Virus record (IMG/VR): IMGVR_UViG_3300044216_001436
Location: 1 to 24,184 of that record
Length of the DNA stretch: 24,184 nucleotides
DNA from: a virus
Lineage: Duplodnaviria > Caudoviricetes
Reading direction: 5' to 3' (one strand)
Shown piece after piece: positions 1-24,184 of the stretch (position 1 is its first letter; each line of letters begins with the position of its first letter). The position numbers were made by a program, and so were the translations under genes. The notes under the pieces are model-generated. The model made no database searches. It saw only the letters and a program-made list of their open reading frames with translations, and was not told where the DNA came from.

Positions 1-230
1 CCACCACCTATTCTTAAAGCAAATATAATTTGTCTTGTAGATACATTGCCAAATCCATTTCCATTAACAGATAAAAAAGTACAATCACTATCATTACCAA
101 GATTACCAGCACCAAATATTGTGCTATCGGCACTTGCCTGTTCATCTGAAAATTTACACCAAACAGAAATAGTACCCTTATTTCTATTTCCATTTCCACT
201 ATATGTTTTTGTTAAATATGTACTAGCCAT
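1..230 (-). CDS. Concanavalin A/LamG-like tail-associated protein (5' part; runs off the window)
   Basis: Not in the ORF track. ATG at 228-230 overlaps the tail-fibre stop (TAATG). Translates to MASTYLTKTYSGNGNRNKGTISVWCKFSD... and stays open to position 1. The TISVWxK strand is typical of LamG-like domains in marine phage tail proteins. Confidence 0.7.
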   Translation of the reverse strand, partial: MASTYLTKTYSGNGNRNKGTISVWCKFSDEQASADSTIFGAGNLGNDSDCTFLSVNGNGFGNVSTRQIIFALRIGG

Positions 231-2845
231 TAGTTAAATTGCGCTCCTCCCGTAGCTCCAAAGCTAGAAGTAAAACTAAAAGCTCTGTCTGCTGTTTGAC
301 CCTCTTGGTCTGTTATTCTAATTGTAAAATTATATTGAGTTGCTGTTGTACTACTACCACCAAAATCAGTTGTTGCCAATACTCCAGCTGAGGAAAGTGT
401 AACATTTGCTCCAGATAAATTTGATCCTACCTCTGAAAAAGTTACCGCACTATCTGATGAACCTGTAATTGTTGCAATTGTGCCTGAGAAATTTCCTGCA
501 AATGTTCCGAGTGAACCTGCGTTTGTAGAAAATGTAGGTGCTGTAGATGCAGTAATAATATTGTTTGTACTTCTACCTGCGTTACCATCTGGATTTTCTA
601 TTCTTACATAGTAGTTACCTGATGCTAAAGTTACATTAACTGAAAGTGTTGTAGCGTTTGTAAATGAAACTGTGTTTGCTCTTGTTACTGCACCAGTAGA
701 AGCATTAACAAAATCTACTTGTGGTATTGATACAAAATTTGTTCCAGTAATATTTATTGTTGTAGCTGTTGCAGGTGCAATAGTTTGAGAAACATTGGCT
801 ACTGTTGGTTTTGTTTCTTGTGCATCTACCCAAGATAATTGATTTGTGCTTGAACCATTACTAGCCAATACTTGACCATTTGAACCTGTATTTTGAGGTA
901 ATATTAAAGTGTAACTTTGACCTGCTGAATGAGGTGGTGCTTTTATTTTTACACCATGAGTATTAACATGACAGTTTAACTGTATAGCACCATCTACACT
1001 TGAACCATCACCTTTTACAATTAATGTTGGTGAAGGCAATCTATCATTATCTATTGTTCCTGATGTAATATTCGATGCACTAAAATTTGCTAAACTAAAA
1101 GTACCAAAACTTGTTACTGACAGAACATCATTTGCTGCTGCTGCTTGAGCCAATACAATTGAAGTTCCGTTACTAGCTGTAAAATCTGCAGGTAATAATT
1201 TAACACCATTTAAATAAATATCTGCAAACGCAGTTCCTCCAGCAACATCGTAAGTTAATGATGTTCCTGCATCATCTGTTGTAAAAGTTGTTTGACCAGC
1301 TGTTGCAGTAAATTGAAATCTTTGTGAGGTTCCGTTTACACTAGAACCTGCAAGCGCGTATGACGAACCATCAAATACTTTTAATTTATTTGCTGTCGTA
1401 TCAAAAACTAAATCTCCTAAATCGTTTGAACTACTAGGGACCCCAGCTTGTACTCTGTATCTTGCAGCAAAACTATTAACGCCAGTTATATTTGTAGCAA
1501 CTGTATTTATATTAGAAGCGTTACTGGCTAAAGTAGATAAACCACTTAGTCCTGCAAGTGTATTAATATTTGAGCTGTTTGAGTTTACTGCATTAATATT
1601 ACTAGAATTTGAATTAACTGCAGATACAGCAGCCGAAATATTATTAACACCAGTTATTGCTGCGCTTATATTATTTAAATTTGTTAATTCTGTACTTTGT
1701 CCAGCAAGTGTTGAAATTTGTGTATTTAATCCTGCAACAGTTCCAATATTATTTGAACCGGATAAATCTGAAGCAACTGTATTTACATTCGCTTGATCTG
1801 CAGTTGATAATTGTATTTGTCTCCATTGTGTATTACCAAGATCATAAACCTTCATGACATTGTTAGTAGTGTCAAAATATAATGCACCATCTGTTAATGC
1901 GTTTCCGTCATTATCAACAGAAGGATTAGAAGATTTTGCACCTAAAAATCTATCATCAAAATTATCTAAAGCTGCTTCTGCAGCTGCTTGTGCAGTTTGA
2001 GCTGCATTACGAGCTGTCTCTGATGCAGTTTGTGCAGTTTCACTTGCTTGTCTTGAAGTTTCTGAAGCTGTCGCAGAATTAGCTGCGTTTGTTTCGGAAG
2101 TTGCAGCTGCGGTTGCAGAATTAGCAGCATTTTGTTCTGAGGTAGCTGCTGCTGCAGCACTTACGCCAGTTGATGCAACGTCTATAAGTAAATCGTATTT
2201 TGCAGAATTTGCATTAGTTGTTAAGGGTTGTGAACCAGACGATGTATGAGCCTGGTTAACCATAAAGATGTTAGAAGTAGATGTATCTTTGATAATATCT
2301 CTAACATTGTAAGCGGTTCCTGCCGCCCAGTTTCCCTTGTTTTCACCAATTGTAGATGTAACAGATAATTCACCAGAACTATCAAAACCTAAAACTTTAT
2401 TTGCTCTTTCTGTTGGACCAACAGTAAATTCTGTGTTGGTCATTGTATTTGTTCTTGATAATTTTAAAGAACGATCAACTTCTTCTTGTAATTCTTGTGC
2501 AATGATAACTGAACGGTCTAGTCCCTCTTCGTGCGTTTCTGCTGGAAAAGGGTCGTTACTTATATAATCTATACTTTGTATTTGGTCTGTATCACGCAGC
2601 AACACAACCGTTTCTGTAGAAGTAGGTATGTTGCCTGCAGTAAAGGTTATTGAACCTCCTGATGCATTACCAACATTAGCAATCGTATAATGAGTTGTTA
2701 ATGTTTTTGTAACTTCAACACCAGAGGCATTTCTAATAATAACCTTTAAATCTGCAGACGATAATACTTTAAACGTATAGTTAAAAGTTGATGTACTATT
2801 GTCGCCAGAATAGGAATTCTTGACAATAGTCGTAGAGATAGTCAT
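230..2845 (-). CDS. Tail fibre protein (T7 gp17-like N-terminal anchor, CBM-like motif, Ala/Ser/Thr coiled coil, C-terminal Ig/IPT-like domains)
   Basis: 871 aa. N-terminus YSGDNSTSTFNYTF...FPAETHEEGLDR resembles the gp17-type anchor; WAAGTAYNVRDII motif; AAATSE and NINxVA repeats; C-terminal ITGTNF...VRIENPDG Ig-like fold. Confidence 0.88.
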   Translation of the reverse strand: MTISTTIVKNSYSGDNSTSTFNYTFKVLSSADLKVIIRNASGVEVTKTLTTHYTIANVGNASGGSITFTAGNIPTSTETVVLLRDTDQIQSIDYISNDPFPAETHEEGLDRSVIIAQELQEEVDRSLKLSRTNTMTNTEFTVGPTERANKVLGFDSSGELSVTSTIGENKGNWAAGTAYNVRDIIKDTSTSNIFMVNQAHTSSGSQPLTTNANSAKYDLLIDVASTGVSAAAAATSEQNAANSATAAATSETNAANSATASETSRQASETAQTASETARNAAQTAQAAAEAALDNFDDRFLGAKSSNPSVDNDGNALTDGALYFDTTNNVMKVYDLGNTQWRQIQLSTADQANVNTVASDLSGSNNIGTVAGLNTQISTLAGQSTELTNLNNISAAITGVNNISAAVSAVNSNSSNINAVNSNSSNINTLAGLSGLSTLASNASNINTVATNITGVNSFAARYRVQAGVPSSSNDLGDLVFDTTANKLKVFDGSSYALAGSSVNGTSQRFQFTATAGQTTFTTDDAGTSLTYDVAGGTAFADIYLNGVKLLPADFTASNGTSIVLAQAAAANDVLSVTSFGTFSLANFSASNITSGTIDNDRLPSPTLIVKGDGSSVDGAIQLNCHVNTHGVKIKAPPHSAGQSYTLILPQNTGSNGQVLASNGSSTNQLSWVDAQETKPTVANVSQTIAPATATTINITGTNFVSIPQVDFVNASTGAVTRANTVSFTNATTLSVNVTLASGNYYVRIENPDGNAGRSTNNIITASTAPTFSTNAGSLGTFAGNFSGTIATITGSSDSAVTFSEVGSNLSGANVTLSSAGVLATTDFGGSSTTATQYNFTIRITDQEGQTADRAFSFTSSFGATGGAQFN

Positions 2846-2848
2846 TGT

Positions 2849-2959
2849 TTATTTTTTTCTTTTTCTTAACTTCCTAAAATCAGCTGCATCAATCTTTTTT
2901 TTATTACCAGCTAATCTTGCTATTTTTTTTTGTTTGGCTGAAAGTTTTTTATTACGCAT
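2849..2959 (-). CDS. Small basic protein, 36 aa (MRNKKLSAKQKKIARLAGNKKKIDAADFRKLRKRKK)
   Basis: Translated by hand. The start overlaps the upstream stop (TAATG at 2957-2961); the stop lies 3 nt before the SD-less tail-fibre ATG; 17 K/R. Confidence 0.75.
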   Translation of the reverse strand: MRNKKLSAKQKKIARLAGNKKKIDAADFRKLRKRKK

Positions 2960-3045
2960 TATTTTTTCTTCTTTCCTTTTTTAACTTTCTTAGCTTTTTT
3001 CATTTTAGGCATCATTTTGCCTTTTTTTCCATAATGTCCTGGCAT
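2959..3045 (-). CDS. Lys-rich micro-protein, 28 aa (MPGHYGKKGKMMPKMKKAKKVKKGKKKK)
   Basis: Translated by hand. TAATG stop/start overlaps at both ends; GAGGAGG in the last codons of the upstream gene can act as an SD; 14 of 28 residues are Lys. Confidence 0.75.
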   Translation of the reverse strand: MPGHYGKKGKMMPKMKKAKKVKKGKKKK

Positions 3046-3236
3046 TATTCGTCCTCCTCGTTGTCTTTATCTTCATCTTCATTGTCATTGTCATCATCTT
3101 CCCAAGAAGTATCATCTTCAAATTCAATAGATAAATCTTCCATTGTATGACCATCGTCATCTTTGATTACAATTTTATTTTCTTCGATAATTTCTTTAAT
3201 AGATTGCTCAACTATCTCTTTAATTGATTGTGGCAT
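3045..3236 (-). CDS. Highly acidic small protein, 63 aa
   Basis: SD CAGGAG upstream; 28 D/E against 5 K; tandem QSIKEI(V/I)E repeat at the N-terminus. Confidence 0.8.
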   Translation of the reverse strand: MPQSIKEIVEQSIKEIIEENKIVIKDDDGHTMEDLSIEFEDDTSWEDDDNDNEDEDKDNEEDE

Positions 3237-3267
3237 TTTTTTTTCTCCTGTAATGTTTGTGATTTTT

Positions 3268-3298
3268 AAAAAAGAACTCGATATTTTTATTCGAGGTT
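3268..3298 (-). terminator. Possible weak intrinsic terminator after the ejection-protein operon
   Basis: Minus strand CTCGA-ATAAAAATA-TCGAG followed by TTCTTTTTT; the stem is weak. Confidence 0.35.
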
Positions 3299-3335
3299 AT
3301 CTTTTTCTATGCCAAAAATTGTCAATATTGGCAAG
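3292..3335 (-). promoter_or_regulatory. Putative late promoter, copy A (CTTGCCAA-TA-TTGACA-N20-TAACCTCG)
   Basis: TTGACA at 3325-3320, TAACCT at 3299-3294, 20-nt spacer; same architecture as 21503-21546. Confidence 0.6.
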
Positions 3336-3348
3336 AATAAATTTTAAA

Positions 3349-5862
3349 TTAATTTGGTGAAATATCTCCTGGTTTCCACCAATACTCTTGTTGAGTGTCC
3401 CTTAAATAACTATTAATTAATCTGTTTCTTCTTCGTTGTACGTCAGGGTCAATTAAATTTGCAACTCTATCTGCTATAAGTCTTTCAAAGGCTAATCTTA
3501 AATACCATATAGAACTACCAGGCGTGTACTGTTTTAACATTCTAATTATTTGATTTCCTGGGTCTAATTTATCACCTCTTATTGCTTTCATTAGTTGTCC
3601 TGGTCCTAATTTATATAAATTTTCTACTAATCCTGCTACTGGTCCCATGGCAGTAGAAGTCATTGAACCACCAAACCTATTATGATCTGCAAGGAAAAAA
3701 TCACCAAAAATACCTAGTCCACCACCTGTCATAAGCATTCTAGTAAAATATTCTCCTGGATTATTTTTTATATAATCACGAGAAGTTGGCTCTCTTCCTT
3801 TTGTTAATTCTCTTAACTCAAATGCTAGTGAACCCATAATCGCAGAAGAAATAATTAAGTCTGCAAAGTAACCAGCTTTTGCTTTTCCTTGTAACCTCAT
3901 TGCTCTATTTAAATGTGTAAACACAAGTGTAAATGCAAATGATTTAAACATTAAACCAGATAATGCTGCTTCTCCAATAATCGTACCAGGTTTTGCTCTT
4001 GCTAAAGCTAAAGCTTTAAATTTTGCGCTTGTTGAAGGTACTGCAAATTCAGTTTCACTTGATATAAGATCAAACATTTTTGTTGCCAAATTTTCTGCTT
4101 CATCTGCAGTAATATCTGTTCTTGCTCTTATATCGTCTGGTCTTAAAAATGTAATATCTTGACCTGCAACTTTAGGGTCATCAATACCTGCATCGTATAA
4201 TTTTGTTTTTCTAATTACGTTCCAACTATCGCTATCAATACCATAACGTTGAAACATACGTTTTGTACCAGGTAATAATTCATCAAATGTTTTATTTACA
4301 TTGTCTGAGAAAAAACCCATCAACTCCATACCAAAACCCCAACGACCGCCTTGTGTTAAGTCTGTCAAACCAGAAAGTTTTAAAGTTGCATCTGCAAATC
4401 TTCTAGTTATCTCAGGAGCTTTTGTATCTAAAGTATATCTTTGTGAAACATGTGCAACAGTTGCAAAACTTTCTGCAATCAAACCACTTCTTAAAGCAAC
4501 TTTACTCATTGTCTTATCTTTTTTTATTGCTTCACCTAAAATTTTTGTGGCTCTTTGTGCTTGTCCAAATGCGCCTATGTCATTGAATTGTGCTGTAATT
4601 CTTCCAAAGTTAAAATCTCCAACAGCAAGGATTGATGCTGAACCTAAAACAGAAGAAGTTATAATTTGTCTTATACCAGCCATAGTTCTTGCAAATGGTA
4701 TATTAGCAGGAATAGTTAATTGACCTTTAAAAAAAGCAAAATAATTATCTAATCTATCTCTAAAATTTGCAATTCTATTTTCTTCTGATTGTCTAAAAAT
4801 ACCTTTTCTTTTTAAATTTCTATTTTCAACACCAGATATTCTTAATTTATCTTTTATGTATCTATGGGTAAACTCAGGATTTGGTCCTAATCTTTTTAAC
4901 ATTGCTGTATCACGAGCCATTGATTTTATATGACCCATCATAATGCTAAATATATCACCTTCACCAAAACGTTCAGCGTATTGCAGCCAACTATCTGCGT
5001 CTTTAAAAATTAAAAATCTATGATCTAATCTTTTGTTTGATAAACTTGTGCCTTTTATTGAACCAGGTTTTAGTTTTTTAACACCCAACTCTGAAATATC
5101 TTGATAAACTTTAGCTAATACTAATCTTAAACTTTCTTCTGTAAACGGAAGACCAGTTGAATTGTCAATCATTCTTCCAATATTTAATTTTGGTATTACA
5201 AATTCTATCCACTCATTTACATCAGCTTTTCTTACTTTTATAAAGTCATGCAACATTGGAATTCCCCAATCTTTTAATTTAGGAATACGTCCACCATATT
5301 TATTAAATCGTAACCTCATTCTCTCAGCAGCAAGGGTCCATGACTTTGCAAATTCGTTAGCACTTTCATTTGCAGACTTACCATTAAATAAAGCTCTAAC
5401 AACGTCCATCATCGTAGCTTTCTTTTTTTTATTAATGTAGCCACCAATAGACGGTCTAAGTTCTGCCATTAGCTCATCTAAATATTTTGTAGCAAGAGCT
5501 TCTTCTTGATAGATTAAAGTTTCTAGTGATGCATAAGTTGCGTTTTCACTTCTAACATAAATAGCTTCAGCTGCTTCAAATGTATCTGCTTCACCTTTTG
5601 GGTTTCTGTAAGTTTCTAATTCTAAATCAATTCTTTTAAGATTTTGAAATTTAAGTCTATTGACATATTTTTTGTGTGCTGCATCAAACTTTAATTTATT
5701 GTATGCATCTTTTGCAGCTTTACGACTTGCTTCAGTTGGAGTTAATCCTTCACCAATATATCTTCGTTCTAAATTTTCTATAAGTTCTAGTTGTTCTTTT
5801 TGATTTGTTTCTGAAATTTTACCTTCATCAAATGCATTATTAACACAATTTTTATAACTCAT
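3349..5862 (-). CDS. Internal virion (ejection) protein, gp16-like C-terminal type
   Basis: About 837 aa. Start moved to ATG 5862 (ATGA overlap with the upstream stop, AAGGA upstream). C-terminal Gly/hydrophobic segments (GGGLGIFGDF, PGSSIWYLR); last gene of the ejection cluster. Confidence 0.75.
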   Translation of the reverse strand: MSYKNCVNNAFDEGKISETNQKEQLELIENLERRYIGEGLTPTEASRKAAKDAYNKLKFDAAHKKYVNRLKFQNLKRIDLELETYRNPKGEADTFEAAEAIYVRSENATYASLETLIYQEEALATKYLDELMAELRPSIGGYINKKKKATMMDVVRALFNGKSANESANEFAKSWTLAAERMRLRFNKYGGRIPKLKDWGIPMLHDFIKVRKADVNEWIEFVIPKLNIGRMIDNSTGLPFTEESLRLVLAKVYQDISELGVKKLKPGSIKGTSLSNKRLDHRFLIFKDADSWLQYAERFGEGDIFSIMMGHIKSMARDTAMLKRLGPNPEFTHRYIKDKLRISGVENRNLKRKGIFRQSEENRIANFRDRLDNYFAFFKGQLTIPANIPFARTMAGIRQIITSSVLGSASILAVGDFNFGRITAQFNDIGAFGQAQRATKILGEAIKKDKTMSKVALRSGLIAESFATVAHVSQRYTLDTKAPEITRRFADATLKLSGLTDLTQGGRWGFGMELMGFFSDNVNKTFDELLPGTKRMFQRYGIDSDSWNVIRKTKLYDAGIDDPKVAGQDITFLRPDDIRARTDITADEAENLATKMFDLISSETEFAVPSTSAKFKALALARAKPGTIIGEAALSGLMFKSFAFTLVFTHLNRAMRLQGKAKAGYFADLIISSAIMGSLAFELRELTKGREPTSRDYIKNNPGEYFTRMLMTGGGLGIFGDFFLADHNRFGGSMTSTAMGPVAGLVENLYKLGPGQLMKAIRGDKLDPGNQIIRMLKQYTPGSSIWYLRLAFERLIADRVANLIDPDVQRRRNRLINSYLRDTQQEYWWKPGDISPN

Positions 5863-8285
5863 TGACAATCCTTCAATCTTTCTAGTGTTTCATCTAATTG
5901 TTTTTCTTCATCTAACAAATCTTTTTTAGTTGTAGTTTCAATAATTTCTTCACCAGTATTTTCGTCTAATCTTATTCCTGTAGGAATTTCTGTATTGTCA
6001 GGCAAAGTATCTGTAATAGTTTGATCTATATTTTGTACTTCGTCTTCAAATATTTTTGTATCGTTGTGTGGGTCAACAAATTTTTGCGGAACGCTTATGT
6101 CTTCTGGTTCCGTTTGTTGTTTTGATACTGCTGGTGTCTCAATCGGAGCATCGTTAGATGCGATTGGTCTGCTAGAGCTAATCCCATCAAAATCGCCTCG
6201 TTGGTTTGCTCTTTCGATAGCTTCGAGGAAGAGTTTTTGTCCTTCTGATTTTTTTCCTTGTTTAAAGATTTTAGCTGCGTTGTTGAGGTCGTCTGAGAGA
6301 GTTCCGACCCTGTTTGCGATTGTGTTGATTTTGTCGATAATTTTACCACTTTCAATAACCTCCTTTTCATTTCTAGCTTTGTTTAAAACATTACCAGCTT
6401 TTTGTAGTGTTGTATCACCTTCTGATGCTGTTTTAAATATTGATTTTATTTTTTTTAAATTTCTCGATGCATAATCTAATAAAGATGCACGCTCTAAAAT
6501 TAATGCTTCTTCTAGCTCTTCTGTACCAAATAAACTGTCAGTTGTTGTTTTTACTGTAGGTAAATTATTAATTTGTTCTAAAGCTGATTGCATTTCACCT
6601 TTAGTATTAAATTTTCTTTGATACAAAGCACCCATAACATCTTTATGAATAGCTTTGTTTGTAATTACTTCACCAATCATAGCTGCAAGGTCTTCATCAA
6701 CTTTACCGGATAAATAAAAACCCCAGGCATCATCACTTAAATTTTTTAAGCCAACAGCATTTTGAAATAATTTTAATCTTGTTGGAATACTTTTTTTTAA
6801 ATTTTCTACATTTATATTAAAATTTTTTCTTAAAACTCTTGCTGCATCTGTTGCGGTTCCAGTATTATTTCTTAAATTTATCATTAAACCAGAAAGCAAA
6901 GCATCTTCTGGTGTATGACCATCTGCTTCTTTAAAAACGTGAGCTAATAATTTTGTTTTTTGACCTTGTTTTTTTAATCTTTTTGCAAGACCTAATCGTT
7001 GGTGTCCATCAACAATTGCTTTTCTTCCGTCTCTAAATTCAAAAACTAAAACTGTTCCTGCAGAGGGTTGGTCCCATTCTGTAACATTTTGTAATTTATC
7101 TGAAACACCTCTAACATCACCATCTGTTTTATATTGAAAAGTTTGCGCATCAAATTCTATTTCTTCTGGGTCAAATGTTTTTATAAAAATATTATCTGTT
7201 TTATATAATTCATCTGTTTTTATAGGATTTACAGGTTTTTCGTCTAAAATTTTTGGTGGTTGTTCATCAACAATTGATCTTGCTGCAGTATCAATTCTTT
7301 GTTCATGTTCTAATTTTGCAGCTTGTGTTTCTACTAACGGATTATCGTCTGTTAATACTTCTTTTGTATCTGCTTCTGGTATTTTTTCGTTTTTGTATTT
7401 AGGATTTGTATTTACTGCTTTGCTATAAATATCATTTATAGTTTTGTTTGGCAGTTGTTGTAATTTATTTTTTAAAAAATTATAACCTTGTGCTGATAGT
7501 TTAACACCTTTTATTGCACCCTTTCCTGCACCTAAAAATGCAGGTCCTAATAAAGCTCCACCAGCAAATGCGTAACCAACATTTTTTGCACCTGTAACAA
7601 AACCAGCATCGTCAAAGCCTAAATCTTTTCTGTATTTTTGAGATATAACTTGTACTCCAGTTTCACTAGCTGCTGCTAAAATACTTTCTATTTTACCGAT
7701 TTTCCATGCTGCACCTAAAAAAGTTTTAGGTGTTGAATACATAAATCCTATTGGAACAGTAGATAATACTAAAGGGTCAACCATAGCTCTACCAGCTATA
7801 CCTGCAAAACCTCCAAATTTACCTGCTCCTGTAGCTCTTTCGTTTATATCTTGAAATTCTTGCAAAGCATTTTTTGCATCAATAGATATTTTTTTTGCAA
7901 TTTGGTCTGGAGTTCTTAATGAGTTAGCATCTAAAATAGAACCAATCTCAGGATTTTCATTTGTTAATTTATCTATTTGTAAATGAAAATCTGATAATCT
8001 ATTTTTTTTACTTACAAATCCGTCAATGTTTGTTTCGGCAAATGTACTAATTGTATCTTCTTCTAAAGGATTTACAAAGTTTGTATGACCATTTTCTGCT
8101 AGCAAAGATACAACATCACCATAAGCATCATATAAATTTTGATTTTTTGCAGTTGATACTTCTGATTTTGACATAAAATTCCATGCTGCTTTTGCATTTT
8201 CTGTAAAAGATGTTCGTTCACCTTTTGCCCAGTTTTGCTCAGCAAGCGGATTTCTATTTTCGTTCTCGTCTAAAAAAATTGTCAT
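5859..8285 (-). CDS. Internal virion (ejection) protein with a ParB/Srx-like domain
   Basis: 808 aa in the ejection cluster; Gly/Ala-rich membrane-like N-terminal third; IVDGHQR ParB-type motif near 6996-7016. Confidence 0.72.
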   Translation of the reverse strand: MTIFLDENENRNPLAEQNWAKGERTSFTENAKAAWNFMSKSEVSTAKNQNLYDAYGDVVSLLAENGHTNFVNPLEEDTISTFAETNIDGFVSKKNRLSDFHLQIDKLTNENPEIGSILDANSLRTPDQIAKKISIDAKNALQEFQDINERATGAGKFGGFAGIAGRAMVDPLVLSTVPIGFMYSTPKTFLGAAWKIGKIESILAAASETGVQVISQKYRKDLGFDDAGFVTGAKNVGYAFAGGALLGPAFLGAGKGAIKGVKLSAQGYNFLKNKLQQLPNKTINDIYSKAVNTNPKYKNEKIPEADTKEVLTDDNPLVETQAAKLEHEQRIDTAARSIVDEQPPKILDEKPVNPIKTDELYKTDNIFIKTFDPEEIEFDAQTFQYKTDGDVRGVSDKLQNVTEWDQPSAGTVLVFEFRDGRKAIVDGHQRLGLAKRLKKQGQKTKLLAHVFKEADGHTPEDALLSGLMINLRNNTGTATDAARVLRKNFNINVENLKKSIPTRLKLFQNAVGLKNLSDDAWGFYLSGKVDEDLAAMIGEVITNKAIHKDVMGALYQRKFNTKGEMQSALEQINNLPTVKTTTDSLFGTEELEEALILERASLLDYASRNLKKIKSIFKTASEGDTTLQKAGNVLNKARNEKEVIESGKIIDKINTIANRVGTLSDDLNNAAKIFKQGKKSEGQKLFLEAIERANQRGDFDGISSSRPIASNDAPIETPAVSKQQTEPEDISVPQKFVDPHNDTKIFEDEVQNIDQTITDTLPDNTEIPTGIRLDENTGEEIIETTTKKDLLDEEKQLDETLERLKDCQ
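6095..6349 (-). CDS. Nested +1-frame gene, 84-aa Ser/Thr/Gln/Lys-rich protein
   Basis: Perfect SD AAGGAGGT (6365-6358), 8-nt spacer, GTG at 6349-6347, TAA at 6097-6095. Host-frame codons switch to C-ending over this interval. Confidence 0.6.
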   Translation of the reverse strand: MVKLSTKSTQSQTGSELSQTTSTTQLKSLNKEKNQKDKNSSSKLSKEQTNEAILMGLALADQSHLTMLRLRHQQYQNNKRNQKT

Positions 8286-10444
8286 TATCCAGCCTCATCA
8301 GAAAATTCTGGTAATTCATTCGGTCTTTTTAATTCTAAAATTAAATCATCTTTAATTAAATTTAAATTAATTTTAAAATAATCTACGTTAGTTAATTTTC
8401 CATCTGGTAAACCATTTAATACTGGAATTAAATTAGGCTCATTGTCTGTAGGGTGATCTCCTAAAAAAACAATATATTTGCCATAACCAACACTTACAAA
8501 ATGTGGAGGTTCATTTTTAAAAATATCTAAAGGTTTTCCTTCAGTATTAATTGCAATTTTATTGTTTGCAGCCTTTTGTAATAAATTTGGATTGTTATTT
8601 AAAATTTGTTCAACCTTAGAAAAATCATCTTGTTTAATAAAATTAGGAACATGTACTTTATAACCTCTTGATGTTTCAGCAGTACCACCAACTTTTTTGC
8701 CGTCTGGTCCGTTTTCTTGACCAATAGCTTCTTGTAAAGCTTCTTCATATAAACTTGAATTAAAACTACCACTATCAGCTTTTTTACCTTTTTGATCGAA
8801 TATTTTTTTTGTATAAATATAATCTGCAATATTTACTGCGGCTGTAAATGTATTAGGATTATCAATGAATGCAGTTTTGTATTCTGAAACAATTGCAGAA
8901 TATTGTACATTGCCTGATGGTACAGTTGCTTTAAAACCATCATCAGAAAGTTTACGACCTATCAAAGCATTTTTAACTACTTCGTTATTATTTGTAATTA
9001 ACGATAACCCACCAAGATAACCAAAAAATTGACCATTTTTATTTTGTCCTAGTTCAGCAAATGCTTCATCAGATTGTGAACCAAATGCTAAACTCATTGT
9101 AGAAATAACTCTTTCTATATTTGCTGGGTCTTTTTCACTATCAAAATAATTTGTAAGTTGTGATCGTTCATCATTAGTAAAAAATCTTTTTGGAGCATTG
9201 TTTTCTAATGAAATTAATGTTCCAATCGAAACTCTTTTTTTACCAATCCCAACAAATTCAGATATATCACCACCTTGTAAAACATCTGATATAGGTAAAC
9301 TATCAGGGTCATAAAAAGATAATTTAGATGCAGTACCTATAGGGTCTTTTTCAATTTGATCTACAAAATTTGCAGTATATGATTTTATAAAATCAGAACG
9401 TAATTTTTTATCTCTACTTGTATTAACACCTTGTATTCTATCTTGCTGTTCAATATCGTCAGAGGTTGAAATTAAATTATTTAATTCTTGTCGGTTTTGT
9501 GTTTTTAGAAATAATAATAATTCTCTTTTAACATTAAGGTCTTGCAATCTTTGTAATAAAATTGGGTCATCAGAATTTTTTGCAAGCTCTAACATACTTG
9601 CATATTCTTCATTTGTTACATCTTCAAAATTTTTTGTAATTCTATTTTCTTTTTCTTTTAAAGATGTTTTTAATATTTGTTTATTTTCTTTTGCAACACC
9701 AACTCTATATTTTTCTATAGTTTGAACATCTTTTGCATCTAAATATTTTGATTTTTTTGCATAAGAAATTCCTGCTGTTCTATCTTGTGAAACTAATCTT
9801 TTTGCATAAGCAATATCTCTTTCTTTAAACCAAGCATTTTTTAAAGCTTCAGTATTCGCTCCATATAAAGTTTTTACTTTTTCTGAACTCCAATAATTAT
9901 TTGCATCTTGTTCTGCAAGCATTTGTAAATCAGTTGTTTCTGCATAAACAAAATCTTTAGATAATTTATTTTGTGATGAAAGCTCTAAACCTTGTGAATG
10001 AATTGCAAAATTTTTATTAGCAGAATTAGTTACAGAAATGCTATCTTTTAAAAAATGTTTATTAGCAACAGACTTAAATAAATCTTTAGTAAAATTGTGT
10101 TTGTAATTTTGTGTTAAACCTTCAAATGCTTTGTTGTAACCATTTTGATAAAATGCTTTAGCTGCATCTGGGTCTGTCATTTTTGATGCTTCTAACTTAA
10201 CTTCAGATATACCTTTAAAATTTTCGTTACCTTCTATCAACTCTCTTTCTTTTTCTAAAACTTCATTTTCTGATTTTCTTATTTCATATTTTCTAAAAAG
10301 TTGTGTAGCAGTTTTTCCGGCTCCACTTATAGCGTTACCTATTTGTGTTGCAGTAGCCTGGGATATTCTCATATTAGGTGTAGTCTCAACTGCTGAAGTT
10401 GTATCTGTAGGTCGTATGTTAGGTGAGTATAATTTTATAGCCAT
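8285..10444 (-). CDS. Internal virion (ejection) protein, gp15-like position
   Basis: 719 aa, helical composition, directly after the gp14-like gene; assigned by synteny. Confidence 0.65.
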   Translation of the reverse strand: MAIKLYSPNIRPTDTTSAVETTPNMRISQATATQIGNAISGAGKTATQLFRKYEIRKSENEVLEKERELIEGNENFKGISEVKLEASKMTDPDAAKAFYQNGYNKAFEGLTQNYKHNFTKDLFKSVANKHFLKDSISVTNSANKNFAIHSQGLELSSQNKLSKDFVYAETTDLQMLAEQDANNYWSSEKVKTLYGANTEALKNAWFKERDIAYAKRLVSQDRTAGISYAKKSKYLDAKDVQTIEKYRVGVAKENKQILKTSLKEKENRITKNFEDVTNEEYASMLELAKNSDDPILLQRLQDLNVKRELLLFLKTQNRQELNNLISTSDDIEQQDRIQGVNTSRDKKLRSDFIKSYTANFVDQIEKDPIGTASKLSFYDPDSLPISDVLQGGDISEFVGIGKKRVSIGTLISLENNAPKRFFTNDERSQLTNYFDSEKDPANIERVISTMSLAFGSQSDEAFAELGQNKNGQFFGYLGGLSLITNNNEVVKNALIGRKLSDDGFKATVPSGNVQYSAIVSEYKTAFIDNPNTFTAAVNIADYIYTKKIFDQKGKKADSGSFNSSLYEEALQEAIGQENGPDGKKVGGTAETSRGYKVHVPNFIKQDDFSKVEQILNNNPNLLQKAANNKIAINTEGKPLDIFKNEPPHFVSVGYGKYIVFLGDHPTDNEPNLIPVLNGLPDGKLTNVDYFKINLNLIKDDLILELKRPNELPEFSDEAG

Positions 10445-10445
10445 A

Positions 10446-10895
10446 TTATATAAATCCTAATGTTGATGCGTCTGTTAATAAACTTGATGCAGCATTAAAA
10501 TAACCTGCTCTTTTGGCTACACGTCCTCTGTATCTTTCAACATTGGCTGCAGCTCTTTGCATAACTGCTGCGTTAAGTTGTTGTTCTTTTCTTACTTCTG
10601 CATTGTATTTTAGCATGTCTCTATCAACATCAACTAAGTTTTGATTTTCGACCACAATATCAAATGCAGTACCAGTTCCTAATTCTACACCTGAGCCTGC
10701 TAATTGATTTTTTAATGTACTGTCTTGTCTTTCAGCATAATAATTAAATCTTGGTAAATCGTATTGTTCGTAAACTTGATAACCTTGTTTTGCATTTTGT
10801 TCTTTTACTAATGCATCACGGTCCATTAATGCAGCGTTATAATTAGCTGCTTTCTTTGCTGCGTTAGCTGCTATTATACTTCCAAAAAAACTCAT
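10446..10895 (-). CDS. Internal virion protein B (gp14-like)
   Basis: 149 aa, Ala-rich, with a central AGSGVELGTGT motif typical of small podovirus ejection proteins; synteny. Confidence 0.72.
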   Translation of the reverse strand: MSFFGSIIAANAAKKAANYNAALMDRDALVKEQNAKQGYQVYEQYDLPRFNYYAERQDSTLKNQLAGSGVELGTGTAFDIVVENQNLVDVDRDMLKYNAEVRKEQQLNAAVMQRAAANVERYRGRVAKRAGYFNAASSLLTDASTLGFI

Positions 10896-11368
10896 CTTTT
10901 TATAATCCTCGCATATCTAATATAATCTGAACCATCTGGTCCGTAATTTTTCATAATTCCTTCAGACTTCATTCCTAACCATTCTGCAAAACGATGACCT
11001 TTTTTAAAATCAGCTTTGACAGTTGTTTGTAGTCTTTTTAAATTTGTTGTTTCAATTAATACATCTGTTTTCTTTTTAAAATGTTTTGCAAACACGATGT
11101 AATGTTTCCAAATATCTTTTGTTGCCATAACCCAACCTTCAGCAACACCGTCCCACAGCATAGATATGCCGCCTGCCGCAATAGGTTTATTGTTGACTAG
11201 ACCTGTAAACGACAACCCAACTTGTTCTAAATACAAAGCATATTTTCTATGCTCTGGTTTTAAATAGAGTTCTGATGCATTAAGCTCCTGGCTTAATATA
11301 AATTCTGCATGCTCGTTTTTAAAAGGTACTATTTCAACTTTATGTGTCGTATAGTTCAAGTCTTGCAT
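10892..11368 (-). CDS. GNAT-fold virion assembly protein (T7 gp13-like)
   Basis: 158 aa; PIAAGG...AEGW...RFAEWLGMKSEG GNAT-like pattern; lies after tail tubular B. Confidence 0.72.
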   Translation of the reverse strand: MQDLNYTTHKVEIVPFKNEHAEFILSQELNASELYLKPEHRKYALYLEQVGLSFTGLVNNKPIAAGGISMLWDGVAEGWVMATKDIWKHYIVFAKHFKKKTDVLIETTNLKRLQTTVKADFKKGHRFAEWLGMKSEGIMKNYGPDGSDYIRYARIIKR

Positions 11369-13091
11369 ATATTGCTAAAATAGTCATGGGTAAGGGTTGT
11401 TCTTGTTTTACTAAAACAAAACCATCGGTCCCATAATCACTTGGAAACTCTGTCTCTTTATCACCAGTAAATAATGGAACTGGGTCTGACATAGCAGCAG
11501 AGCTATCTCTAAACGGTATTTCGTCTAAATTACTTTCGTTAGGTCCTACTTTTGCACCAACTGTTTCAAAAAATCTAACTGTAACATCGTAAATTCTTTT
11601 TGTTTTAGTTTGGTCGGTACCTCTTGCGCCTTCATCTAGTCTCATTGTTTGTAGAGATGAAACATAACCTAAACCAACTTTTGCAGTTGTTGCAGAACGA
11701 TCTAAAGTTATTTGACCAGAAGATACAACACGGTCTGGGTGAGTTGCACCATTAACTATAACTTTTACTGTTTCACCTTCTAAATGAGATAAACCAGATA
11801 AAGTTGTAGTTGCAGAACCAGAATAACCTAATCCACTATCTACATAATGAAATGTTGTTAGTGAGGAATTAAAATCATACGGTGTCAAATATTCTACATA
11901 TTTTTTTGTTGAGCCGTTAATTGTTCTTTCAACAATAACATAAACTTGATCTTCGCTTGTATCTATATCTATTACTGCAACTGATTTACATTTGGTATTT
12001 GTTCCGCCAAAATCATGTGAATGCCAGGCAACAACGTCTTGCAAACGATTATAAGTCATACCTACTAAACTTCCGTCTGTTCTTACACACCATACAACAC
12101 TAAATGGTTCTTGTTGATAATCCATTTGTATTATTCCTGACGATGATATGTGTTCAGATAAAATAGTTAAATCAGGAGCTAGGTAACCATCACTATCGAA
12201 GTTATAAGCAAGTTCTCTTATTTTTCTTTTTGCTCTTTGTAAAAATATTGTAGCGTTACCAATTGATAAAGCATCTACACCAGCTGAACCATAGTTAGAT
12301 TGTTTTCTAATATTTAAATTTGTTGGTGTTATAGGATTGTCTGTTGCACCTGACGATACTGTAAACTCCCCTCCAGTTGTCATCACAATTAAAGTTCTTG
12401 TTGCTTTTATACTTTCTATTGCGTTGACCTGATTAGATGCGATTGTATAAATCATAGCATCTGCATCTGCGGTACCTGTAGTAAAATTTTCATAATCACC
12501 AGATTTAGAAAAAAATAAAGTTTGCGGATTATTAGTTGTGCCTGCAAAAACTAAACGTTGTTCAAAAAAACTTACACACTTTGGATTGTTATTAGTACCA
12601 CTTAATTGATGTGTAGATGATGTTTCTGTAAAATTAACTGTTGTTAAAGTCCAAGATGTATGACCTGTTCTTGATAATTTTCTAACAGCGTGGTTCTTAT
12701 GACATAGATACATAACGTCTGCACTTTGCGCGAACTTAATATCAAATACTTCTGTATGAAGGTAAGGTGTAGATATTTCAAATGCTGCACCTCCGGAAAC
12801 AATTTGACCACTATCTTTGTAAAATCTTATGTACTGGTCGCCAAACTCTAAAATGTAAGTTTGTGTTGTAGAAAAACTAAATGGTATTAGTCTTGTATTG
12901 TTTGCTGAATTTTTTACTTCAGATATAAAATGCGTTCCAGGTCTTCTAGTTACTGGACCATGAGGTTGTACAACAAAATTATTTATTAACGTTCCTGCAG
13001 AAAAATATTTTGAAAAATCTGTACGACCTTCCATTCGTGGTGATAATTCACCTGCTGTAAAACTAGGAACTGATAATAATGCTTTTGGCAT
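11340..13091 (-). CDS. Tail tubular protein B / nozzle (T7 gp12-like)
   Basis: 583 aa; SFTAGELSP, GPVTRRPG, FFEQRLVFAG and QEQPLPMTILAI motifs. Confidence 0.88.
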   Translation of the reverse strand: MPKALLSVPSFTAGELSPRMEGRTDFSKYFSAGTLINNFVVQPHGPVTRRPGTHFISEVKNSANNTRLIPFSFSTTQTYILEFGDQYIRFYKDSGQIVSGGAAFEISTPYLHTEVFDIKFAQSADVMYLCHKNHAVRKLSRTGHTSWTLTTVNFTETSSTHQLSGTNNNPKCVSFFEQRLVFAGTTNNPQTLFFSKSGDYENFTTGTADADAMIYTIASNQVNAIESIKATRTLIVMTTGGEFTVSSGATDNPITPTNLNIRKQSNYGSAGVDALSIGNATIFLQRAKRKIRELAYNFDSDGYLAPDLTILSEHISSSGIIQMDYQQEPFSVVWCVRTDGSLVGMTYNRLQDVVAWHSHDFGGTNTKCKSVAVIDIDTSEDQVYVIVERTINGSTKKYVEYLTPYDFNSSLTTFHYVDSGLGYSGSATTTLSGLSHLEGETVKVIVNGATHPDRVVSSGQITLDRSATTAKVGLGYVSSLQTMRLDEGARGTDQTKTKRIYDVTVRFFETVGAKVGPNESNLDEIPFRDSSAAMSDPVPLFTGDKETEFPSDYGTDGFVLVKQEQPLPMTILAIYARLELYDT

Positions 13092-13092
13092 G

Positions 13093-13674
13093 TTATAATC
13101 TACTGTTTATAAAATCATCTGCAGATACATTGTCTGTTGGACCTAATGTTGCGTCCGTATTGTAGCCTTCTCCAGCATCAGCATGTCTTGCTTCAGATAA
13201 TTTAAATTGAAATTTCTCGTTCATTCTTGTTGCTAATGTTGCATTTGCTGTAACCGCATAAGCAATATCAGCTGCTAAAGCTGCAGATATAGTTTCTCTT
13301 AACAAAACGTCCATCTCGTTAGGGTCTGTTATGGCTGCAACATATACTAATTGGCAACTATCATCGTTAGTTAAAATTTTTCTACCTTCTATTTTGTAGT
13401 TGCTGCTAAAATTTTTTATTTGTAAAACTCTTAAAGCATCACTTGGTAAAGTATATTGTTTTGCAAATCCCCAATCAGGTATAGCTGTATCAGCAGCCAA
13501 TGATTGTCTTTTGATTGCAGAGTTCCATGGGTGTGAACGTAAAACACTATCTCTTATGGTATTAAATCTTGCGTTACACAATCTACCATTTTTAGAATTT
13601 TCTGTTAATGATAAAATTGTACTAGCACCTAATTGATTTAATGCTGAGTTACAAATTTCTACTACACTAGCCAT
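13093..13674 (-). CDS. Tail tubular protein A / adaptor (T7 gp11-like)
   Basis: 193 aa; ICNSALNQLG...HPWNSAIKR...YTLPSD motifs. Confidence 0.85.
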   Translation of the reverse strand: MASVVEICNSALNQLGASTILSLTENSKNGRLCNARFNTIRDSVLRSHPWNSAIKRQSLAADTAIPDWGFAKQYTLPSDALRVLQIKNFSSNYKIEGRKILTNDDSCQLVYVAAITDPNEMDVLLRETISAALAADIAYAVTANATLATRMNEKFQFKLSEARHADAGEGYNTDATLGPTDNVSADDFINSRL

Positions 13675-13882
13675 TTTGTTTTTTCTCCTTAATTAAATAT
13701 TTTCTTCTTAATTTTCTTGGTGTTGTTAATTGCCAAATTTCATCTTCTGTAAGTTCATGTTTGCTATCAAAACCATAATGAAATTTTGGACCGTGTTTAA
13801 ATCTGTCAACCAAAATGTAACGATACACATGGTTATCTTTTTTAAAATGTAAAACTGTTTTTATTTCTTTTATTGTTTTCAT
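13667..13882 (-). CDS. Hypothetical protein, 71 aa
   Basis: Fills the gap between capsid and tail tubular A and overlaps the next start; no free SD. Confidence 0.6.
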   Translation of the reverse strand: MKTIKEIKTVLHFKKDNHVYRYILVDRFKHGPKFHYGFDSKHELTEDEIWQLTTPRKLRRKYLIKEKKQNG

Positions 13883-13908
13883 AAAAAAGGAGGCGATTGC
13901 TCGCCTCC
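13883..13908 (-). terminator. Rho-independent terminator after the major capsid gene
   Basis: GGAGGCGA-GCAA-TCGCCTCC (8-bp stem, GNRA loop) followed by T6. Confidence 0.9.
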
Positions 13909-13922
13909 AATTTAATTATTTA

Positions 13923-14795
13923 TTACTCATCACAAGGAACTTGAACTACTCCTGTTTCGTTCATTCTTGTAGCTCCAATTGACATACAATAATAAACCTG
14001 TGTCGCGTAAGATTTGTCTGCTCTTTCATCTATTCTAGCAGCAATATCTTTACCTATTGCAAGTTTAATTGCATCTTCTGTGAAACCAAAGCACAATCTA
14101 TCGTCTGTGTTTGTATTATCAAACGGTAGTCTTGTTGACATGATGAATTCAAAACCTAAGAACGAGTTAATATCACCCTGCGCTAAAGCTTTAACTGTAT
14201 TAAAGTCAGAACTTTTTACTTCAGTTGTGTTTAACAAATCTTGGATTTGTTTTGGTCCACATACAAAAAATCTCTTTAATGATGGGTCCACATCGTTGTT
14301 GTCTAAGATAAACTTCGCAGATAACAATTTTGCAATTGTTAAACCGTCAGTTTGTTGTGCTGTTGATGTTTTTTGAGACGATGGTAACGCAGTTGTTGTT
14401 CCACCAGCAACACCTGTTGCTGCGTCTGCATTCATCGCTGCAATTATAACATCGTCCATACTTCTACCCATAGCAGCTGCCGCAGCTTTTGCGTATGATG
14501 AAGTAGGGTCTATAAGCATTCTAACTTTATCTTGATCGTCAATTAAGTCAGCCCACTCATAGTCAGCTAATGATACTCTTCGTCTTGAGTGAGGAGTATC
14601 TATTTGTGGTGTATTTCCGTGTCGTGAAGACCTGATACTTGCACTTGTAACCCCAATTTGGTCAAAAAATGCATTTTTACCCTTAATAGTCTCAACATCA
14701 ACGGCACCTCTTAACTTGCTTCCCATTTGTTGAGAAAGCATAGTAACATTTGAAGAGTATTGTTCTACAAATGCTGTAGTTATTTGAGTTGACAT
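13923..14795 (-). CDS. Major capsid protein (HK97 fold)
   Basis: 290 aa; strong SD AAGGAG; AFVEQY...QQMGSKLR, WADLIDDQD and GATRM motifs of BPP-1/HTVC010P-like capsids; followed by a terminator. Confidence 0.92.
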   Translation of the reverse strand: MSTQITTAFVEQYSSNVTMLSQQMGSKLRGAVDVETIKGKNAFFDQIGVTSASIRSSRHGNTPQIDTPHSRRRVSLADYEWADLIDDQDKVRMLIDPTSSYAKAAAAAMGRSMDDVIIAAMNADAATGVAGGTTTALPSSQKTSTAQQTDGLTIAKLLSAKFILDNNDVDPSLKRFFVCGPKQIQDLLNTTEVKSSDFNTVKALAQGDINSFLGFEFIMSTRLPFDNTNTDDRLCFGFTEDAIKLAIGKDIAARIDERADKSYATQVYYCMSIGATRMNETGVVQVPCDE

Positions 14796-14839
14796 AGTTA
14801 TGTCTCCTTCTTTGTTGATTGTTAATGTTAAAAATTAAC

Positions 14840-14931
14840 GGAAGATTATCCTTTAGGGGTCTTACCTTGATTTAACAACTCTCGTTGCTTTGTCTTACCA
14901 AAGTGTCAGATAGGTCTTACGATTATCTATC
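14840..14931 (-). ncRNA. Candidate structured cis-regulatory RNA in the capsid leader
   Basis: Four adjacent hairpins, two with GNRA loops; the GACC/GATAATC internal-loop module occurs twice; GTAAGAC occurs three times. Confidence 0.5.
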
Positions 14932-14943
14932 ATTCAGAAATAC

Positions 14944-15768
14944 TTAACTGTTTGTCTTCAGTTTCAGTAAATCTTGAACTTCTTGAACAGCTGCATCATG
15001 GTTAGGGTGTTGTTTATTCCAATACGCCGAACCTTCTTGCTGTAATTCTCTTATTTGCTTATCAATTTCTTTAGGAGTTAAATATTGTGGACCAGTTGAT
15101 GTAACCAACTTGTCTTCTCCTAAATCAGACGCAATATTTGCAAATGCTTTGACAAAATCTGGGTGGTCGCCAACTTTTGTGCCATCAGATAATGTCATGT
15201 GTGCAAAGTCTGGGTTTAAATATTTTTGTACAACACCTGTAACTGATTTAACTTTGTTATCGTATGCTGCACCCCACTCTTGCTTTAACGATGTTTCTGC
15301 GTTCATTCTGCCTTGCTCGGCTTTTGTATCTAAATCACGCATATAACTTCGTGTCATATCATCATAAAAATTCATTATACCTTCAGCTTGTTTAGGTAAT
15401 AATCCATATTTATGTGCTGCTTTTTTAAATCCTTCTAAAGCATTTGTATCTACTGAACTATCCTCTTGTGTTTGTATTTGATAATCTTCTGGTTTAGATG
15501 GTCTTCCAAGTTTTGAGTAAACATCGTTCCAATCTTCATCGGTTGCGTGTTTATTTGGAATACTAATTTTGTCAGAACCTACAAGTTTTTGTGCATGTAT
15601 GTATGACTTTGCTAAACCTGGAATATCTTGAATACTCTCTAAGGCTTTTTCGTTTTTTAGATCGTCTGGTAAACTGTCTTTCCAATTTACCTCTTGTGTT
15701 TCTGTAGCTGGCTGTTCAGACGCAACAGTTTGTTGTTCCTGCTCCGCTACCTGGTTTTCACTACTCAT
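14944..15768 (-). CDS. Capsid scaffolding protein
   Basis: 274 aa; acidic N-terminus, WKDSLPDDL, LGRPSKPEDY and LKQEWG motifs; between portal and capsid. Confidence 0.82.
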   Translation of the reverse strand: MSSENQVAEQEQQTVASEQPATETQEVNWKDSLPDDLKNEKALESIQDIPGLAKSYIHAQKLVGSDKISIPNKHATDEDWNDVYSKLGRPSKPEDYQIQTQEDSSVDTNALEGFKKAAHKYGLLPKQAEGIMNFYDDMTRSYMRDLDTKAEQGRMNAETSLKQEWGAAYDNKVKSVTGVVQKYLNPDFAHMTLSDGTKVGDHPDFVKAFANIASDLGEDKLVTSTGPQYLTPKEIDKQIRELQQEGSAYWNKQHPNHDAAVQEVQDLLKLKTNS

Positions 15769-15985
15769 CGTTTTGTCCTCCTGGGTTTTTGTTGAGTGTT
15801 GATTTAATAAAAAGAACTACTGAACGTTGTCCTTCTCTAAACGCTGTTTCGTTACTATCATTTGAAAATGATGTGTTGTGAACGTTACAACGTTTTTCTA
15901 AATCTGATAAAATATCTTTACCGTCATCAGACTTAAAAACCCTTTGATACGCTTGTATAATTTCTTGTACTTGTTTTTTATTCAT
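15761..15985 (-). CDS. Small head-module protein (Bbp19-like)
   Basis: 74 aa; YQRVFKSDDGKDILSDL...TAFREGQRSVV; position between portal and scaffold. Confidence 0.72.
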   Translation of the reverse strand: MNKKQVQEIIQAYQRVFKSDDGKDILSDLEKRCNVHNTSFSNDSNETAFREGQRSVVLFIKSTLNKNPGGQNDE

Positions 15986-17552
15986 TTAAAACTTTTGCTA
16001 AAGGAGCTGCTTTATTAGCAATCTCTGCTTCTTGCATATCTTGCTGCATTTGAGCTTGTTGTTCTTGTTGTGCTTCTCTTTGTTGTCTTATTTGTGCAAC
16101 TTGTCCCTTAGATTTTAAAATTTTTGCAGGAATTCCTAAAACATCTTTGATATATGACATTAAATTATCTGTATCTAAATAATCAAATACAGGAGCAACG
16201 TTTTGTAGAGAACCCATCAATTCAATTCCTCGCATCAATGATTGTACTTCACCAGTTTTTTGTGCTTTTGCTAATGGTGATACATATTCAATTTCGATAT
16301 TTTGATTTCCTAAAAACTCTGGAGCTGGTTTAAATTTATTGTTTCTAATTAAAATACTAAAACATCTTGTAATTAATGGTTGTAATAATTCAGATTGCAA
16401 CCTTCCTAATACTGGACCAAGAATTCTCATCTTCTCTTCGTTTCTTTGCAAAACCTCGGTTGCTGTCATTTGTGTTCCCTGAGTTGATAACAATTGATCT
16501 ACAAAAAAGTTTTGTCTTATTGCGTCTCTTCTTTGTTCTTCCATTTGTATGCCAACAGGATTAGCAGCACCAATTTGTAATGGTTCTATTCTATCTCTAG
16601 TTCCTGCTCTATAATAATTTAATCCACCAGGTACCGTTCTTATCGGTAACATAAATCCATCATCAGGTACTAATAACGGTGGGTCGATTTGTTTTTGTGC
16701 AGCTTTGATAGAAGTTTTTGACATTAAGTTTAACATCTTAACGTCCGGCAAAGCGTTCATTGCTGGTGAACGACCATAAATTTCATTTGATGATTTTAAA
16801 TATCTTGGTACGGCAAACGGAAATTCTGCAAAACCATTTTCTGATAAAACACTACCACTATCTTCATGTACATATACAGAATGAAATTTTTTATTCGTAT
16901 ATAAATCTGAGGGGTGTACACAATGAATTATATTAACATCATCGTTAGGAGCTTTTTCTATTTTTTTTAAGAGTTCAGCATTTAATTCTGCTTTAGGGAA
17001 AGCACTCATTAAATTGCCTGCTTTCATTTTAAATTTACGCGTTAAATTATTTACAAAACCTTTTTCATCTTCGCTAATATATATTTCTGATATATGAATA
17101 TTTTTAAATCTTAATTCGTTCTCATCGTCTTCAGCAATAAATAATGCTGCAGTACCAAATGCGATTAGATCATGGTACAATTCAAATATTTCTTGTTGAA
17201 AGTTTGATCTGTTAAAAGCTTGATTTAAAACATTTGTGCAATCTTCTAACCATTCAATTGCTTCATCTTCTTGGTTTAGTTCTTCGTTTTTATATTTTAA
17301 AGAAAACCATGGTGATACTGTATTGGTTAACATACCGTGTAATGATGCAGCCAATAATTCTAATGCGTGAGTTGCAGTACCATCAAAAATTAATTCGTGT
17401 CTCTTATCACCTTTACTTCTTGATTTAGTAATATCTGCTTTTCTTGGAAGCATATAATCAGCAACATCTTGCCAATGGCTCTCCCAATTTTTTCTTTCTA
17501 CTTTCAAAGAACTATATTTTTCTAATACAAATTTTCCTGTAGGTGTTATCAT
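15978..17552 (-). CDS. Portal / head-tail connector protein
   Basis: 524 aa; YGRSP, MTATEV, LGPVLGRLQSELLQPLI and IEYVSPLA motifs of T7 gp8/BPP-1-like portals. Confidence 0.93.
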   Translation of the reverse strand: MITPTGKFVLEKYSSLKVERKNWESHWQDVADYMLPRKADITKSRSKGDKRHELIFDGTATHALELLAASLHGMLTNTVSPWFSLKYKNEELNQEDEAIEWLEDCTNVLNQAFNRSNFQQEIFELYHDLIAFGTAALFIAEDDENELRFKNIHISEIYISEDEKGFVNNLTRKFKMKAGNLMSAFPKAELNAELLKKIEKAPNDDVNIIHCVHPSDLYTNKKFHSVYVHEDSGSVLSENGFAEFPFAVPRYLKSSNEIYGRSPAMNALPDVKMLNLMSKTSIKAAQKQIDPPLLVPDDGFMLPIRTVPGGLNYYRAGTRDRIEPLQIGAANPVGIQMEEQRRDAIRQNFFVDQLLSTQGTQMTATEVLQRNEEKMRILGPVLGRLQSELLQPLITRCFSILIRNNKFKPAPEFLGNQNIEIEYVSPLAKAQKTGEVQSLMRGIELMGSLQNVAPVFDYLDTDNLMSYIKDVLGIPAKILKSKGQVAQIRQQREAQQEQQAQMQQDMQEAEIANKAAPLAKVLNE

Positions 17553-17759
17553 CTATCCTCCCAATAATGTCTTTCTTTGTATATCTCCTCCACCTAAAGA
17601 AGTATTTTTTGTTAATATAGTTGCTCTTCTACCTTTTTTCTTAACATCTAAACCATAATCAGGTGTAGCATCAGCTTGCTGTGATTGTGTTACTTCAACT
17701 GCAGTAGGTTGAACTGGCTGCGGTTTTGGTGGTGATGGTCTTCTTACAAATCCTCCCAT
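17553..17759 (-). CDS. Small virion protein (GRRxTILT...KTLLG family), copy 2
   Basis: 68 aa, upstream of portal; shares its C-terminal motif with the neighbouring gene. Confidence 0.75.
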   Translation of the reverse strand: MGGFVRRPSPPKPQPVQPTAVEVTQSQQADATPDYGLDVKKKGRRATILTKNTSLGGGDIQRKTLLGG

Positions 17760-17763
17760 AATA

Positions 17764-17982
17764 TTATGCTCCTAATAATGTTTTTTTATCTGTAGTCGCA
17801 TCATCTTCAACACCCTGGTAACTTGTAAGTATTGTTGATCTTCGACCTTTTCTTTTTCTATCTAATGTTTCTTGTTTTTCTTTTGCTGCTTTCTTTCTTT
17901 CCTCGTCCTCGAAACTTGGCGGCGGAGCCGCAGGAGGTGGAGGGGGTGGTAAAGAAGGCATTTTCGGTGATAAAAAGCTCAT
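17764..17982 (-). CDS. Small Pro-rich virion protein (GRRxTILT...KTLLG family), copy 1
   Basis: 72 aa; SD AGGAG; poly-Pro tract. Confidence 0.75.
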   Translation of the reverse strand: MSFLSPKMPSLPPPPPPAAPPPSFEDEERKKAAKEKQETLDRKRKGRRSTILTSYQGVEDDATTDKKTLLGA

Positions 17983-17991
17983 TCGTTTCTC

Positions 17992-19269
17992 CTATATAAT
18001 TTTATATTCCGATATTGCGTTCGGAAATTTTTTGTTAATGTTGTCTTGGTTTGGCAACTCGTCTATTGCAATTGCCATATAACGAAAACTATCACACGCG
18101 TGGCTTGACCAATCGTGAACAGGTTTGTTGGCAAACATTCTTGCCTTGTCGTTATATTTTCTATGATAGTGTCTCAATGCGTCTATTAACTTTTTGCAAT
18201 TGTCTCCGTCAATATAACATCGTGGTAAAATCATTTTAGCTGCGTGTATGCCGTCTTCTAATGGCAACTTAGGTAAAATTCTAAAATTAATACCTAATTG
18301 ATATGCAACCTCTCTTCTTGTTTTACCTAAACTAAATTCTGTTACATCAATATCGTGTGGTGCATAATGATGTTCGTAAACATAATCTTTCTGTTTAATC
18401 ATATTTACATAATGCGGTAAACCCTCTCGATTATTTTCGTAATAATCTATAATCCTTACGGTGTTACCTAACTGCTGATAAAATATTATAGATGTTGCGT
18501 CTCCAACCCCAATGTCCCAAACTGTATTGACAGATAACGCAGGGTCATAATCTATTAAAGTTATTTTACCTTGGTCTTCTAATTTTTGTATTATGTGTCC
18601 ATAGATTGAGCCTTCTATATTAGCAATCCAATCACACTCAAATTCTTGTCGATACTTGCTCTCACCCATTTGTTTGAAAGCTGCATCTAATTCTTCTTGA
18701 TCTATAATTTTTGTTTTAGATACTGGCGCGGTATAAGTTAGCCAATCACTCTCTTTAACAGCATGAGTATAAATATCGTAAAAAAAATTATTAGTTCCAG
18801 CTGGCGTGCCTATGAAGTAACAGAACCCCTTGCGATCACTTAAAGCTGGTCTCAAAATTTCATTCCAAACTTTAGGGTCCACCTGAGCTGTCTCGTCTAT
18901 GCACACCCCATCAAGGAATATACCCCTTATACTTTCTGAATTTTCACTTGAAAGTAATGTAACACGAGAACCATTTGGTAAGTCGCATCTTAATTCTGTT
19001 TCGTTATACTTAACACCAGGTATTTTTCTGGTAAATTGTTTTATATAGTCCCAACTTATACTTTTAGCTTGCCTAAATGTCGGTGCTAGATACGCATATC
19101 TAGGGTTTGGCAAAGGGTTTGTAAGAGCTGCTTTAATCAGATGATTAAGTATGCAGACTGTTTTCCCGAAGCGCCTGTGACATGAAATCACCGCAAATCT
19201 ATGTTGGTCTAGCAAGTCGTGTAATTCTTGTTGATACGACCTAGGCGTATAATCTATTTCTATGTGCAT
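17992..19269 (-). CDS. terL: Terminase large subunit
   Basis: 425 aa; Walker A HRRFGKT, Walker B VCIDE, coupling motif GTP, RNase H-like WDIG and SHACDSFRY. Confidence 0.95.
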   Translation of the reverse strand: MHIEIDYTPRSYQQELHDLLDQHRFAVISCHRRFGKTVCILNHLIKAALTNPLPNPRYAYLAPTFRQAKSISWDYIKQFTRKIPGVKYNETELRCDLPNGSRVTLLSSENSESIRGIFLDGVCIDETAQVDPKVWNEILRPALSDRKGFCYFIGTPAGTNNFFYDIYTHAVKESDWLTYTAPVSKTKIIDQEELDAAFKQMGESKYRQEFECDWIANIEGSIYGHIIQKLEDQGKITLIDYDPALSVNTVWDIGVGDATSIIFYQQLGNTVRIIDYYENNREGLPHYVNMIKQKDYVYEHHYAPHDIDVTEFSLGKTRREVAYQLGINFRILPKLPLEDGIHAAKMILPRCYIDGDNCKKLIDALRHYHRKYNDKARMFANKPVHDWSSHACDSFRYMAIAIDELPNQDNINKKFPNAISEYKII

Positions 19270-19484
19270 TAATGAATTGTTGGTGATGCTCTAAATAAAT
19301 CTTGTGATGGCTCATAATCCATACCTGATCGACACAACATGTATTGTGCAAATTCTTCTGCAACATTTAAATCGTCAAATCCAATAATAGTTATAATTAA
19401 ACTCTTTGAACCTTTATCTACAAAGGCAATTGTTTCTAACGGTTTTGTAATATTCGGTTTTTTCTTTTTCATTGTTAATCTCAT
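19269..19484 (-). CDS. Hypothetical protein coupled to terL
   Basis: 71 aa (the start could be ATG 19472); TAATG overlap with terL. Confidence 0.7.
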   Translation of the reverse strand: MRLTMKKKKPNITKPLETIAFVDKGSKSLIITIIGFDDLNVAEEFAQYMLCRSGMDYEPSQDLFRASPTIH

Positions 19485-19749
19485 TGTGTCTGTGTCTGTG
19501 TGGGTGGTAGTCCCAATATATATATATATCTACACGCGCGACCACGCCCAGGGGTATAGTCCCTCTTTATTTACGCAAAAAACGCTAGCTGTCATGTAAC
19601 AGATCAGGCGCAGCGGTTACCATAGCCGATGACAATTGTTATTCTATCTACTTAATAGTTTAAATTGTGTGTTGGTTGTGTGTTCTCTGTCAATCGAACT
19701 CCATAACACACGCGCGGAACTGCGTCCCTGCGTATAAAAATACCAACCC
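19485..19749. repeat. Non-coding repeat-rich region, candidate packaging/terminus site
   Basis: TGTGTC tandem 19485-19502; (AT)7 at 19516-19529; ACACGCGCG at 19532-19540 and 19708-19716; TTGTGTGTT at 19665-19673 and 19676-19684. Confidence 0.45.
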
Positions 19750-20004
19750 TTATGACTTCTTATGTCTTGCAGCAAACTTCGCTGCTGCTTCTTTAGAACC
19801 GAACCCCCATTTTTTAAGAGCAAGTTTTAATCTTGTTGGTCTTCCTTTCTTATCTTTTAACGGTCCCTTAACTTTACTGAAGCGCGCTGCAAAGCTGACC
19901 CTCCGAGGGTTTGTTCCTTTACTTACTGGAGCCTTGACCCCAAACTTTTTACGTCCTGCAGCATTTAATCCGCCTTTTGGATTTTGGAACCTTTTAGCGA
20001 CCAT
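19750..20004 (-). CDS. Basic protein, DUF6321-like
   Basis: 84 aa, 26 K/R; NPKGGLNAAGRK...RRVSFAARF...RLKLALKKWG pattern (family recalled, not searched). Confidence 0.75.
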   Translation of the reverse strand: MVAKRFQNPKGGLNAAGRKKFGVKAPVSKGTNPRRVSFAARFSKVKGPLKDKKGRPTRLKLALKKWGFGSKEAAAKFAARHKKS

Positions 20005-20178
20005 TTACTTTTTTTTCTTTTTTGGAAAGCCTGCCTGCATATTTTTATATGCTTTTCTACTTATAGAACTCTTTGATTTAGGACGAGACGTGCCAGCCTT
20101 TTTTCTTTTATTAATATTATAATAAAGACCCTTACGCGCCATCTTTCCTGACTTTGTTCTGTGATAGCCTTTTTTCAT
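20005..20178 (-). CDS. Small basic protein, 57 aa (MKKGYHRTKSGKMARKGLYYNINKRKKAGTSRPKSKSSISRKAYKNMQAGFPKKKKK)
   Basis: Translated by hand. SD AGAGGT upstream; the stop abuts the next ATG; 22 K/R and no acidic residues. Confidence 0.8.
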   Translation of the reverse strand: MKKGYHRTKSGKMARKGLYYNINKRKKAGTSRPKSKSSISRKAYKNMQAGFPKKKKK

Positions 20179-20222
20179 TGTTTTACCTCTTTCTTTTTTT
20201 TTATTTTTTTATTTTTTATGAG

Positions 20223-20259
20223 TTGACTTATTGTAATATGTATATTACCAATCTGGTAA
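20223..20259 (+). promoter_or_regulatory. Putative promoter with overlapping operator for the lone plus-strand gene
   Basis: TTGACT at 20223-20228 after a T-rich tract; palindrome TTACCA-ATC-TGGTAA at 20245-20259 covers the expected -10 (TACCAA, non-consensus). Confidence 0.6.
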
Positions 20260-20289
20260 CATATAAATTTAACAAAAGGAGAAAAATAT

Positions 20290-20886
20290 ATGTCTAACTT
20301 ACAAGTAAAAAGATTTATTCCTAAAGAGTTTAAACCTTTAGAAATAAACTCAACAATTGATTTAGATTTTTACTGGAACAGTAACGATTTAAAACCAATT
20401 GCAATATGTTTTACAAAAAAATCTTTTCGTCATTCATGGTACTATAGATTTAAAAATGTAGAACACATGAACAACCACATCAAAAAAACTATTGATGGAA
20501 GATTAGAACAAAAAAAAGCAGTTCAAGAACGAAGGAAAAAAAGATACGCACCGCATACTTTACAAGTTGGAGACTATCTTTACTGTTCCTGGGGTTATGA
20601 CCAAACTAATATTGATTTTTTCATAGTAACTAAACTAATAGGAAAAAATAAAATATTAATAAAAGGTTGTTCTAACCAAATAACCAATAGCACCGAATAT
20701 TCTGATTTTGTGCGACCTGGTAAAGATACAGGTAACAGATGGACAACAGACAACCAAGGAAACCAGGTTGAATTATTAAAAACCGTTGACGGTTCAAATA
20801 ATTCTATTTCTCTTTCTTCTTTCGCTTTTGCTCGTAAATGGGACGGAGAACCAAAATCTCAGACTAACTCCCTATACGGTCATTAA
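20290..20886 (+). CDS. Hypothetical protein with SWGYDQTN motif (opposite strand, moron-like)
   Basis: 198 aa; SD AAGGAG; the only plus-strand gene inside the late region; converges on terS with a 1-nt gap. Confidence 0.85.
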   Translation: MSNLQVKRFIPKEFKPLEINSTIDLDFYWNSNDLKPIAICFTKKSFRHSWYYRFKNVEHMNNHIKKTIDGRLEQKKAVQERRKKRYAPHTLQVGDYLYCSWGYDQTNIDFFIVTKLIGKNKILIKGCSNQITNSTEYSDFVRPGKDTGNRWTTDNQGNQVELLKTVDGSNNSISLSSFAFARKWDGEPKSQTNSLYGH

Positions 20887-20887
20887 A

Positions 20888-21274
20888 CTATTTACCCTGG
20901 GAGGCTTTTGCCTCCTGGGGTCTTCCCCAACTAATTGATAAATTTGTATCTTGTTTAATTTCTTGTTTGCTTTTATCTCCGAAAATTCCTGCAGCTAATT
21001 TTGACGCTAGCCACCGAGCATGGTGTGCCTTTTCTCTATATTGCTGAAAATATTTAGGGTCCTGCGGTTCGTTTAGTTCATCATGTATTTTATCTAAAAT
21101 AGTAAATGTTCCAACTTCACGCGCTTTCATAATTTTTTTGTGCAATAAATCGTCCGCTCGCATCGAACGGTAAACCACCGATAATGACGGATAAGTTTTG
21201 TCAGAACAAATACTTGTTAACGTGTTACCGTTTTCAAGTTTTTCTATAATATTTTCCAGTTTTTCTAATGACAT
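20888..21274 (-). CDS. terS: Terminase small subunit (Sf6 gp1-like)
   Basis: 128 aa; N-terminal HTH (GNTLTSIC...YPS), KARE and RWLASKL...FGDK motifs. Confidence 0.8.
   Translation of the reverse strand: MSLEKLENIIEKLENGNTLTSICSDKTYPSLSVVYRSMRADDLLHKKIMKAREVGTFTILDKIHDELNEPQDPKYFQQYREKAHHARWLASKLAAGIFGDKSKQEIKQDTNLSISWGRPQEAKASQGK
20895..20920 (+). terminator. Hairpin after the plus-strand gene, embedded in the 3' end of terS
   Basis: CCCTGGGAGGC-TTTT-GCCTCCTGGGG, 11 bp with two G-U pairs; poor U-tract. Confidence 0.4.
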
Positions 21275-21494
21275 CTTTTAATTCTTCTTCAGTTTTATTT
21301 TTATATTGTGGTAAATTTCGTAAACTCTTCATCATGCCTTCGATTGTTACTGGTCCTTCGCTTTCGCCAGCGTGGAACCTACAACGATAATGACCTGATT
21401 TTTTTAATTTTCCTTTTGCCTGGCAACGCTTGGTAAACTTGCTGCCTCTTGTCAAACTCTCACATTGTTTAAGAAGTTTATTTCGTCCAGGCAC
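21234..21494 (-). CDS. HGGxSTG-domain protein
   Basis: 86 aa; C..TR....C......RCRFHAGESEGPVTIEG is a variant of the RCRxHGGxSTGP motif; adjacent to terS. Confidence 0.72.
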   Translation of the reverse strand: MPGRNKLLKQCESLTRGSKFTKRCQAKGKLKKSGHYRCRFHAGESEGPVTIEGMMKSLRNLPQYKNKTEEELKDVIRKTGKYYRKT

Positions 21495-21502
21495 TTTTTA
21501 AA

Positions 21503-21546
21503 CGAGTATAGTTTTTTTGTTATTAAATTTTGTCAACTTTGGCAAG
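21503..21546 (-). promoter_or_regulatory. Putative late promoter, copy B (CTTGCCAA-AG-TTGACA-N20-TATACTCG)
   Basis: TTGACA at 21536-21531, TATACT at 21510-21505, 20-nt spacer; heads the packaging/structural operon. Confidence 0.62.
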
Positions 21547-21930
21547 CAGTTTCGTATCTTGTTTTAGTTTCTTTTCAATCTTGATTAACGCATCAAAATA
21601 CATGTTTTTAACTTTCTTCCGGTCGTAGCCAAGCAATCGACCTATTTGAGTATATTTAAAATTATTAGCTTTTGACCAAATGATTTGTCTTTCAAGGGTA
21701 GATACTAACAACATCAAATCTATTGCTAGATCATAACAAGTTATCATCTTTGAGTTAGCTTGTATTTTCATGGGTCTTTTATCGTAAAATCCATGCTCCA
21801 TACGATGATGAATTATATCTAATATAGAATACATCGCGCCAGCATGAGGCTTCTTTAACCCTGGTAAATGTCTTTCGGTCCTTGCAGCTGTCTCAAACAA
21901 ATCAACTAGCTTTAATAATAAATCTGTCAA
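21523..21930 (-). CDS. Sigma-70 region 4-like HTH protein (DUF6362-like), probable late-gene regulator
   Basis: 135 aa; FETAARTERHLP N-terminus; C-terminal ERQIIW...YTQIGRLLGYDRKKVKNMY HTH; sits at the early/late boundary like lambda Q. Confidence 0.62.
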   Translation of the reverse strand: MTDLLLKLVDLFETAARTERHLPGLKKPHAGAMYSILDIIHHRMEHGFYDKRPMKIQANSKMITCYDLAIDLMLLVSTLERQIIWSKANNFKYTQIGRLLGYDRKKVKNMYFDALIKIEKKLKQDTKLLAKVDKI

Positions 21931-22498
21931 ATTTTAAAGTTTTTTTTTTGCTGACAACTTTTTCAATTTTATCGTTAAGTTTGTTCCTGGTGTACAATTC
22001 ACCGTCCGAGCCGCGGTATTCGTCTTTTAACCCCTCGGAGCCAAAATACTTTAATGTTATTCCGTTAAACATTATTTTATCAATAGGTTTAGCAACCCCC
22101 CCTGCTTTGAAACTACTAAAATATGATTTATTATTTTTAAAATTGCTATTGGTTCTATTATATATGGTTCTATTAATACCTACCATATTTGGCACATCAG
22201 ACACGACACCCATGACACCTCTGAAATTATTGAGTAATTGCTGTTGTTTTATAAGGATATATTCATTTGTAGATTGTTTTCTTTTAATCTGTAAAAAATT
22301 TAAAGTTTTAAGTCTGGCAAGGGAACGTTGCACAGTTCTTTTGCTAACATTAAGACGTTTAGCAATTGTGGCAATTCTTGGATAACAAGCAGCGGTCTTT
22401 CTATTGTAAAAAGTAATAAGACAGAAATAAACCATCTTATCCGTAACAGAAAGTTTAGAATGTTTTAAAACTACTTCATCACCGATAAAAAACGCCAT
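21902..22498 (-). CDS. Replication initiator-like protein with N-terminal winged HTH (HTH_36-like)
   Basis: 198 aa; LSVTDKMVY...CYPRIATIAKRLNVSKRTVQRSLARL...NEY; internal repeats in the linker. Confidence 0.72.
   Translation of the reverse strand: MAFFIGDEVVLKHSKLSVTDKMVYFCLITFYNRKTAACYPRIATIAKRLNVSKRTVQRSLARLKTLNFLQIKRKQSTNEYILIKQQQLLNNFRGVMGVVSDVPNMVGINRTIYNRTNSNFKNNKSYFSSFKAGGVAKPIDKIMFNGITLKYFGSEGLKDEYRGSDGELYTRNKLNDKIEKVVSKKKTLKFDRFIIKAS
22120..22220. other. Candidate replication origin inside the initiator gene
   Basis: GACAC three times (22200, 22205, 22214); TGGTTCTATTA direct repeat (22150, 22165); adjacent AT-rich tract. Confidence 0.4.
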
Positions 22499-22876
22499 TT
22501 AACCCTTACAAAATTGTTTATGTTTACTTTGTAACCCACGCAGCATGTTTATAAATTCTTCTGGTCGCATAAAATATTGTTCTGATCTTTCTGGTGTAAG
22601 TATTTGCACCCTAAAAACTTCAATCTCGTCCATTTTTTCGCCAGGTTTGTAAAAAACTAAAAAAGATGGCTTGGCGCATTTTCTTGCAATCCACTCTGTA
22701 GTTGTGGTAGCTTTGAAAGTTTGTCCCTTGTCAAATGCAGTTTCAAAAAACGCCAAAGGCTCTTTGCACCTTGGACAAGTCTCCACAAAATCTAAATCAA
22801 TTCCGCTTACACCATCGTGTTTACGATGAAACTCGCTAAAATGATCGCCAAAACCGAAGTAATTATAACGAGCCAA
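22499..22876 (-). CDS. Hypothetical protein, possible PD-(D/E)xK-like fold with CxxC insertion
   Basis: 125 aa; IDLDFVETCPRCKEPLAFFET pattern. Confidence 0.65.
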   Translation of the reverse strand: MARYNYFGFGDHFSEFHRKHDGVSGIDLDFVETCPRCKEPLAFFETAFDKGQTFKATTTTEWIARKCAKPSFLVFYKPGEKMDEIEVFRVQILTPERSEQYFMRPEEFINMLRGLQSKHKQFCKG

Positions 22877-23116
22877 TTATATTTCTCCATTTTTACGCAA
22901 CTGATTTAATGGGTCTTTCATGTTACTTATCTGCATATTCGCTTCAGATAACTTAACCTGCAGATTGCCGTTTATTCTTTTTTGAGCCTCGTTTATTTCT
23001 TTCTGTGTAGAAACTTCTAAAGTTGTATTATCTATAATCTGCTTTAGTGTGTCAGTTTCTTTATGAAGAACTAAATTTATTTTTTTTAGTTTTTCATATT
23101 CAGCTTTATAATCCAT
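22877..23116 (-). CDS. Hypothetical coiled-coil protein
   Basis: 79 aa; SD AAGGGGG upstream; heptad-like composition. Confidence 0.7.
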   Translation of the reverse strand: MDYKAEYEKLKKINLVLHKETDTLKQIIDNTTLEVSTQKEINEAQKRINGNLQVKLSEANMQISNMKDPLNQLRKNGEI

Positions 23117-23384
23117 TGTTACCCCCTTCCTTTAAAGTATGTAATAAAGTTTTTTTTAAAATTACTGAGTTTGGAATAACGGTTCGATTACCTATTTCGT
23201 GTGGGTCCATAAAAGAAAACTCGTTTGAAAAAATAGTTTTGTTCTTGTCTTGGAAAACTATAAAACCAATAGTAAAACAGATCGCAGGCTCCTCTTTAGC
23301 TGCCTTATCTGGTGAACACCAATCAGCTGAACCTGTTATGTCCTGCCATTTGCAAAGCCAAATTTTTTTAACTTTGTGTTTCAT
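23106..23384 (-). CDS. Hypothetical phage protein
   Basis: 92 aa; WxD...W...CxTxG...IP pattern; in operon with cro. Confidence 0.7.
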   Translation of the reverse strand: MKHKVKKIWLCKWQDITGSADWCSPDKAAKEEPAICFTIGFIVFQDKNKTIFSNEFSFMDPHEIGNRTVIPNSVILKKTLLHTLKEGGNNGL

Positions 23385-23392
23385 GTGTACAA

Positions 23393-23590
23393 CTAATGAT
23401 AGAAGTCGTTAGCTGTTACCTTTCCTTTTGTGATTTGTTTTATTTTTTCCATAAAATTTTTTTCAGGAATTCGCTTTCCTTTACACCAACGCTGTACCGT
23501 GCTTTCTGGTGATTTTCCGCTAATACCAAGGTTTTTAGCTAATTGTCTATATGATAATTTTTTTTTATTCTTAAATTCTTCAAGTGTCAT
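23393..23590 (-). CDS. Cro-like XRE HTH protein
   Basis: 65 aa; LSYRQLAKNLG...STVQRWCKGKRIP...ITKGKVTANDF; divergent from the repressor. Confidence 0.85.
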   Translation of the reverse strand: MTLEEFKNKKKLSYRQLAKNLGISGKSPESTVQRWCKGKRIPEKNFMEKIKQITKGKVTANDFYH

Positions 23591-23716
23591 GCCAGTTGAT
23601 TAGCCGATTTGGTAAATCAAGGCAACTAAAAATCATACAACTAAGAATATAATTGATTTTTATTAATACGAGTGTTGACAATATGGGTAAAAAATAATAG
23701 TTTACCAAAATGGTAA
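23591..23716. promoter_or_regulatory. Divergent switch region: two promoters and three operator-like sites
   Basis: Plus strand TTGACA(23675)-N17-TAGTTT(23698); minus strand TTGCCT(23625)-N17-TAATCA(23602). Operators at 23702-23716 (perfect), 23676-23690 and 23601-23615 (3 mismatches each). Confidence 0.7.
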
Positions 23717-24184
23717 AAAACATTAGCAAATTTTCAAAAAATATTATAAATCTCCACAAGAGAGATAACAAATCAAGTGATAACAATATTGAAAAATCAG
23801 AAGAAGAATTGACTAATACATTTTTAAAAACTTATTTAGAAGATCACAACATACCTCAAGCAGATTTAGCGCGTGCAATAAAAAGAGATAAAGTAACTGT
23901 TAATAGGTACGTCAATGGTATTCGAGAAATGTCAACCAAAGAAATAGAAAAGATTGCAAGATTTTTAGAAATAGAACCAGCTGATTTAGCATTTCCTGCA
24001 GAGCCAATTACTCCAAATTATATTTTAAAAAGAGGTTTTGCTATTGAAAAAAATTTAAATAAAAAATTAAAAATACACACACCTGGTCGAAGAATTAATC
24101 AAAAATATAATGAGATTATATTAATAGATAATGTTTCTATGTATTGTCATGGTGAAATATGGCTGGTAAAAAAAATTAAAGAAA
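23710..24184 (+). CDS. CI-like XRE-family repressor (3' truncated by the window)
   Basis: Not in the ORF track. ATG 23710 is open to the window end: MVKNISK...FLKTYLEDHNIPQADLARAIKRDKVTVNRYVNGIREMSTKEIEKIARFLEIEPADL..., a classic XRE HTH. Confidence 0.85.
   Translation, partial: MVKNISKFSKNIINLHKRDNKSSDNNIEKSEEELTNTFLKTYLEDHNIPQADLARAIKRDKVTVNRYVNGIREMSTKEIEKIARFLEIEPADLAFPAEPITPNYILKRGFAIEKNLNKKLKIHTPGRRINQKYNEIILIDNVSMYCHGEIWLVKKIKE

Follow-up and report, generated by a model that had tools for sequence, protein, structure and literature searches.

A conserved gene nested in the +1 frame of a predicted ejection-protein gene of an HTVC010P-like phage, and a candidate antidote role for its product

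Main finding

An 808-aa virion-protein gene, here called the host gene, was found to contain a second, separately started gene of 84 codons in its +1 frame. The analysis was done on a low-GC phage segment of 24,184 nt, referred to as the window. That the nested frame is a real gene with its own start is held to be nearly certain. Its product is somewhat more probably than otherwise the cognate inhibitor (antidote) of the ParB-like module encoded by the host gene.

Phage segment and gene neighbourhood

The phage is marine and HTVC010P-like; its capsid protein was 65-67% identical to the capsid proteins of HTVC010P-type pelagiphages. The genes considered were the following.

8285..10895, minus strand: upstream genes, encoding a 719-aa protein (no family) and a 149-aa internal virion protein (phrog_418)
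5859..8285, minus strand: host gene, 808 aa (open reading frame), for a predicted ejection (internal virion) protein containing a ParB-fold module
3349..5868, minus strand: downstream 839-aa virion structural gene (phrog_684)

Tail genes and the internal-virion gene, assigned by PHROG match to the tail-tube/internal-virion family phrog_418, are followed by the host gene and then by the phrog_684 virion gene; the 808-aa product is termed a putative ejection protein because of this gene order. No match to the host gene was found among cultured pelagiphage records, and the 20 record matches that were obtained belonged to Ruegeria phage 45A6, Dunaliella viridis virus SI2 and P-SCSP1 cyanophages. 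Unlike most of its relatives, the host gene of the window carries neither a zeta nor a RelA/SpoT cassette.

Nested reading frame in the window

The nested gene and its ribosome-binding site were located as follows.

6358..6365, minus strand: Shine-Dalgarno (SD) sequence AAGGAGGT of the nested gene, read from the sequence
6095..6349, minus strand: nested gene of 84 aa in the +1 frame; product with a net charge of +8, free of Cys and of membrane segments

On the minus strand, AAGGAGGT (6365-6358) is separated by an 8-nt spacer from a GTG at 6349, which opens a frame of 84 codons, +1 relative to the host gene, closed by a TAA ending at 6095. SD, spacer, start codon, frame and translation were all as given in the first-pass annotation of this DNA. 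In the entire window, the minus strand has a single AAGGAGG, at this site. An alternative in-frame ATG upstream, at 6370, would yield 91 aa, seven residues more, and is not preceded by an SD sequence.

The stop-free +1 stretch of 95 codons was the longest alternative-frame stretch among the 14 genes examined, the next measuring 77 codons. When sequences were resampled with the codon usage of the host gene itself, the +1 frame was open in 0 of 4000 cases, and C was observed at the third position 24 times against an expectation of 5.7 ± 2.2. Of the host codons in the overlap, 26 of 86 end in C; the corresponding figures are 2 of 80 for the codons directly ahead of it and 42 of 723 for the remainder of the gene. 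An earlier hand count had given about 25 of 85 and about 2 of 80. A promoter scan gave 7 sites versus 4.6 ± 2.7 in shuffled sequences, with no indication of an internal promoter. Contigs from RNA runs were scattered at a depth of 2-3; such contigs cannot show translation.

Conservation and selection at the protein level

For the alignment scans of the host gene, 160 loci were reduced to 159 with the motif, 124 distinct ones (window included) and finally 116 of sufficient length. These 116 distinct homologous loci, among them the window, span 31-100% host identity. For the neutral test, they were represented by 24 clusters below 70% identity, and resampled synonymous codons served as the neutral model.

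Over host aa 646-725, the +1 frame was free of stop codons in 114 of 116 loci and the +2 frame in none of 116. An alignment of homologs had been proposed beforehand as the test of the nested frame, and the scattered +1 stops looked for in it did not appear. One of the two exceptions (L055) is a short form with a later start; in the other (L076) the end is misaligned and a 90-codon frame is intact. At the cluster level, the +1 frame was open in 22 of 24 against 1.18 expected under synonymous resampling. The density of +1 stops was 0-0.4 per 100 codons over host 650-729, versus 4.2-12.2 elsewhere. The nested alignment had no conserved stretch on which a DNA scan could be based.

Initiation signals, whose loss in relatives was also looked for, were kept: ATG or GTG was present in 112 of 116 loci (at the aligned codon in 94 and one codon earlier in 18), three more loci start five codons earlier behind AAGGA, and an SD match of at least 4 nt preceded 19 of 22 cluster starts as compared to 109 of 790 other +1 ATGs. 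Nested frames measured 82-102 codons across the loci. Conservation of the start alone is weak evidence, because host Asp, Asn and Tyr codons yield ATG with a neutral probability of up to 0.9, and other alignment columns show ATG in 18-19 of 24 clusters.

The conserved SD and start also bear on a programmed +1 frameshift, by which a shorter host protein ending in the nested helix would be made. Three database proteins (P0145, P0153 and P0164) do run from the host frame into the nested frame, but each forms a one-member cluster and their junctions differ; together with a +1 stop lying within three codons ahead of the nested start in most close loci, this leaves a frameshift highly improbable.

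Third-base choice was analysed at host codons that may end in T or C without a change of amino acid and without a +1 stop in either case. In the first half of the overlap in the window, NTC:NTT was 11:2 and NAC:NAT 7:0, as compared to 0:21 and 4:27 just before the overlap; these C choices give Ser or Thr in the nested protein instead of Leu, Phe or Ile. Under the nested helix, the 24 representatives had NCT:NCC at 74:4 and NGC:NGT at 99:10, giving nested Leu and Ala. The proposal that the block of C-ending codons reflects selection for Ser/Thr was thus borne out for the N-terminal half of the nested protein and failed for the C-terminal half, where Leu and Ala are selected. Over host 700-725, the +1 frame was better conserved than the host frame itself (mean BLOSUM 1.10 versus 0.32).

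Since third-base choices track the nested protein, with its Ser/Thr tail and its Leu/Ala helix, the frame is taken to be a real gene under selection at the protein level. The first-pass annotation had called it a real overprinted gene, and the open frame, the conserved SD and start and the amino-acid selection in the nested frame uphold this. That there is no gene, and the frame merely shadows the codon usage of the host gene or comes from a recombined patch of higher GC, was given a probability close to nil. Open frames are indeed cheap in GC-rich relatives, with neutral probabilities of up to 0.64 in single loci. Against this stand the statistics of open frames, SD and start, and codon choice, and the occurrence of the helix outside the overlap (see below). 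A GC-rich patch was rejected because the bias reverses its direction with the structure of the nested protein, from tail to helix. By conservation and bias reversal, both the shadow and the patch are refuted computationally.

Nested protein

Two parts of the nested product were distinguished by structure prediction.

6218..6349, minus strand: nested aa 1-44, rich in Ser, Thr, Gln and Lys, predicted disordered, variable (pLDDT below 52 per block)
6101..6214, minus strand: nested aa 46-83, one predicted amphipathic helix (pLDDT 96-97 in aa 51-80)

The C-terminal helix (aa 46-83, 38 residues) is regarded as the conserved functional part; some of the disordered tail is missing from short forms, and fusions have other sequence in its place. 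No match of the nested protein was found in Pfam, PHROGs, NCBIfam, PADLOC, PDB sequences or the ESM Atlas, and profile comparison with PHROGs gave weak, scattered matches alone (best E 0.006). The net charge of the nested proteins in the representatives ranged from +1 to +11.

Several identities were tried and rejected. An o-spanin (Rz1) was dismissed for want of a lipobox Cys, Cys being present in 0 of 54 members of the nested family. A holin or membrane lysis protein was dismissed for want of a transmembrane segment in all 54 (KD19 threshold 1.6; maximum KD19 1.14). A DNA mimic was discarded in view of the basic tail.

ParB-fold module of the host protein

The following features of the host protein were used.

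6864..7175, minus strand: ParB/Srx-fold nucleotide-binding core, about aa 371-474 (AlphaFold model, Foldseek)
6996..7010, minus strand: DGHQR motif of the GxxR type, aa 426-430; no variation among 46 aligned homologs, a set chosen by this very motif
6198..6500, minus strand: long C-terminal helices of the module, about aa 596-696 (DSSP of the model)
5862..6173, minus strand: acidic host tail, aa 705-808, net charge -17; the zeta or RelA/SpoT cassette of relatives lies inside it, near aa 759

In the model, host aa 371-704 comprise long helices and a beta-hairpin besides the ParB/Srx core and a helical domain. The ParB/Srx fold of this module is a prediction from the model: Foldseek gave ParB/Noc matches with E values of 1.7e-4 to 7e-4, the core matched PadC (VIA Z 7.9, rmsd 3.0, 90 aligned), and the model resembles KorB, ParB and Noc over about 200 columns. 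The 808-aa protein had no Pfam match for a ParB domain, so that the earlier naming of such a domain found backing in the structural matches and none in Pfam. ParB folds are described as binding varied NTPs (PMC12704722).

By its context, the module fits the DdrB-like ParB of polyvalent virion proteins, a tentative label given from context and fold; the context includes the late-gene virion setting of the phage and a polyvalent mosaic. The nested start, formerly placed just downstream of the ParB domain, is in fact about 170 residues further along than the NTPase core (aa 371-474, approximately), where the last helices of the module are encoded. Structured parts alternate between the two frames: the nested tail overlaps the codons of the last (two) helices of the host protein, and the nested helix those of a host linker.

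Distribution, cassettes and further nested frames

Most relatives have an enzymatic cassette, zeta/AAA_33 or RelA_SpoT, inserted after the overlap, and the nested gene ends just before the insertion point. Among complete genes, it was found in 46 of 46 with zeta, 6 of 7 without a cassette, and 23 of 23 with RelA-like type 2, a type assigned by sequence appearance and having no Pfam match. With RelA type 1, the strict start rule found it in 29 of 32, and the other three start at -5. The nested gene is thus retained whichever cassette follows and goes with the ParB module.

The position of its end would also suit a cis-acting element, in which internal initiation and ribosome traffic tune translation of the downstream cassette and the peptide is incidental. 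Such an element is very unlikely in view of the residue-level selection on the helix, the retention of the gene where no cassette follows, and the presence of the helix in free-standing proteins.

Further afield, 47 distant ParB modules with an intact motif were compared (3 phage records and 44 genome loci). SD, start and an open frame were present in 19 (+2 control, 0) and a match to the profile in 11, these two sets overlapping; the frame was broken by at least two stops in 15, and 11 were unclear. Presence and absence of the nested frame followed clades in a quick-tree topology. It was kept in branches associated with sphingomonads and roseobacters, often as a form of 55-77 codons read from a second SD, and lost in a branch associated with Hyphomicrobiales, in Gastranaerophilales loci and in P-SCSP1. 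Ruegeria phage 45A6 has a candidate short form of 56 codons, preceded by an SD. In the 8-9 kb loci around the distant modules, no free-standing helix gene was seen. Judged by these sequences, the nested gene is old and widespread, and not obligatory.

The nested gene also accompanies the ParB module in proteins of 2000-3900 aa from other phages, where it is short and has an SD of its own. This speaks against an independent late protein (a DNA-binding core protein, a lysis accessory protein or a host effector) that is nested by historical accident. The positive charge of the representatives would agree with such a protein; however, spanin and holin types are excluded by the lack of Cys and of membrane segments in the 54 members, and the basic tail is dropped in the fusions described below, so that this explanation is regarded as distinctly unlikely.

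Other stop-depleted frames adjoin the cassettes: a +1 frame just downstream of zeta (16 clusters), an antisense frame just upstream of RelA type 1 (11 clusters) and an antisense frame downstream of RelA-like type 2 (9 clusters). The antisense domain of type 1 was present in 32 of 32 RelA type 1 hosts and in 0 of 46 zeta hosts. No match of these cassette-linked small ORFs to any known family was found; from their position, they may encode antitoxins.

Free-standing fusions and cellular copies

A profile of the nested alignment gave 48 matches in a search of 1.84 billion proteins. In P0163, P0160, P0161 and P0155, the helix sits behind domains that are cassette-linked and encoded antisense in the phages. 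A search with the type-1 domain retrieved 108 proteins from several databases, mostly of 104-115 aa; 82 of the 108 contained both domain and helix, which is not a frequency because the first row of the profile was a fusion.

The presence of the helix in the fusions was supported by hhalign with a probability of 94%. The fused helices were closest to the nested helices of phages with the same cassette type (RelA type 1); that of P0160 was closest to the helix of locus L050, which carries the other domain of P0160 in antisense. In the phage the two parts lie on opposite strands and converge, so that their fusion requires an inversion. The basic tail of the nested protein is dropped in the fusions. 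For the N-terminal domain of fusions of the P0330 type, no matching nested frame was found among the loci compared.

The genomic context of the fusions was searched in several collections. Two scans of viral contigs yielded no relative, and others yielded 22 and 19 loci, none of them covering the helix; none was found in phage and plasmid records. In overlapping samples of genomes, the fusion profile matched 0 of 301, 0 of 187, 2 of 401, 1 of 401, 0 of 15 and 0 of 338, and both hits lacked the helix. The helix profile gave two marginal matches in 341 genomes (E about 3-5e-4). The type-1 domain stands alone, without the helix, in two cellular genomes: in G707 it lies in a two-gene island adjoining tRNA-Pro, and in G519 in a candidate pair beside a restriction-modification locus.

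Proposed function

As an antidote, the C-terminal helix would bind and inhibit the ParB-like module of the protein whose gene contains the nested frame. The module would then be inactive in the producing cell and become active only after ejection into the next host. The free module would be harmful, presumably by NTP-dependent DNA binding or cleavage or by NTP depletion; both proteins would come from the same late transcript, and the small protein would probably stay behind at the packaging or the ejection step. An effector domain situated centrally in a long polypeptide leaves no intergenic room for an antidote, which would account for the overprinting. With a small gene next to each enzymatic module, and with free-standing and fused copies in other places, the arrangement resembles effector-immunity pairs packed into a single gene. 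A toxin-immunity pairing is suggested by the position of the small gene, which directly follows the effector domain, and by their co-travelling; yet the frame is broken in 15 of the 47 distant modules, which counts against an inhibitor.

A co-fold with the ParB domain had been suggested as a check. Helix and ParB module gave a score of 0.42 versus 0.00 for the best of three controls; the runs scored 0.42, 0.46 and 0.01. Contacts agreed to 58% or more, and the partner pLDDT was 53 or higher. In the calibration, 18 of 157 solved complexes passed at 0.60 or below and 2 of 215 mismatches passed, both at 0.60 or below; the co-fold is weak support, because such low passes include both mismatches that passed.

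The same co-occurrence, fusion and co-fold data would fit an assembly chaperone or docking tag, whose helix binds the host protein (or portal or core) for folding or prohead loading with no toxicity involved and, in the fusions, tows a cassette-binding domain there. The long host helices could pair with a single helix, and a basic nested protein faces an acidic host tail. This role is nevertheless thought unlikely, for whole clades keep the module without the nested gene, and the free-standing fusions and the cellular copies of the partner domain are explained more easily by protection than by morphogenesis.

The antidote reading may be extended, though the extension is doubtful. In the polyvalent ejection genes of abundant marine podophages, each injected module (ParB, zeta and two RelA/SpoT types) might have its own overprinted antidote beside it, in sense or antisense and missed by annotation, and cells or rival elements might have captured, inverted and fused these antidotes into bivalent inhibitors that disarm phage-injected effectors, an undescribed defence.

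The nested gene adds a conserved unannotated protein family to a phage type near the very abundant HTVC010P pelagiphages. Antidotes hidden in the effector gene would explain how the producing cell tolerates polyvalent effectors that are borne on virions. The ParB-like module of the phage becomes open to functional tests, cognate inhibitors are predicted for phage zeta and RelA/SpoT domains, and a marine protein family of 104-145 aa is pointed to as possible captured anti-effector genes.

Comparison with known systems

In Rz/Rz1 and the embedded spanins 18.5/18.7 of T7, a small gene lies entirely within a larger one, in its +1 frame, and its product is considered a partner of the host product. 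The gene described here is likewise a small +1 gene enclosed in a larger one; unlike that of Rz1, its product lacks a signal peptide, a membrane segment and the Cys of a lipobox, and its host is no i-spanin.

KorA-type partners are DNA-binding repressors. KorA and TrbA are clamp-locking partners of KorB (PMC13768133), and the likeness lies in a small protein that, as a candidate role, controls a ParB-type protein, the host model resembling KorB, ParB and Noc. Unlike KorA, the nested protein is predicted to be a disordered tail plus one helix. A KorA-type clamp lock was rejected since a folded DNA-binding domain is absent from this model.

MuF toxins of phages are reportedly an example of polymorphic toxins. 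As in polymorphic toxin pairs, a small gene lies directly after an enzymatic effector domain, and the effector cassettes are interchangeable, each with a small partner gene. The former arrangement is shared with ToxB/iToxB: the ParB-fold toxin ToxB was shown experimentally to be neutralised by the product of the downstream gene, iToxB (10.64898/2026.05.05.722872). A ParB fold can thus be a toxin with a cognate inhibitor, which is a candidate role here. Unlike in the toxin-immunity pairs of these sources, the effector gene itself contains the partner genes as overprinted frames (+1 or antisense), an internal virion protein of a podophage serves as carrier, and there is no sequence match to known immunity families.

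Polyvalent proteins include a DdrB-like ParB with RelA/SpoT domains and have been proposed to be injected (PMC5512222). The host protein shares with them the ParB/Srx fold, the conserved Arg, the late virion-gene context and the RelA/SpoT mosaic; nested partner genes, unlike here, are not described in the passages covered, and the word 'overlapping' is absent from the main text. The main text of a genomics paper on HTVC010P-type phages (PMC8477408) is without mention of ParB, overlap or toxin. In the literature covered (main texts, with few subscription papers), nothing was found on this nested gene or on overprinted antidotes in polyvalent proteins. Nested genes, like toxin-immunity pairs, are known as such; in this literature, overprinted antidotes inside a polyvalent virion gene, as well as this helix family, were not found.

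Polyimmunity proteins are fusions of unrelated immunity domains (PMC3482391). The free-standing proteins resemble them in that the helix is combined with at least one small cassette-linked domain; unlike in the polyimmunity proteins described there, neither of their domains is catalogued as immunity, and their parts derive from overprinted frames on opposite strands.

Nested ORFs beside the cassettes of related host genes

An antisense ORF accompanied the RelA/SpoT cassette of type 1 in 32 of 32 host genes, versus none of 46 genes of the zeta type (0/46). It was present in the homologous locus L008 and likewise in L020, L023, L106, L125 and others, and is a candidate antitoxin.

L008 4122-4379, minus strand: conserved antisense ORF of 82-85 aa, nested directly upstream of the RelA/SpoT domain

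Stand-alone homologs of this phage antisense domain (RelA type 1) were located in two cellular genomes, that of G707 forming part of a two-gene island.

L287 10504-10773, minus strand: stand-alone homolog (G707)
L287 11523-11599: tRNA-Pro flanking the two-gene island with this homolog (G707)
L288 10019-10581, minus strand: stand-alone homolog adjoining a restriction-modification locus (G519)

Directly 3' of the zeta domain, the zeta-type host genes (L004, L029, L043, L054, L061 and others) carried a +1 ORF of 45-76 aa, in which stops were depleted (16 clusters). Its layout, a tail followed by a helix, resembled that of the nested helix gene, and it may be regarded as a candidate zeta antitoxin. 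A further antisense ORF was placed 3' of the second RelA-like cassette in L038, L041, L050, L077 and L157, as well as in L172, L179, L191 and L198. The L050/L077 type was joined to the helix in the database protein P0160, and was found as well in loci without the helix gene.

Short forms and free-standing proteins

The nested gene occurred as short forms of 55-68 codons in L161 (Ruegeria phage 45A6), L164, L165, L170, L176, L178 and L186; these are initiated at a second SD and start codon, which are hidden in the conserved host motif RKG..SD. The RelA type-1 antisense domain was joined to the helix in free-standing proteins (P0163, P0175, P0177, P0220, P0234, P0265 and relatives), a marine, abundant family with contigs of up to 89 kb on record. 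P0155, P0158, P0169 and P0327-P0333, also free-standing, bore the helix at the end, preceded by other small domains, with several modules in some members; one is named from a Xanthobacteraceae MAG. Switches between host and nested frame within one protein occurred in singletons (P0145, P0153, P0164, P0325) and probably represent indels or assembly errors.

The ParB module (window 6207-7169, host aa 373-693) matched the C-terminal end of portal family phrog_21 and part of the giant phrog_10691; therefore, it is fused also to portals and giant proteins.

Other alternative-frame ORFs in the window

6064-6474, plus strand: antisense ORF of 136 codons spanning the overlap
8599-8829, minus strand: +1 ORF of 76 codons with TTG start, within the 719-aa gene
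19750-20004, minus strand: very basic 84-aa ORF, GC-richer stretch
19667-20122, plus strand: 151-aa ORF, antisense over the latter, GC-richer stretch

The 136-codon ORF, whose similar-frame counterparts in relatives varied in their ends, is likely a shadow. The 76-codon ORF ranked second in length among alternative stretches.
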